DNA of 63,610 bases, filler included, from Candidatus Woesearchaeota archaeon (GTDB lineage: Archaea > Nanobdellota > Nanobdellia > Woesearchaeales > J072), in the NCBI GenBank assembly GCA_003695265.1. It is 8 parts of 8 records of this genome, joined end to end, with 100 filler letters (N's around TTAATTAATTAA, not from the genome) between each part and the next. Parts side by side here need not be neighbours in the genome. Positions count along the whole stretch, not along the records: positions 12,288 to 36,480 come from RFII01000016.1; 7 more parts are not named here. One strand, given 5' to 3'. The notes beneath the pieces are model-generated. The model was not told where the DNA came from. It made no database searches and worked only from the letters and a program-made list of their open reading frames with translations. The position numbers were made by a program, and so were the translations under genes. Below, in pieces: positions 1 through 63,610 of this stretch (positions are counted from its first letter, which is position 1; each line of letters begins with the position of its first letter).

Positions 1-509
1 ATGTAAAGGTAGTCCTTAAAAGTCTCCTCATTTATCCTGTCAATGTCTAAGTCTCCTTTTTCAATCTGAGCCGCAATCTTTCTTACAGCGTCAATAATCT
101 CTGATTTCCCGCCGTAAGCCATTGCAAAATTTACGATGTACTGCGTGTTCTCCTTTGTCATATCCATTAGTTTGCGCATTGACTCCTGAATATCCTCGGG
201 AAACATCCATGTCCTGCCGATAAAGTTAATCCTCACGTTTTCTGTTTTCAGCCTTTCATCATTTATTAGTTTCTTGAATTCAGTCCTGAAAAGCTCCATT
301 AAGTATTCAAACTCTTCTTTCGGCCTGTTGAAGTTCTCAACAGAAAAAGCATAAAGCGTTAATTCCTTAATCCCCAGATCCTTTGCCCACTCAAAAAGCT
401 TTTCAACCTTTCTTGCGCCCCACTCATGGCCTTTCCAAGGCTTCATCATAAGCTTTTTTGAGAAACGCCTGTTGCCGTCAAGAATAATTCCAATATGTTT
501 AGGTACCAT
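1..509 (-). CDS. uppS: Polyprenyl (undecaprenyl) diphosphate synthase, cis-prenyltransferase; runs off window start
   Basis: Manual translation MVPKHIGIILDGNRRF...GHEWG...LTLYAFSVENFNRPKEE...AMAYGG; cis-prenyltransferase motifs. Not in ORF track. Confidence 0.92.
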   Translation of the reverse strand, partial: MVPKHIGIILDGNRRFSKKLMMKPWKGHEWGARKVEKLFEWAKDLGIKELTLYAFSVENFNRPKEEFEYLMELFRTEFKKLINDERLKTENVRINFIGRTWMFPEDIQESMRKLMDMTKENTQYIVNFAMAYGGKSEIIDAVRKIAAQIEKGDLDIDRINEETFKDYLY

Positions 510-589
510 TATTTTAAAAGGTTAAAAAATATCATATTTAAATTTTGCCATGAAAAAATTAATAACATATGATAGATTAATTAGGTAAA

Positions 590-1270
590 ATGGAAGAAGC
601 AGACAAAATCCATGATGAAATTGTGAAAGAAGCAATTAGAGATGATGAAAAGCCAAAAGGGAAAGGCCCCATTATTTATATACTCTCAGTTTTCTTAATA
701 TTGTTGATGGTGCTCTGGATTATTCCAAACTATGCTATAAAGCTCGACCCAGAGCCAAAGAACATCCCAACAATTGAGGAGGTAATACCACCTGATCTTG
801 TGATAAATGACTCCATTCATAAGCTGGAATCAAACAGGGATTACAGGCTGTACGTAACTCCGAATGACCCTGTCGTGAAGAGGATAGCGTCAAAAATAGC
901 AACACAATCCTGCGGCTCAAACCGCATTTGCCAAGCAAAGGCGATGTTCTATTTTGTAAGAGACAACTTCAATTACGTCGGAGACCCTCCAGATGAGTAC
1001 ATCGAGACACTACTGGAGAGCCTTGTTTCAGGAGGCTCTGACTGCGACGGCCACGCAACAGCACTCGCAACTTTAGAAGAAGCAATAGGCGTCAACGCGC
1101 AATTAGTCTTCATACCAAGGCACGTTTTTGTCAGGATAAAGCTAGATGAAGCGCCAAAAAAGTACAAGCTAGATGACTGGATTTACTTAGACGCGACGTG
1201 CAAGCAGTGTGAATTCGGAGAAATCCCTTATCAGAATAAGGATAAGAGAAAGACTTTTCTGGAAGTATGA
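590..1270 (+). CDS. Membrane-anchored transglutaminase-like cysteine protease domain protein
   Basis: N-terminal TM helix; Cys-His-Asp motifs GSDCDGHA, HVFV, WIYLDAT. Confidence 0.8.
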   Translation: MEEADKIHDEIVKEAIRDDEKPKGKGPIIYILSVFLILLMVLWIIPNYAIKLDPEPKNIPTIEEVIPPDLVINDSIHKLESNRDYRLYVTPNDPVVKRIASKIATQSCGSNRICQAKAMFYFVRDNFNYVGDPPDEYIETLLESLVSGGSDCDGHATALATLEEAIGVNAQLVFIPRHVFVRIKLDEAPKKYKLDDWIYLDATCKQCEFGEIPYQNKDKRKTFLEV

Positions 1271-1351
1271 GTAAGGGTTCAAGGGGGCATTCTCCCATTG
1301 TAAATTAGCAAAGTTTTTAAATAGAATCAAATTTCCTCACAAAAACAGCGT

Positions 1352-1383
1352 TCCCTGAGACTATCCTTTCAGGATAGGAGGGT
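1352..1383 (+). promoter_or_regulatory. Putative uL1-binding autoregulatory leader hairpin overlapping the rpl1 Shine-Dalgarno
   Basis: CCCUGAGACUAUCCU-UUC-AGGAUAGGAGGG: 7-bp stem plus GAGAC/AGGAG internal-loop strands, just before the ATG at 1388. Confidence 0.55.
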
Positions 1384-1387
1384 AGAA

Positions 1388-2287
1388 ATGGACAAGAATG
1401 ATGTTACAAAAGCCTTGAAGAAGGCCAAGGAGCTTTCTAAGAAAAGGAATTTCAATCAGAGCATTGAGCTAATCGTGAATCTTAAAGGGCTTAACCTAAA
1501 GAATCCTGAGCAACAGGTTGAGACTTTCGCGCATTTGCATTTTGACACTGGCAAGAAGAAAAAAGTCTGCGCTTTTGCCGGCCCTGAATTAGCGCCAGAA
1601 GCAAAGAAGGTCTGCGACAAAGTAATAACTCAGCAAGAATTTGAAAGCATAGCAAAAGACAAAAGGGCTGTTAAGAAGCTCGCAAGAGAATTTGACTTCT
1701 TCATAGCGCAGGCAAACATAATGGCTCAGGTAGCAAGCAGCTTTGGCCGCTTTTTAGGGCCAAAGGGTAAAATGCCAAACCCAAAAGCGGGATGCGTTGT
1801 GCCTCCCAAAGCAAACTTGAAGCCGCTGTATGATAATCTTCAGAAAACAGTAAAGCTGACAGCAAAAACGCAGCAGTTAATACAGTGCATTGTAGGCTCT
1901 GAAGCAATTGATGATGAGAAAACAGTTGATAATATTATGGCTGTTTACAATCATTTAATCCACCAGCTTCCGAACGAGGAGAATAATGTTAAATCAGTCT
2001 TCATAAAGCTTACAATGGGGCCAAGCGTACAGGTAGGCGCGAAAGATGATGCTCAGAAGAAAAAAGCCCCACAGGAAAAGAAAGAAGAAACTGAGGAAAA
2101 GAAAGCAGAAGAAAAGCCAAAAGAAGAAGTGAAAGAAGAGCAAAAGGCAAAAGAAGAACATAATGAGAAGATATCAAAATCAGAAAAAGAAGAAAAGAAA
2201 CCAGAGCAAAAGAAAGAAGGAAAAGCAGCAAAAAAGGAAGATAATAAAGAAGACAATATGAAAGAAGAAAAGTCAGATAAGGAATGA
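1388..2287 (+). CDS. rpl1: 50S ribosomal protein uL1 with long Lys/Glu-rich C-terminal tail
   Basis: KRNFNQSIELIVNLK, GRFLGPKGKMPNP, KLTMGP. Confidence 0.97.
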   Translation: MDKNDVTKALKKAKELSKKRNFNQSIELIVNLKGLNLKNPEQQVETFAHLHFDTGKKKKVCAFAGPELAPEAKKVCDKVITQQEFESIAKDKRAVKKLAREFDFFIAQANIMAQVASSFGRFLGPKGKMPNPKAGCVVPPKANLKPLYDNLQKTVKLTAKTQQLIQCIVGSEAIDDEKTVDNIMAVYNHLIHQLPNEENNVKSVFIKLTMGPSVQVGAKDDAQKKKAPQEKKEETEEKKAEEKPKEEVKEEQKAKEEHNEKISKSEKEEKKPEQKKEGKAAKKEDNKEDNMKEEKSDKE

Positions 2288-3603
2288 AAATGGCTCACGT
2301 CGCAGACTACAAAAAAGAAATCGTGAAGAAATTTGAGAGATTAATAGAAGAGTACCCAGTAGTGGGAGCCATAAACATGGAAAACTTGCCGACTCCCCAG
2401 CTTCAGAAGATGCGAGAGCAACTGCGCAGCAAAGTCGTCATATTAATGGGTAAGAGGAGGCTCATAAAAATTGCTATTGAAAACTCAAAGGAAAAGAAAA
2501 AAGGAATTGAAAAACTTGAGGAATACCTTGTCGGAATGCCAGCTTTATTGTTCTCAAAAGAAAACCCATTCACGCTTGCGAAAATAATCCAAAAGAACAA
2601 ATCAAGTGCGCCTGCAAAGGCAGGGCAGACAGCCCCAAAAGATATTGAGGTAAAAGCAGGGCCGACATCATTCAGCCCAGGCCCGATAATAAGCGAATTG
2701 GGCTCAATAGGCTTAAAAACAGTGATTGAAAACGGCAAAATAGCAATAAAGGAAGACACAGTTGTTGTCAAAAAAGGGGAAACCATTGATGCCAAGACAG
2801 CAAGCATTCTGACAAGGCTCGGAATTGAACCTATGGAAATAGGACTTGACCTAGTTGCTGTTTATGAGGACGGCGAAATAATAGTGAAAGACGTGCTTAT
2901 GATAGATGAGAAGGAGTACCTTAACAAGATATATACTGCTGCGAATGACGCTTACAGGTTATCCATAGGCATTGCTTACCCGACAAAGGACAATATTGAG
3001 CAATTAATCAAAAACGCGTTTATTGATGCAAAAACAATTGCTTTGGAGCAGAATATTATCTCAGATGCTGTGATTAATGAACTATTGGCAAAGGCCAGCG
3101 CCCAGGGCAATGCTGTTAAGGAAGCTGCAAAGTACGAGCCTGAAGCAACGCAGCCTGTCGAAGAGAAGAAAGAAGAACCCAAAGCAGAAGAAAAAAATAG
3201 TGAAGAAGCGCCGCAGGCTGAAAAAGAAAAAACAGAAGACACAAAAGAAAAAGTGAAAGAAGAGCAAAAGGCAGAAGAAAAAAAGGAGGAAGCCAAAAAA
3301 GAAGAACCCAAAAAAGAAGTGCAGAAAGAAGAAGTACAGCAAGACAAGAAAGAAAAAGCAGAAGTTCCTGAGCCTGAAGAAAAGGAAAAAGAAGAAAAGC
3401 CCGCTGAAGAAAAAAAGCAGGAAACAGAAGAAAAAGATAATGCTCCTAAAGCAGAAGAGGCAAAAAAAGGGATTAAGGAAGAGCAGAAAGTAGAAGTTAA
3501 AGAAAAGGAAGAGAAGCCACCAGGAAGGATAAAGGAAATGGACAAAAAGGCTGTTGAGCAGCGCGTTGAGGAAATCATGAAAGCTGCTGGCCGAAAATCA
3601 TAA
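2284..3603 (+). CDS. rplP0: 50S ribosomal protein uL10 (P0) with extended charged tail
   Basis: LQKMREQLR, APAKAGQTAPKDIEVKAGPTSFSPGP; follows rpl1. Confidence 0.97.
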   Translation: MKMAHVADYKKEIVKKFERLIEEYPVVGAINMENLPTPQLQKMREQLRSKVVILMGKRRLIKIAIENSKEKKKGIEKLEEYLVGMPALLFSKENPFTLAKIIQKNKSSAPAKAGQTAPKDIEVKAGPTSFSPGPIISELGSIGLKTVIENGKIAIKEDTVVVKKGETIDAKTASILTRLGIEPMEIGLDLVAVYEDGEIIVKDVLMIDEKEYLNKIYTAANDAYRLSIGIAYPTKDNIEQLIKNAFIDAKTIALEQNIISDAVINELLAKASAQGNAVKEAAKYEPEATQPVEEKKEEPKAEEKNSEEAPQAEKEKTEDTKEKVKEEQKAEEKKEEAKKEEPKKEVQKEEVQQDKKEKAEVPEPEEKEKEEKPAEEKKQETEEKDNAPKAEEAKKGIKEEQKVEVKEKEEKPPGRIKEMDKKAVEQRVEEIMKAAGRKS

Positions 3604-3634
3604 TCAATGGAGGTAATTTTTGGAGGTATTAAAG

Positions 3635-3949
3635 ATGGAATACATCTATGCTGCAATGCTTTTACACAAAGCCGGACAAAAAATCGATGAAGATTCAGTC
3701 AAGAAAGTCTTAGAAGCAGCCAATGTCAAGCCTGACACAGGCCGCATTAAGGCGTTAGTCGCTGCTCTTGACGGAGTAGATATTGACAAAGCAATAAGCG
3801 AAGCAACTGTTGCTGCAGCTCCAACAGCTGCTCCAACAGCTGCTCCTGAAAGCGGAGAAAAAGGAGCTGAGAAGAAAGAAGAAAAGCCAAAAGAAGAGAA
3901 AAAGTCTGCTGACGAAGCAGCAGCAGGCTTAGGCGCTCTTTTTGGTTAA
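3635..3949 (+). CDS. rpl12: 50S ribosomal stalk protein P1/L12
   Basis: [11 protein letters not shown]...[16 protein letters not shown] upstream of ATG 3635. Confidence 0.97.
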
Positions 3950-4003
3950 GAATTCTTCTTTCTTATTTTTTTGCTTTGCTTTTTGCAGATAACGTGAGAG
4001 GAC

Positions 4004-4900
4004 ATGCTATCAGAATCAGAGAAGAAAGAACTGGTTAAGGAGCTTGCAAGTCTTAGAAAGGAAATACAGTCCCTTAAGAAAGAGCTTAATGAGATTGACA
4101 AGCAGAAAGAATCATGGTTCAATGAAAAGAACGAGATAGGCAAGAAAATTGCCGAGCTTATTTCTGAAGTTAAAGAATCAAAGAAGAAAAGGAACAAAAT
4201 AACTGACAACGTCAAGGAGCTTAAAAAGAAAAGGGATGCGCTGAACGACCAGATAAAAGAGAAGATTGAGGAGGTAAAAAAGCTGCGCTCTGAAAGAGAC
4301 GCTGTCGCAAAGAAGAAAAAGATAAAAGGAAGTCCAAAGCTTATCAAAGAGAAAATTGAAAAGCTTGAAATGTCTGTCGAAACAGAGGCTATGTCTTTTG
4401 AGCAGGAACAGAAAGTAATGAAGAAGATAAAAGAATTAAAAAAAGAGTATGAGGGAATGGGGGAATTCGCTAAGGTGTTCGACAAGATAAGCGAGCTTTC
4501 AAAAGACATTGACAAGCTGAAAAAAGAGGCTAAGAAGCTTCACGGCAACATCCAAACAGAAGCTGCTGAGTCACAAAGAGAGCATGAAAGCCTAATTGAG
4601 AAGTCAAAAGAGGTTGACGAGCTCAAAAAGAAAGAGGAGGAAGCATACAAAAAATTCTTTGAGTTCAAGCAAAAGTTTGTTGAAACAAACACAAAACTAA
4701 AAGAAAAACTGACAAGGATAAACGAGATAAACAAAAAGCTGGAAGAAGACAAAAAAGAGAAGAGCAAGGAAAAGAAGAAGATAGAAACAAAGAAACTAAT
4801 GGATAAGTCAGAGGAAGTTGAAGATAAAATTAAGAAGAGAAAGAAGCTAACAACTGAAGACCTGTTAATATTCCAAAAAGCCCAAATGAAAGAAGATTAA
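4004..4900 (+). CDS. Archaeal coiled-coil protein (COG1340-like)
   Basis: Continuous heptad pattern; C-terminal [12 protein letters not shown]. Confidence 0.7.
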
Positions 4901-5112
4901 TCCTTTTTCTTGAATTCCACGTAGCTACACTTACCGCAAGTCAACCTGTCTTTGTGCTCGGCTAAGTAAGCTGAAGTTCCGCATTTAGGACAGAACTTGT
5001 TCTTGCGCTCAACCCTGTCACCAGAAACAGCGTATTTTTCCCAAAGCTTTCTCAAATGCTTTTTTGGCTTTGGCTTTTTCCCTTTTGATTTTGATGTTTT
5101 TCCTTTTGCCAT
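4897..5112 (-). CDS. rps27ae: 30S ribosomal protein eS31 (S27ae)
   Basis: [19 protein letters not shown] zinc finger. Confidence 0.96.
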
Positions 5113-5119
5113 AGTCTAA

Positions 5120-5548
5120 TCACTCCTTGTTATGAGGATTCTTATTTTCTTCTGGTTTCTCCTCAGCACTTTCTTTGCTGCCGGAGTCCTCATTTTTTTC
5201 AGTCTGAGGCTTTTCTTCCTTCTGAGCATCACCTTCTTTCTTCTGCTCAGCAGGCTTCTCTTCTTCTGAGCCCTTTGACTTTGGCTGCTGCCTTTTCATC
5301 ATGTACTCCGATTCTAGGATGTCTTCTTTCTTCTTGTAAACATTTGCGCTCACAGTTGCCTTATTAAAACCATACTGAGTGGAAATCTTTGTTATAATTA
5401 TTAATTCTTGGTCCGTATTTAATTGTGATGCGAGAGCTTTCTTGATGTCAACCCTTGAAGGAGTTGCACCCTCATAAGACAAGTCAGCTGTTAATTCAAC
5501 CCTGTTCATTAGAGGTTGTTCTTTCTGAGATGTTATACTAAGATTCAT
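5120..5548 (-). CDS. rps24e: 30S ribosomal protein eS24 with charged tail
   Basis: PLMNRVE, ATPSR, TQYG; conserved position before rps27ae. Confidence 0.93.
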   Translation of the reverse strand: MNLSITSQKEQPLMNRVELTADLSYEGATPSRVDIKKALASQLNTDQELIIITKISTQYGFNKATVSANVYKKKEDILESEYMMKRQQPKSKGSEEEKPAEQKKEGDAQKEEKPQTEKNEDSGSKESAEEKPEENKNPHNKE

Positions 5549-5553
5549 TTAAT

Positions 5554-5742
5554 TCACCTTACCTTAATAGCGTATTCACCCTTGATTGTTATATTTATTT
5601 TCTTAGCAATTTTTGATTTGTTTGGATCCAGAATGTAAATCCTGCCGTTCCAGTTTGTGGTAAGCTGGTCGCTTTTGCAAATCGGGCATTCGCTGCCCTT
5701 AACAAAGATCTTACATTTTTTGCATGCTTTTTTCTTGCTCAT
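5554..5742 (-). CDS. spt4: Transcription elongation factor Spt4 (RpoE'')
   Basis: ACKKCK..CPICKS..W.G, SKIAKK, GEYAIKVR. Confidence 0.95.
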   Translation of the reverse strand: MSKKKACKKCKIFVKGSECPICKSDQLTTNWNGRIYILDPNKSKIAKKINITIKGEYAIKVR

Positions 5743-5756
5743 CAGATCACCTTTGA

Positions 5757-6353
5757 TTATTTAGAGGGGTTCTTTCCAGCTTTTTTCTCGGTTTTTTTTG
5801 CAGAGTCTTTCTTGCCTGATGTTTCCTCAGATTTCAGCCACTCAAGCTTGCCAAGACCCTGCTGCCTCATTGTCAAGCCGAGCTTAGGGTTGGTTATGTC
5901 TTTGTGGCTGACTGCAATTATTCTGGCGCGGCAATTATCCCCAACTTTTAGGCTCCTCTTTGATTCCTTTCCAATCAAGACTTTGTCTTTGCTGAATGAA
6001 ACAAAATCGTCCATTGTCTGCGAAACATGAATCATCCCCTCAATTGGGCCTATGTTTATGAACGCTCCGAAATCAGCAATGTCCTTTATTGTTCCCAAAA
6101 CGACTTCCTGAAGCTGCGGCTTGAATGTCAAAAGGTCAAATACAGTCTCATAATAAGGAGCGCCGTCACCAGGTATGATAGTGCCGTCCTTAATGTCATT
6201 GACTTTTGTCACGTCTATAACAATCCCCAAGTCCTTTGATATAAAGCCGCTGTACTTTTTCTTTATCTGCTCAATAACAGCATCTTCTACGCTTTTCTCA
6301 AAAAGGCTTGGAGGTACGCGAATATGATCTTTTACCTCTGCAATGAAAAACAT
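5757..6353 (-). CDS. rpoE1: RNA polymerase subunit Rpo7 (E')
   Basis: IRVPP, IIPGDGA, FGAFINIGPIEGMIHVSQ, LTMRQ.GLGK. Confidence 0.96.
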   Translation of the reverse strand: MFFIAEVKDHIRVPPSLFEKSVEDAVIEQIKKKYSGFISKDLGIVIDVTKVNDIKDGTIIPGDGAPYYETVFDLLTFKPQLQEVVLGTIKDIADFGAFINIGPIEGMIHVSQTMDDFVSFSKDKVLIGKESKRSLKVGDNCRARIIAVSHKDITNPKLGLTMRQQGLGKLEWLKSEETSGKKDSAKKTEKKAGKNPSK

Positions 6354-6360
6354 TTTTTTA

Positions 6361-6754
6361 TCACCTTACCAGCTTCAAATATTTTTTTTGGGTTAGGGTA
6401 ATTATTGCAACTCCTTTGTTAAGAAGTTTCTTTTTCAACTCCTTATCCTGAGTTGCAACGATAAAATCCTGCGTTGTCGCAGTTTCAATAATTAAATCAT
6501 CTACTGATTGGAAAACGCCTCTTTTTTTATTCTTTTCTGTTTTTGCTGTCAAAACATTCTTTGCCTTCAGCAAAGAAACAGCAAGTTCTGCAGCCCTTTT
6601 ATGGGCTCCTTTCTGCGTTTCGGCTATTTTTAGGAGCTCTTTCATTGTTTCTGGTATTATAAAAAGCTTATAATTAAAATAACAAATTCTATCAAGCTCT
6701 TTGAAGATATCAACGCCGAATTGTCCTGGAACAAGCAGAAAGTTTGTGTCAAGC
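6361..6754 (-). CDS. PIN-domain ribonuclease (Fcf1/Utp24-like), 5' truncated at contig end
   Basis: Frame open to contig edge: LDTNFLLVPGQFGVDIF...VDDLI...VATQDKELKK. Confidence 0.88.
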
Positions 6755-6854
6755 NNNNNNNNNNNNNNNNNNNNNNNNNNNNNNNNNNNNNNNNNNNNTT
6801 AATTAATTAANNNNNNNNNNNNNNNNNNNNNNNNNNNNNNNNNNNNNNNNNNNN
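6755..6854. other. Artificial contig linker (N44-TTAATTAATTAA-N44); same linker at 9552-9651, 12188-12287, 36481-36580, 39496-39595, 44615-44714, 57768-57867
   Basis: Identical 100-nt spacer containing an all-frame-stop 12-mer. Confidence 0.99.
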
Positions 6855-7731
6855 ACCAAAAAAAGTAGAAGTAATTATCTTAATATTCCTAACAGGATTT
6901 ATTGGTATTATACATCCATTAATAACAAAGCCTTTGATAAAAACAAGTTTCGGGTTTTACAGGTTTTCGATCATATTAAACCTTTCAAGAGTTTTATTGA
7001 TTACTTTTGGGTTTGTTTTGATATATGAAATTATAAAAAACAAGAAAGCTAGGCAAATCTTTATTTTTGCTTCTGTTCTTTTAGTAATGTTTCATTTCTT
7101 CAGTTATACTATGCCAACTTACAGGGAGAATAAATGGACAAAAGTAGGACAGGAAATGAACGCTGGAATTGGCAGCATGTTCGCAATGGCTGATTGGATT
7201 GAAAAAAACATACAAGATGATGGTGTGTTTATTTCGCCGCATGGAGAAACAGCTTTTGCTCTTAACGCGCTTACAGGCAAGAAGGTTATGCATATGAGGA
7301 TTACGCATGCAAACCCTTTCGTTGACTCAAACAAAAGGATTGCAGAAGCAGCGGTTATCTTGTATGGAAATAATAGTGAAGAGATAAAAAGGCTGCTAAA
7401 AAAGTATGATGTAAAATATTTATATGAGGATCAGTACTCATTTCAAAGCCAGAAACAATGCCTAGAAAACTGGGCGCTTTTTGACACAGAAGAATTTGGT
7501 GATATGAGTTATAATTGCTTGAGAACAACGCCAGAATACAAAAAATATCTGCAAGCCAACGGAATTCAGGTAAAGAAAGTGCATGCAAGGCTGGATGTTG
7601 CGAGCAATAAAGCACCAAAATTTGATTTGATAGCAATAAAGCCGGGAAAAAGCTTGTTAAAGAAGAAAGTGTTGCAACGAGCATTAATACAAAACACAAC
7701 CATTATCAGTGTGTCAGAGATTTCTATTTAA
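6855..7731 (+). CDS. Membrane protein C-terminal part, probably GT-C/glycosylation related (5' partial)
   Basis: Frame open from contig edge; TM helices then soluble domain (ALNALTGKK...LLKKYDVKYLY); next to GT2 genes. Confidence 0.5.
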
Positions 7732-8425
7732 ATAAAGATTTAAAATAAAGAACCACGTGGCGCCTGCTAATCTTTGATTCCCCTCTTTTTCGCAATCCAA
7801 ATTGGTAATTAACATACCCTATTTTCTTTGACCTGTTAATCTGTTTGAGAAGATCAAACAACACCTTATATCCTCTAGGCTCAAACTTGTGCTCTGCTTT
7901 TGAGATAACCTCTTTAAACAAGTCTGATCTTACACCAAAAAAACCAGACACGACGTCTTTTACGTAAATTCCTTTTAACAATAGCCGAAGTTGTCCTAAG
8001 ATTATGGCTGTTTTAGACATCAGTTTCCTATGCCATGGCCACTTAGCAAGAATTTTTTCCCTGCACCCTATAACAATGTTATAGCCATTTCTTAATTTCT
8101 CAATAATCTCTTTAATTTTTTCTGGGGGATGCTGCATGTCAGCGTCTGTAACAACAATAAATTCTGTTTTCACTGTTTTTGCGGCGTCTATTACTCTGAT
8201 AGTAAGGCCTTTTACTTTTTGTTTTGAGCGGTCAAGAACAATAAAGTTTGGATTCCCATAATTCCTTACAATGTCCTGCGTCTTATCCTTTGAGCCGTCA
8301 TCACTAACTATAATATTTATTCCTGGGTATAATTTGTCAAGAATTCTCAGCATTTCACCTATGTTTTTTTCCTCGTTCAAGGTTGGTATTATTACTGTAG
8401 TATCTCCAAAGTCCATAATTAACAA
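7724..8425 (-). CDS. GT2 polyprenol-phosphate glycosyltransferase (Dpm1-like)
   Basis: IIPTLNE, DDGSKDKT, DADMQHPPE, D.VSGFF, R..GESK. Confidence 0.9.
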   Translation of the reverse strand: MLIMDFGDTTVIIPTLNEEKNIGEMLRILDKLYPGINIIVSDDGSKDKTQDIVRNYGNPNFIVLDRSKQKVKGLTIRVIDAAKTVKTEFIVVTDADMQHPPEKIKEIIEKLRNGYNIVIGCREKILAKWPWHRKLMSKTAIILGQLRLLLKGIYVKDVVSGFFGVRSDLFKEVISKAEHKFEPRGYKVLFDLLKQINRSKKIGYVNYQFGLRKRGESKISRRHVVLYFKSLFK

Positions 8426-8553
8426 AGATGTACCAATGTTGTATATAAAACTTTTGACGAAGTAAAAATTTATTTAAAAATTTAAAAATCCTGCAAAAAC
8501 CGATACTTTTTTTAACTTTGATAATAATTATAAAATTATAATTCAAGGAGGGA

Positions 8554-8907
8554 TTGGTTATGGTTATAACAAAAACAGGTGCTATAATTATTGTCTTGTT
8601 TTGCGCGTTTTTAGGAGCCGGAGGACAAATATTTTTCAAGCTTGCCTCAGAAAACCTTAATTTCAACATAATTTCCTGGCTGACAAACTATAAGCTGATA
8701 ATAGGGTTGTTTCTTTATGGGATTGCAACAGTCCTCTTTGTATACACTTTAAAATTTGGCGAAGTTTCGCTGCTTTATCCAATAATTGCCACAAGCTACA
8801 TTTGGGTGAGCATATTCGCAGTGCTATTCTTAGGAGAGCACATGTCAATATATAAATGGTTAGGGATATTAATGATAATCAGCGGTGTTAGTTTAGTAAT
8901 CAAATGA
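8554..8907 (+). CDS. EamA/SMR-type 4-TM transporter (ArnE/F-like, possible lipid-linked sugar flippase)
   Basis: GQIFFK, GEVSLLYPI, FLGE; four hydrophobic helices. Confidence 0.78.
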   Translation: MVMVITKTGAIIIVLFCAFLGAGGQIFFKLASENLNFNIISWLTNYKLIIGLFLYGIATVLFVYTLKFGEVSLLYPIIATSYIWVSIFAVLFLGEHMSIYKWLGILMIISGVSLVIK

Positions 8908-9551
8908 AGACAATAGCTATTATACCTGCTTATAATGAAGAAAAAAACATAGGCAACGTTATAAGTGAGACAAAGAAATATGTAGATGAAGTTATCGTCG
9001 TTGATGACAACAGCAGTGATAAAACAACAGAAATTGCTAGAAGCAAAGCAGATGTTGTTATGAGGCATATTGTTAATATGGGTAAGGGAGTAGCATTGAA
9101 GACAGGATTTGAAGAAGCTATAAGAAGAAAAGCTGATTTTTTGGTTGCAATTGACGCAGATGGGCAGCACAAGCCGAAAGATATACCAAGGCTTTTGAAA
9201 GAGATAAATGAGGTTGATATTGTTATTGGCTCAAGGCTTCTGAATGAGAAAATGCCATTTGTGCAGAAAGCAGGAAATATATTCATACAGAAGATGTTTG
9301 AGCTGCTATTCAAAAAAAAAATAAGAGATACCCAGTCAGGATTCAGAGTTATAAGGTCAAAAGTGTATAAAAAGATTAAATGGGAAGCGCAGCAGTACGC
9401 TGTTGAGACTGAAATGCTTGTCAATGCGTGCAGGAATAATCTTAGGATTAAGGAAGTTCCTATCGAAACAATTTATTTAGACAATTATAAAGGAACAACA
9501 GTTTTTGACGGTATTAAAATATTTGTAAGAATGATTTTTTTGAAGCTGAGG
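8904..9551 (+). CDS. GT2 glycosyltransferase (DPM synthase-like), ends at contig edge
   Basis: IIPAYNEE, DDNSSD, GKG.AL, DADGQH, DTQSGFR. Confidence 0.9.
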
Positions 9552-9651
9552 NNNNNNNNNNNNNNNNNNNNNNNNNNNNNNNNNNNNNNNNNNNNTTAAT
9601 TAATTAANNNNNNNNNNNNNNNNNNNNNNNNNNNNNNNNNNNNNNNNNNNN

Positions 9652-9922
9652 AAAATTAGAAGAAAAAGTTAATGTATTAAGTCTTATTTTTAGAGATTTC
9701 AGTTTCAAAGAAAAGATAAGATTAATTCCTTTGTTAGCTTTATATTATATTCCAATAGCAATTAATCAACCGATTCAGCTAATAAGAGAAGTATATTTTA
9801 AAATGAGGGGAATTCCTTATAAATGGGTTTGTTCTGATGATGATAAAGATGATGTGTTTTTTGACCAATTGCGTTATTGCGTTAGAACGGACAAGCCTAA
9901 TAATTTAGGAATAAATTATTAA
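9652..9922 (+). CDS. Hypothetical protein, C-terminal fragment
   Basis: Frame open from contig edge to stop at 9922. Confidence 0.4.
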
Positions 9923-10357
9923 TCCAAAAATTATAGAGAAAGAAGCAAATATAACAAAAAGCAGTTTATCCATAAAACCACCTGTTTTAATAATACCTCC
10001 TATTCTAAAACTTAAAGGCAAAAACGGCTTAATCCCCTTCTTTGTGAGAGCATCTAAAAAAAGGTGCGTGAATACTCCTATACAAACCCAAATTATGCTA
10101 AGAAGGGTGTTTGTCAGGAATCCTATTATTAATAAGAATATAATGAAGTTGATGCTGTGAAAAAATCCGCGGTGCTCAAAAAGCATTGAAATCATAGGCA
10201 TTTTGCTCCCTATTTTTGATGTTTTTGTATCAATGTCCGGAAGAATTGCTCCCAGAATAACAAGAAGGATTATTTGAATAAGGTTCGCGGTTGGGTAATT
10301 AAAAAGAAGGATTAATGTCAGAAAAACCGCAAAGGTTACGTGTGTTCTAAGGAGCAT
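9905..10357 (-). CDS. Membrane metal-dependent hydrolase (YdjM/DUF457-like)
   Basis: TH, LPDID, HRGFFHS, HLFLDALT..G; likely start ATG 10357. Confidence 0.88.
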   Translation of the reverse strand: MLLRTHVTFAVFLTLILLFNYPTANLIQIILLVILGAILPDIDTKTSKIGSKMPMISMLFEHRGFFHSINFIIFLLIIGFLTNTLLSIIWVCIGVFTHLFLDALTKKGIKPFLPLSFRIGGIIKTGGFMDKLLFVIFASFSIIFGLIIYS

Positions 10358-11462
10358 TCTTGTCTTCGTCAACAGGTTCAATGCTGTCCACTGGCAGAAT
10401 ATCCTCTTTTTGCTCTGCTGAAGGCTCGATAGGCTGTTCTTCTGCCGAGCTTTCTTCCTTCTGCTTTATCTCTTCCTGAAGCCTCTTTATTTCCTGATCA
10501 GGGTTTGGATTGGGGTCAACCAGATTGGCGACTAATTCGAGGCGCTCAAACATCTCGTTCTTGTTAACCCTGCCGACCACCTTGATTATTTTTCCAAGAA
10601 GATCCATTTTCACAGGCTCCAAAACAGAAGAGTCATCTTTTCCTGCTAGTATTTCCTCATTAGTTTTGCCCGTTAATGACTGCACTTGGTTTCTGAAGAA
10701 CACTGTTCTTATGCTGTCAGAGCCGTCGTCAATAAAAAGGTTTAATAAATAGGAGTATGCAGGTTCTATTTTGCCGTGCTCATTGCACACAAATCCTTCC
10801 TCTCTTGGTTTTGTTCTTCTGTTGCATTGTGGGCATACCTCAAAGAATTTCATGTCGAAAACCTGGACTATGGTTCCAAGAATTTCAATATTTTCATCGT
10901 TTTCGGTTAATTCTGATATTTTTTTCCTTTGCCTTGCAGAGCCCAACTGGATTTCAGGAACTGTTTCCCCTTCAGGATTGAGTATTAGTTTTGACATGTC
11001 ATTAAGATGAATCTCTTTCCTTCCATTGTTTTCTTTCACGTACGCGCCCGCTATTTTTATTATCATATTCTCTTTAAGAGAGCTTAATTTGTCCACCTGA
11101 TCATTCCAAAGAACAACCCTTATTTTTCCTGTTTCATCGCCGAGCATGAAAGAGCCGACTTTCCCGCTTCTTGAGCCGGAATTAAACGACCTAACCTCAA
11201 ATATCTGGGCAACTCTGCCGACAGTCTCCAAGTTCCTTATGCCGGGAAGAATGTTTTTTATCTTGAGCTTTCCAGAAGTCTGCGGAAAGATGTTCACGCC
11301 GAGCTCATTGGCGATAATGTGGGCTGCGCCTTCCTTTGAGATAAGGCCTGAGAGCTGGTTCAGCTTCGCCTTTATTTTTGATTCTATCTCCTCTTTCCCA
11401 ATGCCTTTCTCCTCCTCAATCTTTGCTATTATGTCCTCGTAAGGAACCTTGACCATCACCAT
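10347..11462 (-). CDS. rpa: Replication protein A (OB folds plus zinc finger)
   Basis: GLISKEGAA, GKVGSFMLGDETGKIRVVLW, CPQCN..CNEHG, DDGS. Confidence 0.9.
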   Translation of the reverse strand: MVMVKVPYEDIIAKIEEEKGIGKEEIESKIKAKLNQLSGLISKEGAAHIIANELGVNIFPQTSGKLKIKNILPGIRNLETVGRVAQIFEVRSFNSGSRSGKVGSFMLGDETGKIRVVLWNDQVDKLSSLKENMIIKIAGAYVKENNGRKEIHLNDMSKLILNPEGETVPEIQLGSARQRKKISELTENDENIEILGTIVQVFDMKFFEVCPQCNRRTKPREEGFVCNEHGKIEPAYSYLLNLFIDDGSDSIRTVFFRNQVQSLTGKTNEEILAGKDDSSVLEPVKMDLLGKIIKVVGRVNKNEMFERLELVANLVDPNPNPDQEIKRLQEEIKQKEESSAEEQPIEPSAEQKEDILPVDSIEPVDEDKNAP

Positions 11463-11803
11463 ACTGAAGCGTTAAGAACTCTTGTATTTAAAGTTATCGC
11501 TGATTCAATTTTCAGTTTTGAATACAATCATTTCTTTTTTTATGGGATAAAATTAAAGATTTTGCTGCTAACACTTTTCCATAGCAAGGATGGATTTGAT
11601 TAGATAAATTATTGGATTTTTCGTGAAAAACAGCCCTGTTGTAATGAAAAAGTTATATGTGGTACAACAAGCACAACAATGCCCGCCTGACTGCAGTGAT
11701 GTTTGAGGAATTTTTTTATAAAAGGAGAACGTCTTAATTATTCAGAGCAAATCTTTAAATATTTAAAAGTTCAGAACACATAAAGTTGAGGGGTGATTCT
11801 TAG

Positions 11804-12187
11804 ATGAGACAAATAATTTTCATTCTGGTATTGTTAATTTCAGCTTTTCCTGTTAATGCCGAGCTTTTTATCACAGGAAACGTTACTGATGCTGCTGATG
11901 GCGAACCAGCTAACGGGCATGAAATTGTTTTGTGGTCTAATAATCCAGAAGATAATCTTATTGATATAATAGGCCCTAATGGTGGGTGCGCTGATAACAA
12001 CTGTTATATTCTTGATTGTGGTCTATTAAGTAATCCTTGCGGATTGGGTGACACAATATCCCTTAAAGTGGTTGATAACGGCTCTGGCTACACGAGCAGA
12101 ACATTAAATTACACAATAACACAACAAGATGTTGAAGAAGGTTTTGCTTTAATGGAAACTATAAGCATGTTTCATGATGCAGACGGA
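11804..12187 (+). CDS. Secreted/surface protein, N-terminal fragment
   Basis: Signal peptide (..PVNA), GGGGTGAT RBS, Cys-containing beta domain; truncated by contig end. Confidence 0.6.
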
Positions 12188-12287
12188 NNNNNNNNNNNNN
12201 NNNNNNNNNNNNNNNNNNNNNNNNNNNNNNNTTAATTAATTAANNNNNNNNNNNNNNNNNNNNNNNNNNNNNNNNNNNNNNNNNNNN

Positions 12288-13417
12288 ATGCTCCACAGCA
12301 ATTCGAAATATTTCTTATAACCCTTAGCAATCCCCTCTTTTTCTATAACTATTGTTGTTATAGGCTCTGTCCAATCAAACATAGCCACTTTGTTTCCATA
12401 GATTTCTATGTGCAAAGGGCTGAAATATTCTTCTGGCAGAAACCTTACTTCAGAGTATTTTGAGGTTATTGCTTTGCTTCCTGCTTTAAACAAAAGCCTT
12501 TCATGAATTTTCCTTTTCTCCAGCTCTTTCACAAACCTTGTTAAGTCTTTAAGCACTAATTCCTGCTTGTAATATTCAAGGCCTATTGCCCTTATTTCCT
12601 TGCTTTCTTTTATCATATCTTTTAAAACAAATTTTGGGCCGCTCAAGCCGTGATACACTTTCGCGGGCTGATTCCAATAAAGGTCGAACTGCGCCCTGAA
12701 CGAGTCAGCGACTTCTTTGCTCTTTATAACTATTAACAAAGGCTGCTTTTCTGTTTCTGCCGGAAATATTATTGTTGTTTCCTTGTAAATGTTGATTGCC
12801 GCAGGAGTCAGGACGTCTTCGGGCATAAACCTTATCTCGCTTAACGGGCTGTTTTTCTCCAATGTCTGCGGCTCTCCTCTCGCGCTTTCATCAAATAATA
12901 TCTTCAGCCTTATGCCTCTTCTCGCCCTTTCCCTGTTCCATTTCAGGAAGAAAAGGTTCACCTTTTCTGACCTTGAAGGAACGCCCATAACCCTTATAAT
13001 GTCTCCTTTGCTGAGCTCTTCGAACGCGCTGAAAAAAGCAGTATGCAATCCTTTCATGCCTCTGTAAATGACTGCTTCCTGCTTTGCTTTTGACAGCTCT
13101 CTCTTAAGCTTTAGTTCTGGAAGAATTTTTTTTATGCTCTCTTTTTCTCTGCTCAGCTTCTCTTCTTTTTCTTTTAAGTAGTCGAGAATTCTTTCAGGCT
13201 CTGCTGCTTCAAAATACTTTGTTTTGCCTCTTAAGATGTAGCTGGCAAGCCCTTTTTGAATCAGCTTGTCAAGAATCTCGTAAATCTTTGAGCTGGACAC
13301 ATTTGCTTTCTCTACTATAGGTCCTGTTGTTGCAGAGCCTAATTCAAGCAGGGCCAGATAAACCTTGATTTCTGATTTGACAAGGCCTATTTCTGAGAGT
13401 ATTGGCTCAATATCCAT
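12288..13417 (-). CDS. TrmB-family transcriptional regulator with two effector-like domains (3' end at contig edge)
   Basis: GLVKSEIKVYLALLELG...SKIYEILDKLIQKGL; two repeats ending F..YW / F.LLW. Confidence 0.88.
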
Positions 13418-13484
13418 CTTCTTTCCTGTTGTTTTTTGACTATAAAAATCTTTCTAATTTCTCCCCCTTTAGGGTGATGTAATA

Positions 13485-13516
13485 TTTATATAGTTATTTT
13501 TACTAATTAGTAGTAA
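13485..13516 (+). promoter_or_regulatory. TATA box (TTTATATA) followed by candidate TrmB operator TTACT-N7-AGTAA (13500-13516)
   Basis: Inverted repeat containing palindrome TACTAATTAGTA, between divergent trmB and the secreted gene. Confidence 0.55.
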
Positions 13517-13550
13517 CAAAAACCCTGAGATGGGGGTGGAGGTGCTTAAC

Positions 13551-14159
13551 ATGAAAACACTAAAAAGAATAAAAAGCATAATAAGATCAGGAGTGATAAG
13601 TGCCCTGGTTGCGACCCTCTTAACAGCAACAACCGCGCATGCTTGGCAGAACATAACGCCAACATATAACATTAATCACAGGACAACACAAGTTAGGTTG
13701 CAGCACGGCACAGACAACTCTTATGCCTTTATCGACTTCAACGGCGATGAGCATGGAGACTTAGAAGGATTTTACGGAGAAGCATTAAGAACTGTGCCGT
13801 TAGCGTATGGGATCAGCGTCGGTCCTGAGTATAACGGCGGAACAGGCGTTGATGACATTGTCAGGGCGCAGATAACAGCATCCGGCCAAATAGGACCTGT
13901 CTTTGTGCAGGGAAAATACTCACCAGTCTCAACCGGCGATGCTGGACAGCAGCTCGGCCTCGTGGCTAATGCACAATTTGGAAGAGTTGGCCTTGGAACA
14001 TGGCTTGACATTGACTTCAATAATGGCCACACAGCAAAGTCAGGAGAGCTAGAAGCAACTCTCAAACTAACTGATAACGTCAAAGCTTATGGGAAAATGG
14101 AAAAGTTTGACTGGCAGAAAAGCCCAAGCTACTCAATAGGCTTCCAGGCAGACTTTTAA
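13551..14159 (+). CDS. Secreted protein resembling an outer-membrane beta-barrel (DUF5020/Tsx-like)
   Basis: GGAGGTG RBS; Sec signal ending AHA; amphipathic strands YAFIDF, GFYGE, EYNGG; C-terminal YSIGFQADF. Confidence 0.6.
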   Translation: MKTLKRIKSIIRSGVISALVATLLTATTAHAWQNITPTYNINHRTTQVRLQHGTDNSYAFIDFNGDEHGDLEGFYGEALRTVPLAYGISVGPEYNGGTGVDDIVRAQITASGQIGPVFVQGKYSPVSTGDAGQQLGLVANAQFGRVGLGTWLDIDFNNGHTAKSGELEATLKLTDNVKAYGKMEKFDWQKSPSYSIGFQADF

Positions 14160-14217
14160 TTCTTTTGTTTCTTTATTTATGGCAACCTTTAAATAACAAT
14201 AATGCGTGCATCAATTA

Positions 14218-15153
14218 ATGACAACCATTGTTGTTGCATTAGGCGGAAACGCATTGCTCAAAAAAGGGCAGAAATTCACGATTAAGGACAGCTTCAAGAA
14301 TATTTCTCCTGCTCTTGATTCTATAATCCCATTAATCAAGAAAGGGTTTAATGTTGTGATTACGCACGGCAACGGCCCACAAGTAGGAAACCAGCTGATA
14401 AGAGTAGAGCATTCTATAAACAAGGCATATTACCTTCCATTGTATGTGTGCGGAGCCCAAACCCAAGGCGAGATAGGCTACATGATTCAACAGTGTTTAC
14501 TCAACAAGCTGAAAGAAAACAACATAAAAAAGAACGCTGTCTGCGTTCTAACGCAAGTCCTAGTTGACAAAAACGACCTTTCATTTAAAAAGCCTACAAA
14601 GCCCATAGGCCCCTTTTACACAAAAGAGCAGCTTAAGGAGCTTGGCAAAGAAGACTGGAACTTAATCGAAGATGCTGGAAGAGGCTACAGGAGGGTTGTT
14701 GCTTCACCAAAGCCAAAAGAAATTATAGAGAAGGACATAATAAAAAAGCTTGTTGAGTCAGGAACAATAGTAATTGCTGTTGGCGGCGGAGGAATACCAG
14801 TCTATCTGAATGAGGAAAACGAATTGAGGGGTATAAGCGCAGTAATTGACAAGGATTTGGCCTCTGCATGCCTTGCTAACGAGCTAAAAGCGGAAATGCT
14901 CCTTATATTGACTGACGTTGAATGCGTTTTCTTGAATTACGGCAAAGAAAACGAGGAAAAAATATCAAGAATCAATGTTGCACAAGCAGAATTATACCTC
15001 AATCAAGGCCACTTCGCAGAGGGCAGCATGAAGCCAAAAGTAGAGGCAGCAATAAGTTTCCTGAAGAAAGGAGGCGAAAAAGCAATAATAACAAACCTTG
15101 AATCAGTAGAAGAAGCGCTTCAGGGAGAAAAAGGAACTATAATAACAAAATGA
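14218..15153 (+). CDS. arcC: Carbamate kinase
   Basis: VALGGNAL, THGNGPQVG, PTKPIGPFY, GGGGIPV, VIDKD, GSMKPK. Confidence 0.96.
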   Translation: MTTIVVALGGNALLKKGQKFTIKDSFKNISPALDSIIPLIKKGFNVVITHGNGPQVGNQLIRVEHSINKAYYLPLYVCGAQTQGEIGYMIQQCLLNKLKENNIKKNAVCVLTQVLVDKNDLSFKKPTKPIGPFYTKEQLKELGKEDWNLIEDAGRGYRRVVASPKPKEIIEKDIIKKLVESGTIVIAVGGGGIPVYLNEENELRGISAVIDKDLASACLANELKAEMLLILTDVECVFLNYGKENEEKISRINVAQAELYLNQGHFAEGSMKPKVEAAISFLKKGGEKAIITNLESVEEALQGEKGTIITK

Positions 15154-15289
15154 GCTAGAATATCTTTCTCTTTTGCAGAAAAAGTTAGGCTAAAAAGGGC
15201 TTTTGGGAGTAATCGATGATTCTTATAATTTCCAAGTTATGTTTTCAAATCCAAATATTTTTATACTTTCCAAACATTCTCTTATTCAG

Positions 15290-15680
15290 TGCAAAATTAC
15301 GCAAATGGGTCCTTTCAGGAGCTTTCCGGAAGGAATAAGCGTTGACTGGGAGACACTCTTGCGTAATACAGCCCGTCACGAGAGTACTCAATGGAGCTTA
15401 CGGCAAAGCCAAGCAATGAGCTTGGGAGTTAGTGTTGCGGGCAACAAACACTTTAATGGTCACAAAATTCAATTTAGAATAAGCTTGAAGTTTATATTTA
15501 CCATTTAACGTTTTAAATCGCGTAAAAAAGGAAAATAAGCCTTATGAAGCGATTTTAGGCTTATATTTCCTTAATTTCAAGCTTGTTCTAGATATACACC
15601 ACGAGAAGAGGTTAGCATCATGTTCAATTATTCACCAAAACTTTTGGTTTTTAGTAGGGCTTCTTCTACGTGGTAAAACA
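15290..15680 (+). ncRNA. Putative large structured RNA or 5' leader upstream of dnaG
   Basis: Long stems 15475-15492/15573-15590, 15528-15542/15557-15572, 15598-15611/15660-15674; mismatches are G-U on the + strand; TATA-like TTTTATAC near 15260; ends approximate. Confidence 0.55.
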
Positions 15681-15695
15681 GGAGGAATGATAAGC

Positions 15696-16970
15696 ATGGG
15701 AAAAATAAGCCCAGTTTCAGCAAAATATATTATTAATGCGTCAATCACAATTGATGGAGTAGTTGACAGGCCTGATGTTATTGGCGCTATATTTGGCCAG
15801 ACAGAAGGCTTGTTAGGTTCTGACCTGGAGCTGAGAGAGCTCCAGAGGAGTGGCAGAATAGGAAGAATAGAGGTTAATGTCGACACTAAAGGTGGAAAAA
15901 CAACAGGAGACATTATAATACCTTCCAGCCTGGACAAGGCTGAAACAGCCATTGTGGGTGCTGCCCTTGAGATAATCCAAAGAATTGGGCCTTGCAACGC
16001 AAAAATCAAAGTAAATAACATTGAAGATGTGAGGATTTCAAAGAGAAACTTTGTTATTGACAGGGCAAAAGAGCTTCTCAAGGAAATGATGGACACTGTA
16101 ATGCCTGATTCCCAGGAATTAAGCGACGAAGTGGCTTATTCAGTGAGAATGATGGAAATACAGGTTTATGGAAAGGACAGGCTGCCCGCAGGCCCTGCAA
16201 TTGACGAGTCTGACGAGATAATAATTGTTGAGGGCAGAGCAGACGTCCTCAACCTGTTGAAGCATGGGATAAAGAACGCCATAGCCATTAATGGCACTTC
16301 AATACCACCAACGATCGCTGAATTAACTCAGAGGAAGATAGTGACAGCCTTTGTTGATGGTGACAGGGGTGGTAAGCTGATTATAAAAGAGCTTCTCAAC
16401 GTTGCTGACATTGATTATGTTGCTTTTGCTCCTGATGGAAAAGAAGTTGAGGAAATAACAAAGAAAGAAATCCATAAAGCACTGAGAAGCAGGATTGCTG
16501 CAGAGCAGGCAAAGCTTGAAGTAACAACAGAAACATCAAAAACTGGCACAAAACAAGCGTCGAGGACTCCTGAAAGATCAAGTTGGAATAACAATAGGCA
16601 ACCACAAAGACCGTCAAGGCAACCAAGAGCAGCAACGCAACAGCACTCTTCTTACACTGCAAAAAAGCTGATGTTAGATAATGACCAGAAAAAGAAAGTG
16701 AGGGAAATGCTCGAAGACCTTATTGGGACAAGAGGCGCTTACATCCTTGATGAGAAGCTTTCTATTCTTGGAAAAGTTCCGACCTCCGAGTTAGAAACTG
16801 CTGTGAAAAGTGTTAGCTCAGGGGTTTACGCAATTGTGTTTAACGGCACTATTGACAAGAACCTTGTGAGAACAGCAGAAAAACTAAACGTCAAATTTTT
16901 GGTGGCAATGGACTCAAAGGTCAAGAACGAAGAAACGAAGATTAACATAATGACTGAAGAAGATCTTTAA
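15696..16970 (+). CDS. dnaG: Archaeal DnaG (TOPRIM; exosome-associated, primase-like)
   Basis: [34 protein letters not shown] at 15680-15685. Confidence 0.96.
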
Positions 16971-17476
16971 CTGCCAGAAGCAACACTTAGGATGTGCTTT
17001 ACCAATAAAAAGAAGATCAATATCAGAAAGAACATTATTATAGCGGCAAAGATTGTTATATTATCAAAAGGTATTTCTGTGTAAGAGTAAACGACTACCA
17101 AGTAAGCCAAATAATTTAAAGGAAGCTTTGAGGATATCCTGAAAGCAATAAACTGTGGTATCATATGGAAGAAATCAAAAAAAGCCAGTATGAAACTAAA
17201 AAATATTAACAGGATTGGAATAACAGTTTTAAGTGAGGAGATTGTAAGAACTCCTGTGATTGACTGATACCTTAATATGCTCGCGCCAACAAAGATTAGA
17301 ACCATACTGTTTCCAAGAGCGGTGTTCCAACCTAATTCCTCATCCCTGTTCCTGGCGAAATAAAGCTCCATTACAAACATGGTAATGAAGAGAGGAATTA
17401 TCTCCCAAAGAGTGATAGGGTTAGAAAGTGGAACTTGAAGAAGCTCGACCATTCTGGGAAAAATTATTTCAAACAT
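16967..17476 (-). CDS. Hypothetical polytopic membrane protein
   Basis: About five hydrophobic segments; [11 protein letters not shown]. Confidence 0.6.
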
Positions 17477-17537
17477 AAAAGAAAAAAGTAGTATTCTCGT
17501 ATTTATATTTAACTAAGTTTAATTTAACTAATTTTGA

Positions 17538-18527
17538 TTAACTTAATATTTCAATTCTTGCGCTTTCCCTCAGCTTAGCAACGTAGTTCTGATACGCCTC
17601 TTTCTGCTTTTCGATTAGCAAAGCCTTTCTAATCTGCTCTTCAACTTCGTCAAAAGACTGCTGCCTTCCCTCCTTTTTGTCAGTAAGCCTGATGACATGC
17701 CACCCAAACTGTGTTTGGACAGGCTCAGAAGTTTCATTCACTTCCAAGGCAAAGGCTGCCTCTTCAAACGGTTTTACCATCTCCCCTCTTCCAAAATATC
17801 CGAGGTCGCCCCCACGCACCCTACTCGGCCCTATTGACATGTTTGCGGCAACATCCTCAAATTTTTCACCGTTGTTAAGCCTTTCAATTGCTTTTTCTGC
17901 TTCTTCTTTCGTCTTTACAAGAATGTGGCTTGCTCTAACCTGCATGCCTGTCTTGAACATGTCTGCGTTTTCAATGTAATAATCCTCGACTTCGTCATCA
18001 CCCACAGAAATGTTGCCTAAAACAGTCTGGTTTAATAGGAGGACTATTGATATCTGTTTTTTATAGAAATTCTTGACATCATCTAAAGTAAGGTTCTTTT
18101 GTGAGAGAGCTTCCTCAAACTGAGACAAAGTAATGTTGTTGGCTGCTATTGCTTTGTTTATTATATTGTCAAGCTCCTCTTCAGGAACATTTATGCCCAT
18201 TTTTTCAGCTTTTTGCATTAGTAAAAGCTCGTCAATTATTTGGTTCAGAAGATCATCTTTTGAGATTATGTTCTTATAGCTTGGAGGTAGCTGTGCGTAC
18301 TGCGCGTCAACATCAGAAGCAAAAATTGGTTCTCCATTAACAATGGCAAGAATTTTGTTCGCGGAATCCTCTGTAGAGTTTGCAATGCTTTTTCCAGTAT
18401 TTTCTCCATGCGTCCTACTAAGAACAATGAACGCTGTGGCGATTATTATTACTGTAAGGGCGGCAAGCCCGACCATGACATAATTATTCCTCTTTGAAGT
18501 TTTTTTCCTTGAAGATTTCTTAACCAT
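17538..18527 (-). CDS. Membrane-anchored SurA/PrsA-like parvulin peptidyl-prolyl isomerase
   Basis: N-terminal TM; AIVNGEPI (SurA_N-like); RASHILV, GGDLGYF, F..AAF, TQFGWHVI. Confidence 0.9.
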   Translation of the reverse strand: MVKKSSRKKTSKRNNYVMVGLAALTVIIIATAFIVLSRTHGENTGKSIANSTEDSANKILAIVNGEPIFASDVDAQYAQLPPSYKNIISKDDLLNQIIDELLLMQKAEKMGINVPEEELDNIINKAIAANNITLSQFEEALSQKNLTLDDVKNFYKKQISIVLLLNQTVLGNISVGDDEVEDYYIENADMFKTGMQVRASHILVKTKEEAEKAIERLNNGEKFEDVAANMSIGPSRVRGGDLGYFGRGEMVKPFEEAAFALEVNETSEPVQTQFGWHVIRLTDKKEGRQQSFDEVEEQIRKALLIEKQKEAYQNYVAKLRESARIEILS

Positions 18528-18660
18528 CAGTATTACCCCCAAAGCACTCAGTAATAAAAGGTGATTAATAAATGTTATGGAAAACAATTTCATAACAACT
18601 AGGCACAATTTAGCAGTCCAATCGATTAATATTTAAATGAGTTAAGGCTGTGTAATAAGC

Positions 18661-19980
18661 ATGTTTGACATCATAATTGGTAGAAGTGAAAAAGACCGTG
18701 AAAAATATGGAAAAGCCGGAGCCACTTTTATAGGTAGGCAGTATGTCAAAATGGGCCGCACTACTTCCCTCTCCAACAATGTTTACTTGGATGTTGCAGG
18801 CTCGCACGTGGTTTTTGTCGTTGGGAAAAGAGGCTCTGGAAAGTCTTACACTATGGGCGTTATTTGTGAGGGAATGGCAAGCTTGCCTGAAGAAGTCTCA
18901 AAAAACATTTCAGTTATTATGCTTGACACAATGGGAATTTATTGGACCATGAAATATCCGAACAAAAGAGATGAGCTGTTGCTGAATGAGTGGGGCCTTA
19001 AAGGGCAAGGATTAGATGTGGTCATTTACACCCCTGTAATACATCATGAAGAATACAAGAGGAGAGGAATCCCAACAGATAAGCCTTTCTCAATAAGCCC
19101 TGCAGAGCTTAGCGCAGCTGACTGGTGCCTTAGCTTTGAGATAAAGCAGACAGAGCCTGTCGGCGTCTTGATTGAGAGAGTTATTGAGGGTTTGAAGGAG
19201 AAGAAAAAGGTGTTTGATATTGATGATATAATAAAAGAAATCAGGAAAGACACAAAATCAGAGAATGTTGTGAAGAATGCTGCTGAGAACCGTTTTGTCA
19301 CAGCAAAAAAATGGGGTGTTTTCGCAAAGGAAGGAACTCCAATAAAAGACCTTGCTGTTGGAGGAAAAGTCAGCGTTCTTGATGTTAGCTGCTACGCGAC
19401 TGAGCCGAATGGATGGAAAATAAAGTCACTTGTTGTCGGCTTAATATCACAGAAACTATTCATTCAGCGCATGGAAGCTAGAAAATCTGAGGAAAGAGAA
19501 GAGGTTGAGGACTCACTAAGGTATTTTGCTGAGGAAAAAGAAGAGGGGCAAAAAACTCCTTTGGTGTGGCTTATAATAGATGAGGCTCATGAGTTTCTGC
19601 CCCGTGAGGGAAAAACAACGGCAAGTGATGCCCTAATCACAATCCTGAGAGAGGGCAGGCAGCCGGGAATATCTTTGATACTTGCGTCTCAGCAGCCCGG
19701 CAAGATTCACACAGATGTCATGACGCAGGCAGATACTGTCATCGCACATAGGATAACAGCAAAGCTTGACGTGGATGCTCTCGGCCTGTTGATGCAGAGC
19801 TACATGAGGGAAGGGCTGACAGAGCAGCTTGACAACCTTCCCCGCGTAAAAGGATCTGCAATAATTTTTGATGACACAAATGAGAGGATGTACCCTTTGA
19901 GGATAAGGCCTCGGTTTACTTGGCATGGAGGCGGCTCTCCTACTGCAATGGCAAAAAAGAAGGAGAAAAGTGGATTATAA
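18661..19980 (+). CDS. HerA/DUF87-family P-loop ATPase
   Basis: Walker A GKRGSGKS, Walker B LIIDEAH, REGR.PG, ASQQP. Confidence 0.85.
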   Translation: MFDIIIGRSEKDREKYGKAGATFIGRQYVKMGRTTSLSNNVYLDVAGSHVVFVVGKRGSGKSYTMGVICEGMASLPEEVSKNISVIMLDTMGIYWTMKYPNKRDELLLNEWGLKGQGLDVVIYTPVIHHEEYKRRGIPTDKPFSISPAELSAADWCLSFEIKQTEPVGVLIERVIEGLKEKKKVFDIDDIIKEIRKDTKSENVVKNAAENRFVTAKKWGVFAKEGTPIKDLAVGGKVSVLDVSCYATEPNGWKIKSLVVGLISQKLFIQRMEARKSEEREEVEDSLRYFAEEKEEGQKTPLVWLIIDEAHEFLPREGKTTASDALITILREGRQPGISLILASQQPGKIHTDVMTQADTVIAHRITAKLDVDALGLLMQSYMREGLTEQLDNLPRVKGSAIIFDDTNERMYPLRIRPRFTWHGGGSPTAMAKKKEKSGL

Positions 19981-20037
19981 ACCGTTTCGGTGTTATTTGC
20001 AAAACTTTTATAAAAAATTAAAACATATTATTGTTTA

Positions 20038-20343
20038 ATGGTGTTTGGCAAAAGCTTTCCGAGAACTAGTGAAAAAAGCTCTTACCCTGTGTGGGAGGAA
20101 ATATTCTTGACAGAGGAAGAGGAGAGAGAGGAAGAAAGAAAAGCAAGGGAAGAGAACGTAAAGTTGATGAAAGAATGCATTGATGATGCTAGAACAATTA
20201 TAAAAGATAAAGGAATGAAAGGTTTTGAGACGAGCATTATCAATGTTGCAATAGCGTTGTTTGAGAAGCGGGCTTCTCACCAGGTTTTCTGGAAGGAAAG
20301 CAAGTGCAAGGAAAAGTTTGATGCAAAAAAATTGAAGGATTAA
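20038..20343 (+). CDS. Hypothetical protein
   Basis: Own TATA upstream; helical charged 101-aa ORF. Confidence 0.6.
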   Translation: MVFGKSFPRTSEKSSYPVWEEIFLTEEEEREEERKAREENVKLMKECIDDARTIIKDKGMKGFETSIINVAIALFEKRASHQVFWKESKCKEKFDAKKLKD

Positions 20344-20370
20344 TAAAACAACCAGGCAAAACAAGAATAA

Positions 20371-21408
20371 TCAATAAATTTCATGCTTTGGGTCCCGCGC
20401 CATGAATTCCTTATAAGCATCTATTGGGGATTTTCCTTCAAACAGTATTTGGTGCATTTTCTCTGTTATAGGCATTTCAAAAGGAAGGCTTCTTTGAAGC
20501 TCATAAACAGCCCTCGTCGTTTCAACACCCTCTGGAACCATTCCGTTAAGCAACACATTTATTTCTTCCAATGATTTTCCTTCAGAAATTAATTGGCCTA
20601 CGCGCCTGTTCCTTCCGTGCCTGCTGTAGCACGTTACGATAAGGTCGCCTGAACCTGCAAGGCCGTTAAAAGTCCTTTCTTCTCCTCCAAGATGTGTTCC
20701 CAGGCGTGTCATCTCAACCTTTCCGCGCTCGATCAACGCTGCTTTTGAATTATCGCCTAGAATGCCTCGCTCAATGTAGCCGTCAACGATTCCTGCTGCT
20801 ATTGCAATCACGTTTTTCAGCGCTGCTGCGATCTCAACGCCAATGACATCGTAAGAGGTGTAAACACGAAAATAGGAATTATTATTGAATGTTAGCTGGA
20901 CTTGTTTTGCTAGATCCTTGTTAGTTGAGGCTGCCACTACCAAAGTTGGTATTTCTCTACCAACTTCTTCGGCATGGCTTGGTCCTGAAATAACAGAAAT
21001 GTGATTATTATCAATACGCAATTCTTCTTTTAGCACTTCTGTTACTCTCTTAAAACTCTTAATTTCCATTCCCTTAGAAGCGCTGCAAAAATAGGCGTTA
21101 GGGCTGGCAATCCCTTTCATCTGCCTGAACACACGCCTTGAAAACTGCGTCGGCACAACAGTAACTATTAATTCTGCGTCACTGCAGATTTCTTCAAGAG
21201 AACTGCTTATTACAACGTGCTTTGGAATCTGAACGCCAGGAAGGTATTTCGGGTTTTGGTGTGATATTCTCATAATTTCAACAAGAGGGGACTCGCCGTA
21301 CATGTCTCCTTCCCAAACCCACAAGCCAACGTTTTTATGCTTGAAAGCAAGCGTTTTGGTGAGCGCTGTCCCCCAGCTTCCACCCCCTATAACAGCTATC
21401 TTTGACAT
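20371..21408 (-). CDS. gpsA: NAD(P)H-dependent sn-glycerol-3-phosphate dehydrogenase (bacterial type)
   Basis: GGGSWGTAL, SKG, SGPSHAEEV, LKNVIAIAAG, GLAG.GDL.VTC.S..GRN. Confidence 0.95.
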   Translation of the reverse strand: MSKIAVIGGGSWGTALTKTLAFKHKNVGLWVWEGDMYGESPLVEIMRISHQNPKYLPGVQIPKHVVISSSLEEICSDAELIVTVVPTQFSRRVFRQMKGIASPNAYFCSASKGMEIKSFKRVTEVLKEELRIDNNHISVISGPSHAEEVGREIPTLVVAASTNKDLAKQVQLTFNNNSYFRVYTSYDVIGVEIAAALKNVIAIAAGIVDGYIERGILGDNSKAALIERGKVEMTRLGTHLGGEERTFNGLAGSGDLIVTCYSRHGRNRRVGQLISEGKSLEEINVLLNGMVPEGVETTRAVYELQRSLPFEMPITEKMHQILFEGKSPIDAYKEFMARDPKHEIY

Positions 21409-21410
21409 TT

Positions 21411-22724
21411 TTACGTGTGATGCCTTATGGTGTTGGCATAATAAATTATTATTTTTGGCTCAACAACACAGTACTGTTTTTCTGCTCCTCCCTCATTGGA
21501 TGGTCTTATAAATTTTTGTTTAACAAAAGGCCGCAATCCTTCTTCAATAACAAGGAGCAGATTATTTTCAAGCCTTGGATCCATCCTGACTCCTACATTG
21601 TTAAAATGGTCTATTAGCCTTGCGGCTTCATCATAAAGCCAAGATTCGGAGACTGTGAATCCAGGGTAAATATTCCTGCTTAACCCTAATATATTGCCGA
21701 TTGCTGCCGCAACTAAAGCAGACGGATTAACAGCCACCGCTTCCTTTATCCCCTCAATAAAATGTTTGGCGACGTTTTTGGACAAGTCTCTTTGATTAGT
21801 GCTTTTCTGCTCGCTTAAATAATCTCCTAATGAATAGGGGCTACCGAATGAAACAAGAAGGTTGTTGCCTGGTGTGAAAAAATCCCTTAGGTTACCAAAT
21901 CTAGCCATAATTCCGTTCTGCATGCTTTTCGCAGTGTCAAGGGCAAAAAACGGCGCTTCTGGAACAAAATCATAGCTTATCGCCACTGGCACAACGTAAA
22001 TGTCAGCGCCATTCTGCTGCGCTGCAATAACCGAATCAATAAGGCCTCTTTTTGGAACAAGCACTTTTCCTGACCTGCTTCTCGTGCCCTCTGGAAAAAT
22101 TGCCATGTGAATGCCTTTCTCCAGAGCTGTTTTTGCGTATTCTGCAAGAACTTTCAAGTAAAGGATGTCTCTTGTATTGCCCCTATCAACTGTGTAAGCG
22201 TTCCATCCCTTTAGCGTTCTGCTAATGATTGGATTGGCAAAAAGGTTCAGCCCTGCTGCAAAGGATGGGATGTCCATTCCATTAGTCCCAAGCTTCCATC
22301 CCAAGAACATATAATCCAAATGGCTTAAGTGCCTCACCATGTAAACAAGTGTTTTATCCTTGTGCTGTTGGACTTTTTCAAGGCCAAGCGTTGAACCACC
22401 GCTAAACATGCTGTGAAAATACGCTGAGACAAAAATTTTGCCCAGCGCAGTAAGGGCCCTGCTCGGATTCCAGGCTATTTGGTCAGCGTAGAACTCTGCC
22501 TGCCTTCTGATAAGTTCTTCATTTATTTCTTCCTCGTTTATTTCTCCATGAAGAATAGTTTCCAGTGTTTGGCTGCTCAGCCCTTTGAAGACCTTTTCTC
22601 TTTTCTTCTCAGCCATTCCGGAGATACTTCTAGCAACGCAGCCGCGAAACCTTGTAATATCGTTTTCAGAGAACACTTTACTAACGACTATTTCCATTAA
22701 TTCCTCACGAGATATATCAAGCAT
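21411..22724 (-). CDS. Glycerol-3-phosphate/DHAP acyltransferase (PlsB/GPAT-like)
   Basis: HX4D motif HLSHLD, AAGLNL, FPEGTRSRSG, VPVAISYD. Confidence 0.85.
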   Translation of the reverse strand: MLDISREELMEIVVSKVFSENDITRFRGCVARSISGMAEKKREKVFKGLSSQTLETILHGEINEEEINEELIRRQAEFYADQIAWNPSRALTALGKIFVSAYFHSMFSGGSTLGLEKVQQHKDKTLVYMVRHLSHLDYMFLGWKLGTNGMDIPSFAAGLNLFANPIISRTLKGWNAYTVDRGNTRDILYLKVLAEYAKTALEKGIHMAIFPEGTRSRSGKVLVPKRGLIDSVIAAQQNGADIYVVPVAISYDFVPEAPFFALDTAKSMQNGIMARFGNLRDFFTPGNNLLVSFGSPYSLGDYLSEQKSTNQRDLSKNVAKHFIEGIKEAVAVNPSALVAAAIGNILGLSRNIYPGFTVSESWLYDEAARLIDHFNNVGVRMDPRLENNLLLVIEEGLRPFVKQKFIRPSNEGGAEKQYCVVEPKIIIYYANTIRHHT

Positions 22725-22774
22725 GAATGACGAGAAAAAAAAAGTTTATTTAAAAGTTTCTGCCAAAAAAGATG

Positions 22775-23086
22775 TTATTTTCTTTTTTTCCCTTCTTTTT
22801 TCTTTTCTCTGCCTTTCGGTCTTTTCTTCTTGACAATAACAATCTTATGCTTTGGAGAATTCAGTTTTCTTCTCACAACTCTTGTCTTTGCGAAGTCTGC
22901 TGCCAGCTCTGCTTCTACAGGGGCGTGAGTCATTGAAATCATCGAAGCAAAGAACATCAGCGCAAATATTAGGCAGATTGCAAATCCAAACGGCTTTGAC
23001 ATAGGCCAGATGACAATAGCGCTGAAGAAGAAGCCGAGCATGCTTGCCAGCATGTATAAACGGGATAATGGATAAAAGCCTGCCAA
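22775..23086 (-). CDS. Small 2-TM membrane protein with basic tail
   Basis: Two hydrophobic helices; GAGGTGG RBS upstream. Confidence 0.6.
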   Translation of the reverse strand: MAGFYPLSRLYMLASMLGFFFSAIVIWPMSKPFGFAICLIFALMFFASMISMTHAPVEAELAADFAKTRVVRRKLNSPKHKIVIVKKKRPKGREKKKEGKKRK

Positions 23087-23144
23087 TTAAACCACCTCTT
23101 TTGTGAATATTACTTTGTTCTTTTTCTTATTTAAAATTATCCTT

Positions 23145-23234
23145 TTTTAGGGTGATGCCAACTTGATTATGATAAGCTTTTGTGCATAGGTGGTGCGGGC
23201 GGGACTAAGCATTGTAATATTCCAGCACAACAAA
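23145..23234 (+). repeat. Dispersed intergenic repeat, copy A
   Basis: Colinear blocks shared with the reverse complement of 50845-50952. Confidence 0.65.
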
Positions 23235-23280
23235 ATAGGTTTAACACTTTTTTTACAAGAGACGTAGCCACTTTCAACCC

Positions 23281-24363
23281 TTATTTAACAAACTTCAGGT
23301 TAGGAACTAGTTTCTTTGCTTCTCTCACTTTTTTGTTAAAGTTTTGCATGAATTCGACCATTTTTTGGCAGGCGATTTCCTTTATTTCTCCTGAGGTCAT
23401 TCTTCCTGCCTTGTACTCGTCATGAATTCTCTGAAGCTCTGAATCATCCTCGATGAGGTGCTGCTTTAGCAGCTCGAACACCATGTCTTTTTCGATTATT
23501 GCGCCTAGCCTGCGGTGCTCTTCAAGAGTGTCTCTGCCTCCTGTGAGAGCCCTCTTAATTTTTTTACATACAGACTTCTCGTCTTCTGGAAGCTCTATGC
23601 ATGACTCTGGCTTTGACTTTGACATTTTTATAGAGCCATCTAAGGAAGGTGTGTATTTGTGGAATATTGAGCTTGGCAACACGAAGTTTCTTGATTTCAT
23701 CCTATTAACAATATCCCTTGTTAAGAGAATATGTGGCACTTGGTCGACGCCGACAGGAATCACTCCAGGCATTCTCTTCTTGAACTGAGGGTAAAGAATG
23801 TCTCCAACCTGAGTGCATGCCGCGAATATCCTGCCCGGCTCTGCATTTCCGTAAAGCGCCTTGAACTGGTTTAATGTTACTTTTCTGGCAAAAAGCGACG
23901 CAGACCTCATAACTTCGACGTTTTCTGACTGGAAGTAAAACGTTGTTTTTTCAGGGTCTAATCCAAGCGCTATATAGGCAGGAATATGAAAGTTTAACGC
24001 CCTTTTTCTTGCTTCTTCCAGAGAAATCCCCCTCGTGGCTTCTGCTTCAAGGTCTGCTATGAGAATGTACGTTTCTGCCCCAAATTTCTGGAAATAGGCA
24101 ATGTTCTCGACAACCATTTTATTGCCGAAATGAATCTTGTCCGCGGTTGGCATTATGCCGCTTAGAACGTAGAACGGCTTTTTGTTTTTCATCGCATCCA
24201 ATAATGTTTTCTGTCCTATTCCTGAGAACACTACGCCACGCCTCATAATCCTGTTCGGGCTTGGAAACTTATCCAGCATGAATTGTTCTAGGTGAAAGTC
24301 TGTGATCAGCTTTGCATAATCCTCCACTAATTTGCTCCCCCAGGGATCAATGATTTTTGCCAT
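23281..24363 (-). CDS. trpS: Tryptophanyl-tRNA synthetase (archaeal type)
   Basis: IDPWGS, HFGN, PVGVDQ.PH, KMSKS, ALTGGR. Confidence 0.95.
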   Translation of the reverse strand: MAKIIDPWGSKLVEDYAKLITDFHLEQFMLDKFPSPNRIMRRGVVFSGIGQKTLLDAMKNKKPFYVLSGIMPTADKIHFGNKMVVENIAYFQKFGAETYILIADLEAEATRGISLEEARKRALNFHIPAYIALGLDPEKTTFYFQSENVEVMRSASLFARKVTLNQFKALYGNAEPGRIFAACTQVGDILYPQFKKRMPGVIPVGVDQVPHILLTRDIVNRMKSRNFVLPSSIFHKYTPSLDGSIKMSKSKPESCIELPEDEKSVCKKIKRALTGGRDTLEEHRRLGAIIEKDMVFELLKQHLIEDDSELQRIHDEYKAGRMTSGEIKEIACQKMVEFMQNFNKKVREAKKLVPNLKFVK

Positions 24364-24467
24364 TGCTAGAAGTCAGGCTGGAATTTATTTAAAGCTTTTC
24401 ATTTTTCCAGTTAAATTACTACTTTAGAATAGAAAAATATAAATTAAAGACGATAATAATATCAAGT

Positions 24468-25244
24468 ATGAAACTTCATGAATTAATTGAAGAGGTATTG
24501 AATGCACAAAAATGCTTTGAAGAAAGGAAGGAAAGGCTGAGAGAAGCCCTTAAAAAAGCAGTTGGAGAGCACATAGACTCTGTTTTTGATAATAGGCCTA
24601 TGCCTGAAGCATTAAGACTGGCAGAAAGCCTTGAAAGCATAGTATTTGGCCAGGAGACCGCGAAAGGAATCGGCTCTGGTTCTTATTGCCGCATAAAGAA
24701 TTATGTGTTAAACACTTATAATCCTGGAGATTATTTCAGCACAGCCGATGTTGCTAAAGGTGTTGGGTTCCATAGAGATACTGTAAGAAGAGCTTTAAGA
24801 AGAATGAGAAATGTGAAATACGTTGATTCTGAGAGGAGATGGCTATTAAGGGTTGAGCTTGACAGCAAAGCAATATTCTCTGCAGCAAGAAATCTTATAA
24901 GAAAACAGGGTTACGCGACTGCACGGGAAATAACAAGCATGCTTGGTTACGGAAATGTAGAAGTGTTCCATGTTGGGAGAATAATCTCTCAAGCGCATGA
25001 AGAGCAGGGTTGGGACAGGAAACTGACAAAGGAAGGTTACGCGTATTTCCCAAAAGGAAAGAATCCAATAATAACTCCGCGCGGGAAAGTGCTCCGGGCA
25101 ATAGGAAGAAGACAGAGAGTTTACGTTCATGATGTTGCGGAGCAGACAGGCTTGACACCGCTAAGCGTGACGAGAGTTCTTTCTAATGATGACAGGTTTA
25201 AAAGAGGCCGCAGCTCAGAGGGGGTTTATTATCAAAGGAAATAA
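24468..25244 (+). CDS. Hypothetical protein with tandem winged-HTH-like repeats
   Basis: FSTADVAKGVG..RDTVRRAL; TAREIT; VHDVAEQTGLTPLSVTRVL. Confidence 0.55.
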   Translation: MKLHELIEEVLNAQKCFEERKERLREALKKAVGEHIDSVFDNRPMPEALRLAESLESIVFGQETAKGIGSGSYCRIKNYVLNTYNPGDYFSTADVAKGVGFHRDTVRRALRRMRNVKYVDSERRWLLRVELDSKAIFSAARNLIRKQGYATAREITSMLGYGNVEVFHVGRIISQAHEEQGWDRKLTKEGYAYFPKGKNPIITPRGKVLRAIGRRQRVYVHDVAEQTGLTPLSVTRVLSNDDRFKRGRSSEGVYYQRK

Positions 25245-25300
25245 ATAGAATAATTTAAATAGGTAATCACACAATATTTCTTTAAACGAGGTGATTCATC

Positions 25301-25498
25301 ATGTGCTTATGCGAGAAATGCACTAAAACATGCGGCGTTGTTTTCTTGATTGTTGGCATTTTGTTTTTGCTGAAGGACTTTGGCATATGGGATTTTTGGA
25401 ATATTAATTGGTGGACTGCAGTCTTCTTAATATTAGGCTTGGGCGCTTTTTGCTCTACAGGGTGCCCTGAGTGCAAGGCGTTGCACAAAAAGAAATAA
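25301..25498 (+). CDS. Small membrane protein with flanking Cys pairs (DUF5668-like)
   Basis: GILFLLKDFGIWDFW; CxxC at both ends; GAGGTGAT RBS. Confidence 0.65.
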   Translation: MCLCEKCTKTCGVVFLIVGILFLLKDFGIWDFWNINWWTAVFLILGLGAFCSTGCPECKALHKKK

Positions 25499-25528
25499 TT
25501 TAAATAGATTCAATTTTATTTTTTTATT

Positions 25529-26410
25529 ATGAAGCACAGTATTAAAATAACAGCGTTTCTCTTGCTTGTTTTTCTCGCGTCACAGCTTGTTGGTTTGCTC
25601 ATCATAAACAACTATGTTGATAAGGAGCAGACTAAGAGAAGCTTTGAGGAAACAGGGCAATACAAAGTTGTTTACAAGCCCCTCCCATACAACGTTGAAA
25701 GACCTGAAGTTGACGAATCAACATCATTCATTCCCATAATCATCGCAATACTTGTGGGAACCTCGCTTTTCCTGTTGCTAATGAGGTTTAAGAAAGTCAG
25801 TGTTTGGAAGGCTTGGTACTTCCTAAGCGTGTTTCTGTGCATGACAATAGCGTTAGCTGCTTTTCTTCCGCAAGCAATAGCTTTAGTAATCTCAGCGGTT
25901 TCTTCTTTTTTCAAGACAGCAAAGCCCAATGTGGTTGTTCACAACTTAACAGAGATTTTTATTTACGGCGGCTTAGCAGCCATATTTGTTCCTATTATTA
26001 ATATGTTTTCTGCAATTGCTCTTCTCATAATAATCTCTGTTTATGACATGATTGCTGTTTGGAAGAGCAAGCACATGGTGAAGATGGCTAAGTTTCAGTC
26101 AAAGACAAAGATTTTCGCAGGCCTGTTTATTCCATACAAAAAAGCTCCAAAGCCTAAAAAAGGCGCGAAAACAATAAGGGTTCCTGTCAAGAACGCTGTT
26201 CTAGGCGGCGGCGACATCGCATTCCCGTTAATATTTGCAGGTGTTGTTATGAAGCAGTTCAGCTTTGCGCAAACACTGATTATTCCTGTTTTTGTAACGC
26301 TTGCCCTGCTTATTCTGTTCATAAAAGCTGAGAAAGACAAGTTTTATCCTGCAATGCCTTTTGTCACAGCAGGGTGCATCCTAGGGTATTTTGCTATCTT
26401 ACTAATTTAG
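25529..26410 (+). CDS. Presenilin/SPP-family intramembrane aspartyl protease
   Basis: YD (SVYDM), GxGD (LGGGD), PAL-like PAMP. Confidence 0.9.
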   Translation: MKHSIKITAFLLLVFLASQLVGLLIINNYVDKEQTKRSFEETGQYKVVYKPLPYNVERPEVDESTSFIPIIIAILVGTSLFLLLMRFKKVSVWKAWYFLSVFLCMTIALAAFLPQAIALVISAVSSFFKTAKPNVVVHNLTEIFIYGGLAAIFVPIINMFSAIALLIIISVYDMIAVWKSKHMVKMAKFQSKTKIFAGLFIPYKKAPKPKKGAKTIRVPVKNAVLGGGDIAFPLIFAGVVMKQFSFAQTLIIPVFVTLALLILFIKAEKDKFYPAMPFVTAGCILGYFAILLI

Positions 26411-27219
26411 AAACCTTTAAGAGTCTTCTGCCTGACAGAAGAGGCAAATGTCATTGGATTCAAAACCAATCCGTCTTTTGCTGCGAGTACGTGCGTGGAA
26501 GTCTGCTTTGATATTTCCCTTGCTTCATACAATGGGTCTGCCTGGTGCATTTTTATCCCAAAATGGGTGATTACAGCGTGCTTAGGCTTTGCCTCGTTGA
26601 TTAGCTTTACTGCATCTTCAGAATTCATGTGGTTCTTTTCTTTTATGTGAAATGGGTTCACCACGTTTATTATTAACAGGTCTGTTTCCTTAAACTCTTC
26701 AGCTAATTCCTTGAAGTATTCTGTGTCGGAAGTGTAGCCCAGAGTGAATTTTGGAGCAAAGAATTTGAAGCCAACTGCATGAGGGTCGTTGTGTCGTGTT
26801 GGCGTGGCTTTTATTTCTATCTCATTTATAGCGATTTTTTGCCCTGCCTCAACCGCGATAGCCCTTTCAACCAAGCGCTTATAGTATTCTGTCATAACAG
26901 GCTTCATTGTTTCAATGCCGTTGTAGGCTGTTTTGTTGGTTATGACAACGCCTTTCTTGTCAAAGCCGTTATGGGTCATTGCGGATATGAGCGCGTTGAT
27001 GTCATTGCAGTGGTTAAGGTGGTTGTGAGAAACAAAGATGGCAGTGTTGTGCCTTGGATTAATGTCAGCAATTCTCGCCCTTACAACTGCTCCTGGTCCG
27101 GGATCAATGTGAAATTGGTTGCCCTCAGCCTGAAGAACAATGCCGCCAGAAGCCCTTAATTGCTGGCCTGTAACAAAAATGTCTCCGCCTGTGCCTAGAA
27201 ATATTACTCTCGGATCCAT
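26407..27219 (-). CDS. Metallo-beta-lactamase fold hydrolase
   Basis: FLGTGG, IDPGPG, SHNHLNH, YTSDT, THFG. Confidence 0.88.
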   Translation of the reverse strand: MDPRVIFLGTGGDIFVTGQQLRASGGIVLQAEGNQFHIDPGPGAVVRARIADINPRHNTAIFVSHNHLNHCNDINALISAMTHNGFDKKGVVITNKTAYNGIETMKPVMTEYYKRLVERAIAVEAGQKIAINEIEIKATPTRHNDPHAVGFKFFAPKFTLGYTSDTEYFKELAEEFKETDLLIINVVNPFHIKEKNHMNSEDAVKLINEAKPKHAVITHFGIKMHQADPLYEAREISKQTSTHVLAAKDGLVLNPMTFASSVRQKTLKGF

Positions 27220-27354
27220 CTTACCCCCAAGGATTACATAGGCAAGGATATATTTAAGGGTTTCGTAAAAGATGATAAGATTAAGATGTAAAGAAAATAA
27301 TTTTTTCTCACGATTTATAGAAAACTTTAAAAGAATAAGATTATTCTATCGTGC

Positions 27355-27631
27355 CGGCAGGCTAGGCCGGGTGGTCAGCCCTCACCTGTTACCGCAAACG
27401 GGCTTTACGGCGGGGCTGAAGCTTTGGAAGAGGCTCATTGCTTTGCCGTTGGTCTCAGCTTGGACGATGAGGTTCTGTCCCATTGGGCTTGTTTTTTCGG
27501 GAAATGAGTCAGGTCAGGAATGAAGCAGCTCTAACTGATTAAACAGGCGCTTTTGGGGTAGCGGAGCTAAGGACAGGCTGGGGTTAAGCCAATGGCTCGG
27601 CTTTGAGTCCATTCCTGGGCGCGCCTGCCGC
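27355..27631 (+). ncRNA. ffs: Signal recognition particle RNA (7S)
   Basis: 5' GCUAGGCCGG Alu start; helix 8 GAG-UCAGG-UCA-GGAA-UGA-AGCAG-CUC; terminal GGCAGG/CCUGCC pairing. Confidence 0.93.
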
Positions 27632-27694
27632 TTTTCTTGAAAGATTTCTAATTATTTATTAACAAATATTGCTTCAAAATTGATTTCTTCAGCT

Positions 27695-29266
27695 TTAAGA
27701 AACATGAAACCCAACGCTCACATTAAGGAGTATTGGCGAGTAGCTTGGGTCTTGTGTTGTGAGGCTCGCATTTATCTGGAAGTACCTGCCTGTGACTCCT
27801 GTAAGTGTTTTTAGTGAGCTGTTTGTCAAGGAGCCTGCCCATGGCTCTGTATCGCATAAGGGATCATCACATGACCTATATTGAAGAGTTAGGTTCATTA
27901 TTGCCCTTTTGTAAATGCTCAGCGCTTCAGAGCCCTGCAGTGTTCTGTTCCATATTGCAAGCTCGTCTATCAGGCCGGAATAGTCTTTGCTCATGTCATC
28001 CTTTATTCCTATGTACAAAGGATCATTGCTTTGCTTGAAGGCAAACCCCGACTTGGAAGATGTGCCTTTCTGCGTTCCGTTTATGTAAATAATGCCTTCC
28101 CCTGCTGATGACACCGTACAAGCAACAAAAACCCAGTCTGTGGAAGAAAGAGGCGCTTTCGGCTTCACGTCTCCGCTAACGTCATTTTTGAACTTGCATT
28201 CTATCTCGTTATTTTTTATTTTTACCTCTATGTTGTTTTTTTTGAAAAAAACCCTTTGGTCTGTTGCCAAGTCATTCGGCTTTATCCAGAAAGAGACTGT
28301 CGCGTTTGTAGTCAATGTGGCAAATGATGCGCTGTCCAAAACTTTAACGTAAACGTCGCTGCCGCTGAAATCAAGCGCTGTGCCAAGCTTTCCCTGTGCG
28401 CCGAAGCCGATGCTTCCAAACGCATCACCGTGATTTGCGCTGCCTGAAAAGTCTTCTACGTCGCTTCCGCTGGGGCCTTGGCCTGCTGACTGCTCGTTCA
28501 TGTGCATTAAAAGAATGTTTCCGGACATGTCTGCTCCTGCATCGCTTCCAGCATTGTTAGGAAGTTCTTCCCCGTAAGGCAGCGCTTCTCCAAAGCTTAT
28601 GTTAAGCCAGCTCGTGCTTGTTGCGTTCGAGTCATTAGTGTTGAGGTAGCTTCCTGCCAAAGCTCCTGAGAGCTCGACTTGGTCGCCGTTTGAGTAAGTG
28701 TTTGTGAATGAGCCTGTGTCAAACTCTGCTTCAGAATCCAAAACCCATGAGTAGCTTCCTGCCTGGTTGCTTTCATTACTGCCATTTCCACCCAGGTTGG
28801 TATTGGCCACTGTGCCAACAATTTTTTTCTTGCCTGTAAACTCGTATGTTCCTCCTGTCTTTATATCCCTATAGGTTATTCTTACATCATAACTGAAATC
28901 ATCGCTGAGAGCCTCGCCCAGAGAGCCTGTGATAGCTCCTTTTCCGCCAATGCTTAAAGGATAATTCCCCGACCACACAGTCTTATTGCCAAATTCAATT
29001 TTTGTAATGGTTATTGGCTGAGGATTATTATTCATAACGTTCAGAACCACATTCCCAGCACTGTCAATAGACCATGTTGTTAAGCCGATGTCAGCGCTGC
29101 TCCAGTAGGCCTTAGAGACCCTCACATCAGCGTTGCCGCCGATCCAGGGAATTCCGCCAATGGCTGCGACAACAATAACAGCAACAAGCAGAACAATAGA
29201 TGCAGTGATTAGGTATTCGGTGGAAGTCTGAGCTCTTTTCTTGCAAAGAAAATAATTATAATTCAT
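27695..29266 (-). CDS. Type IV pilin-like protein (class III signal peptide) with LamG domain
   Basis: KKRA|QTSTEY plus hydrophobic helix; LamG motifs TVSFWIKP, GLIDELAIWNRTL. Confidence 0.8.
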   Translation of the reverse strand: MNYNYFLCKKRAQTSTEYLITASIVLLVAVIVVAAIGGIPWIGGNADVRVSKAYWSSADIGLTTWSIDSAGNVVLNVMNNNPQPITITKIEFGNKTVWSGNYPLSIGGKGAITGSLGEALSDDFSYDVRITYRDIKTGGTYEFTGKKKIVGTVANTNLGGNGSNESNQAGSYSWVLDSEAEFDTGSFTNTYSNGDQVELSGALAGSYLNTNDSNATSTSWLNISFGEALPYGEELPNNAGSDAGADMSGNILLMHMNEQSAGQGPSGSDVEDFSGSANHGDAFGSIGFGAQGKLGTALDFSGSDVYVKVLDSASFATLTTNATVSFWIKPNDLATDQRVFFKKNNIEVKIKNNEIECKFKNDVSGDVKPKAPLSSTDWVFVACTVSSAGEGIIYINGTQKGTSSKSGFAFKQSNDPLYIGIKDDMSKDYSGLIDELAIWNRTLQGSEALSIYKRAIMNLTLQYRSCDDPLCDTEPWAGSLTNSSLKTLTGVTGRYFQINASLTTQDPSYSPILLNVSVGFHVS

Positions 29267-29350
29267 ACTTAATAAGTTCTGAAGTATATTTAAATATTTT
29301 ATGCTATGCTATGATTAAATTTATATATAAACGCCTTATTCTCACAGGGT

Positions 29351-31831
29351 ATGGTTGACTTTAATAGCATTGCAAAGAAGTGGCAGAAGAAATGGGAAGA
29401 GAAGGGAATATTCCATGTGAGAGAAGACTCAAAGAAGAAGAAGTATTATGTTCTTGAAATGTATCCTTACCCCAGCGGCTCAGGCCTGCACATGGGCCAC
29501 GCCAGGAATTACTGCATCGGCGACGTTTTTGCTCGGTATAAAAGAATGCAGGGCTTTAATGTTCTTTATCCAATGGGTTATGACAGCTTTGGGTTGCCAG
29601 CTGAAAACGCTGCTATCAAAGCAAAGTCCCACCCGAAGATTTTCACTGAGAAAGCAATTGTGCAGTTTGAGAAGCAACAGAGAGCTTTAGGCCTTAGTTA
29701 TGACTGGAACCGCAGGATAATGAGCCATTCCCCTGACTATTACAAGTGGGACCAGTGGATTTTCCTGCAGATGTACAAGAAAGGCCTTGTTTACAAGAAG
29801 AAGTCTATAGTTAATTGGTGCCCTGAGTGCAACACAGTATTGGCAAACGAGCAGGTTCATAACGGAAAGTGTTGGCGCCACACAGAAACAACTGTTGAGG
29901 TCAAGGATTTGGAGCAGTGGTTCATAAGGATAACTGACTACGCTGAAGAATTGCTGAAGGATATTGACAAGCTGAAAGGCTGGGCTGAAGATGTCAAAAT
30001 AATGCAAAGAAACTGGATTGGGAAAAGCAAAGGAGCTCTTATTGATTTCACGATTGAGGGGACTGACAAAAAAATCACTGTTTTCACGACGAGGCCTGAC
30101 ACTTTTTTTGGTATAACCTTTTTGGTTTATGCGCCTGAGCATCCTGAAGTAAGGGAGCTTGTCAAGGGAACAGAGTATGAAAAACGAGTTGAAGAATTCG
30201 TAAAGAAAGTTGTTCAGGAAGACCGATTCAAAAGAACATCAGATGAGTATGAGAAAGAGGGAATGTTTATTGGCAGGTATGCTATAAACCCAATAACAAA
30301 AGAGAAAATACCTATTTACATCGCAAACTTTGTCCTTTATGAGTACGGCACTGGCGCTATTATTGCGGTTCCGGCTCATGATGAGCGCGACTTCCAGTTC
30401 GCAAAAAAATACAATATTCCGATAAAAGTTGTTATTAATCCTCCTGAATACGAGCTTGATCCTGAGAAAATGTCCAGGTCTTACATGGGCGACGGCGTGA
30501 TGGTCAACTCAGGAGAATTTAATGGTATGAATAACCGCGACGCCATTCCTGAAATCATAAAGTTCCTTGAGAAGAACAAGTGCGGCAGAGCAACAACGCA
30601 GTACAAGCTGAGGGACTGGCTTATTTCTCGGCAAAGGTTCTGGGGCTGCCCGATACCAATAATTTACTGCGAAAAATGCGGCATTGTTCCTGTCCCGGAA
30701 AAAGACCTGCCAGTAAAACTGCCTGAGGATTTCAAGTTTACCCAGACAAAAGGAAACCCTCTAGAAAGCTGCAAAGAGTTTGTTAACGCAAAATGCCCTA
30801 AATGCAGCGGAAAAGCAAGAAGAGAGACTGATACAATGGACACTTTTATTGATTCATCCTGGTATTTCCTGCGATATTGCGACCCAAAAAACATGGAAAA
30901 ACCGTTTGACCCTGAAAAAGCTGATTACTGGATGCCTATTGACATGTACATCGGTGGAAAAGAGCATGCGACAATGCACCTCATTTATTTCAGGTTTTTC
31001 ACAAAATTTCTAAGAGATATAGGAATGCTAAAGATTGATGAGCCAGCACTCAACCTGTACAATCAGGGCATGCTTCACAAGGGCGGCTTCGTAATGTCTA
31101 AAAGCAGGGGCAATGTTGTGACTCAGGAGGAGATTTCAGAAAAGTACGGTATTGACACAGCACGCTTTTTCTTGATGTTCGTTGCAGGGCCTGACAAGGA
31201 CATGGAATGGGATGACAAGGCTGTTGAGGGCTCATTTAAGTTTTTGAAAAGGTTTTACAGGCTGATCACAGAGAAAGAGATTGTTAATGAAAAGTTCAGG
31301 AATCAGGAAAGCAAAATGCATAAAACAATAAAAGAGGTCACAAAGAACATTGAGGAGATTAAGTATAACATTGCCTTGATTAAGATAATGGACTTCACAA
31401 ATTACTTGAGCAATCAAGAAAAAGTCAGCAGGGAAGCTGCTGAAAACCTTGTTTTGATGCTTGCGCCTTTCACTCCGCATCTTTGCGAGGAATTATGGGA
31501 GAAGCTTGGCAAAAAGCCTTTTGTTTCCCTAGCAAAATGGCCGGCTTACGACGAGAAAAAGATTGATAAAAAGCTGGAAGAGCAGGAAGCTGCGCAGAAT
31601 AAGTTAAGAGAGGACGTCCGTCACATAATAGGCTTGATAAAGAAAAATCCTTCAAAGATTTATATTTATGTGATTCCTAACGAGCTTTCAACATTTGAAA
31701 GCGTCGCTGACAAGATAAAGGATGAGTTCTCATGCGAAGTCTTTGTTGAGGCTTCCAACAAGGTAAGCTATGATCCTCAGGGCAAGGCAAAGAAGGCAAA
31801 GCCGGGAAAACCAGCAATATTTGTTGAGTGA
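29351..31831 (+). CDS. leuS: Leucyl-tRNA synthetase, bacterial-type core
   Basis: LEMYPYPSG, HMGH, DSFGLPAENAAIK, FTTRPDT, DWLISRQR, VMSKS. Confidence 0.96.
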   Translation: MVDFNSIAKKWQKKWEEKGIFHVREDSKKKKYYVLEMYPYPSGSGLHMGHARNYCIGDVFARYKRMQGFNVLYPMGYDSFGLPAENAAIKAKSHPKIFTEKAIVQFEKQQRALGLSYDWNRRIMSHSPDYYKWDQWIFLQMYKKGLVYKKKSIVNWCPECNTVLANEQVHNGKCWRHTETTVEVKDLEQWFIRITDYAEELLKDIDKLKGWAEDVKIMQRNWIGKSKGALIDFTIEGTDKKITVFTTRPDTFFGITFLVYAPEHPEVRELVKGTEYEKRVEEFVKKVVQEDRFKRTSDEYEKEGMFIGRYAINPITKEKIPIYIANFVLYEYGTGAIIAVPAHDERDFQFAKKYNIPIKVVINPPEYELDPEKMSRSYMGDGVMVNSGEFNGMNNRDAIPEIIKFLEKNKCGRATTQYKLRDWLISRQRFWGCPIPIIYCEKCGIVPVPEKDLPVKLPEDFKFTQTKGNPLESCKEFVNAKCPKCSGKARRETDTMDTFIDSSWYFLRYCDPKNMEKPFDPEKADYWMPIDMYIGGKEHATMHLIYFRFFTKFLRDIGMLKIDEPALNLYNQGMLHKGGFVMSKSRGNVVTQEEISEKYGIDTARFFLMFVAGPDKDMEWDDKAVEGSFKFLKRFYRLITEKEIVNEKFRNQESKMHKTIKEVTKNIEEIKYNIALIKIMDFTNYLSNQEKVSREAAENLVLMLAPFTPHLCEELWEKLGKKPFVSLAKWPAYDEKKIDKKLEEQEAAQNKLREDVRHIIGLIKKNPSKIYIYVIPNELSTFESVADKIKDEFSCEVFVEASNKVSYDPQGKAKKAKPGKPAIFVE

Positions 31832-31835
31832 GAAT

Positions 31836-31904
31836 TGCCCTGCTTACTCACTCTTCTTCACAGTTTCTTTTAGTAGAAACTCAGAGAGCTTAAGGAGCAG
31901 GGCA
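31836..31904. terminator. Hairpin between convergent leuS and rpoN
   Basis: TGCCCTGCT/AGCAGGGCA enclosing AGTTTCT/AGAAACT. Confidence 0.4.
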
Positions 31905-31960
31905 GAGTAATTAAAGAAGTGTTTTCTATAAAAATATTTTTCTTTTAAACAAGAAAGAAT

Positions 31961-32158
31961 TTAAAATTTCTTGAACTTCGCTGCTGTGTCGATAAGGTCA
32001 ACGTGTCCTAGGAAAAGGCCTCTGCAGCAGTACCTTTTCAAGCCGAGCTCGTCCATGACTTTCTTCCTGTCCTCGCCTTTCTCAACCCTTTCCTTGTATT
32101 CCTCCCACAAATGGCCTACTGGCTTTCCGCATGAAAAGCATCGTACTGGTATAATCAT
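31961..32158 (-). CDS. rpoN: RNA polymerase subunit Rpo10 (N)
   Basis: MIIPVRCFSCGK...RYCCR. Confidence 0.97.
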   Translation of the reverse strand: MIIPVRCFSCGKPVGHLWEEYKERVEKGEDRKKVMDELGLKRYCCRGLFLGHVDLIDTAAKFKKF

Positions 32159-32164
32159 GTTTAA

Positions 32165-32563
32165 TCACCTGTATGATTTTTGGCGTTTCTTTCTCGCCTT
32201 TGAGTCGTTCGGCTTGCAGGGCTCTTTTCTTCTTACGTCAGCAACCAACATCTGCCTGTCATACCTTTCAAGCTCTTCCTTTAGCTTGGCGTTTTTAGTC
32301 CATTCCACCAACGCCCTGCCTATCGCCAGCCTAACAGCTGCTGCTTGGCTTGAAATTCCACCGCCATAAACGTTCACATCAATGTTTATTTTATTTGAGA
32401 CATCTCCCGCAATTAACAACGGCTCGCGGATTTTTTGCCGCAAGAAGCTCGGCTCAAAAATATCAAGTTTTACTTTGTTTATCCTAATGTTTCCTGTACC
32501 TTCCCTAACCGTGGCTCTTGCAACTGCTCTTTTCCTTTTTCCTGACGTGTGTACTATTTTCAT
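32165..32563 (-). CDS. rps9: 30S ribosomal protein uS9
   Basis: GKRKRAVARA, GGG..SQA, QKSYR. Confidence 0.97.
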   Translation of the reverse strand: MKIVHTSGKRKRAVARATVREGTGNIRINKVKLDIFEPSFLRQKIREPLLIAGDVSNKINIDVNVYGGGISSQAAAVRLAIGRALVEWTKNAKLKEELERYDRQMLVADVRRKEPCKPNDSKARKKRQKSYR

Positions 32564-32976
32564 AATTTTGCACCTAATTGCTTGCTTATTTGCTCAATAG
32601 TGATAAGCTTGGGTATCATTAGTTTTGAGGCTTCTGCGCCTTTTATTGAAGTTGTCTCTTTGTCTTTTAACTCTTCTGGCACTCCCTTGTAGCACATAAT
32701 CCTTTTCATGGCTTCTCTTCCGCGCTCTTTCTTGTATGGAAGCATACCTCTTATCATCCTCTTCATTATTCTTTCAGGGCTTTTCGGATAAAACGGTCCT
32801 TTTGTTGGTGTTCCTCTTTCACGCTTTTGCTTGAAGTCAGCAATAGTTCTTTTTGCTCTGCCGCTGATAACTGCTTTTTCACAGTTGATTATTTCTATTT
32901 TTTCGCCTAGCAAAGCCTTTTTTGCAGCAAACGTTGCAATCCTTCCTGCTATAAGGTTTGTTGCGTCGATGATCAT
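32560..32976 (-). CDS. rpl13: 50S ribosomal protein uL13
   Basis: IIDA...GRIA, RGMLPYK. Confidence 0.96.
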   Translation of the reverse strand: MIIDATNLIAGRIATFAAKKALLGEKIEIINCEKAVISGRAKRTIADFKQKRERGTPTKGPFYPKSPERIMKRMIRGMLPYKKERGREAMKRIMCYKGVPEELKDKETTSIKGAEASKLMIPKLITIEQISKQLGAKL

Positions 32977-33320
32977 CCTATAATCCTCACCTTGGACCCT
33001 TTTGGGTTTTTTTGAATAAGCTCTTTTAATGAAAGAAGCGTTGATCCTGAAGACCTAATTTTTTCTGCTGCCTGCTCTGAAGCGTCAAAAGCTGCTATCA
33101 CAAGCTTTTTGTTGAGGTCTCCTGATCCAAGCACTTTTCCTGGAACAACAACTGTTTCGCCCTCTTTTGAGTAAAGGTTTATTCTAAACAAGTTGACAAC
33201 CCTTCTCCTGCGCGTAGATTTCTCTAAGTCGGTTGCGATGCGCTTCCAGATTTTTACTTTGTTGTCTATGGAAGCCTTCTTGAGTTCTCCAATCAGTTTT
33301 TGAAGTTGCTCGTTTTTCAT
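32973..33320 (-). CDS. rpl18e: 50S ribosomal protein eL18
   Basis: IWKRIA, VNL, VVVPGKVLGSG; true start ATG 33320. Confidence 0.95.
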   Translation of the reverse strand: MKNEQLQKLIGELKKASIDNKVKIWKRIATDLEKSTRRRRVVNLFRINLYSKEGETVVVPGKVLGSGDLNKKLVIAAFDASEQAAEKIRSSGSTLLSLKELIQKNPKGSKVRIIG

Positions 33321-33330
33321 CTTATTATAA

Positions 33331-33479
33331 TGCGGGGGACGCGATTTGAACGCGCGCACCCACTAAGGGACAAGGCCCTCAACCCTACGCTCCCAATAAG
33401 GGAATTGCGCATTTGGCCACGCAGAGTTCGGCGTTCCGAACGCAGAACGCTGCTATTGACCAGGCTCTGCCACCCCCGC
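33331..33479 (-). tRNA. tRNA-Leu(GAG) with two introns (33455-33413 and 33404-33385)
   Basis: Spliced 86-nt cloverleaf: acceptor GCGGGGG/CCCCCGC, anticodon arm CAAGG-UUGAGGG-CCUUG, long variable arm, T-loop UUCAAAU. Confidence 0.92.
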
Positions 33480-33491
33480 AATCAGCAGGAG

Positions 33492-34280
33492 TTATTTCTT
33501 AGCCTTCAGCTGTTTTACCAGCTCATCTAATTTTTTATTTATAGTTTTTGTTGCAGTTAGGACCATTTCTCTGGGGGTTAATTGACCCCACGACTCAACG
33601 TTGAATATGAAAGTGTTCTCATCATATGTTACTTTAATTATATCGTCATTCACTCCGTCAACAGCCTCAACAAGGTCGTTGCTTAATATCAGATTCTTGT
33701 CAATCTTACCTGTCTTAGTGAAGATGCCTGTAGGATATTTATCTTTGTACTCGTCAATGTTTTTTGCCTTTTCGTTTATTGTAATGTTTGGTTTCAGCTT
33801 AAAAAAAACATGACCTGGAGACCACTTGGCATGCTCTTTCCCTATGCCGAGCTGGGCTGTTGCAGTCAATTGAATCTCCTGGTTTTTCAGCAGTTTTACT
33901 ATTGGAGTAGCAGGATGAACAGGCTTGACTTTCGGGTCTTTTGACTTGATGTCTTTGGCATAAACAGTGCATGGCCCCTTTGCTTTGAGGGTCATTTTCA
34001 GCTGGCATTGCGCGCAGCCTTTTCCCTTGCATTTGCATTCATTTGGAAGGTTGTATGATTTAAGGTCAGTTTTGAGCACTAAGAGTCCAAGTCTTAAAGC
34101 GATCATTTCATCATACAGGATGGAGCTGTTGTCCTTGAATTCCACTGTTTCAATTGCCATTGTTGGAACTTCGTTAATTATTGTTGTCCTGAGAAGATTG
34201 ACGAAAGAGTTTTCAATGTTTTTTATCATGAATGAAAGAAAACCTTCATTCACGTTTTTTTCTAATGCGCGAATCTCCAT
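33492..34280 (-). CDS. rpoD: RNA polymerase subunit Rpo3 (D)
   Basis: EVPTMAIE, NSSILYDEMIALRLGL, GKEHAKW, VESWGQL. Confidence 0.96.
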   Translation of the reverse strand: MEIRALEKNVNEGFLSFMIKNIENSFVNLLRTTIINEVPTMAIETVEFKDNSSILYDEMIALRLGLLVLKTDLKSYNLPNECKCKGKGCAQCQLKMTLKAKGPCTVYAKDIKSKDPKVKPVHPATPIVKLLKNQEIQLTATAQLGIGKEHAKWSPGHVFFKLKPNITINEKAKNIDEYKDKYPTGIFTKTGKIDKNLILSNDLVEAVDGVNDDIIKVTYDENTFIFNVESWGQLTPREMVLTATKTINKKLDELVKQLKAKK

Positions 34281-34283
34281 TTT

Positions 34284-34757
34284 TTAAACCCTCCTCCCTC
34301 TTCGCCCTCCTTTTTTCCTACAGCCGTCGTGTGGAAGAGGAGTAACATCTTCAATAATTCCTATTCTTAATCCCATTCTTGACAGTGCGCGGACTGCTGC
34401 CTGTGCTCCAGGCCCTGGATTGTTTGGGCCGTTATGGCCTCCCGGCGCTTTTATCCTGACATGAATTGAGTTTATTCCTTTTTCCATGGCAATCTCTGCT
34501 GCTTTCTTCGCAGCCATCATGGCAGCTGTTGGAGAACCTTCCATTCTGTCTGATTTCACAACCTGCCCGCCTGATGTTCTTGCAATTGTCTCTGTGTTGG
34601 TAATGTCTGTTATGTGAATTATTGTATTGTTGTATGATGAGTATATGTGGGCCACACCCCACCTTTGCGGAGCTTTCTGTGAGTTTGCCTTATTACTATT
34701 TTGAGGTTGTTTTTTAGATGGCTTCGTAGTTTCTTGTGTTGGTTTTTCCTTGCTCAT
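34284..34757 (-). CDS. rps11: 30S ribosomal protein uS11
   Basis: [29 protein letters not shown]. Confidence 0.97.
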
Positions 34758-35329
34758 TTTTCTTCTTTCTTAACGGTTTTTACTTCTTTTTTCTTCGGCT
34801 TTTCTTTCTTTGGCTTCACAACAACCCTTTCTGGGTGATCATCAGCTGCTAGAGGAGATTTAGAAACAAATTTGATTAAGTCTTCCTCATCTGTCCTAAC
34901 AAGGTATGATGGAACAGCAATGTTTTTCTCTCCAATAGTTATGTGCCTGTGAACAATGAATTGGCGCGCCTGTTTCATTGACCTTGCAAGGCCTTTCTTA
35001 TAAACTACTGTTTGCAACCTTCTTCCGAGAAGATCCCTAACACTAAGGCCGAGAACATCATCAAGAGTCGCATTTTTTTTCAGCAGGCCAAGGTTGTGCA
35101 ATCGATCAAACAATTGGCTTTTTTCTAAATCAGCTTGCTTTCCTGTTAAGGGAATAAGTTTTTTCGCTTGTCTTTTGAAATTTCTCAGAAGAGTGTTTGT
35201 CTTCCATATTTCTTTTTTGTTTTTAAGGCCGAAATCCCTTATAAGCTCCTTTTCCTCTTCAATTCTAACCTTTTCCCAAGGATGGCTAGGCTTTGAATAC
35301 TTTTTTTTCGGCTTTTTTGGGTCTCCCAT
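34754..35329 (-). CDS. rps4: 30S ribosomal protein uS4
   Basis: [29 protein letters not shown]. Confidence 0.97.
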
Positions 35330-35341
35330 ATGATTACACCT

Positions 35342-35824
35342 TTACACTTTGCCCGACTTTACTTTTTTCTTCTGCACTCCAAGTCCTTTTCCTTTATTTT
35401 TTCTAAAGTTTGATTTTGTTCTTTGGCCGCGGACAGGCAGACCGTAAGCGTGCCTAAATCCCTTGTAAGACTTAATCATTTTCATCCTTTTGATGTCGTT
35501 GTCCCTTATGAATTTGATGTCTGTGGTTAGTATGTGAAGGTCTTCGCCAGTCTCATAATCTCTTCTTCTGTTCAGCATCCATGAGGGAGCTCCGAATTTC
35601 TTCGGGTTTTTAAGAATCTCGTCTATTTTCTTAATTTCAGGATCCAACAATGTGCCTGTTTTCTTTTGCTTGTCAACTCCTGCCAGCGCGCAAACAGCAT
35701 TGGCTAGCATGAAGCTGACCCCCTTAATTTTGCGCATGGCGTGCACTATTGGCTTATTGCCGTCTAAGTCAGTGTTCACAATCCTTACAATGTGTTTGAA
35801 TCCTGGTTTTTTTTCTTCCATCAT
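35342..35824 (-). CDS. rps13: 30S ribosomal protein uS13
   Basis: IVRIVNTDLDG, WMLNRRRD, GLPVRGQRTKS. Confidence 0.97.
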   Translation of the reverse strand: MMEEKKPGFKHIVRIVNTDLDGNKPIVHAMRKIKGVSFMLANAVCALAGVDKQKKTGTLLDPEIKKIDEILKNPKKFGAPSWMLNRRRDYETGEDLHILTTDIKFIRDNDIKRMKMIKSYKGFRHAYGLPVRGQRTKSNFRKNKGKGLGVQKKKVKSGKV

Positions 35825-35949
35825 GAATAGAGCAGCTTAGAACGTCTTTTAAAACCCTATAGACGCTCATTCGAACTCGGGCTCTTGAGCCGAGAGAAAG
35901 AGAAGTAATATTTAAAGCTTTTGATTGCGAAAGCTGAAAAAACAAGGTT

Positions 35950-36480
35950 TTATAATGTTTTAAGGCTGAAACCTGTCGGGTCTGGCGTGAATACTTCTGC
36001 TTTTAGTTTTGGAGGAAGGTACCAAACCAGTAGGTAAAACATTGCTGAATGGCCTATGAAAGGCCCTGATTCTGGCTTTTTAATATTGTATTTTTCTGCT
36101 AATAAGTACAACATGTCAAACCAAAATGGCAATAACTGGTCATCTATCGCACCATAAACATCTTTTGCTTCTTTGAACAAGTTGGACATTTGATAGCATA
36201 CTTTTAAATCGCTTAGTTGTGACTTTGTCAGCCTTTTTGAGGCGGAATTAAAGATTTGCTTGATTTTGCCTTTAATAAGGTCATGTCTTCTTTTGAGTTC
36301 AAGATTTTTCTCATGAAACTCAAAAGCATGGATGATGTTGTTGTAAATGCTGAGGTTATCCCCTCTTATTTTTGCGTTTTCAATTGGAAATCTTAAAAGT
36401 TGGTAGGCTTTCTTCACTTCTGCATTGTCTTTATGGTTGTTCATATAATCAAGAATGTTATCAATTATGGGATAACACTC
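35950..36480 (-). CDS. Hypothetical protein, 5' truncated at contig end
   Basis: Frame open to contig edge. Confidence 0.55.
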   Translation of the reverse strand, partial: ECYPIIDNILDYMNNHKDNAEVKKAYQLLRFPIENAKIRGDNLSIYNNIIHAFEFHEKNLELKRRHDLIKGKIKQIFNSASKRLTKSQLSDLKVCYQMSNLFKEAKDVYGAIDDQLLPFWFDMLYLLAEKYNIKKPESGPFIGHSAMFYLLVWYLPPKLKAEVFTPDPTGFSLKTL

Positions 36481-36620
36481 NNNNNNNNNNNNNNNNNNNN
36501 NNNNNNNNNNNNNNNNNNNNNNNNTTAATTAATTAANNNNNNNNNNNNNNNNNNNNNNNNNNNNNNNNNNNNNNNNNNNNATATAAATATATTTTAAGTA
36601 TGAAATCATCTTACTATTAA

Positions 36621-37364
36621 ATGAAGCAAAAAATTGCCATATCTCTTGATGAATCACTCCTTAAGCTTGTTGACAGCAAGGTGGATGGCTCAATTATCCG
36701 CTCAAGATCACAGGCAATAGAATACTATCTTAACAAAGGAATAAAGGAAGCGTCAGTCACCACAGCAATAATCCTTCTGAAAGCAGCATACCATCCAAAA
36801 GCGTTGGCAGTTGTTAAGGGAAAAACAGTTCAGAGGCATCAGATTGATTTTCTGAAGAGTAAAGGCATCAAAAAAATATTAATTGTCACACAGCACTCCA
36901 AGCTTATGAACAAACTTTTGGAAGAATCTCATGACAAAGATATTCCTGTTGAAATTCTTGAGCGCAAAGCTGACACAAACATGGAAGCACTTAACCTTAT
37001 TCGCGACAATATTGAGCAAGAAAATTTCCTTGTTCTTGCAGGAGGCATTTTTGTTGAGTTCGACCTCGCAAACATGGTAAAAAAACATTTGCAGCACGAT
37101 AAACTTGTTACAATGGGATTAATGGTAAGGCAAAACCCCCAGAATTTTGGAAACGTGGAAATGTCAGGCGACTTAATAGTCAAGTTTATCGAAAAGCCGA
37201 AAAATCCAGTATCAAATATTGTCAATGCAGGATTCTATATTTTCAAGCCGGAAACCTTTGAGCTATTCACCAAAGGATCATTTGAGCGCGACCTCTTCCC
37301 GAAACTGGCTAAAATAAAACAGCTGGTCGGCTTTTTCTCTTATGGAGAAGACATTCACCTTTGA
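36621..37364 (+). CDS. Ribbon-helix-helix domain fused to an NDP-sugar nucleotidyltransferase-like domain
   Basis: KIAISLD..LL..VD...SRSQAIE (RHH); F.EKP, VNAGFYIF, FERDLFPKLA. Confidence 0.75.
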   Translation: MKQKIAISLDESLLKLVDSKVDGSIIRSRSQAIEYYLNKGIKEASVTTAIILLKAAYHPKALAVVKGKTVQRHQIDFLKSKGIKKILIVTQHSKLMNKLLEESHDKDIPVEILERKADTNMEALNLIRDNIEQENFLVLAGGIFVEFDLANMVKKHLQHDKLVTMGLMVRQNPQNFGNVEMSGDLIVKFIEKPKNPVSNIVNAGFYIFKPETFELFTKGSFERDLFPKLAKIKQLVGFFSYGEDIHL

Positions 37365-38452
37365 GAAAGCAGTTTTTTTGCAGCTTCAAAAACCTCTTGG
37401 ACTGTTATCGCCCTTAAGCATTTCCCGCCGCAAACGTCTTCATCAGGGAAAATTTCAAGGTGGGTGTGAATGCAAGGCGGGTGTTTTGCCTTGTAAAATG
37501 AAATGTTGCCTTTGCCATAAGGGTGGTACCTTACAGGCGTGTTCGGCCCGAAAAGCCCAATAACCCTGCTTCCCTGCGCTGCTGCTGCGTGCATAGGCCC
37601 AGTGTCATTGCTTATGAAAATCTTGCACCTCCCCATTAATTCAACGCCCTGCTTCAAGTTCAGAACGCCGGCAGAATTCATCGCTTTGTTCTTCATCATT
37701 CTTATTATCCTTTCATTCAAGTCTTTATCTTTAGGCCCTCCGACAAACACTACTTTAACATTCATTTCATCAATCAGCATATCAGCCACTTTCGCAAAGT
37801 TTTCTGCAGGCCACCTCCTCGTCTCAGAAGCACTTTCAGCTGAGGCAGCGCACATCCCAACAACAACATCACCTTTCTTAACCCCATTTTTCTTCAGGAA
37901 AAAGTCAACTTTTCTCTTGTCTTCTCGAGAAACATAAATCCTGCCCATTGATTCCGGCTTAAGATCAGCACCGACAGCCCTTGTTAAGTTAAGCATCGTT
38001 TCAACTGTATGAACATTATCATCAAACCTTACCCTGTCAGTGTAAAGCCTTGCTCTCAAACCATGAGAAAAACCAACCCTCCTTTTGCCAAGGTAAAAAG
38101 ACGCCAGCGCTGATATTCTCAAATACGGCTCTGTGTCAATCACCAAATCATACTTCCTGAACATAGGGATTAGGCAAAGCCCTAATTCCACAACCTCATT
38201 TATTTTTGGGTTAAGTGTGAACACATCCCTGCTTCTTTTTGTGGCGAGCACATCGATCTTAGCTTTAGGAAACTTTTTTTTTAGCGCAGCAATAACCGGA
38301 AGGCACATCACAGACTCGCCTAAAGTCCACAGCCTTATCACAAGTATCCTTTCAAACTTGTTTTTCTTTGATGGAAAACTAAAAAGCCCAAATATTATGC
38401 TAAGAAAGCTTCCAATATACAAATCAATTACTCTTAGGATTTTAACATTCAT
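37355..38452 (-). CDS. GT9 glycosyltransferase (ADP-heptose heptosyltransferase-like)
   Basis: RLWTLGE, RRWP, SNDTGPMHAAAA, LFGP. Confidence 0.9.
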   Translation of the reverse strand: MNVKILRVIDLYIGSFLSIIFGLFSFPSKKNKFERILVIRLWTLGESVMCLPVIAALKKKFPKAKIDVLATKRSRDVFTLNPKINEVVELGLCLIPMFRKYDLVIDTEPYLRISALASFYLGKRRVGFSHGLRARLYTDRVRFDDNVHTVETMLNLTRAVGADLKPESMGRIYVSREDKRKVDFFLKKNGVKKGDVVVGMCAASAESASETRRWPAENFAKVADMLIDEMNVKVVFVGGPKDKDLNERIIRMMKNKAMNSAGVLNLKQGVELMGRCKIFISNDTGPMHAAAAQGSRVIGLFGPNTPVRYHPYGKGNISFYKAKHPPCIHTHLEIFPDEDVCGGKCLRAITVQEVFEAAKKLLSQR

Positions 38453-38787
38453 TTTTTGTTCTTCTTATTAAGAGCAACTTCCCTTACAATACCTGTTATG
38501 TCCTGCTCAATCTTCTCCAGCTTAATATACACCCTGAACGTCATGTAAAACAAGAAAATAATGCTCATGTAAACCATAAAGTCAATGCCCCTCCCAACAC
38601 CAAAAAGTTTTGAGAAAAAACCGGTTATTCCAGGAACAAAAGCAACTAATATTATAAGCAGCCATATCACACTCCATATAACAAACTCGTTCTTCGTTAT
38701 GTCATTATCCTTAAACCTTATAACAACCCTGCTGAACGCGAAAACACCGAAGAGAATTCCAATAATCTGTATAAGGTGCATTTCCAT
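38449..38787 (-). CDS. DUF2304-family membrane protein
   Basis: GVGRGIDF, IEQDIT.IVRE.AL; paired with GT2. Confidence 0.85.
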   Translation of the reverse strand: MEMHLIQIIGILFGVFAFSRVVIRFKDNDITKNEFVIWSVIWLLIILVAFVPGITGFFSKLFGVGRGIDFMVYMSIIFLFYMTFRVYIKLEKIEQDITGIVREVALNKKNKK

Positions 38788-38792
38788 TTTTC

Positions 38793-39470
38793 CTACCTCA
38801 TGATCTTTCTTATTATTAATTTGAAAAGTATCCTGAAAGCATTCCAGCTGCTCTGCCCTCTTGACATAGAATAATCCGTGTAAATTGCTTTTATGGGCAC
38901 TTCTTTCATACGCAGCCTGTTTCTTCCAATCTCCTTTATTATTTCTGACGAAGCTTCCATACGGTTCATTCTTATCCTTATCTTTTCTGCAGCTTTTCTT
39001 GAAAAAAACCTAAGACCTGACTGGCTGTCAGTGCTCCAAACCCCAAAAAGCAGCCATGTTATCACATTAAAGCCCCAGTTACCTATCCTTCTTATCAACG
39101 GCATACCTTTCGGGTTAAGCAAGCGTGACCCAATAACAACGTCAGCCTCATTTTTCTCAATTATATCCACTCCTTTTTTTATGTCATTAACATCATGCTG
39201 GCCGTCCGCATCAAATGTGACAATTATGTCAGCGCCTTCCATAAGAGCTGCTTTTATTCCTGTGCCGAGAGCGCCGCCAAGACCCCTATTTATTATGTGC
39301 CTTAAGGTTATAGCCCCTGCTTTGCTTGCAATTTCAAAAGTCCTGTCTTTTGATCCATCATCCACAACAATTATATTATAATAACCCTTTTTTTGCAAGC
39401 ATTTTATCACTTTTCCTACTGATTTCTCCTCGTTGTACGCAGGGATGACAATAAAAATTTTCTGCTTCAT
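38793..39470 (-). CDS. GT2 glycosyltransferase (DPM synthase-like)
   Basis: VIPAYNEE, DDGSKD, NRGLGGAL, DADGQH, DSQSG. Confidence 0.9.
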   Translation of the reverse strand: MKQKIFIVIPAYNEEKSVGKVIKCLQKKGYYNIIVVDDGSKDRTFEIASKAGAITLRHIINRGLGGALGTGIKAALMEGADIIVTFDADGQHDVNDIKKGVDIIEKNEADVVIGSRLLNPKGMPLIRRIGNWGFNVITWLLFGVWSTDSQSGLRFFSRKAAEKIRIRMNRMEASSEIIKEIGRNRLRMKEVPIKAIYTDYSMSRGQSSWNAFRILFKLIIRKIMR

Positions 39471-39595
39471 TTAATCACTAAACTAACCCCTATAANNNNN
39501 NNNNNNNNNNNNNNNNNNNNNNNNNNNNNNNNNNNNNNNTTAATTAATTAANNNNNNNNNNNNNNNNNNNNNNNNNNNNNNNNNNNNNNNNNNNN

Positions 39596-39775
39596 ATTTA
39601 GAGGAGGACCCTGCTTCCATCTCTTATCCACAGGAAATTAACACATCTTCGTATTCTATCATTAATTACGGTCGCAGCGGCAATCCTTTGGTTGAAATTG
39701 TAACTCTGCCGGAGATTAACTCTCCTTCTAAGGCGCGCCAAATTTTAGTTTTTTTAAAACATGTCAGAATTTATT
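39596..39775 (+). pseudogene. gatB: Fragment resembling the GatB catalytic region, truncated against the convergent ABC permease
   Basis: LEEDPASISYP...SIINYGRSGNPLVEIVTLPEINSPSKARQ resembles GatB HLEED...DYNRxGxPLxEIVTxP; homology then stops. Confidence 0.6.
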
Positions 39776-40952
39776 CATACCTCAGTGCGTCCACTGGCTT
39801 TAGCCTTGCAGCCCTCAGCGCAGGAAGAATTCCTGATATCATTCCAAGAATAAAAGCGAATAGCAGGGCAAATATTATTATGCCGGGCTCAGCCCTTATT
39901 TTTAGTAGTTCAAAGCCGTACAATGATGCTATTCCCTCAACTGAGAATGCTATTGCCAAGCCAAAAATAACACCAATTATTCCGCCAATAAGGCCTATAA
40001 GCCCGCTTTCTATGAGAAATATCCTTAATATTCTTGACCTTCTCGCGCCTATAGCCTTCATTATACCTATTTCTTTTGTGCGCTCCAATACGCTCGTGTA
40101 CATGGAATTCATAATCCCAACAGCACCCACAAGCAGGGAAATAGCAGCGATTCCCGCAAGCACTGCCTGGATAACACCAAGCATTTGGTTTATTCGCTCA
40201 AGGATCTTTGCAGGAGTCAAAACCTGGAATTCGGTGTCGTCATGCTCCTTTTCCAACTTTCTTTTAATTTCCTTAATCATCTCGTTGATGTCGATTCCCG
40301 GCAGGACAGCCACGATGATTATATTAGCGACGTCCGGTTTGTTGAACATTTCCCTTGCAATGCTTATTGGAATGTAAACCCGTTTGTCAATCTCTGTTCC
40401 TGTGTTCTCAAAAATCCCGATGACCTTGAATTTCACACCATTTATTGCAATGCTGTTCTTTGCGTGAATCCTCTTTTTGAAAGTCTCATTTGCTACTTTA
40501 AAGCCGAGGATTGCCGAGTACTTGTCACTTGGCTCAAACATTCTTCCTTCAATAACTTTGACGTCAGTGTCAGCAAATGATTTCTTAGAAACAGATGTGT
40601 CCTCTGCCATTATGTTAAGGTATTGATTTTCATGGTTGTAAGCGACGTCAGCGTATTCTATTAGGATAGGGTTTATGTAATCAACGCCTTTTATTCCGCG
40701 CAGCAGGTCAGCATCGCTTTGCCTTAAGGCAGTGTCAGGGTTTGGCGGGCCGCGAAGGCTTCCAGGCACAACTCTTATTTGGCTTATGCCAAGTTTTTCG
40801 AATTGCTCCTGTATCGCGTTTTCCATACCTTGGCCGATGGTCATTAAGGCAACAATGGCAGCTATTCCTATCACTATCCCTATTATTGTCAGGTAGGATC
40901 TGAGCTTCCTGTTCAAGATGTTCTTCAAAACATACCTTAGCGAGTCATTCAT
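39771..40952 (-). CDS. ABC transporter permease (MacB/FtsX-like)
   Basis: RSYLTIIGIVIGIAAI, GIMNSMYTSVLERTKEIG, PVDALRYE. Confidence 0.92.
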   Translation of the reverse strand: MNDSLRYVLKNILNRKLRSYLTIIGIVIGIAAIVALMTIGQGMENAIQEQFEKLGISQIRVVPGSLRGPPNPDTALRQSDADLLRGIKGVDYINPILIEYADVAYNHENQYLNIMAEDTSVSKKSFADTDVKVIEGRMFEPSDKYSAILGFKVANETFKKRIHAKNSIAINGVKFKVIGIFENTGTEIDKRVYIPISIAREMFNKPDVANIIIVAVLPGIDINEMIKEIKRKLEKEHDDTEFQVLTPAKILERINQMLGVIQAVLAGIAAISLLVGAVGIMNSMYTSVLERTKEIGIMKAIGARRSRILRIFLIESGLIGLIGGIIGVIFGLAIAFSVEGIASLYGFELLKIRAEPGIIIFALLFAFILGMISGILPALRAARLKPVDALRYE

Positions 40953-40954
40953 TT

Positions 40955-42151
40955 TCAGTAATGCCTGATAGTGTCAGCAGGCTTCAGTTTCATTGCTTGA
41001 AGCGAGGGCAAAAGCCCTGATATCACGCCGACAACAAAAGCAAATATTAGCCCAAAAGCCACAAGCCCCGGGTCAAACACTTCAACTTTGAGCATTGAGA
41101 AACCGCTTATTGCAGCTCCTTTGCCTATGCCAAAGCTGATGAGCGATCCAACAAGAACACCAAACACGCCGCCCATAAAACCTATTATTCCTGACTCTAT
41201 CATGAATAAGGCGGCGATGCTCGAGTTTTTTGCGCCTATTGCCTTCATTATTCCTATTTCTTTTGTGCGCTCCAATACGCTCGTGTACATGGAATTCATA
41301 ATCCCAACAGCGCCCACAAGCAGGGAAATAGCAGCGATTCCTATGAGGACTATCCTCACAATCATGAGAACATCATTGAACTGCGCCAATAATTGTTCTG
41401 GAGTCTGAACCTCAAAATTATCGTTACCTCTTGACTTTTCCAATCTGCGCTGCACTTTGCTGGCAACCTGGTTTAAATCAACGCCTTTCTTTGCCACGAG
41501 CTCAATCATGGAAACAGCGTCTTTCCTGCCAAAGATTTCCTGCGCTGTCTTTAATGAGATGTAAACTGTGTTGTCATCCTCGGGATTGCCAATCTCATCA
41601 AATATGCCTATCACCTTGAAGTCCTTGCCCCCAATCTTTATTTTATTGTTTATCCTAATTGTTTCATCGAAAGCATTGTATGCTGTCCTAAACCCTATTA
41701 TTGCAGTGTTGTGCTCATTCGCAGTGGGGTAGCGGCCTTTTTCTAATGTTAGGTCTATTCCCTCAAGCCTTTTTTGGAGGTTGTCTAAAGGAGCTCCTAC
41801 CACGCCGAGGATTTTTTTCTCGCGGTTGAACGTTACTGTGTAATAATTCCAGTAGTAGGGGTTGACGAATTCGAAGTATGGCATTTTTTCAAGGGCTTCA
41901 ACATCATCGCTTGTCAGGCCTTCGCCTATTGGAGGGCCGCTTGCAGGGCCTGGCGTTTTTGGCATGACGTAAATCCTGTTGGAGCCCATCTTTTCAAACT
42001 GCTCTGTGATAGAGTTCTCAAGCCCTTTGCCCACACTAATCAAAGCTATTATTGCAGCAACCCCTATAACAATTCCTATGACTGTAAGGAATGATCTGAG
42101 CTGCCGGTTCCTTAGGTTTTCAACGGCAAATTTCAGATAGTCTCGAATCAT
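40955..42151 (-). CDS. ABC transporter permease (MacB/FtsX-like), paralog
   Basis: Same motif set as neighbour. Confidence 0.92.
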   Translation of the reverse strand: MIRDYLKFAVENLRNRQLRSFLTVIGIVIGVAAIIALISVGKGLENSITEQFEKMGSNRIYVMPKTPGPASGPPIGEGLTSDDVEALEKMPYFEFVNPYYWNYYTVTFNREKKILGVVGAPLDNLQKRLEGIDLTLEKGRYPTANEHNTAIIGFRTAYNAFDETIRINNKIKIGGKDFKVIGIFDEIGNPEDDNTVYISLKTAQEIFGRKDAVSMIELVAKKGVDLNQVASKVQRRLEKSRGNDNFEVQTPEQLLAQFNDVLMIVRIVLIGIAAISLLVGAVGIMNSMYTSVLERTKEIGIMKAIGAKNSSIAALFMIESGIIGFMGGVFGVLVGSLISFGIGKGAAISGFSMLKVEVFDPGLVAFGLIFAFVVGVISGLLPSLQAMKLKPADTIRHY

Positions 42152-43392
42152 TTCCTTTTCTTTCTTCTTCTGAGAATCAAGTATGCTACAGCCAGAACGA
42201 TTATTAGCAGAACAAAGTATTTTGTTTTGCCTGCCTGCTCTTCAAGGCCGTATTTTGCCAACTCATCTTTTGTGTAAAGCCTCAATTTTACAGGTACTTC
42301 GTCCTCGAATTCATTGTTGTAAGTGTCCCTGTAGCTTACCAGGAAATTGAGCGTGAGCTCTTTTTTGTCTGTGTCAAGAGCATAAATCTTGAATTCTGCT
42401 GTTTCAAAGTCGTCACTCTCAAGATTCCCCAAATATGATATTGTGTTGGATATGATTTTGTAGTCAGGGCTTTCCATCAGCTCAATTGAGACAAAGTTCA
42501 GGTCGCTTGCAATGTTTGAGAAGCTCACAACCACTTCGCCGCGCGAGCCTGCCTTGTAAAGGTTTGTGTCCTCCAATGCAAGAATGTATTTTGGCACCTC
42601 GTAAACTTTGATTCCGAACGTGGTGGTTAGGTTATAATCATTTCCGGATTCGTCTGAGTATTCAACTATTAAAGGAATTTTATGTATTGTTGAGTCTGAT
42701 TCTGCACTCGCAACAAGGCTGAACCCTATTTTTGTTGTTTGGCCTGACTTTATTTTTTTAATGATCTTCTTTGTTGTTGAGCCGATCGTGGCAAATGGCG
42801 TGTTGTCAAGGTCGAGTTTTACTTGAACGTTCTCAAGATTGGCGTCTGCCAGGTTTTCCAGCTCAACAGTAAGATTTACTTCTCCCCCAGGCCTTACTTC
42901 TGATGGTGTTGCTGTGACTTTGTCAACGGCCAGCAGCTTTTCCCTGCTTTCAATGCTTATAGCAGCTTCATCAGAATTTATTGAGGCGCCGCTCTCAAGC
43001 ACAAGCGCTATCTTAATGTTTTCTTCGCCCTCGACGGCGTTCTCATCAACTTTTACGCGCCATTTTACTATTACGCCGTCATCATCTATCTGCCTTGAGC
43101 CTAAAGTTCCTATTTTCTTTTCTATGTTGTCCTTACTATCAATTGAGAACGGGTAGTCAAGGATTATTCTTGCGCTCACATTAGGAAGAGAGCTTGAGCC
43201 GTAATTCTCAATCTTCCACCTCACGTCAACGAACTTTCCAGGCTCAACAGGGTCAGGGTCCTGGCTCAGAAAAGTGAATTGAATGTCATTTTTGCCAATA
43301 GTCGCCTCGTCTTCTCCTGTGGTAATAGTTAATGCCAGTGACGTGCCTGCCAAAAGCAGAAGACATGCTAAAAGTGTTAAGATTCTTCTCAT
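42148..43392 (-). CDS. COG1361 S-layer-domain-like protein with C-terminal TM anchor
   Basis: Signal peptide; QDPDPVEPG; repeated Ig-like units; TM followed by RRRKK. Confidence 0.8.
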   Translation of the reverse strand: MRRILTLLACLLLLAGTSLALTITTGEDEATIGKNDIQFTFLSQDPDPVEPGKFVDVRWKIENYGSSSLPNVSARIILDYPFSIDSKDNIEKKIGTLGSRQIDDDGVIVKWRVKVDENAVEGEENIKIALVLESGASINSDEAAISIESREKLLAVDKVTATPSEVRPGGEVNLTVELENLADANLENVQVKLDLDNTPFATIGSTTKKIIKKIKSGQTTKIGFSLVASAESDSTIHKIPLIVEYSDESGNDYNLTTTFGIKVYEVPKYILALEDTNLYKAGSRGEVVVSFSNIASDLNFVSIELMESPDYKIISNTISYLGNLESDDFETAEFKIYALDTDKKELTLNFLVSYRDTYNNEFEDEVPVKLRLYTKDELAKYGLEEQAGKTKYFVLLIIVLAVAYLILRRRKKRK

Positions 43393-43396
43393 TTTT

Positions 43397-44083
43397 TCAC
43401 ACCTCTTTAAGTATTTTCCCATCGTAAAGATGCTCTGTCCTGTCAGCATATTTGGTAAGGTTTGCGTCATGCGTGACCATTATTATTGTTTTTTTCTTGT
43501 CTTCATGAAGTTTTCTCAGGAATTCCATCACGATTTTTCCTGTCTTTGAGTCAAGGTTGCCTGTTGGCTCATCCGCTAATATTACTTCAGGGTCGTTTGC
43601 TATTGCCCTGGCAATTGCGACACGCTGCTGCTGCCCGCCGCTCAGCTCTGCTGGCTTGTGGTTAATTCTGTTCTCAAGCTCTACCAGCCTTAAAAGCTCT
43701 TCAGCCCTCTTAACCCTTTTATTATACGGCACGTTCTGAAACGTCATGGGCAGCATAACGTTCTCGAGCGCGGATAAAGTTGGGATTAGGTTGAATGTCT
43801 GGAATATAAAGCCTATTTTCTTGCCCCTTATTTGGGAGAGGTCTGATTCTGACAAGTGCGAGATGTCTTTTCCATCCAAAAGTATTCTTCCTTTTGTGGG
43901 TATGTCCAGGCAGCCTATCATGTTTACGGCTGTGCTTTTTCCTGAGCCGCTCGGCCCCATAAGTGCCAGGAATTCGCCTCGCTTTATAGCCAAGTTTAAG
44001 CCGCGCAAAGCCTCAACCTGCACATTGCCCATCTGGTATATTTTCCAAACGTTTTCTAACTTGATTATGTTGTTGTTTTTCAT
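43397..44083 (-). CDS. ABC transporter ATP-binding protein (LolD/MacB-like)
   Basis: [35 protein letters not shown]. Confidence 0.95.
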
Positions 44084-44559
44084 TTTTTCATTTTCTTCAG
44101 GTGAAAATTAATGTTTCTGAGAGCCTTCTCAATCATAAGCATCTGCTTGTAATAGTTTTTTATTATTCTCATCTTCTCTTTTTCCTCATTGTTAAGATTT
44201 ATTCCTCGGTTCTCCTTGAGCAGTTGGGGAACGAATTTTTTTGAGGGAAGGATTTCTTTCTCGTAAAACGCCTTGAACTTGTTCTCCATAAGCCTGCAGA
44301 AGTCTTTTTCCATGTAATAAAAAACCCTTTTTGTTCCAGGCTTCTTAATCCTCTGCACTGTGTTTGTGCCCTCGAACAGCCTCATCTTATTAGACACTGA
44401 CGCCAAGCTGTATCCTGTCATTTTCGCAAGTTTTTCCATGGGGATTTCATTTGGCTCAAGGTACAGTATTGCCAAAAGCTTTGAACTTAGCATGTCCATG
44501 CCAAAAGCCCGGTACACTCCAACAATAAAGTTGATGAACTTTCTTTCAAATTCTTTCAT
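44080..44559 (-). CDS. GbsR/MarR-family transcriptional regulator
   Basis: LAKMTGYSLASVS, KKPG.KR.FY. Confidence 0.8.
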   Translation of the reverse strand: MKEFERKFINFIVGVYRAFGMDMLSSKLLAILYLEPNEIPMEKLAKMTGYSLASVSNKMRLFEGTNTVQRIKKPGTKRVFYYMEKDFCRLMENKFKAFYEKEILPSKKFVPQLLKENRGINLNNEEKEKMRIIKNYYKQMLMIEKALRNINFHLKKMKK

Positions 44560-44714
44560 TTTGGCATTCCGAATATTTTTTATAATTTTTAGTATTTATT
44601 AAAAATAGTAAATANNNNNNNNNNNNNNNNNNNNNNNNNNNNNNNNNNNNNNNNNNNNTTAATTAATTAANNNNNNNNNNNNNNNNNNNNNNNNNNNNNN
44701 NNNNNNNNNNNNNN

Positions 44715-45005
44715 AACTGCAATTTTGTTTTTGAAGATTATTATACTTCATTATTAGAATTATTGCAAGCGATAGCATTCTTAAATGGTTATAACATACT
44801 AAATCATCTGTGCATAGGATTCTATTTAAGAGATATTCTTAAACGAGAAGATTTGTTTATAATATTTGATGATTTAAGGTACAAGAGAAATTCTTTAACT
44901 TATTACGGCACAAAAATGGACTACAATACAGCAAAACAGTCTATTGATAAATGCAAAACATTAATTAAAGAACTTAAGGAGATTATAAAAAATAGAAACA
45001 ATTAA
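44715..45005 (+). CDS. HEPN-domain protein, C-terminal part
   Basis: Frame open from contig edge; NH, FDDLRYKRNSLTYYG (Rx4Y variant of the HEPN motif). Confidence 0.6.
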   Translation, partial: NCNFVFEDYYTSLLELLQAIAFLNGYNILNHLCIGFYLRDILKREDLFIIFDDLRYKRNSLTYYGTKMDYNTAKQSIDKCKTLIKELKEIIKNRNN

Positions 45006-45079
45006 GCGAAGCGTACACCTGCGCGGGAAACTTTAATCAACTATGCCAATAAATAAGCTGAGCTTCTAAAAACAATTTT

Positions 45080-45997
45080 TTATTCCAAAACCTCTACTGA
45101 GTCTATTCTTCCATCCCCATCCATATCAAATCCTTCAACTATTGAATAAAAGCTTTTTTGTCCTGTGAACCTTTGCAGGACTTGCGGCCAGAACCTTGTG
45201 AGCGCTATGACCGCTGCTTTTGTTCCGGAGAACCTTATTCCGGCTATGTACAGTATTTTTGCGTTTGGGTTGTGCGGATGAGTAATCCTGCTGATTATTC
45301 CTATGTTGTCGTCAGTGTAAACCTTCATTTTTCCCTGTATTCCCCAAGGCTTCTTGTCAGTGTATTTTGCCGGCAGGTATTCATTAATCTTTGCTCCTAT
45401 AAGGTTTGTTACTGGGCCGCCTACAACGATAAGGTTTTCCCCTTTTTCTAAATCAACATCAACGTCAACGTTGACAGAAAACTTTTTTCCTATAGTGCAG
45501 TACTGACCCAAAAACACAGCCAAGTCAATTCCGTAATGCCCGTCTCGCGCTCTTGCCTTGTGCGGGCCATGGGGATCGGGGCTTCCAACAACAATCTTTG
45601 CCTGCAGCTCATTATTCTGAATAAAAGGGCTTAGAAATTCTAAGAGATGCTTGTCCTTCTTCTCCATCAGCCTGTGCAATTCATGCCATTCCTTGCTCAT
45701 GGAAACGCAAAAGTTCATTGCAACTGGCTTATATTTTTTGGCAGTTGTCCCCCTTATCTCTTTTCTCTCAACGACCTCAAGGATGCCAGCATCGACCAAA
45801 TGATTGATGTGATAATACACTTTTTGCTCCTGCATTCCCAGCTTTTTTGCTATTTCCATTGAGTACATCGGCTTTTTGTTGAGCATTTCGAGGATTCTTT
45901 CTTTTATTGGGTGGCTTATTGCCTTCATGCTCTTCAGAAAAACTGCTGGGCTGTAGTAAAGCCTGTTCTTCTCTTCTTTTAGCAGGTAAGCTTTCAT
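45080..45997 (-). CDS. ArsR-like HTH regulator with C-terminal ligand/S-layer-like domain
   Basis: HPIKERILEML...QKVYYHI; VVGSPDPHG, VGGPVTN. Confidence 0.75.
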   Translation of the reverse strand: MKAYLLKEEKNRLYYSPAVFLKSMKAISHPIKERILEMLNKKPMYSMEIAKKLGMQEQKVYYHINHLVDAGILEVVERKEIRGTTAKKYKPVAMNFCVSMSKEWHELHRLMEKKDKHLLEFLSPFIQNNELQAKIVVGSPDPHGPHKARARDGHYGIDLAVFLGQYCTIGKKFSVNVDVDVDLEKGENLIVVGGPVTNLIGAKINEYLPAKYTDKKPWGIQGKMKVYTDDNIGIISRITHPHNPNAKILYIAGIRFSGTKAAVIALTRFWPQVLQRFTGQKSFYSIVEGFDMDGDGRIDSVEVLE

Positions 45998-46232
45998 AAC
46001 TACTACAAATTTTTTTATAATATTTAAAACTTTTTATGTAATATTATAAATATTTTTTATCTTAAAAATGCTTTTTACAACAAGAATAATTGTTTTTTAT
46101 TGTTTTTTCAGTTAAATAAGCCTAAAATATCCTCTTTTCCAATAATTACCAATTATTATGCCTTATCTTATTTTTTTATTAAAACTTTTTTTTGAATTAA
46201 CCTTTTAAAGCACAAAAAATCAAGACAAATGT

Positions 46233-46928
46233 ATGAAAGAAGCGCTAATTTTGGCTGCTGGAAGAGGCACGAGGCTCATGCCCTTAACAAGCAACACCCC
46301 AAAGCCCCTTATTGAGGTAAACGGCAAGCCTTTCCTGTTTTATGTTATAAAGAACCTTCACAAAGCAGGAATTACAGACCTGAAAATAATTGTCGGCTAC
46401 AAAAAGGAAAAAATCGCTGAGTTCCTCAAAAGATACAATATTAAGGCCACGCTAATATTCCAGGAAGAGCAGAAAGGCACTGGCCACGCAGTTCTAACAT
46501 CTCGCAAATACATGGGCAAAGAGTTTTTGGTTGTCAGCGGAGACAACCTTTTTTCTTCTAATGACATAAAAGCCATTGCAAACAACAAATCAGATTACGT
46601 TATAGGAGCTTTAAAGCATGAAAACCCAGAGCAGTACGGCGTTCTAATAACAAGAAAAAACAAGCTTATCTCAATAGTTGAGAAGCCAAAAGTTTTTGTC
46701 GGCAACCTGATAAATGTCGGCTTGTACAAGTTTCATCATCACATCTTTTCTGTCCTTGAGAATATAAAGGAGTCTGAGCGCGGAGAAATCGAGCTTACCG
46801 ACGCAATAACGCAAATAGCGCAAACCCACCATTTTGAAGTCTTCCCCTTAAAAGACTATTGGCTTGACCTGGGTAAAAAAGAGGACATTCCCAAGATTGC
46901 GGAGTTTCTAAAAAAGGTGGGAGAATGA
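46233..46928 (+). CDS. Sugar-1-phosphate nucleotidyltransferase (GlmU-N/RmlA-like)
   Basis: LAAGRGTRLMPLT..PKPL, GTGHAV, VEKP, RGEIELTD. Confidence 0.92.
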   Translation: MKEALILAAGRGTRLMPLTSNTPKPLIEVNGKPFLFYVIKNLHKAGITDLKIIVGYKKEKIAEFLKRYNIKATLIFQEEQKGTGHAVLTSRKYMGKEFLVVSGDNLFSSNDIKAIANNKSDYVIGALKHENPEQYGVLITRKNKLISIVEKPKVFVGNLINVGLYKFHHHIFSVLENIKESERGEIELTDAITQIAQTHHFEVFPLKDYWLDLGKKEDIPKIAEFLKKVGE

Positions 46929-47017
46929 AAGAATACGAGGAGCTCATGCAGGATTATATTGCTCTTCTAAAAGCTTACATAGATCTTCGTGAAGAATTAG
47001 ATATCATAAGGAGATGA
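46925..47017 (+). CDS. Putative 30-aa small protein
   Basis: MKEYEELMQDYIALLKAYIDLREELDIIRR; ATGA overlap with upstream stop; ends 2 nt before glmS start. Confidence 0.45.
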   Translation: MKEYEELMQDYIALLKAYIDLREELDIIRR

Positions 47018-47019
47018 GA

Positions 47020-48771
47020 ATGTGCGGAATATTTGGTTATGTTGGAGATAGAAACGCCTCTCAAATATTAATGCAAGGATTAAAGGACCTTGAGTACAGG
47101 GGCTACGACTCATGGGGAATTGCTATAGCGAACAATGGAACCATTAATGTTATCAAAAGAAAAGGTGAAATAAGCAAGGCAGAGGATCTTTGCCTTGAAG
47201 GCAGAATCGGCATTGCGCACACAAGATGGGCGACTCATGGCGTGCCATCAGACATTAACGCTCACCCACATATATCTTATGACGGCGCACTTGCCATAGT
47301 TCACAATGGCATAATAACAAATTTTGAGGCTTTGCGGGAAAGGCTGCTCAAAGAAGAGTACAAATTTTCTTCAGACACGGATTCTGAAGTATTGGTTAAT
47401 TTAATACATTCTAAGATGAATGATGTTGGCTTGTTGGAAGCAACCCAGGCAGCCTTAACGGAAGTTGAAGGCAGCTATGCAATAGCTGTTTTATCAGCAA
47501 ATCACGATTATGTTGTGCTTGCAAAAAAAGAATCCCCATTTTTAATAGGGGTTGGCAATGATGAAATGTTCTTTGCCTCTGACATAATGCCAATGCTTGA
47601 TTACACAAAAAAAGTCATTACCCTCCATGACGGCGACACAGCAGTCTTAACACAAAACAGCTTTGAGGTTTTTAATAGCGACTCTAAAGTCACCAGAAGC
47701 GCAACATCAGTTCCATGGTCAAAAAAAGAGGCTGAGCTCGGCAACTTCGCGCACTACATGCAAAAAGAAATTCATGAACAGGAGCGAACAATTCAGGAAG
47801 CGCTACGCCAGCCGGCAGAAACATTAGAAGCCATTTGCAGCTCACTAAAAAACGCCGAGAGGATTTTTATCACAGCAGAGGGCACTTCTTTAAACGCGGG
47901 AATGGTCTTTGACCTGCTGCTAAGCGAGAAAGGCTACATGACTAAGTGCCTTCGCGCTTCTGAGCTCAGGCACCACAAAAACCAGATAACACAAGACTCA
48001 GTTGTGGTTGCTGTATCCCAATCAGGGGAAACAGCAGACTTAATAAGCGCGCTTAAGGACATTAAAGAAAAAAACCCAAAAGTAGTTTCTATACTGAACA
48101 GGGTGGGCTCTCATGTTGAGCAATTGAGCGATCATGTTATTTACATAAAGGCAGGGCCGGAAATTGGTGTTGCCTCAACAAAGGCTTACACAGGGCAGAT
48201 TGCTGTTATGTACTTACTGGCAGGAAACCTTAACGGCTCTCTTGATGAGACAAGGAGCCTACTTTTATCTACTGCAGAGAAAGTCCATAACATCTTGGCT
48301 GAGAGCGAGTCAGAAATCTCAAGAATTGTTGAAGAGCTTAAAGGGCAGCGGGACTTTTATTTCATCGGCAAGGGAATTAACCACGCGACAGCGTTAGAAG
48401 CCGCGCTGAAATTAAAGGAGATCTCTTATATTCACGCAGAAGGCTTTGCCGGCGGCGAATTAAAGCACGGGCCTTTAGCACTAATAGAAAAAGGAGTTCC
48501 TGTTGTTGTCATAGCTCCGAAAGACAGCACTTACCAAGACATTATCAGCAATGCGCACGAGGCAAAAACCAGGGGCGCAGCAATAATAGGAGTATCATCA
48601 GAAACACATACCCTATTTGATTATTTTGTAAAAATACCTGAAAACCATAGCACGATTTACCCAATCACTTCTGTCGTGCCATTACAGTACCTTGCCTACA
48701 AGATGGCTGTTGCCTTAGGCAAAAACCCTGACAAGCCTAGAAACCTGGCGAAGAGCGTAACAGTAAAATAA
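47020..48771 (+). CDS. glmS: Glutamine--fructose-6-phosphate aminotransferase
   Basis: MCGI, EYRGYDS, HTRWATHG, SQSGETAD, PRNLAKSVTV. Confidence 0.97.
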   Translation: MCGIFGYVGDRNASQILMQGLKDLEYRGYDSWGIAIANNGTINVIKRKGEISKAEDLCLEGRIGIAHTRWATHGVPSDINAHPHISYDGALAIVHNGIITNFEALRERLLKEEYKFSSDTDSEVLVNLIHSKMNDVGLLEATQAALTEVEGSYAIAVLSANHDYVVLAKKESPFLIGVGNDEMFFASDIMPMLDYTKKVITLHDGDTAVLTQNSFEVFNSDSKVTRSATSVPWSKKEAELGNFAHYMQKEIHEQERTIQEALRQPAETLEAICSSLKNAERIFITAEGTSLNAGMVFDLLLSEKGYMTKCLRASELRHHKNQITQDSVVVAVSQSGETADLISALKDIKEKNPKVVSILNRVGSHVEQLSDHVIYIKAGPEIGVASTKAYTGQIAVMYLLAGNLNGSLDETRSLLLSTAEKVHNILAESESEISRIVEELKGQRDFYFIGKGINHATALEAALKLKEISYIHAEGFAGGELKHGPLALIEKGVPVVVIAPKDSTYQDIISNAHEAKTRGAAIIGVSSETHTLFDYFVKIPENHSTIYPITSVVPLQYLAYKMAVALGKNPDKPRNLAKSVTVK

Positions 48772-48798
48772 TTATATTATTCTTACTCAGCACTTGTT

Positions 48799-49905
48799 AT
48801 GAGAAGGGAACTATCATCCTTGGATATGAAATTCTTGCTGGAAGAATTTAAGGCTTTAACTAATGGAAGAATAGACCAAATTTACCAAGACAAAGAGCTG
48901 TTCTTGTTCAGGTTTCACGTGACTGGAAAAGGCCGCTTAATGCTGAAAGTAATCCTTCCTTCATTGATTTTCCTTTCAAAGCATAAAAAAGACTTTCCTA
49001 CTACTCCGCCGCACTTCTGCACTGTTTTAAGAAAGCATTTGGGAAGCGCAAGATTACGGAAAATCGAGCAGATCTCTTCAGAAAGAATCTTAGTATTTCA
49101 TTTTGAGGCTAAAGAAAAAAAACTGCTTCTTTACTTTGAGCTTTTCAGCAAGGGAAACATAATACTTTGCGATGACAAAAACATAATAATCAACGCTTAT
49201 GAAAAAAGAGACTGGGCAACAAGGTCAATAAGGCCGAAGAAAGAATACAAGCTTCCGCCAACGCAGATTAACATATTCTCATTAAAAGAATCACAGCTTA
49301 AAGAGCTTCTTGAAAACACGAAGAAAGACAGCTTGGTCAAGTTCTTGGCAAGCGAAGTCGGGCTTGGAGGTCTTTACTCAGAGGAAATCTGCCTGCGTTT
49401 AAACTTAGACAAAACGCTCAAGCCTTCAAAAGCAGACGCTTCAAAACTGTTCAAGGAAATTAATAGTTTGATTAACACAAAGCCAAAGCCGGCAGTTATT
49501 GAAGGAAAAGACGTTGTTCCCTTTAGCTTAAATTATTATAAAAATGAGAAAGTAAAAGAATTCAAAACCTTCAGTGAGGCTTTAGACGAAGTGTTTTCAA
49601 AAGACAAGATAGCTTTGAAACTTGAGAAAATAAGCTCAGCCCATGATCAGAAGCTTGAACAGGCGCAAAGGATTCTTGAATCGCAGCTCGCCACGATTAA
49701 GAATTTGCAGAAAAAAATAGATGAGAACACAGCAAAAGGGGAATTCATTTACGAGCATTACACTGAAATAAAAAGCATTCTTGATGAGATTAAAAAAGCA
49801 AGGGAAAAATACTCCTGGAAGGAATTAAAGGAAAAGTTAAAAAACCATAAAGTCATAAAAAGAATAATTGAAAAGGATAATTCAGTCGTGATTGATATAA
49901 AATAA
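48799..49905 (+). CDS. Rqc2/NFACT-family ribosome quality-control protein, short form
   Basis: F..VLRKHL, ERIL, ELFSKGNIIL, GLGGLYSEEIC; coiled coil. Confidence 0.82.
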   Translation: MRRELSSLDMKFLLEEFKALTNGRIDQIYQDKELFLFRFHVTGKGRLMLKVILPSLIFLSKHKKDFPTTPPHFCTVLRKHLGSARLRKIEQISSERILVFHFEAKEKKLLLYFELFSKGNIILCDDKNIIINAYEKRDWATRSIRPKKEYKLPPTQINIFSLKESQLKELLENTKKDSLVKFLASEVGLGGLYSEEICLRLNLDKTLKPSKADASKLFKEINSLINTKPKPAVIEGKDVVPFSLNYYKNEKVKEFKTFSEALDEVFSKDKIALKLEKISSAHDQKLEQAQRILESQLATIKNLQKKIDENTAKGEFIYEHYTEIKSILDEIKKAREKYSWKELKEKLKNHKVIKRIIEKDNSVVIDIK

Positions 49906-49970
49906 AAGAGGTGATAGAAACAAAGTTTCTAGTACCTTCAAAAATTAAAAAATTTTTGATAGGTGATAAT

Positions 49971-50603
49971 ATGAGAATAGAAATCAATATTGACAAAAAA
50001 TCTGTTTATTTTTTGATGTTTGTTATTGTTTTTGGCATTGTGATTGCAGTAACACCTAACCCCGGGCATAATTCTGATCAGATTGATTTCGGCAGGGTTG
50101 TGTTCAATACTGAGGCGAATTGGAATGGTCAGAATCCTCAGATTACTAATGACGGCGGGACTTATGACGCGCTTATGATTGTTGGGAAAGGATCTCAGCC
50201 TGATAGGTCTGTTAAGCTTTGGGATGACTTAACAGTGGCAGATGATTTAAAGGTTAACGGAGACGTGCACATAGTTGGAAACCTCCAAGTTGACGGCTCT
50301 GGCACTGGGGTAAAAGTTTTAACAGGAACGATAACTGTTGGTGCTAATTCTGTTTCTCCTGTTATTGATATTTCTTCAGCAGGATTCACACAAAAGCCAA
50401 TGATCATGGCTTATTTTGACGGCATAGCTTCCTGCGGTTATGATGATGGTTGGACCAGCTGTGGCTTCGGAATTGATAATTTTGGGCCGAGTTATACAGT
50501 AACATATGGTTATACTTTAAGAGCAATAACCAATACAGGTTTTAAGATTTATAATCAAGAAGGTTACAGTAAAACATTTTACTGGATTGCTATAGGAAAA
50601 TAA
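49971..50603 (+). CDS. Membrane-anchored/exported protein with phage tail-fibre-like C-terminal domain
   Basis: AGGTGAT RBS; TM; PNPGH; beta repeats (LTVADDLKVNGDVHIVGNLQV); C-terminal FYWIAIGK. Confidence 0.55.
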   Translation: MRIEINIDKKSVYFLMFVIVFGIVIAVTPNPGHNSDQIDFGRVVFNTEANWNGQNPQITNDGGTYDALMIVGKGSQPDRSVKLWDDLTVADDLKVNGDVHIVGNLQVDGSGTGVKVLTGTITVGANSVSPVIDISSAGFTQKPMIMAYFDGIASCGYDDGWTSCGFGIDNFGPSYTVTYGYTLRAITNTGFKIYNQEGYSKTFYWIAIGK

Positions 50604-50639
50604 ATCATGAATTTTAGTCTGGCAATATAAGAAAATAAG

Positions 50640-50754
50640 GCGGACAGCTTTCCTGGTTTCCCGTTCGAAGAACAGTACACCCAGGAACGGAAGCCTGCTT
50701 GACTTTGGTGTTCGAAATGAGTACCAGTAGGACCAGGCCCCTATGGCCGTCCAA
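50640..50754 (-). rRNA. rrf: 5S rRNA (stand-alone)
   Basis: GGACGGCCAUAG...CAUUUCGAACACCAAAGUCAAGC...GUACUG...GGGAAA...GCUGUCC; helix I pairs. Confidence 0.92.
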
Positions 50755-50844
50755 GAGGAAGGTTTTTGCTTTTTATTTATAAATTTTGCGGGAATTTCAC
50801 AACACCATTTCTTGCTTTCACCAACCAAACAGGGTTAAGTTAAG

Positions 50845-50952
50845 TTTGTTGTGTTGGAAATTTGCTGTGTTAAAATAATTACAATGCTTAGCCCAACCAA
50901 CACCCCACCTCAACACCAAGAATTATCACAATTAAGTTGATTGTGCCTAAAA
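50845..50952 (-). repeat. Dispersed intergenic repeat, copy B
   Basis: Inverted relative to 23145-23234; one ~16-bp unit is tandemly duplicated. Confidence 0.65.
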
Positions 50953-51005
50953 CAGCAACTTTTTTATATAATTCCTACTTTCTTAGTATAATTTAAGGGG
51001 GGCCT

Positions 51006-54000
51006 ATGAGCAAATTATACGATAAAAGAAAGTATGCTATAAATTTTTTTGTTGCATCCTGCTTGTTTATGCTTGCAGTTCTGTTCTTTGCCAAAGCCAG
51101 TTTTGCGAATAAAGATAATATTAAAACCTCGCAGAAGAGCTTTTCTATTTCAGGATTAATATGTGGAGATCATGTGTGGGATGACTGCGAATTGTGCGGC
51201 CAGGACGCTTACAACCTTACGGGATACCCTGAAATGGATCACAACTGCCTGATTGATTCGCACGACCTTGATTTATTCTCTAATTTTTTTACTCCAGGTT
51301 ACTCATGTGGGGATCTTGAATATAATCCGGCTGTTGATTTAAATGGTGATTGCGTAATAAACTTTGTTGATTCCCTCTTGTTTGTTTTGGCATATAATGA
51401 TAAAGTGGGCCAAGCAGTTCCTTCCTGCAATACATGCGCTGTGACAGAAATGTGTAAGGGTTCATTGTCTTTACTTCCTTACATAAACGGCAGCAACGTT
51501 GATATTGTGGTAATGGCTGACAACGTTAGCCAGCTTACTTCCTTGCATTTCGGACTTAATTCAACCCCTTCCCTTGAATTTTTAGATTTTACTACTAATG
51601 GTTCTGTACAAAACTTGTCAGAAGGGAGCATAGCTGTTGCGTTTCAAGGCAATGACGGGCCTTTCGAAGTTGGAGTGGCCCACTACGCTCTTAATGGCAC
51701 TTCAGGAAAGGTAAATATTATAGAAAATCAGGCAATAGGCACTTTGCAATGGTATAACTCAAGCCCAAATTATAGGTTTAACTTCTCTGAAACATACAAT
51801 GCAGGAATAAACGAGCAGGCAGACCCTATAAAAATTTGGTGTGGTGGGGGGAGCAATGTGGACTTCCAAATAATCAGTGCAGTTCCAGTGCAAGCAGTAG
51901 CAGCTTCTCTTGTAGAAGGAAAATACACTATTGTAAGGTTTCATGTTAAAATGATGAATAGGAGTGGAGATAAACCTGATTATATGAGGAGGGACAATGT
52001 AAGGCTTAAATCCGAGATTGTGGCTGGCGGCAAGCTGCTTGCCTCTGACGCAAAAAACATGACGTTATTGAATTATGGTGGTCAAACATATGTTCTTGAC
52101 AAGGCAGACGCAGACATGCTCATGCAGTATAAAAACACACCAACATTTTTTGTTAAGCTTAACCAATTTATTTATTATAAAGGCGTTGATGCATACAATA
52201 TTTTTACAGAGAACAATGTTAAAATAAGAAACGCAACCCTTTATTCTATGATTGATTCTAATTTCAGATTTGCTGAAACAAATGAGTCTAATAATGAAAA
52301 GAACATTCCAATACTCACCAAAAAAAGCAAAAATTATACTGTCATGTACCAATTCGCAGATTACGGCTCAGGGCCTGTTCCAAGATCTTTTATAAACTTA
52401 GCTGAGAGACAACATGATTATCTAAAAACAATTTATCCTTTGCCTGAATCAAACAGCCCAGTGATTAACCTTGACAGAAAGAAGTTAAAATGGTATCTCC
52501 CCATTAATTGGCAGCTTGCATGGTTTTCCCACACATGCAAATCAAGCAAATGCATAATAATACTGCCTGAAGGCATAATCTCAAATCCTTATACTTGGTA
52601 TCATTTTTTAAGTTCAAGAGCCGCGTACATAATCAATAACAGTGATTACAAAACTTCTGCTCATGAAATAGGTCACACCCATAATTTAGGAGAGAGGGTG
52701 TGTTCAGAGTATTACGGCACAGAATGTGACAGCCAAGGTCATTACAATGGAAGCGTTCAGGAAGGATGGGATATAAAAGGCGTTTCATTCTTTGGTTGGC
52801 GCTCAAGAGTAAGTTCTTTTTTTAAAAGCTACAAAAACCTTATGGAACGCGGAGGGGGGGATTGGATTGCAGAGAAAGAATATAACATTTTAATGGATGA
52901 TATTGTTTATGGGGGAAGAGACCCAGAAGTAATATCTGTTGCAGGCATTGTTTACCAGAATGCTTCGGGAGAATACGCAGATCTTCTGCCTTCCTTTGTT
53001 TTCAACGGAACTCCTGATTCTCTTTTGCCTGGAAATTATTCGTTGCTGTGTAAGTCTGCAGTCGGAGACAATTTGTGCAGCTTGAATTTTTCTCTCTCAT
53101 TTTTCGATGATAACGGCACGAACACCTCGATTTTTTCATTTACAGCCCCTTTCCCAGCAAACACTGTGAGGATAGTAATAATGAAAGGAAGCAACATTCT
53201 TGCAGAGCAGGTGGTAAGCCAAAATCCTCCCTCAATAAACATACATTCGCTTACAGACAAAGGAAATGGTAATTTTGAAATAAATTTCAGTGGAAGCGAC
53301 GCTGACGGAGGAAATCTCACATACGTGCTTTATTATGCTGCTGACAATAATGAGCTTTACCCTCTTGTTTCAACAGGTCTTGAGCATGCGCAGGGAGAAA
53401 ATGTGAGCTTCAATTTCTCCACAGCAGAGTTGCCGGGCAGCACTGCAGGAAGAATAAGGATTGAAGCTACTGATGGCATTAACACAGCAGAGATATATTC
53501 CAATCCTTTTTACGTTGGAAACAAGCCCCCTTATGCCTTTATTTATTATCCTCAGAACAATTCAGTCCATACTCTTGGAAATGCTGTTTTTATAAGTGGA
53601 AGCGGCTATGACCTGGAGAACCTTGGCTCCAACCTCTCATTTGAATGGACATCTAACAGGGATGGTTATTTAAGTAATAAAACATTCTTTTACATTTCAA
53701 ACCTTTCATTAGGAACTCATATTATCACGCTAAACGTGACTGATGCAGAAGGTCTTTCTGCCCACGTGTCCATTACAGTGTATGTTGTTAATGAAACCAT
53801 GCCTGATCTCACAATAGACAGCATAGCATTCAATCCTGAAAACGCAACAGTTGGAGAGAATGTCACCATAACAGCATTTGTGAAAAGCATAATTGCCGAT
53901 GCATTTGCTGATGTGCTTTTCTATGAAGGTGGTCCTTCAGGAACACTCATAGCGAATGAAAGCGTTCTTGCAATAGCAGGTGCTGTTGTGCCTGTTTCAA

Positions 54001-56951
54001 TAACGCACATGTTCTCATCTCCAGGAAACTACACTATATTTGTTAGGGCCAACAATTCTAATCCCCAGGAATCAAATGTCTCGAACAATAATTTGTCAGC
54101 AGTTTTTGAAGTGAATGGCGACAGCTGCCAGAACATTTCTGATCCTGGCACTTCTTTCCTTAATCAGGATGTGTTTTCAAACGGTACTTGCTTCTTTATC
54201 AACTCTGATAATGTAACCCTTAACTGCAACAATCATAAAATTCTTGGGGCAGGCACAACAGGAAGCTTTGGGATAAAATTCAATGGTTACTATAGCAATG
54301 TCACAATTAAAAACTGCTACGTAGAAAATTTTGATTATGGCATTTCAGTGAGGGGCGGTGATTATTCAAACAATACAATTCTAAACAACACTGTCATCAA
54401 CGCCAACCACACTGGAATAGAAGTCACGTCCTCTTCTGACGTTTCTAATATTAAAATATTAAACAATACTGTTTACTTGACAAAAGGATCGGGCATTGGC
54501 TTATACAATTCTGGCTTGGTATTTATTGAAGGCAACAATGTTTCAAACGCTAGCTGTAAAGAGGACCCACAAGGAACAGGAACCTGTGGTGGAATAAGCG
54601 CGTTCTCCAACCAATTAGGGAGCAACATTTCTGTTGTGAATAATCATGTTTCAAATACACCCAGAGGAATAGTTATTAAGGCAGGTGATTCCCCTGCAAT
54701 GAGCCACAGGATAATTGGGAATACAATATCCGGAGTGTATGATGAGCCTTCAGTTGGAGGAGACGGCATTGCCATAATAGTGGTTTCCCTGCACGGAAAT
54801 GATATTATAAACAAGACTGTTATTTCAAATAATACCATAAACAATTCCATGACGGCCATGTGGGTCGGCGGGCACAGCCATTACAACACAATAACCAGCA
54901 ATCTTATTGAAAACGTTTATTATGGCATACACGCAACTTACTCATCAACAGGAAATTACATAGCTGACAACACCATCTCCAACGCTATTGAAGGTATTGG
55001 AATTGCAAACGACGCCTGGAACAACACTGTTTCAAACAATTCCATTCTTGATAATGTTAAGGGTTTGGTCTTTGGGGGTTATAATGTTTACAATAATACC
55101 ATAACAGGAAACAATTTCACCGGCAACATATACGGCTTTTATAATACTTATGCGACAGCTTCAGGCAACATGATTTACAACAATTATTTTGACAACATTA
55201 TTAACGCGTTTGAGAATGATTATTCGATCTCAGGATACTGGAAGTTTGATGAGGGCTCAGGCAACACAACAGCAGACGCTGGAATGAACGGGAATAATGG
55301 AACGCTTATGAACGGCGCTAATTGGACAATAGGTTATTCTGGAAGCGGTATTTATTTTGATGGTATTGGTGATTATGTAAGAGTTCCTGATTCAGCAAGC
55401 CTTAGCAGCCCGTCTGCCAACAGCAAAATAACTGTTGAAGCATGGGTGAAGCCTGATGCAGGGCTTCTGAACGTGTATGCAAGGGTTATTGCCTCGCACT
55501 GGACCGCATCAGGCTCAGAGAGTTGTTCTTCTGGAGATGCGGCCAATGCTTGGGTTCTCGAAGCGCATAATGACGGATTTTATCACGCGATTATCGGCAA
55601 CGGTGCAGGCTCATACGTTGATCTGCCAAGCAACACTCAACTTCAGGAAGGAGTATGGCAGCACGTAGCATTCACTTGGAACGGCACAAACGTGGTTTTA
55701 TACGTAAACGGCCAGCCTGACGCGTCAATACCCTATTCTGCTGGGATGGTGGACTCAGACTGCCCTGTTCAGATAGGAAAAACAGATCAGTTAACATACA
55801 CTTGGAAAGGTTTCATAGATGAAGTCAAAATATTTAACAGGGATTTGACCCCTACACAAATTCTTGATGAATACAATAACAATTCAAAGCCGTTCAATTA
55901 CTGGAACACCACAAAAACGCCTGTAAGCCAAGACACTGGGTGTTCAGATGGAACAATAGAAGCGGCTAACACATTTTATTATCCTTCTGCCACGTATGAC
56001 GTTAGTCATTGGCCTTATGGCATGGTGGCATGTGACGGACCTGGTGTTGATTGCGGCAATGACAATGGTGTTTGCGGAAATGGCTGGCACCAGTGTAATT
56101 GGACAGAGTATGACCCTTACATGTACGAGGCAGGGAACTTGCCTGGCGGTGACGGACGCTGGATTTTGACTGCAAGCATAGACTCTTATACTTCTTCGCC
56201 GCCGAGAAATGCCTGTTATGGAACTTATGTAGGTTTAGGGGTTGCAGCGTGCAGATGGGCGTCCTGTGGCGGAAGCTGCAATAATAATTGTGGAAGCGGC
56301 GAGCCTTATATAGATAATAATTTTGTGGATTGGACTCATGGTGAGTTTAACTCAAACACTTATGCGCGTGGAAGCATGTGCTGCATTGATGCAGGGTATG
56401 CCAACAAAACAAACATTGTTGGAGGACAATATCTTGGTGGCAATTATTGGTCTGATTATGCCGGAGTTGATCTTGATAGCGACTGGTTGGGTGATACTAA
56501 TCTTCCTCACACTTCAAATGGAAACATACTTTATGGGGGTGACTGGATGCCTCTTATTTCCAACGCCAATAATCCACCAGTCCTTGATCCCTTGGGCAAC
56601 TACGAAGTTGATGAGAATAAAATGCTAATCATTGACCTTAACGCAAGCGACGCTGACAATGACAACTTAACATATTTCACAAACGCAAGGAGTGTTTTGC
56701 CAAGCCCATTTTCATTTAATAATGTGACTGGCTTGTTCAAATGGAAGCCGACTTATCATGACGCTGGAATTTATAATGTGGTTTTTAACGTAACTGACGG
56801 CTTGTCGTGGGATGAGGAGAGCACCACTATAACTGTTCATAATGTCGTGATTAGCGGTTCTCCTTTTGTTATGAAAGGGAGCTCTCCTTTAGAAATGAAG
56901 AAAAAAAGAATAATGGCAATATGCTCTAACGGGTTTTGTAATCAGGATTAA
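51006..56951 (+). CDS. Giant secreted multidomain surface protein: dockerin-like, zinc metalloprotease, Ig/CARDB, beta-helix (NosD), LamG, Cys-rich, Ig
   Basis: Signal peptide; DLNGDCVINFVD; HEIGH; PDLTIDSI; NNTI repeats; YWKFDEGSG..IDEVKIFNR; GGNYWSDY; NNPPVLD. Confidence 0.8.
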   Translation: MSKLYDKRKYAINFFVASCLFMLAVLFFAKASFANKDNIKTSQKSFSISGLICGDHVWDDCELCGQDAYNLTGYPEMDHNCLIDSHDLDLFSNFFTPGYSCGDLEYNPAVDLNGDCVINFVDSLLFVLAYNDKVGQAVPSCNTCAVTEMCKGSLSLLPYINGSNVDIVVMADNVSQLTSLHFGLNSTPSLEFLDFTTNGSVQNLSEGSIAVAFQGNDGPFEVGVAHYALNGTSGKVNIIENQAIGTLQWYNSSPNYRFNFSETYNAGINEQADPIKIWCGGGSNVDFQIISAVPVQAVAASLVEGKYTIVRFHVKMMNRSGDKPDYMRRDNVRLKSEIVAGGKLLASDAKNMTLLNYGGQTYVLDKADADMLMQYKNTPTFFVKLNQFIYYKGVDAYNIFTENNVKIRNATLYSMIDSNFRFAETNESNNEKNIPILTKKSKNYTVMYQFADYGSGPVPRSFINLAERQHDYLKTIYPLPESNSPVINLDRKKLKWYLPINWQLAWFSHTCKSSKCIIILPEGIISNPYTWYHFLSSRAAYIINNSDYKTSAHEIGHTHNLGERVCSEYYGTECDSQGHYNGSVQEGWDIKGVSFFGWRSRVSSFFKSYKNLMERGGGDWIAEKEYNILMDDIVYGGRDPEVISVAGIVYQNASGEYADLLPSFVFNGTPDSLLPGNYSLLCKSAVGDNLCSLNFSLSFFDDNGTNTSIFSFTAPFPANTVRIVIMKGSNILAEQVVSQNPPSINIHSLTDKGNGNFEINFSGSDADGGNLTYVLYYAADNNELYPLVSTGLEHAQGENVSFNFSTAELPGSTAGRIRIEATDGINTAEIYSNPFYVGNKPPYAFIYYPQNNSVHTLGNAVFISGSGYDLENLGSNLSFEWTSNRDGYLSNKTFFYISNLSLGTHIITLNVTDAEGLSAHVSITVYVVNETMPDLTIDSIAFNPENATVGENVTITAFVKSIIADAFADVLFYEGGPSGTLIANESVLAIAGAVVPVSITHMFSSPGNYTIFVRANNSNPQESNVSNNNLSAVFEVNGDSCQNISDPGTSFLNQDVFSNGTCFFINSDNVTLNCNNHKILGAGTTGSFGIKFNGYYSNVTIKNCYVENFDYGISVRGGDYSNNTILNNTVINANHTGIEVTSSSDVSNIKILNNTVYLTKGSGIGLYNSGLVFIEGNNVSNASCKEDPQGTGTCGGISAFSNQLGSNISVVNNHVSNTPRGIVIKAGDSPAMSHRIIGNTISGVYDEPSVGGDGIAIIVVSLHGNDIINKTVISNNTINNSMTAMWVGGHSHYNTITSNLIENVYYGIHATYSSTGNYIADNTISNAIEGIGIANDAWNNTVSNNSILDNVKGLVFGGYNVYNNTITGNNFTGNIYGFYNTYATASGNMIYNNYFDNIINAFENDYSISGYWKFDEGSGNTTADAGMNGNNGTLMNGANWTIGYSGSGIYFDGIGDYVRVPDSASLSSPSANSKITVEAWVKPDAGLLNVYARVIASHWTASGSESCSSGDAANAWVLEAHNDGFYHAIIGNGAGSYVDLPSNTQLQEGVWQHVAFTWNGTNVVLYVNGQPDASIPYSAGMVDSDCPVQIGKTDQLTYTWKGFIDEVKIFNRDLTPTQILDEYNNNSKPFNYWNTTKTPVSQDTGCSDGTIEAANTFYYPSATYDVSHWPYGMVACDGPGVDCGNDNGVCGNGWHQCNWTEYDPYMYEAGNLPGGDGRWILTASIDSYTSSPPRNACYGTYVGLGVAACRWASCGGSCNNNCGSGEPYIDNNFVDWTHGEFNSNTYARGSMCCIDAGYANKTNIVGGQYLGGNYWSDYAGVDLDSDWLGDTNLPHTSNGNILYGGDWMPLISNANNPPVLDPLGNYEVDENKMLIIDLNASDADNDNLTYFTNARSVLPSPFSFNNVTGLFKWKPTYHDAGIYNVVFNVTDGLSWDEESTTITVHNVVISGSPFVMKGSSPLEMKKKRIMAICSNGFCNQD

Positions 56952-56968
56952 TTAAATTTATTAATGCT

Positions 56969-57697
56969 TTATTTCCCCTTATAATACAAGAATCCACTGC
57001 TTGTTTTCTCTCTTTCAAGCCCCCATTCCCTGTAATGTCCGGCTAAAATTTTACCTACTTTTTTTGTTCTTCTGGCCATCAGGTCTTGTGCCTGGAAGCC
57101 TTCGCCTTCCCTCAATCCTTTCAACGCTTTTTTTACGCGCATATGCACGTACTCAGGCGTTATCTCTTCAAGCCTGTAAGCCCTGTCTTCATAGCTTATT
57201 CCAAGCCTTTCCCTTCTTTCCCTTGGCTTGAGCATGAAAGCAAGGCTTCTTAGTGAGATTCCAAGCCTTTCAGCTAAAGGGCTCAACTCTATTTCACCGG
57301 CGCCGTACTTGTCTTCAACACGGTTCAAGTATGAGCTTATTTCATCTTCAATTGCATCATAACTTGCTCTTTCTGTTACAGGCGGCTTTACTTTTCTTTT
57401 TCCTTTAAGCGTCGGGTGGTTTTTTGCTAATCTTTCAACTCTTTCAGCAAGGTCGCTAAGCTTAGCTATTGTTGTTCTTGCTCCTACAGAAGTCACAGCT
57501 CTGTAAAGTCTTTGTAACCTTGCACTATAATTACCCAAATCTCTCATATAACCTCTCAACCCTTCAATCTGTGCTTCTGCAGCTTTTTTCTGCTCTTCAG
57601 CCCAGTGCATTCTTTCCTCCAGAAGCCTTGTTTCTTCTGATAATCTTTTTGTGATTGATTCTAAGTCTTTTATTGACATTCTTTTTGTCAATTTCAC
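56969..57697 (-). CDS. Hypothetical coiled-coil plus HTH-like protein
   Basis: N-terminal heptads; LAERLGISLRSL; GGGGGT RBS before GTG. Confidence 0.55.
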   Translation of the reverse strand: MKLTKRMSIKDLESITKRLSEETRLLEERMHWAEEQKKAAEAQIEGLRGYMRDLGNYSARLQRLYRAVTSVGARTTIAKLSDLAERVERLAKNHPTLKGKRKVKPPVTERASYDAIEDEISSYLNRVEDKYGAGEIELSPLAERLGISLRSLAFMLKPRERRERLGISYEDRAYRLEEITPEYVHMRVKKALKGLREGEGFQAQDLMARRTKKVGKILAGHYREWGLEREKTSSGFLYYKGK

Positions 57698-58045
57698 ACC
57701 CCCTAAAAAATTCTTAAAGCAATTATATTATTTAATTTTTTCTATTGATAAGTAGTAATAATAGTAANNNNNNNNNNNNNNNNNNNNNNNNNNNNNNNNN
57801 NNNNNNNNNNNTTAATTAATTAANNNNNNNNNNNNNNNNNNNNNNNNNNNNNNNNNNNNNNNNNNNNAAACAGATTTTTGCCAAAATCTGGTAAAAAGCG
57901 TTTAAGTGAGACGTTCACTGCGTGAAGTCTCACGAACCTCAACGGTAAAATCTGTTGAAAGTCCCGGCTGCCGCATCTCTTCTCGAGAAATAACGAAAAT
58001 ATTATATACCAGTTGTCTTTTATGTATACTAAAATATAGATTAAG

Positions 58046-58801
58046 ATGAACCAGGAAAAGATATTCAGCTTGCTTTTAGAGGAAGATGATGTTACCTGGC
58101 AGACTATTATATATGATTTAGTCAAGACAGAGCAGATGGACCCATGGGACATAGATGTTTCTTTGCTGTCCCAAAAATTTCTTGCCATGGTGAAAAAGCT
58201 TAAGTCAATGGACTTCAGGGTTTCTGGAAAAATAATCCTTGCAGCAGCAATACTGCTGAAAATAAAATCAAAGCGCCTGATGGAGTATGATATCACAAAC
58301 TTAGATGCGCTGATAAACTCAACTGACGAGCTTTCCGAGGAGGAATTCTTTGAGGAATTGGAAGAACACCTTGAGCCTCTTGACGACAAAATAAGGAAGA
58401 ACGAACCTACTATTGTTCCAAGAACACCTCAGCCGAGAAAGAGAAAAGTATCTGTGTTTGACCTTGTTGAGGCATTGGAGAAAGCATTAGAAGTTAAGAA
58501 TAGGCGCAACCGGATAAGATCAAATCATCCTGAGGTAAAACCACCAGAGAAAGTGGTTGATATGGGCTTGATAATAAAAGAAATGTATGGAAAAATTGTG
58601 AAATTTTTTAAGAAGAACAAGAAGGACAAGCTTACTTTCACTATGCTTCTTCCTTCATACTCAAAAGAGGACCAAGTATTGACACTTATTCCTCTGCTTC
58701 ACTTGGACAACCAAAGAAAAATAGATCTTTTCCAGCAGCAGCACTTCGGCGAGATTGAGGTTGAGCTACTGAACACTCATAAAAAGGCTGCAAAGACTTA
58801 A
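58046..58801 (+). CDS. scpA: Segregation/condensation protein A (kleisin)
   Basis: MDPWDIDV, SGKIILAAAILLKIKS, LLHL..Q..FGEI. Confidence 0.92.
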   Translation: MNQEKIFSLLLEEDDVTWQTIIYDLVKTEQMDPWDIDVSLLSQKFLAMVKKLKSMDFRVSGKIILAAAILLKIKSKRLMEYDITNLDALINSTDELSEEEFFEELEEHLEPLDDKIRKNEPTIVPRTPQPRKRKVSVFDLVEALEKALEVKNRRNRIRSNHPEVKPPEKVVDMGLIIKEMYGKIVKFFKKNKKDKLTFTMLLPSYSKEDQVLTLIPLLHLDNQRKIDLFQQQHFGEIEVELLNTHKKAAKT

Positions 58802-58834
58802 AGTTTTTAAATAGAGCATTGTTTCTTGGATTTA

Positions 58835-59500
58835 ATGCACGTAGCAAAGACAAGCTTTAACGGCAACCCAAACATAGGGCTTTACGCATTTGCCACAGAT
58901 GATTATTGCATTGTTGGCAGAGAAGTCCAAAAGAAATCAATCAGATTAATAGAGAAAGTTCTCAAGGTTAAGGTTTATCAAATGAACCTGTGTGGCACCT
59001 CTCTAATAGGTGTTTTTGCAGTCGCAAACAAGAAATGCCTTCTCGTCCCGGACATAATACTTGAGTCAGAGAAAGAGCAGCTGGAAAAACTGAAAATACC
59101 ATTTAAAATAATAAAGACAAAGCTAACTGCTCTGGGCAACAACATCATTGCAAATGACAAGGTTGCAATAGTAAATCCTAATTTTTCTGCTGAGGAAAAA
59201 AGTGAGATTGGCAAAGCATTAGGCGTAACAGTGAAAACTGGGAGAATAGCAGGACTTGAAATTGTTGGAAGCTTAGCAGTCCACACAGAGAAAGGGTGCT
59301 TGCTCCACAGGGACGCAGAGGAGTTTGAGCTTAACTTTATAAAGGACAATCTAAAAGTTGATTGCGAGACAGGCACAGTAAACATGGGAAACCCTTACGT
59401 GAAGTCAGGAATAATAACAAACAACAACGGCTTTTTGATAGGAGACCAGAGCGGAGGTCCTGAAATAGCATTGGTTGATGAGGCGCTCGGCTTTTTATGA
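58835..59500 (+). CDS. eif6: Translation initiation factor 6
   Basis: GNPNIG, LGNNIIAND, GTVNMG, ends ALGFL. Confidence 0.93.
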   Translation: MHVAKTSFNGNPNIGLYAFATDDYCIVGREVQKKSIRLIEKVLKVKVYQMNLCGTSLIGVFAVANKKCLLVPDIILESEKEQLEKLKIPFKIIKTKLTALGNNIIANDKVAIVNPNFSAEEKSEIGKALGVTVKTGRIAGLEIVGSLAVHTEKGCLLHRDAEEFELNFIKDNLKVDCETGTVNMGNPYVKSGIITNNNGFLIGDQSGGPEIALVDEALGFL

Positions 59501-59546
59501 TTTTGTAAAAAGGTTTAAATACACAGCACTTATTCTGATAATAAAA

Positions 59547-59963
59547 ATGGTAGGCAAAGAGCATGAGAAAGAGCTTCAGGAAAAATTCGCACAGTTCCAA
59601 ATGGTCGAGCAACAGCTAAAGCAAACACAGGAGCAGCTTCAGGCATTAGACAACAATATTTTAGAGATTAAGGCGCTTCAGGACAGCCTGGATGAAATCC
59701 CAAATATAAAGCCTGGAACAGAAATACTTGTTCCAATAAGCAACGGCATATTTATTAAGGCAGAGCTTAAAGAAAACAAGTCGTTAAAGTTGAATGTTGG
59801 TTCAGGCACAGTCGTAGAAAAGTCAGTTGATGATGCAAAAAAGCTTATTGAAAAGCAGTTCAATGACGCAAATAAAGTCAGAGAAGGCTTATTGGAGAAT
59901 ATGCAGCATCTGGCAGCGCAGGCAAAAGCCTTGGAAGAGGATTTATCGAAGCTTGTAGATTAA
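59547..59963 (+). CDS. pfdA: Prefoldin alpha subunit
   Basis: Coiled coils flanking EILVPISNGIFIKA..NVGSG.VVEK. Confidence 0.93.
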   Translation: MVGKEHEKELQEKFAQFQMVEQQLKQTQEQLQALDNNILEIKALQDSLDEIPNIKPGTEILVPISNGIFIKAELKENKSLKLNVGSGTVVEKSVDDAKKLIEKQFNDANKVREGLLENMQHLAAQAKALEEDLSKLVD

Positions 59964-59964
59964 A

Positions 59965-61416
59965 ATGTTCAAGTTCTTAAAAGAAAAAATAAAGTCAGCA
60001 GTTGCCTCTTTTTCAAAAAAGGCAGAAGAAGCAGAGGAGCTCAGGAAAGAAGATATTGAAGAGGCAGAGACAGAAGTTAAGGAAGAAAAGCCAGAGCAGA
60101 TAAAAGAGGAAAAGAAGCCGAAAAAGGAAGAAAAGGCAAAAGAAAAAACAAAAAAAGAAGAAGCCCCACAGGGAAAGAAAGAAAAAGCTGAGGAAAAGCC
60201 AAAAGGAGGATCTATAGAAGAACCCAAGGCAGAAGAAAAAAATAGTGAAGAAGCGCCGCAGGCCGAAAAAGAAGAGATGAAAACTGAAGCATCAAAAAAA
60301 GAATCTCATGAGAGAGAAGCCGCTCCTGCAAAAGAAGAAATAAATGAAAAGTTTGAAAAAAAAGAAGAAAAAGCAGAAAAGAAAAAAGAGGACTCTGAAA
60401 AAGAAAAGCAAAAAAAGTTTTTAGGGATATTCAAAAGGAAAGAGCGTAAAGAAAAGAAAGAAGATCTTAAGGAGGAAAAAGAGGAGAAACTTGCTGAAAA
60501 AGTTGAGAAGTCTGAAGATAATAAAGAAAAGGCGGAGAAAGAAAAAAAGGGCTTTCTTAAGAAACTAAGGATTATCAAGAAGTCCCTGTCAGAAGAAAAG
60601 TTTGAAAAGCTGTTCTGGGACTTTGAGCTTGCGCTTCTCGAAAATAATGTTGCTGTTGAGGCTATTGAGAAAATAAAATCTGACTTGAAAGCAGAGCTTG
60701 TTGACTCTGACTCAATAAAAGGAAACATTGAGGACATTATTCTTGAAACCTTAAGAAAATCCATAAGCGAGCTCTTCGCAACAGAAAAAATCAGCCTTTT
60801 GGACTTCATAAGAAAGAAAAAGCCTTTTGTCATTCTTTTTGTCGGCGTTAATGGCAGCGGAAAAACAACAACTCTTGCAAAAATAACAAAGTTTTTGCAG
60901 GACAACAACTTCAGCTGCGTTATTGCAGCCTGCGACACTTTCAGGGCTGCTGCAATCCAGCAGCTGGAGGAGCATGCCTCCAAGTTAGGCGTTAAGGTAA
61001 TAAAGCATGATTATGGCAGCGATGCAGCAGCAGTTGCCTTTGACGCTATAAAGCACGCTGAGTCTAGAAACAAGGATGTTGTGCTGATTGACAGCGCTGG
61101 GAGAAGCCACTCAAACTCAAACCTTATGGAAGAGCTGAAAAAGCTCGTGAGGGTTGCGAAGCCCGACTTAACAATCTTTGTTGGCGACTCACTAACAGGA
61201 AACGACATGATCGAGCAGGCAAAATCCTTTAATGAGGAAATAGGCTTTGACGCAATCGTTCTCTCAAAAGCAGACATTGATGAGAAAGGCGGAGCAGCAA
61301 TTTCTATTTCTTACGTGACAAAAAAGCCGATATTATACCTTGGTGTAGGCCAAGGCTATGAAGACCTAAAAGAGTTTGACAAGGCAGTTGTTATGGAATC
61401 ACTCGGATTAACATAA
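59965..61416 (+). CDS. ftsY: SRP receptor FtsY with long charged N-terminal region
   Basis: GVNGSGKTTT, DTFRAAA, DSAGR, SKAD, GVGQGY.DL. Confidence 0.96.
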   Translation: MFKFLKEKIKSAVASFSKKAEEAEELRKEDIEEAETEVKEEKPEQIKEEKKPKKEEKAKEKTKKEEAPQGKKEKAEEKPKGGSIEEPKAEEKNSEEAPQAEKEEMKTEASKKESHEREAAPAKEEINEKFEKKEEKAEKKKEDSEKEKQKKFLGIFKRKERKEKKEDLKEEKEEKLAEKVEKSEDNKEKAEKEKKGFLKKLRIIKKSLSEEKFEKLFWDFELALLENNVAVEAIEKIKSDLKAELVDSDSIKGNIEDIILETLRKSISELFATEKISLLDFIRKKKPFVILFVGVNGSGKTTTLAKITKFLQDNNFSCVIAACDTFRAAAIQQLEEHASKLGVKVIKHDYGSDAAAVAFDAIKHAESRNKDVVLIDSAGRSHSNSNLMEELKKLVRVAKPDLTIFVGDSLTGNDMIEQAKSFNEEIGFDAIVLSKADIDEKGGAAISISYVTKKPILYLGVGQGYEDLKEFDKAVVMESLGLT

Positions 61417-61487
61417 AAAGATTATTCACTACTATAAAGTCATTAAAAACTAAAAATTTATATACTTCTTATATAATTTATCTCTTT

Positions 61488-62414
61488 ATGAAAGTTTATG
61501 GCGTTATTGCTGATCCTCACGGCGCAACAGGAGTTGTGAAAACGTTCTTGCCTTTCCTGAAAAAGCAAGGCGTGGATGCAATAATATTAAACGGAGACCT
61601 TAATGATCACTGGCACCAGGAAGGCACAATAGAAAAAATACTTAGGGACTGCTCTAGGCTAAGGGTTCCTGTTTTTGCGCATGCAGGCAGCCATGAGATG
61701 GCTGAGGAATGGGAGCATGCATTAAAAGCTGTTAAAAGAGTAAAAAACATTGTTAATGCTAATGAGGAAAGAGTTATAAAATACAATGACCACCACCTTG
61801 TTTTCCTGCCTGGCTCCAGGGCAAGAGTGGCTGGAGGCCAATTCGTTTTGGGAGGCGGCAAAAAAAATACTGGAAAACACGTTTATCACAGTAGGGATTG
61901 GGGTGACATTCCTTATTATTTCTTTAACATAAATGACCTAAGCGACCTAGTGGATGCTCCTGAGAAGACTGTTCTGGTAGGTCATGAGCCTCCACGCTTT
62001 ACAAGAAGAACAGGCATTGATATGGCTCACTTTGGCACTGTGACTGAAGACTTTGTTGATGTTTTCGGAAATAAATACTCAAAAGGCTCTGTAACCCCCT
62101 TAAAATATGCGGAAAGGCATGTCAAAAACGGGCATCCTGTTAGGATACAGAAGACAAACAGAGGAAGCTCTTTGCTTGCAAGAATAATTAGTGAGCTAGG
62201 AATCAAGAAAGGGATCTTCGGCCATTTCCATGAGAATGCTGGCCTCGGCAATTTTGGATGCGACGCAAAAGGCGCTCGCGTCGAGCAGGGCGTTTATTCT
62301 CAAGAACTCTTCTTTAACCCTGGGGCTGCGTACAACACTTATGCAGGAATATTTGTTCTTGATAATGGTAAAGCAATGTATCATGTTTATTGCTTGGAGC
62401 CTGTTATTAAATAA
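61488..62414 (+). CDS. Calcineurin-like metallophosphoesterase
   Basis: DPH, GD, GSHE, HEPP, GHFHE. Confidence 0.85.
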   Translation: MKVYGVIADPHGATGVVKTFLPFLKKQGVDAIILNGDLNDHWHQEGTIEKILRDCSRLRVPVFAHAGSHEMAEEWEHALKAVKRVKNIVNANEERVIKYNDHHLVFLPGSRARVAGGQFVLGGGKKNTGKHVYHSRDWGDIPYYFFNINDLSDLVDAPEKTVLVGHEPPRFTRRTGIDMAHFGTVTEDFVDVFGNKYSKGSVTPLKYAERHVKNGHPVRIQKTNRGSSLLARIISELGIKKGIFGHFHENAGLGNFGCDAKGARVEQGVYSQELFFNPGAAYNTYAGIFVLDNGKAMYHVYCLEPVIK

Positions 62415-63072
62415 ATTCCACCTTACCATCAAAGTAAACTCCCTGATGCAGCTTGACAGGCCTCCAGTTGTCTATTATTAGGTTGGCGTTCAGCCATTCT
62501 GCAAGCTCTTCCGGGTTTCCTATTGTTGCTGAAAGCCCTATTACCTGCAGGTTTTTCAGCAAATGCCTAAGCGTGGTAATCAAGATTTCTAGAGTGGGCC
62601 CCCTGCTAGCGTCATCAAGCAGGTGGATTTCATCAATTATCACAACTTTAACGTCCCTAAGCCATGGGCTGTGGTGCCTTATCAGCGAATCAAGCTTCTC
62701 GCTTGTCACGATTATAAAATCATAGTCAATGAGGTGCGGCTCTGCTGAGTCTAAGTCGCCTATGGAAAGAGCAATCCTAAGCAGGCTGCTGTACTTTCTC
62801 TTGAAATCCTTGAACTTTTCTGACGCCAACGCTTTTAATGGAACTATATAAACACATTTCCCTTCCCTTTTGAGGATTGAGGAAACCCCTGCAAGCTCTG
62901 CAATCAATGTTTTTCCAGATGCTGTCGGCGTGCACACAAGAAGGTTTTTTCCTTCCAGCAACCCTTTCCTTACCGCTTTTTCTTGGGCCGGCCTTAATGT
63001 ATCAATGCCTTCTTTTTTCAGGACAGAAAAAAGCTTTTGCGGAATCCTGCCTTTTAGTTCTTCAAGCTTCAT
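62407..63072 (-). CDS. Hel308/Ski2-like DExH helicase, N-terminal RecA domain only
   Basis: LRPAQ, PTASGKT, PLKALA, DEIH, SAT, RPV; stops at 221 aa. Confidence 0.85.
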   Translation of the reverse strand: MKLEELKGRIPQKLFSVLKKEGIDTLRPAQEKAVRKGLLEGKNLLVCTPTASGKTLIAELAGVSSILKREGKCVYIVPLKALASEKFKDFKRKYSSLLRIALSIGDLDSAEPHLIDYDFIIVTSEKLDSLIRHHSPWLRDVKVVIIDEIHLLDDASRGPTLEILITTLRHLLKNLQVIGLSATIGNPEELAEWLNANLIIDNWRPVKLHQGVYFDGKVEFI

Positions 63073-63084
63073 GCATGGGAGAAA

Positions 63085-63610
63085 TCATTTGCCTTTTTTA
63101 TTCTTTTGCCTGACTTTCATGACATCAAAGAGAAGTACTTTCACAAAAATCAGCATGATAATAAGGACAATAAAGCTGTATGTTATGCTTGAGTAAAACA
63201 TTCTCTTGTAAAGAGGGGCTTTTCTTAGCAGGGTTTTCCCATCTTTGCCGCCGTAAGTCCTAAAGAATTCGCCGTCTTTTTCCGTGCTGTAGAACCCACT
63301 TTCCTCGCTTTTTGTCAAGTATGCCTCAACATACTCTCCTGTAAGGTACACAGCATCCTTGTTTGCTTGGCCTCTCTTTTTTGGGTAAGAAAATTTCACA
63401 GTCACAAAGCCGTCACTCTTTGCTTTATCAATAAATTGCTTTGCATTATCACTTAAAGCGTTTCTTCCTTGCCTTGCCTCGTCAACGCGTATTTCTGCAA
63501 AATAGTATTTTGTTGTTTCATTATCATCAACAAAATCAACATAGGTTACATGACCTTTCACTATGAGGTCTGCCATTTCAAGATCAAGCGCAAACACTAA
63601 AGGAATTATT
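63085..63610 (-). CDS. Hypothetical exported protein with C-terminal TM anchor (runs off window end)
   Basis: Frame open to window edge; TM plus basic tail. Confidence 0.55.
   Translation of the reverse strand, partial: IIPLVFALDLEMADLIVKGHVTYVDFVDDNETTKYYFAEIRVDEARQGRNALSDNAKQFIDKAKSDGFVTVKFSYPKKRGQANKDAVYLTGEYVEAYLTKSEESGFYSTEKDGEFFRTYGGKDGKTLLRKAPLYKRMFYSSITYSFIVLIIMLIFVKVLLFDVMKVRQKNKKGK

Follow-up and report, generated by a model that had tools for sequence, protein, structure and literature searches.

Bacterial pnp, rne and ribosomal-protein operons carry autoregulatory structured 5′ mRNA leaders, and Nova-type (UCAY)3 sites place tandem UCAY words in a stem-closed loop. H/ACA guides leave UN unpaired, 14–16 nt from the box. 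Among described guides, the HgcG/Pab40/Pf7/Afu4 RNA (Rfam RF00064) has three motifs. Passages of the paper on this RNA state that motif 3 guides helix 69, and that motif 2 of Afu4, first assigned to A. fulgidus 2601, was reassigned by Muller et al. to the 2586 equivalent (PMC2377435). HP2 of Haloferax volcanii was proposed, in passages of a second paper, to guide both 1915 and 1917 via alternative structures (PMC2584109). Nanoarchaeum equitans, which belongs to the same phylum as the archaeon studied here, expresses a 159-nt H/ACA sRNA, and the paper on this sRNA makes no mention of dnaG (PMC3491384). As for the protein, parts of one report state that the N-terminal domain of archaeal DnaG binds RNA with a preference for poly(rA) and that DnaG helps the exosome tail rRNA (PMC4227792), while passages of another state that the RRM of DbpA/YxiN binds hairpin 92 of 23S rRNA, the A-loop (PMC8536315).

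Here we describe a locus in which an H/ACA guide, a structured leader and dnaG follow one another on the same strand. The window, that is, the whole 63,610-nt stretch of DNA analysed, comes from the genome of a Woesearchaeota archaeon (G000; 1.06 Mb, 94.6% complete). The features at the locus are as follows, with the TATA-like box, the K-turns and ACA boxes and the Shine-Dalgarno (SD) element read from the sequence itself.

14206-15153, + strand: carbamate kinase (arcC), the neighbour 5′ of the structured region
15258-15265, + strand: archaeal TATA-like box
15296-15370, + strand: H/ACA hairpin 1, with lower stem 15296-15303/15360-15367, pocket 15304-15310 plus 15353-15359, and an upper stem
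15319-20 and 15344-45, + strand: GA and GA of the hairpin 1 K-turn, with the ACA box at 15368-15370
15371-15446, + strand: H/ACA hairpin 2, with lower stem 15371-15379/15434-15442 and pocket 15380-15386 plus 15430-15433
15393-15399 and 15411-15419, + strand: K-turn of hairpin 2, with the ACA box at 15444-15446
15472-15593, + strand: leader unit 1, a long stem with core AGAAUAAG (15476-15483) paired to CUUGUUCU (15582-15589), closing a multibranch loop
15598-15674, + strand: leader unit 2, with core AGAAGAGG (15604-15611) paired to CUUCUUCU (15660-15667) and WUCAY words at 15617 and 15631
15680-15685, + strand: SD element of dnaG, AGGAGG
15696-16970, + strand: archaeal DnaG, a 424-aa TOPRIM protein that binds RNA and associates with the exosome, NCBIfam NF003108

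The structured region consists of two elements, an H/ACA guide (15296-15446) and a separate leader (15472-15674), and is not one RNA. The first-pass annotation had offered either a single undescribed ncRNA or a cis-regulatory leader tied to dnaG. The former gives way, since the 5′ half is an H/ACA guide of known kind and the two halves part in evolution; the latter is borne out for the 3′ half by a conserved helix, a polar motif cluster, a class-wide position and co-segregation with dnaG. The long stems it described are present: of the 18 bp in stem 15475-15492/15573-15590, exactly two depart from Watson-Crick pairing, both being G-U on the + strand, and the nested stem (15528-15542/15557-15572) and the third stem (15598-15611/15660-15674) form with one bulge apiece, the third stopping at 15674, 5 nt short of the AGGAGG at 15680-15685. 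The + strand of 15290-15686 folds with z = -6.8 (0/100 shuffles as stable) and the - strand with z = -4.1. The smaller pairings suggested for the 5′ part did not fare as well. The possible pseudoknot TGACTGGG/CCCGTCA is paired in 52% of cells over 24 homologues, with 0 compensatory changes and 500/500 shuffles doing as well, and is rejected. Neither the CCAAGC/GCTTGG nor the ACTCT/AGAGT hairpin is a conserved pairing: AAGC pairs with GCTT to close a K-turn stem, and ACTCT and AGAGT belong to the two guide pockets. The annotation also saw no known RNA signature, wrongly, as the Rfam family HgcG/Pab40 (H/ACA) matches 15230-15451 below its gathering score (E = 6e-4). Absence from Rfam thus holds over the structured region at gathering level and breaks down beneath it, where HgcG/Pab40 scores 21.7 bits, the gathering threshold being 77. 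Across the whole window, Rfam at gathering level returned SRP RNA and 5S rRNA only (an archaeal SRP RNA match at 27355-27630, + strand, and a stand-alone 5S rRNA match at 50639-50754, - strand), and a tRNA search found none.

The dnaG product scores 502.7 bits against NF003108 (cut-off 300) and also matches the Toprim domain; its nearest relatives carry the labels Woesearchaeota or Nanoarchaeota. The start codon is most likely the ATG at 15696, 10 nt past the SD. The methionine encoded there is invariant in 55/55 DnaG homologues, which disfavours a start at 15687. Transcription is predicted from the position of the TATA-like box to begin near 15289. A TATA-like word lies 96-114 nt 5′ of hairpin 2 in 25/26 loci with hairpin 1, and such words cluster 24-34 nt 5′ of hairpin 2 among the 66 loci without hairpin 1. 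Because a TATA-like word also falls within 51/92 of the AU-rich guide-to-dnaG spacers, a second promoter inside the spacer is possible. The gene 5′ of the locus is carbamate kinase in the host; many relatives apparently have a divergent gene in its place. Upstream of it, at 13530-14159 (+ strand), a 209-aa ORF without a Pfam match has a signal-like N-terminus, alternating strands and a terminal Phe; it resembles an outer-membrane beta-barrel, which is odd for an archaeon.

Both hairpins of the guide contain a K-turn (GA/GA, a 3-nt bulge and a canonical stem) that is conserved in homologues. Over 24 sequences, 25/40 pairs of the two-hairpin guide have changed on both sides (0/500 shuffles), and slid-alignment controls are 28-45% paired. 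Such changes occur at 8/8 pairs of the hairpin 1 lower stem and at 10/21 pairs of hairpin 2 (76 distinct sequences). The 3′ box reads ACA in 64/84 hairpin-2 and 16/25 hairpin-1 homologues and NCA in the remainder, departing from ANA in 20/84 and 9/25 copies, respectively. Almost certainly, then, 15296-15446 is a two-hairpin archaeal H/ACA guide, whose hairpins would bind L7Ae and Cbf5 and direct pseudouridine formation in 23S rRNA; that it modifies rRNA would follow by analogy with its family. The guide adds a new member to a known class and is related, below threshold, to HgcG/Pab40/Afu4. It matches motifs 2 and 3 of that RNA in order, going by the passages that describe them (PMC2377435), has two motifs in place of three and lies directly past the TATA box. 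With the N. equitans sRNA, as described in parts of that paper, it shares two K-turn hairpins joined by ACA alone, but the N. equitans RNA lies between the genes for tyrosyl-tRNA synthetase and a hypothetical protein and has its own promoter and a T-stretch terminator (PMC3491384). Hairpin 1 is recognisable in only 25/84 loci with a full hairpin 2. At four loci (L028, L013, L029 and L170), the first hairpin 5′ of hairpin 2 has different pocket sequences, which suggests retargeted guides.

We scanned the host 23S stretch on contig C46, which has 713 U, for pairing with the two pockets. The hairpin 1 pocket has a sole match, the A-loop U at G000:C46:2723 (14 pairs, 15 nt from ACA). The hairpin 2 pocket has a single strong match, and its best is the helix 69 U at G000:C46:1915 (10 Watson-Crick pairs, 14 nt from ACA). 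In E. coli numbering we take these to be U2555 and U1917, respectively, as placed by eye with passages of PMC2584109 as anchors. The predicted target of hairpin 1 is accordingly named the 23S A-loop U2555, possibly U2554; the latter is a possible alternative because the pocket base adjoining the A-loop target is A in 21/25 and C in 4/25 homologues. The predicted target of hairpin 2 is the helix 69 U1917 and perhaps, in an alternative register, U1915 as well: both registers of the upper stem are conserved, and 7/79 copies have an extra U that perfects the pairing for U1915. This conservation of both registers resembles what passages on Haloferax volcanii HP2/HP1 describe (PMC2584109).

The guide and its target also change together. 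Both genomes with the target ACCUA, G046 and G059, which belong to different families, have the guide UAGGU (2/2), and genomes with the target ACCC or ACUC have the guide GGGU in 10 cases, in a comparison that takes in genomes where hairpin 1 can be recognised and the A-loop was read, leaves out the ambiguous G024 and carries no tree correction. The UAGGU/ACCUA pairing is a guide-target compensatory change. The 2586 equivalent was rejected as a hairpin 1 target, its base being C in 17/17 23S reads (30 loci examined). Since 2586 is C in these reads, the first assignment of Afu4 motif 2, to 2601, fits the host lineage. A. fulgidus 2601 corresponds to E. coli 2555 if there is no indel, by offsets taken from passages of PMC2377435 and PMC2584109. 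The Woesearchaeales reads have C at position 2586, and G104 and G069 have U there. The bases closing the A-loop are G and A (G-UGUUC-A) in 26/26 reads and also in G104 and G069 (23S loci L001, L126-L154, L223 and L224). The A-loop closing pair is usually C-G.

Of the guide machinery, Nop10 and L7Ae were found in G000. Cbf5 was found neither in this 94.6% complete assembly nor in G001, and since it scores above the cut-off in 55/61 genomes, an assembly gap is likely in the host. In two genomes (G027:C10:3549-6014 and G050:C12:5486-7870) the Cbf5 match is split by ~1.5 kb in open frames of 812-844 aa, probably by an intein or intron near residue 170. The three genomes of family f94 (G081, G126 and G147) give no guide match and have a shortened, sub-cut-off Cbf5 match, a possible loss of guided pseudouridylation.

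To place the guide relative to dnaG, we reduced 110 dnaG loci to 97 by dropping 11 duplicates and 2 truncated loci. Hairpin 2 lies upstream of dnaG on the same strand in 92/97 of them, and in 85/86 of those whose upstream DNA spans 700 nt or more. A covariance model of hairpin 2 (R1) matches 141/151 genomes of the phylum, and in 139 of the 141 matched Nanoarchaeota genomes, including 26 from other orders, the guide lies at most 700 nt upstream of dnaG. The exosome core is encoded in 149/151 genomes. We infer that guide, leader and dnaG are co-transcribed, because a U5+ tract within 30 nt past the guide ACA occurs in only 4/92 loci, while the unlinked guides of G104 and G115 have a U-run 3′ of the guide. 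The relocated guide of G115 (L210; G115:C50, near 7895-8070) has a ~35-nt internal tandem duplication and a first hairpin with different pockets.

The leader comprises one or two units. In each, (A/U)UCA(C/U) words recur along a loop strand that follows the helix AGRRCAAG/CUUGUUCU. Counts were made over 92 Woesearchaeales spacers between the guide ACA and the SD, with 88 upstream stretches as controls. The CUUGUUCU arm is exact in 65/92 spacers (0.4 expected) and present in 85/92 when one mismatch is allowed, and in 79 of these 85 it pairs with an upstream AGRRCAAG. At two core positions the 5′ arm replaces A-U by G-U (in 21 and 18 of 79), and because of this variation the element is read as an RNA helix of the + strand in which the 3′ strand keeps its sequence. 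The helix reaches 94.5% pairing across 48 units that were picked on length and on predicted pairing; both-side cells number 24, where shuffles give 8.4, and 4/10 pairs show both-side changes (39/500 shuffles as high). The covarying homologues that the first-pass annotation had asked for 5′ of dnaG therefore exist, with strong covariation in the guide and modest covariation in the leader. Spacers are 91-568 nt long, and 80 of them shorter than 300 nt fold with a median z of -3.7. Two paired arms, that is, two units, are found in 44/92, the second arm being pyrimidine-only and near the start.

The words themselves are in excess: UCAU occurs 401 times against 180 expected and UCAC 171 times against 65 expected over the 92 spacers, with no excess in the 88 controls. 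Within leaders the enrichment is 5.4-6.1-fold for (A/U)UCAY, 1.4-fold for (G/C)UCAY and 1.3-fold for UCAR. They are also polar. Around 124 arms, words occupy a zone 0-35 nt 3′ of the 5′ arm and peak 5-25 nt past it at 0.40-0.54 per 5 nt, compared with 0-0.05 before the 5′ arm and 0-0.02 over the last 25 nt leading up to the 3′ arm; the spacing between words varies from 4 to 9 nt. In predicted folds, UCAY words are barely more often unpaired (0.46-0.50 vs 0.41). Runs of A5+ number 167 against 123 expected. The unit-2 arm out-pairs the unit-1 arm against the SD in 36/44 spacers, and the SD is predicted to be paired in only 38% of 88. The host is a weak example of the leader, with 3 UCAY words against a median of 6, although both helices are present; its unit 1 (fold z = -6.5) has no WUCAY word inside, and its unit 2 folds with z = -2.7. 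We are highly confident that the leader is a real element selected at the RNA level.

The leader belongs to dnaG and not to the guide. In other orders, UCAY words occur in 26/26 spacers (76 vs 24) and UUGUUCU in 18/26. Judged by eye, the leader is retained before dnaG in 8/12 genomes without an adjacent guide. In G115 the guide lies on a different contig and is not followed by a leader, and both leader units are still before dnaG. Leader-like units occur in seven genomes (G088, G094, G081, G126, G147, G130 and G048) that give no guide match, in searches that include the 82% complete G048 and two runs without a positive control. DnaG and the exosome are present with little or no leader in G104, G133, G069 and G182, and in G165 the guide stands 15 nt from dnaG with no leader. 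In a distant lineage, whose DnaG is mostly 45-50% identical, neither guide nor arm occurs in any of 19 loci (0/19) and WUCAY words number 9 against 12; dnaG there follows a coding gene, and the leader is absent in 19/19 loci. Thus, as expected of an autoregulatory leader, a conserved structure is found 5′ of one gene and co-segregates with dnaG. An exact arm of the CUUGUUCU type occurs on 14/638 host intergenic strands, and the 8-mer 123 times genome-wide; a regulon search of G000 found no second full leader unit, in a search that can miss units and whose ORF mask hid host unit 2. An Rfam search of 7 leader loci at E 0.5 gave no match. The open-access literature yielded no paper on a dnaG leader or on guide-dnaG linkage, and a preprint covering 208 complete genomes from the phylum contains no ACA, ncRNA or exosome in its main text. 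The leader is apparently undescribed, and it fits best as a new family within an already known type of element. It is like the pnp, rne and ribosomal-protein leaders in being a gene-specific structured 5′ leader of a gene for an RNA-binding or RNA-decay protein; homology is not expected, and feedback at dnaG is putative. From the Nova sites it differs in being archaeal, in limiting the 5′ base to A/U, in its sequence-conserved helix and in having a candidate binder only.

A model can be proposed for the locus. One TATA promoter would give a single transcript of the H/ACA guide, the structured leader and the dnaG ORF. L7Ae would bind the guide hairpins at the K-turn and Cbf5 at the ACA box, and the pockets would pair with 23S rRNA to place pseudouridine in helix 69 and the A-loop. 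The conserved leader helix would display the loop strand of tandem WUCAY words, in 1-2 units before the SD. DnaG, alone or on the exosome cap, would bind these units and its own expression would be lowered, either by mRNA decay or by favouring the last 3′ arm for pairing with the SD. Cutting and 3′ trimming within the leader would also free the mature guide. Taken jointly, a guide, a selected leader and a protein-bound regulatory role of that leader are a reasonably probable reading, and the leader is probably autoregulatory. Binding of the leader by DnaG, with self-lowering and release of the guide by processing, is a more tentative proposal that may well prove wrong.

Being gene-specific, with a helix that is fixed and short words in tandem, the leader looks like a multivalent protein site. 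The simplest candidate for its binder is DnaG, on the grounds that its N-terminal domain binds RNA, that it takes part in rRNA tailing by the exosome, and that the leaders have A-runs and an arm able to pair with the SD. Against it stand the reported preference for poly(A), not UCAY, and the SD being paired in only 38%; passages of a Sulfolobus exosome iCLIP study mention no such motif (PMC7667871). A model of the DnaG N-terminal domain has an RRM/ferredoxin-like fold (pLDDT 90.4). Its top structural matches are ferredoxin/RRM-like, with neither KH nor DbpA among them, which tells against neither, and the best is RNase P Pop5 (Z 9.1, rmsd 3.6, 99 aligned). A first model, with pLDDT about 50, was poor for a KH test, the GXXG clasp is absent from the N-terminal consensus, and the ESM Atlas returned only scores <0.8.

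It is tempting to speculate further that the N-terminal domain of DnaG is a DbpA-like RRM for hairpin 92, that leader WUCAY words and the UGUUC arm mimic the A-loop so that free DnaG represses its own mRNA in the manner of ribosomal proteins, and that the guide in the same transcript modifies the A-loop and helix 69. The A-loop reads UGUUCAC in 26/26 reads and contains the leader's word, and GUUCAY is 9.8-fold enriched in leaders, yet AUCAY is as common as UUCAY. DnaG shares with the DbpA/YxiN RRM, described in parts of PMC8536315, the modelled RRM/ferredoxin-like fold, but the profile match is weak: in the helix-1 region of the DbpA RRM it covers 28 columns (P = 0.0036, probability 9%), scoring 20.7 against a maximum of 17.7 in 40 shuffles, and against one sequence the probability is 0.8%. 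The domain has no match to PF03880. An A-loop signature that tracks the leader was sought and failed in both leaderless genomes with 23S (2 of 5); G104, for instance, has a UGUUCAC A-loop and no leader. We regard A-loop mimicry as rather improbable.

If DnaG is not the binder, another protein may read the leader, likeliest a KH factor such as Rrp4, the two-KH protein arCOG04150/Dim2 or the KH-bearing PINA-like ATPase, all three of which the host encodes. The classical Nova KH site consists of UCAY words in tandem within a stem-closed loop, aDim2p reportedly binds the 16S 3′ end, and that end holds AUCAC; YCAY and UCAY are absent from the text of a KH review that covers Nova and aDim2p structures. 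Through such a factor, the expression of dnaG would be coupled to the assembly of ribosomes or the supply of the exosome. A shared regulator might, however, be predicted to leave a second leader unit elsewhere, and none was found in the host genome, and single-gene leaders are commonly autoregulatory; we consider a KH factor unlikely, though worth keeping in view. Improbable, and already weakened, is the idea that the hairpins merely signal processing that parts the guide RNA from the dnaG message. It accounts for the 88/92 loci without a U-tract past the ACA and for the UCAY word in the first 35 nt past the ACA in 68/92, but both leader units stayed with dnaG in G115 when the guide was relocated, and the seven genomes named above keep the leader with no guide match.

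Very little can be given to the remaining explanations. That the whole 400 nt form one stable multi-domain ncRNA in an RNP with DnaG is very unlikely: the order is fixed, no terminator separates the halves and the overall fold is strong, but the halves occur apart, the spacer varies in length and in number of units, the pseudoknot is not conserved and the last leader unit abuts the SD. A metabolite-sensing riboswitch, for which the conserved 5′ element and a possible anti-SD arm could speak, is less likely again, as conservation is confined to an 8-bp helix and to short tandem words whose spacing varies, a conserved junction and tertiary core are both lacking, and Rfam matches none of the seven leader loci. 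AU-rich long inverted repeats are also what a MITE or other mobile hairpin would show; with a single copy in G000 and a constant position across orders in which the sequence has diverged, copy number and deep orthology refute it at this locus, and for the 3′ stems we give it next to no weight.

Returning to a probably autoregulatory dnaG leader behind an H/ACA guide, the guide is ordinary, yet it escapes Rfam throughout a phylum. The leader outweighs it in importance, being kept in streamlined symbiont genomes across orders, and to our knowledge few archaeal cis-regulatory RNA families have been described. We likewise know of no natural sequence-specific RNA site for archaeal DnaG, and the leader is a concrete candidate for one, with a defined helix and word. 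Should the A-loop mimicry hold, DnaG would act in rRNA quality control as a sequence-specific adaptor of the exosome. The fixed order of guide, leader and dnaG ties rRNA modification to an exosome cofactor that helps tail and degrade rRNA.

Follow-up and report, generated by a model that had tools for sequence, protein, structure and literature searches.

How ether lipids were exchanged for ester lipids remains an open question in the origin of eukaryotes, and no archaeon is known to build a bacterial-type ester membrane. A two-gene locus in the genome of a Candidatus Woesearchaeota archaeon (GCA_003695265.1) raises the question of whether a small-genome archaeon starts such a pathway by itself. 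Here, a gene for a PlsB-like acyltransferase is followed by gpsA, and the pair, as the likely start of ester-lipid making, would place its owner across the 'lipid divide'. The locus was analyzed within a window of 63,610 nucleotides (the whole stretch of DNA, filler included), to which all coordinates refer.

Gene organization and integrity of the locus

Several contigs are strung together in the window, and the one with the pair, C61 (12288-36480), belongs to a 1.06 Mb genome, which is 94.6% complete and 0.57% contaminated and is designated G000, the genome under study, in all genome counts. ORF calls place the acyltransferase gene (21411..22724, minus strand, 437 aa) before gpsA (20371..21408, minus strand, 345 aa), with 2 nt between them. 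The TATA box TTTAAATA (22747..22754, minus strand) begins 30 nt 5' of the acyltransferase ATG and reaches to within 22 nt of it, in agreement with the preliminary description, which had placed a promoter box about 22 nt before the first ATG. Across the genome, a TATA-like box whose start is 20-40 nt upstream of the ATG is present in 130 of 503 free upstream regions versus 13.6 in shuffles, and the box positions peak in the 30-34 bin (99 hits), into which TTTAAATA falls. The transcript of the pair is likely leaderless, with a start near the ATG. A scan for sigma-70 promoters and terminators gave counts at chance level.

The upstream flank consists of a small conserved membrane protein (22775..23086, minus strand), whose homologues adjoin trpS or herA in many relatives, and a tryptophanyl-tRNA synthetase-like gene (trpS, 23281..24363, minus strand; PF00579 and synteny). 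Downstream, a convergent gene encodes a conserved hypothetical protein of 101 aa (20038..20343, plus strand; Atlas clusters and synteny), followed by a HerA-like ATPase (18661..19980, plus strand; PF01935). Atlas clusters similar to the 101-aa protein are 70-100% archaeal, with Ca. Woesearchaeota as the commonest phylum; together with the gene content, this makes the contig most likely one of Woesearchaeales. From the archaeal genes initially reported on this contig, dnaG passes NF003108, which we take to be the archaeal-type dnaG model, and rpoD and rpl18e were recognized by eye only.

A chimeric join at the operon edges had been named as a possible objection, and none was found. A single Logan contig of 10,617 bp spans positions 17079-27695 with 0 differences, 0 joints and a depth of 14.4 (neighbours 13-14.2), and is to be read as a second assembly and not as independent data, because this DNA may itself derive from that run. 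The GC3 values of the two genes (0.40 and 0.41) are close to that of the genome (0.43 +/- 0.06), and their codon deviation is ordinary (14th and 49th percentile of the genome). A single-protein pattern scan of the genome contigs gave no match. A chimera is excluded because 8 of 28 examined loci share the trpS-herA slot, in six families. Thus, the pair is a genuine, archaeal, non-chimeric locus.

A short PlsB/GPAT-family acyltransferase coupled to GpsA

The first protein passes the cut-offs of PF01553 (72.6 bits) and of part of GPAT_C (PF19277, 39 bits versus a cut-off of 25). Within its 437 residues are both the catalytic HX4D block and the FxEGTRSR block of the PlsB/GPAT-DHAPAT family, and all motifs that had been described as intact were located, namely HLSHLD (H132-D137), AAGLNL, FPEGTRSR (210-217) and VPVAISY. 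His132, Asp137, Arg181 and Arg215 are invariant in the acyltransferase alignment A1. The predicted model (pLDDT 83.9) has a GPAT1-like fold, and the best PDB match both by sequence and by fold is human GPAT1 (8e4y; Foldseek E 8.6e-19, TM 0.69). No transmembrane helix was predicted (highest 19-residue hydropathy 1.67). The PlsB models are the best-scoring ones for this protein, with a match that covers model positions ~200-535 of ~800 and a score of 129-130 bits, against the 610-618 bits of the PlsB equivalog cut-off (TIGR03703/NF003441). A quick tree groups the protein on the PlsB/GPAT side and not with PlsC. The acyltransferase is not a canonical PlsB, and the pair probably opens a route of the bacterial phosphatidic-acid type, though not a complete pathway.

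The second protein is a GpsA-type NAD(P)H-dependent glycerol-3-phosphate dehydrogenase passing the subfamily cut-offs of NF000942 and NF000940, with the NAD_Gly3P_dh N and C domains and the motifs GGGSWG (GxGxWG), SKG, ALKN and GDLIVTC. The initial naming of the genes as gpsA and plsB-like thus stands on profiles, the PDB match and the fold. Residues of the loop after strand 2 are tied to the choice between NAD and NADP. In this GpsA the loop reads WVWEGDMYGE and aligns to WVFEEDIGGK of the human NAD-linked GPD1 (WARR in 1z82), and the basic residues that follow strand 2 in bacterial NAD(P)-type enzymes are absent. The GPD1-like loop makes NADH the likely coenzyme.

Lipid and acyl supply genes in the genome

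Many DPANN lack archaeal lipid synthesis, as the preliminary description noted, and the gene inventory agrees. Profile searches of G000 found neither the EgsA family (PF13685) nor GGGPS (PF01884) nor HMG-CoA reductase (PF00368). DGGGPS was not found in G000 either, the sole UbiA protein being nearest to decaprenyl-phosphate phosphoribosyltransferase (208 bits; DGGGPS models ~30 bits). In a survey of 101 same-order genomes, G000 included, no convincing GGGPS was seen, the 13 hits being weak and partial (best E 1e-5), and PF13685 had a match in 27, a count that pools EgsA with related dehydrogenases/synthases. Dxr, GlpK, Etf and beta-oxidation genes were not found in G000, and its IdsA-like gene is cut by a contig end.

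Genes for finishing a phospholipid are represented in part. CdsA was not found in G000, which has only a CarS-like protein (NF003114, 135.6 bits versus a cut-off of 148; CdsA model, 22 bits). The CarS of A. fulgidus has a strong preference for DGGGP over phosphatidic acid and showed no cdsA complementation (PMC9385802). The CDP-alcohol transferase of G000 is nearest to archaetidylinositol-phosphate synthase and lies two genes from an alpha/beta hydrolase; PLD-like and PAP2-like genes are also present. G021, a relative with a 100% complete genome, has the pair and no match to a CarS-like protein or CDP-alcohol transferase.

The only PF01553 match in G000 is the acyltransferase of the pair, and PlsC was therefore not found in this 94.6% complete genome. 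A single PF01553 gene is also seen in 8 of the 10 PlsB-like genomes with a PF01553 match among the first 101, which makes an assembly gap an improbable cause of the missing PlsC. PlsY, PlsX, FadD, ACP, AcpS, FabD, FabG/FabI and FabZ were not found in G000. What it does encode, all among archaeal genes, is acetate-CoA ligase (ACS), FabF and FabH (all over cut-off) and an ACC operon, in which biotin carboxylase and a fused AccA-AccD are accompanied by BirA and by a putative carrier protein assigned by eye, with no profile hit. An AMP-binding gene considered as FadD was rejected, being the acetate-CoA ligase and the only AMP-binding enzyme in G000. The scavenged acyl-CoA proposed at first would thus have no activating gene, since no FadD-type ligase was found. 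Without PlsC, FadD, ACP and the reductive steps, a diacyl product and a long acyl donor are unaccounted for. The gene search suggested in the preliminary description therefore gave a divided outcome: egsA, GGGPS and DGGGPS were not found, a CarS-like gene was, and plsC, cdsA and fadD were not.

Distribution of the pair in Woesearchaeales

In the 101 same-order genomes, PF01553 is present in 51, gpsA in 23, CTP_transf_1 in 52, CDP-alcohol transferase in 57 and a FabF-like gene in 9. PF01553 occurs in 19 of the 23 gpsA-bearing genomes versus 32 of the 78 others, by a hand count that includes related and thus non-independent genomes. A profile built from 12 archaeal PlsB-like proteins detected PlsB-like genes in 33 of 301 same-order genomes, with 12 of the matches being the profile's own rows and that in G224 resembling a bacterial contaminant (31 of 299 when the unpublished genomes G120 and G111 are left out). 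Subtracting these two and three matches without a locus gave the 28 examined loci, distributed patchily across the order.

Eight of these loci lie within the interval of trpS, small membrane protein, 101-aa protein and herA, and represent six family codes. gpsA follows the acyltransferase gene in tandem at four of the 28 loci and is convergent at one, and the other 23 have no gpsA within ~1.5 kb; a FabF-like gene adjoins two. The coupled pair had been singled out as the notable point, of which the archaeal promoter and the recurrent tandem order stand, but with PF01553 in half of the surveyed order (51/101) it is not a one-genome rarity. In G018 and G145 the PlsB-like gene stands beside glycosyltransferase-like and deacetylase-like genes (functions by eye) and not gpsA, G076 retains only a remnant in the slot, and in G061 a divergent gpsA sits next to herA, where the contig ends. 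A different arrangement, plsC-plsC-gpsA, was seen in 7 of 22 gpsA loci of relatives. HerA has a match in 93 of the 101 genomes, and among 40 loci chosen by HerA from these 93, either gene is in the slot at two.

The archaeal PlsB-like proteins are ~20-28% identical across many families, with the His, Asp and Arg residues conserved, and G000, G021 and G076 do not come together in the HerA tree. The AU test rejected both a single recent clade for the genes in the slot (p 0.009) and a clade uniting all 26 archaeal rows (p 0.034). One clade of 24 rows was not rejected (AU p 0.20), G143 and G103 having been removed post hoc, after the tree, and long branches weaken all of these clade tests. On the simplest reading, as yet unproven, the PlsB-like gene settled in the order long ago and has since been lost and relocated many times.

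Bacterial relatives and the origin of the two genes

A pattern scan built from the window acyltransferase and four close hits recovered 309 relatives, with a bias of the patterns toward the acyltransferase's own family. The best 80 of these are mostly from Myxococcota, Bdellovibrionota, Bacteroidia and Planctomycetota. gpsA lies downstream on the same strand in 72 of these 80 loci, in 71 of them within 100 bp or overlapping, and the remaining eight were counted as lacking gpsA regardless of contig ends. By analogy, this adjacency favours G3P over DHAP as the acceptor. GPAT and DHAP acyltransferases form one family (10.1101/2025.10.10.681575), and E. coli PlsB is strictly G3P-specific (PMC13400652).

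Phylogenies of the two proteins, proposed at the outset, gave different affinities. The acyltransferase is sister to the Myxococcota/Bdellovibrionota family in two of three trees (support 97 in a quick tree; 91/95, unstarred, under a mixture model); adding archaeal rows leaves this fork open. The nearest named relatives of the GpsA are bacterial (45-49% identity); in the tree it joins two Poribacteria-cluster proteins (SH-aLRT 98) and is separate from both the myxobacterial operon gpsA and the seven gpsA found in plsC-plsC-gpsA operons. Among 80 metagenome loci that carry the closest gpsA, 0 have an acyltransferase recognized by profile A1. Transfer of the whole operon as one unit from the Myxococcota/Bdellovibrionota family is therefore unsupported, and convergent coupling and replacement in place fit equally well.

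Proposed role and alternative explanations

Starting from the directly established gene identities, motifs, fold, promoter position, synteny and gene inventory, with activity, acceptor, sn-position and coenzyme as predicted features, we propose that the pair starts ester-lipid synthesis. sn-Glycerol-3-phosphate (G3P) would come from DHAP through reduction by GpsA, probably with NADH as coenzyme, and the acyltransferase would then attach the acyl chain of an acyl-CoA to it, yielding lysophosphatidic acid. The CarS-like cytidylyltransferase and CDP-alcohol phosphotransferase would then finish the phospholipid, replacing the missing archaeal ether route. The acyl donor may be a host-derived acyl thioester or come from ACC, FabH and FabF working without a carrier, a route for which G000 showed no reductive steps, and the second acylation may be performed by the same enzyme or an unrecognized one, unless a lyso-lipid is the end product. 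We assign this reading a probability of roughly 0.55, because of the enzyme family and fold, the gpsA coupling, the lack of an ether core, the CarS-like and CDP-alcohol transferases, and the presence of ACS, ACC, BirA, FabH and FabF. Counted against it are the PlsC, PlsY, PlsX, CdsA, FadD and FAS steps not found, the substrate preference of CarS, G021, the 23 of 28 lone loci, the patchiness and the remnant in G076. The original suggestion that this archaeon builds or remodels ester lipids thus keeps its footing in gene identity and the absent ether core, and loses ground where PlsC, ACP and reductive steps were not found. A bolder version, in which some Woesearchaeales have self-made G3P fatty-acyl ester membranes, with acyl-CoA from carrier-less ACC/FabH/FabF, one PlsB-family enzyme for both acylations (or lysolipids), CarS re-purposed for phosphatidic acid and a PlsB-like gene long resident at trpS-herA, is doubtful.

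The acyltransferase might instead remodel host lysolipids, in line with the host-lipid modification proposed in the literature for Woesearchaeia (PMC11868695) and with the mycobacterial PlsB2, which also acylates 2-acyl-LPA (PMC10593935). The lone PF01553 gene in G000 and in eight of the ten PlsB-like genomes, the hydrolase near the CDP-alcohol transferase, the PLD-like and PAP2-like genes and the NAD-type coenzyme loop of GpsA are all compatible with such a role. We regard it as a serious but unlikely contender, since the enzyme groups with GPAT/PlsB-type and not PlsC-type proteins, gpsA coupling recurs in bacteria and relatives, and ACC, FabH and FabF point to acyl synthesis. Acyl-G3P or acyl-DHAP could also be a minor, non-bulk product (a lysolipid, glycolipid precursor, protein anchor, or short or beta-keto acyl ester from unreduced ACC/FabH/FabF). 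The CarS-like and CDP-alcohol transferases of G000, the lack of any other detectable lipid-backbone route there, and the gpsA adjacency, which favours G3P over DHAP, make this quite improbable, despite the missing reductive steps, the lack of CDP-activation genes in G021, the glycosyltransferase-like and deacetylase-like neighbours in G018 and G145, and the common family of GPAT and DHAP acyltransferases.

That the pair is an intact yet dispensable relic of a bacterial lipid pathway decaying in a host-dependent lineage seems very unlikely. The incomplete fatty-acid gene set, the G076 remnant and the near-empty HerA-chosen slots (2/40) suit a relic, but catalytic motifs, full lengths and promoter are all intact, and the enzyme has been kept across many divergent families with its His, Asp and Arg. 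An assembly or binning artefact placing bacterial DNA on an archaeal contig is hardly credible: the bacterial nearest relatives of both proteins and the contaminant-like G224 match are outweighed by the unbroken contig at even depth, host-like codon use, the archaeal TATA box and the slot shared by six families. The preferred reading, synthesis of ester lipids starting from G3P, can be directly assayed on three proteins: the acyltransferase and GpsA, both soluble or peripheral, and the CarS-like enzyme. This makes testable whether an archaeon crosses the lipid divide, whether one acyltransferase performs both acylations, and whether the cells live on bacteria.

Comparison with known systems

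Bacterial lipid genes in Woesearchaeota are already published. Woesearchaeota are usually called unable to make lipids, with no GGGPS/DGGGPS (PMC8421398; the available supplement rows list PlsC and contain no plsB term), and bacterial-like lipids or host-lipid modification have been suggested for Woesearchaeia (PMC11868695). Previous reports include GpsA in Woesearchaeota and PlsC/PlsY in DPANN bins, with no archaeal PlsB in the available text (PMC6431249), G3PDH and fatty-acid genes near MEP genes (PMC8204110), FabG/I/Z and cyclopropane synthases (PMC10936187), and lysolipids in small-cell fractions (PMC7242380); further cited literature comprises PMC13473441, PMC7414124 and PMC13014828. The available portion of PMC8561730 contained no matching terms. 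PlsB in DPANN may already be plotted as the plsB ring in a supplementary figure of PMC8204110. In the available portions of the retrieved literature, no PlsB-family and gpsA operon was described for archaea, nor any characterization of the short PlsB-like Myxococcota/Bdellovibrionota family.

The pair shares with the E. coli GpsA/PlsB/PlsC/CdsA pathway a GpsA and a PlsB-family enzyme with HX4D, FxEGTRSR and part of GPAT_C. However, E. coli PlsB has 807 aa versus 437 aa here (score 130 versus the 610 bits cut-off), and the archaeal genome, in which PlsC, CdsA, ACP and FadD were not found, has a CarS-like enzyme and an archaeal promoter. Human GPAT1/GNPAT, the best solved-structure match by sequence and fold, differs from the archaeal enzyme, which has no predicted transmembrane pair and a shorter C-terminal part. 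Marine Group II/III, Asgard and DPANN bins likewise have bacterial acyltransferases in archaea, but these are PlsC/PlsY (PMC6431249).

The PlsB-like and gpsA operon of Myxococcota, Bdellovibrionota, some Bacteroidia and Planctomycetota has the same gene order and the same AAGLNLFANP and AYTVDR signatures. Its acyltransferase is only ~25-30% identical to the archaeal one, which retains the Glu in FPEGTR, whereas these bacterial enzymes have FPGGTR, and the archaeal gpsA is not from this operon, having an affinity with Poribacteria. The plsC-plsC-gpsA operon of Woesearchaeales comes from the same order of archaea and likewise couples gpsA to acyltransferases with no GGGPS; in contrast to the pair described here, it has two PlsC-type genes instead of one PlsB-type gene, is found at another locus, and its gpsA belongs to a separate clade. 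What is new in this system is the PlsB-family variant, its conserved trpS-herA slot, and a gene that usually stands alone without gpsA.

Gene neighbourhoods of the trpS-herA slot

The trpS-herA slot, which holds the PlsB-like acyltransferase gene and gpsA in the window, encodes long, highly divergent GpsA-like proteins of 447-462 amino acids in three other Woesearchaeales genomes, G021 (locus L198:9874-11217), G003 (L333:746-2116) and G061 (L337:1506-2894). These proteins were overlooked by a single-protein search, and two of the three lack a clear GxGxWG start.

In the window, the PlsB-like gene and gpsA are flanked by genes for a SurA/PrsA-like rotamase (17538-18608, minus strand), a presenilin-like protease (25529-26410, plus strand) and a pilin-like protein that carries a LamG domain (27695-29266, minus strand). 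Further genes encode an amino-acid-kinase-family protein (14206-15153, plus strand), carbamate-kinase-like by eye, and a putative secreted protein of 209 amino acids (13530-14159, plus strand). The latter has no matches in NCBIfam or Pfam and resembles a bacterial outer-membrane beta-barrel in its alternating residues and C-terminal Phe; similar ORFs occur near herA in L339 and L370.

Lipid genes in G000 and its relatives

In the genome under study (G000), an operon for acetyl-CoA carboxylase includes a fused AccA-AccD and BirA (C44:10984-16125), and FabH (C23:6676-7740) and FabF (C71:13105-14361) each occur as a lone gene. All are surrounded by archaeal genes; no ACP, FabD, FabG, FabZ or FabI was found in G000. 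G000 also encodes an IdsA-like prenyl diphosphate synthase (C83:2959-3377), although no HMG-CoA reductase or Dxr was detected in it.

Elsewhere in the order, a FabF-like gene and gpsA in tandem converge on a PlsB-like gene (L204:6111-9777, G092), and G076 (L307) has a divergent FabF/FabH pair. The PlsB-like genes of L105 (G143) and L106 (G103) belong to a separate lineage and lie behind an ORF that by eye is lactate-racemase-like, and the G143 gene adjoins AcpS and a desaturase-like ORF. The high-GC plsC/plsB stretch of L104 (archaeal genome G224, contig C53) has an actinobacterial appearance and is probably contamination.

Other acyltransferase arrangements include plsC-plsC-gpsA operons, preceded by electron-transfer-flavoprotein genes and followed by a ribosomal-protein-like gene in L010, L012 and L013, and with a FabG-like gene upstream in L009. 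The acyltransferase of L056 (G011) is preceded by a carrier-like segment, and L051, L054, L055 and L058 (G019, G001, G068 and G056) encode Aas-like fusions, with AMP-binding and acyltransferase domains in one frame of 820-877 amino acids.
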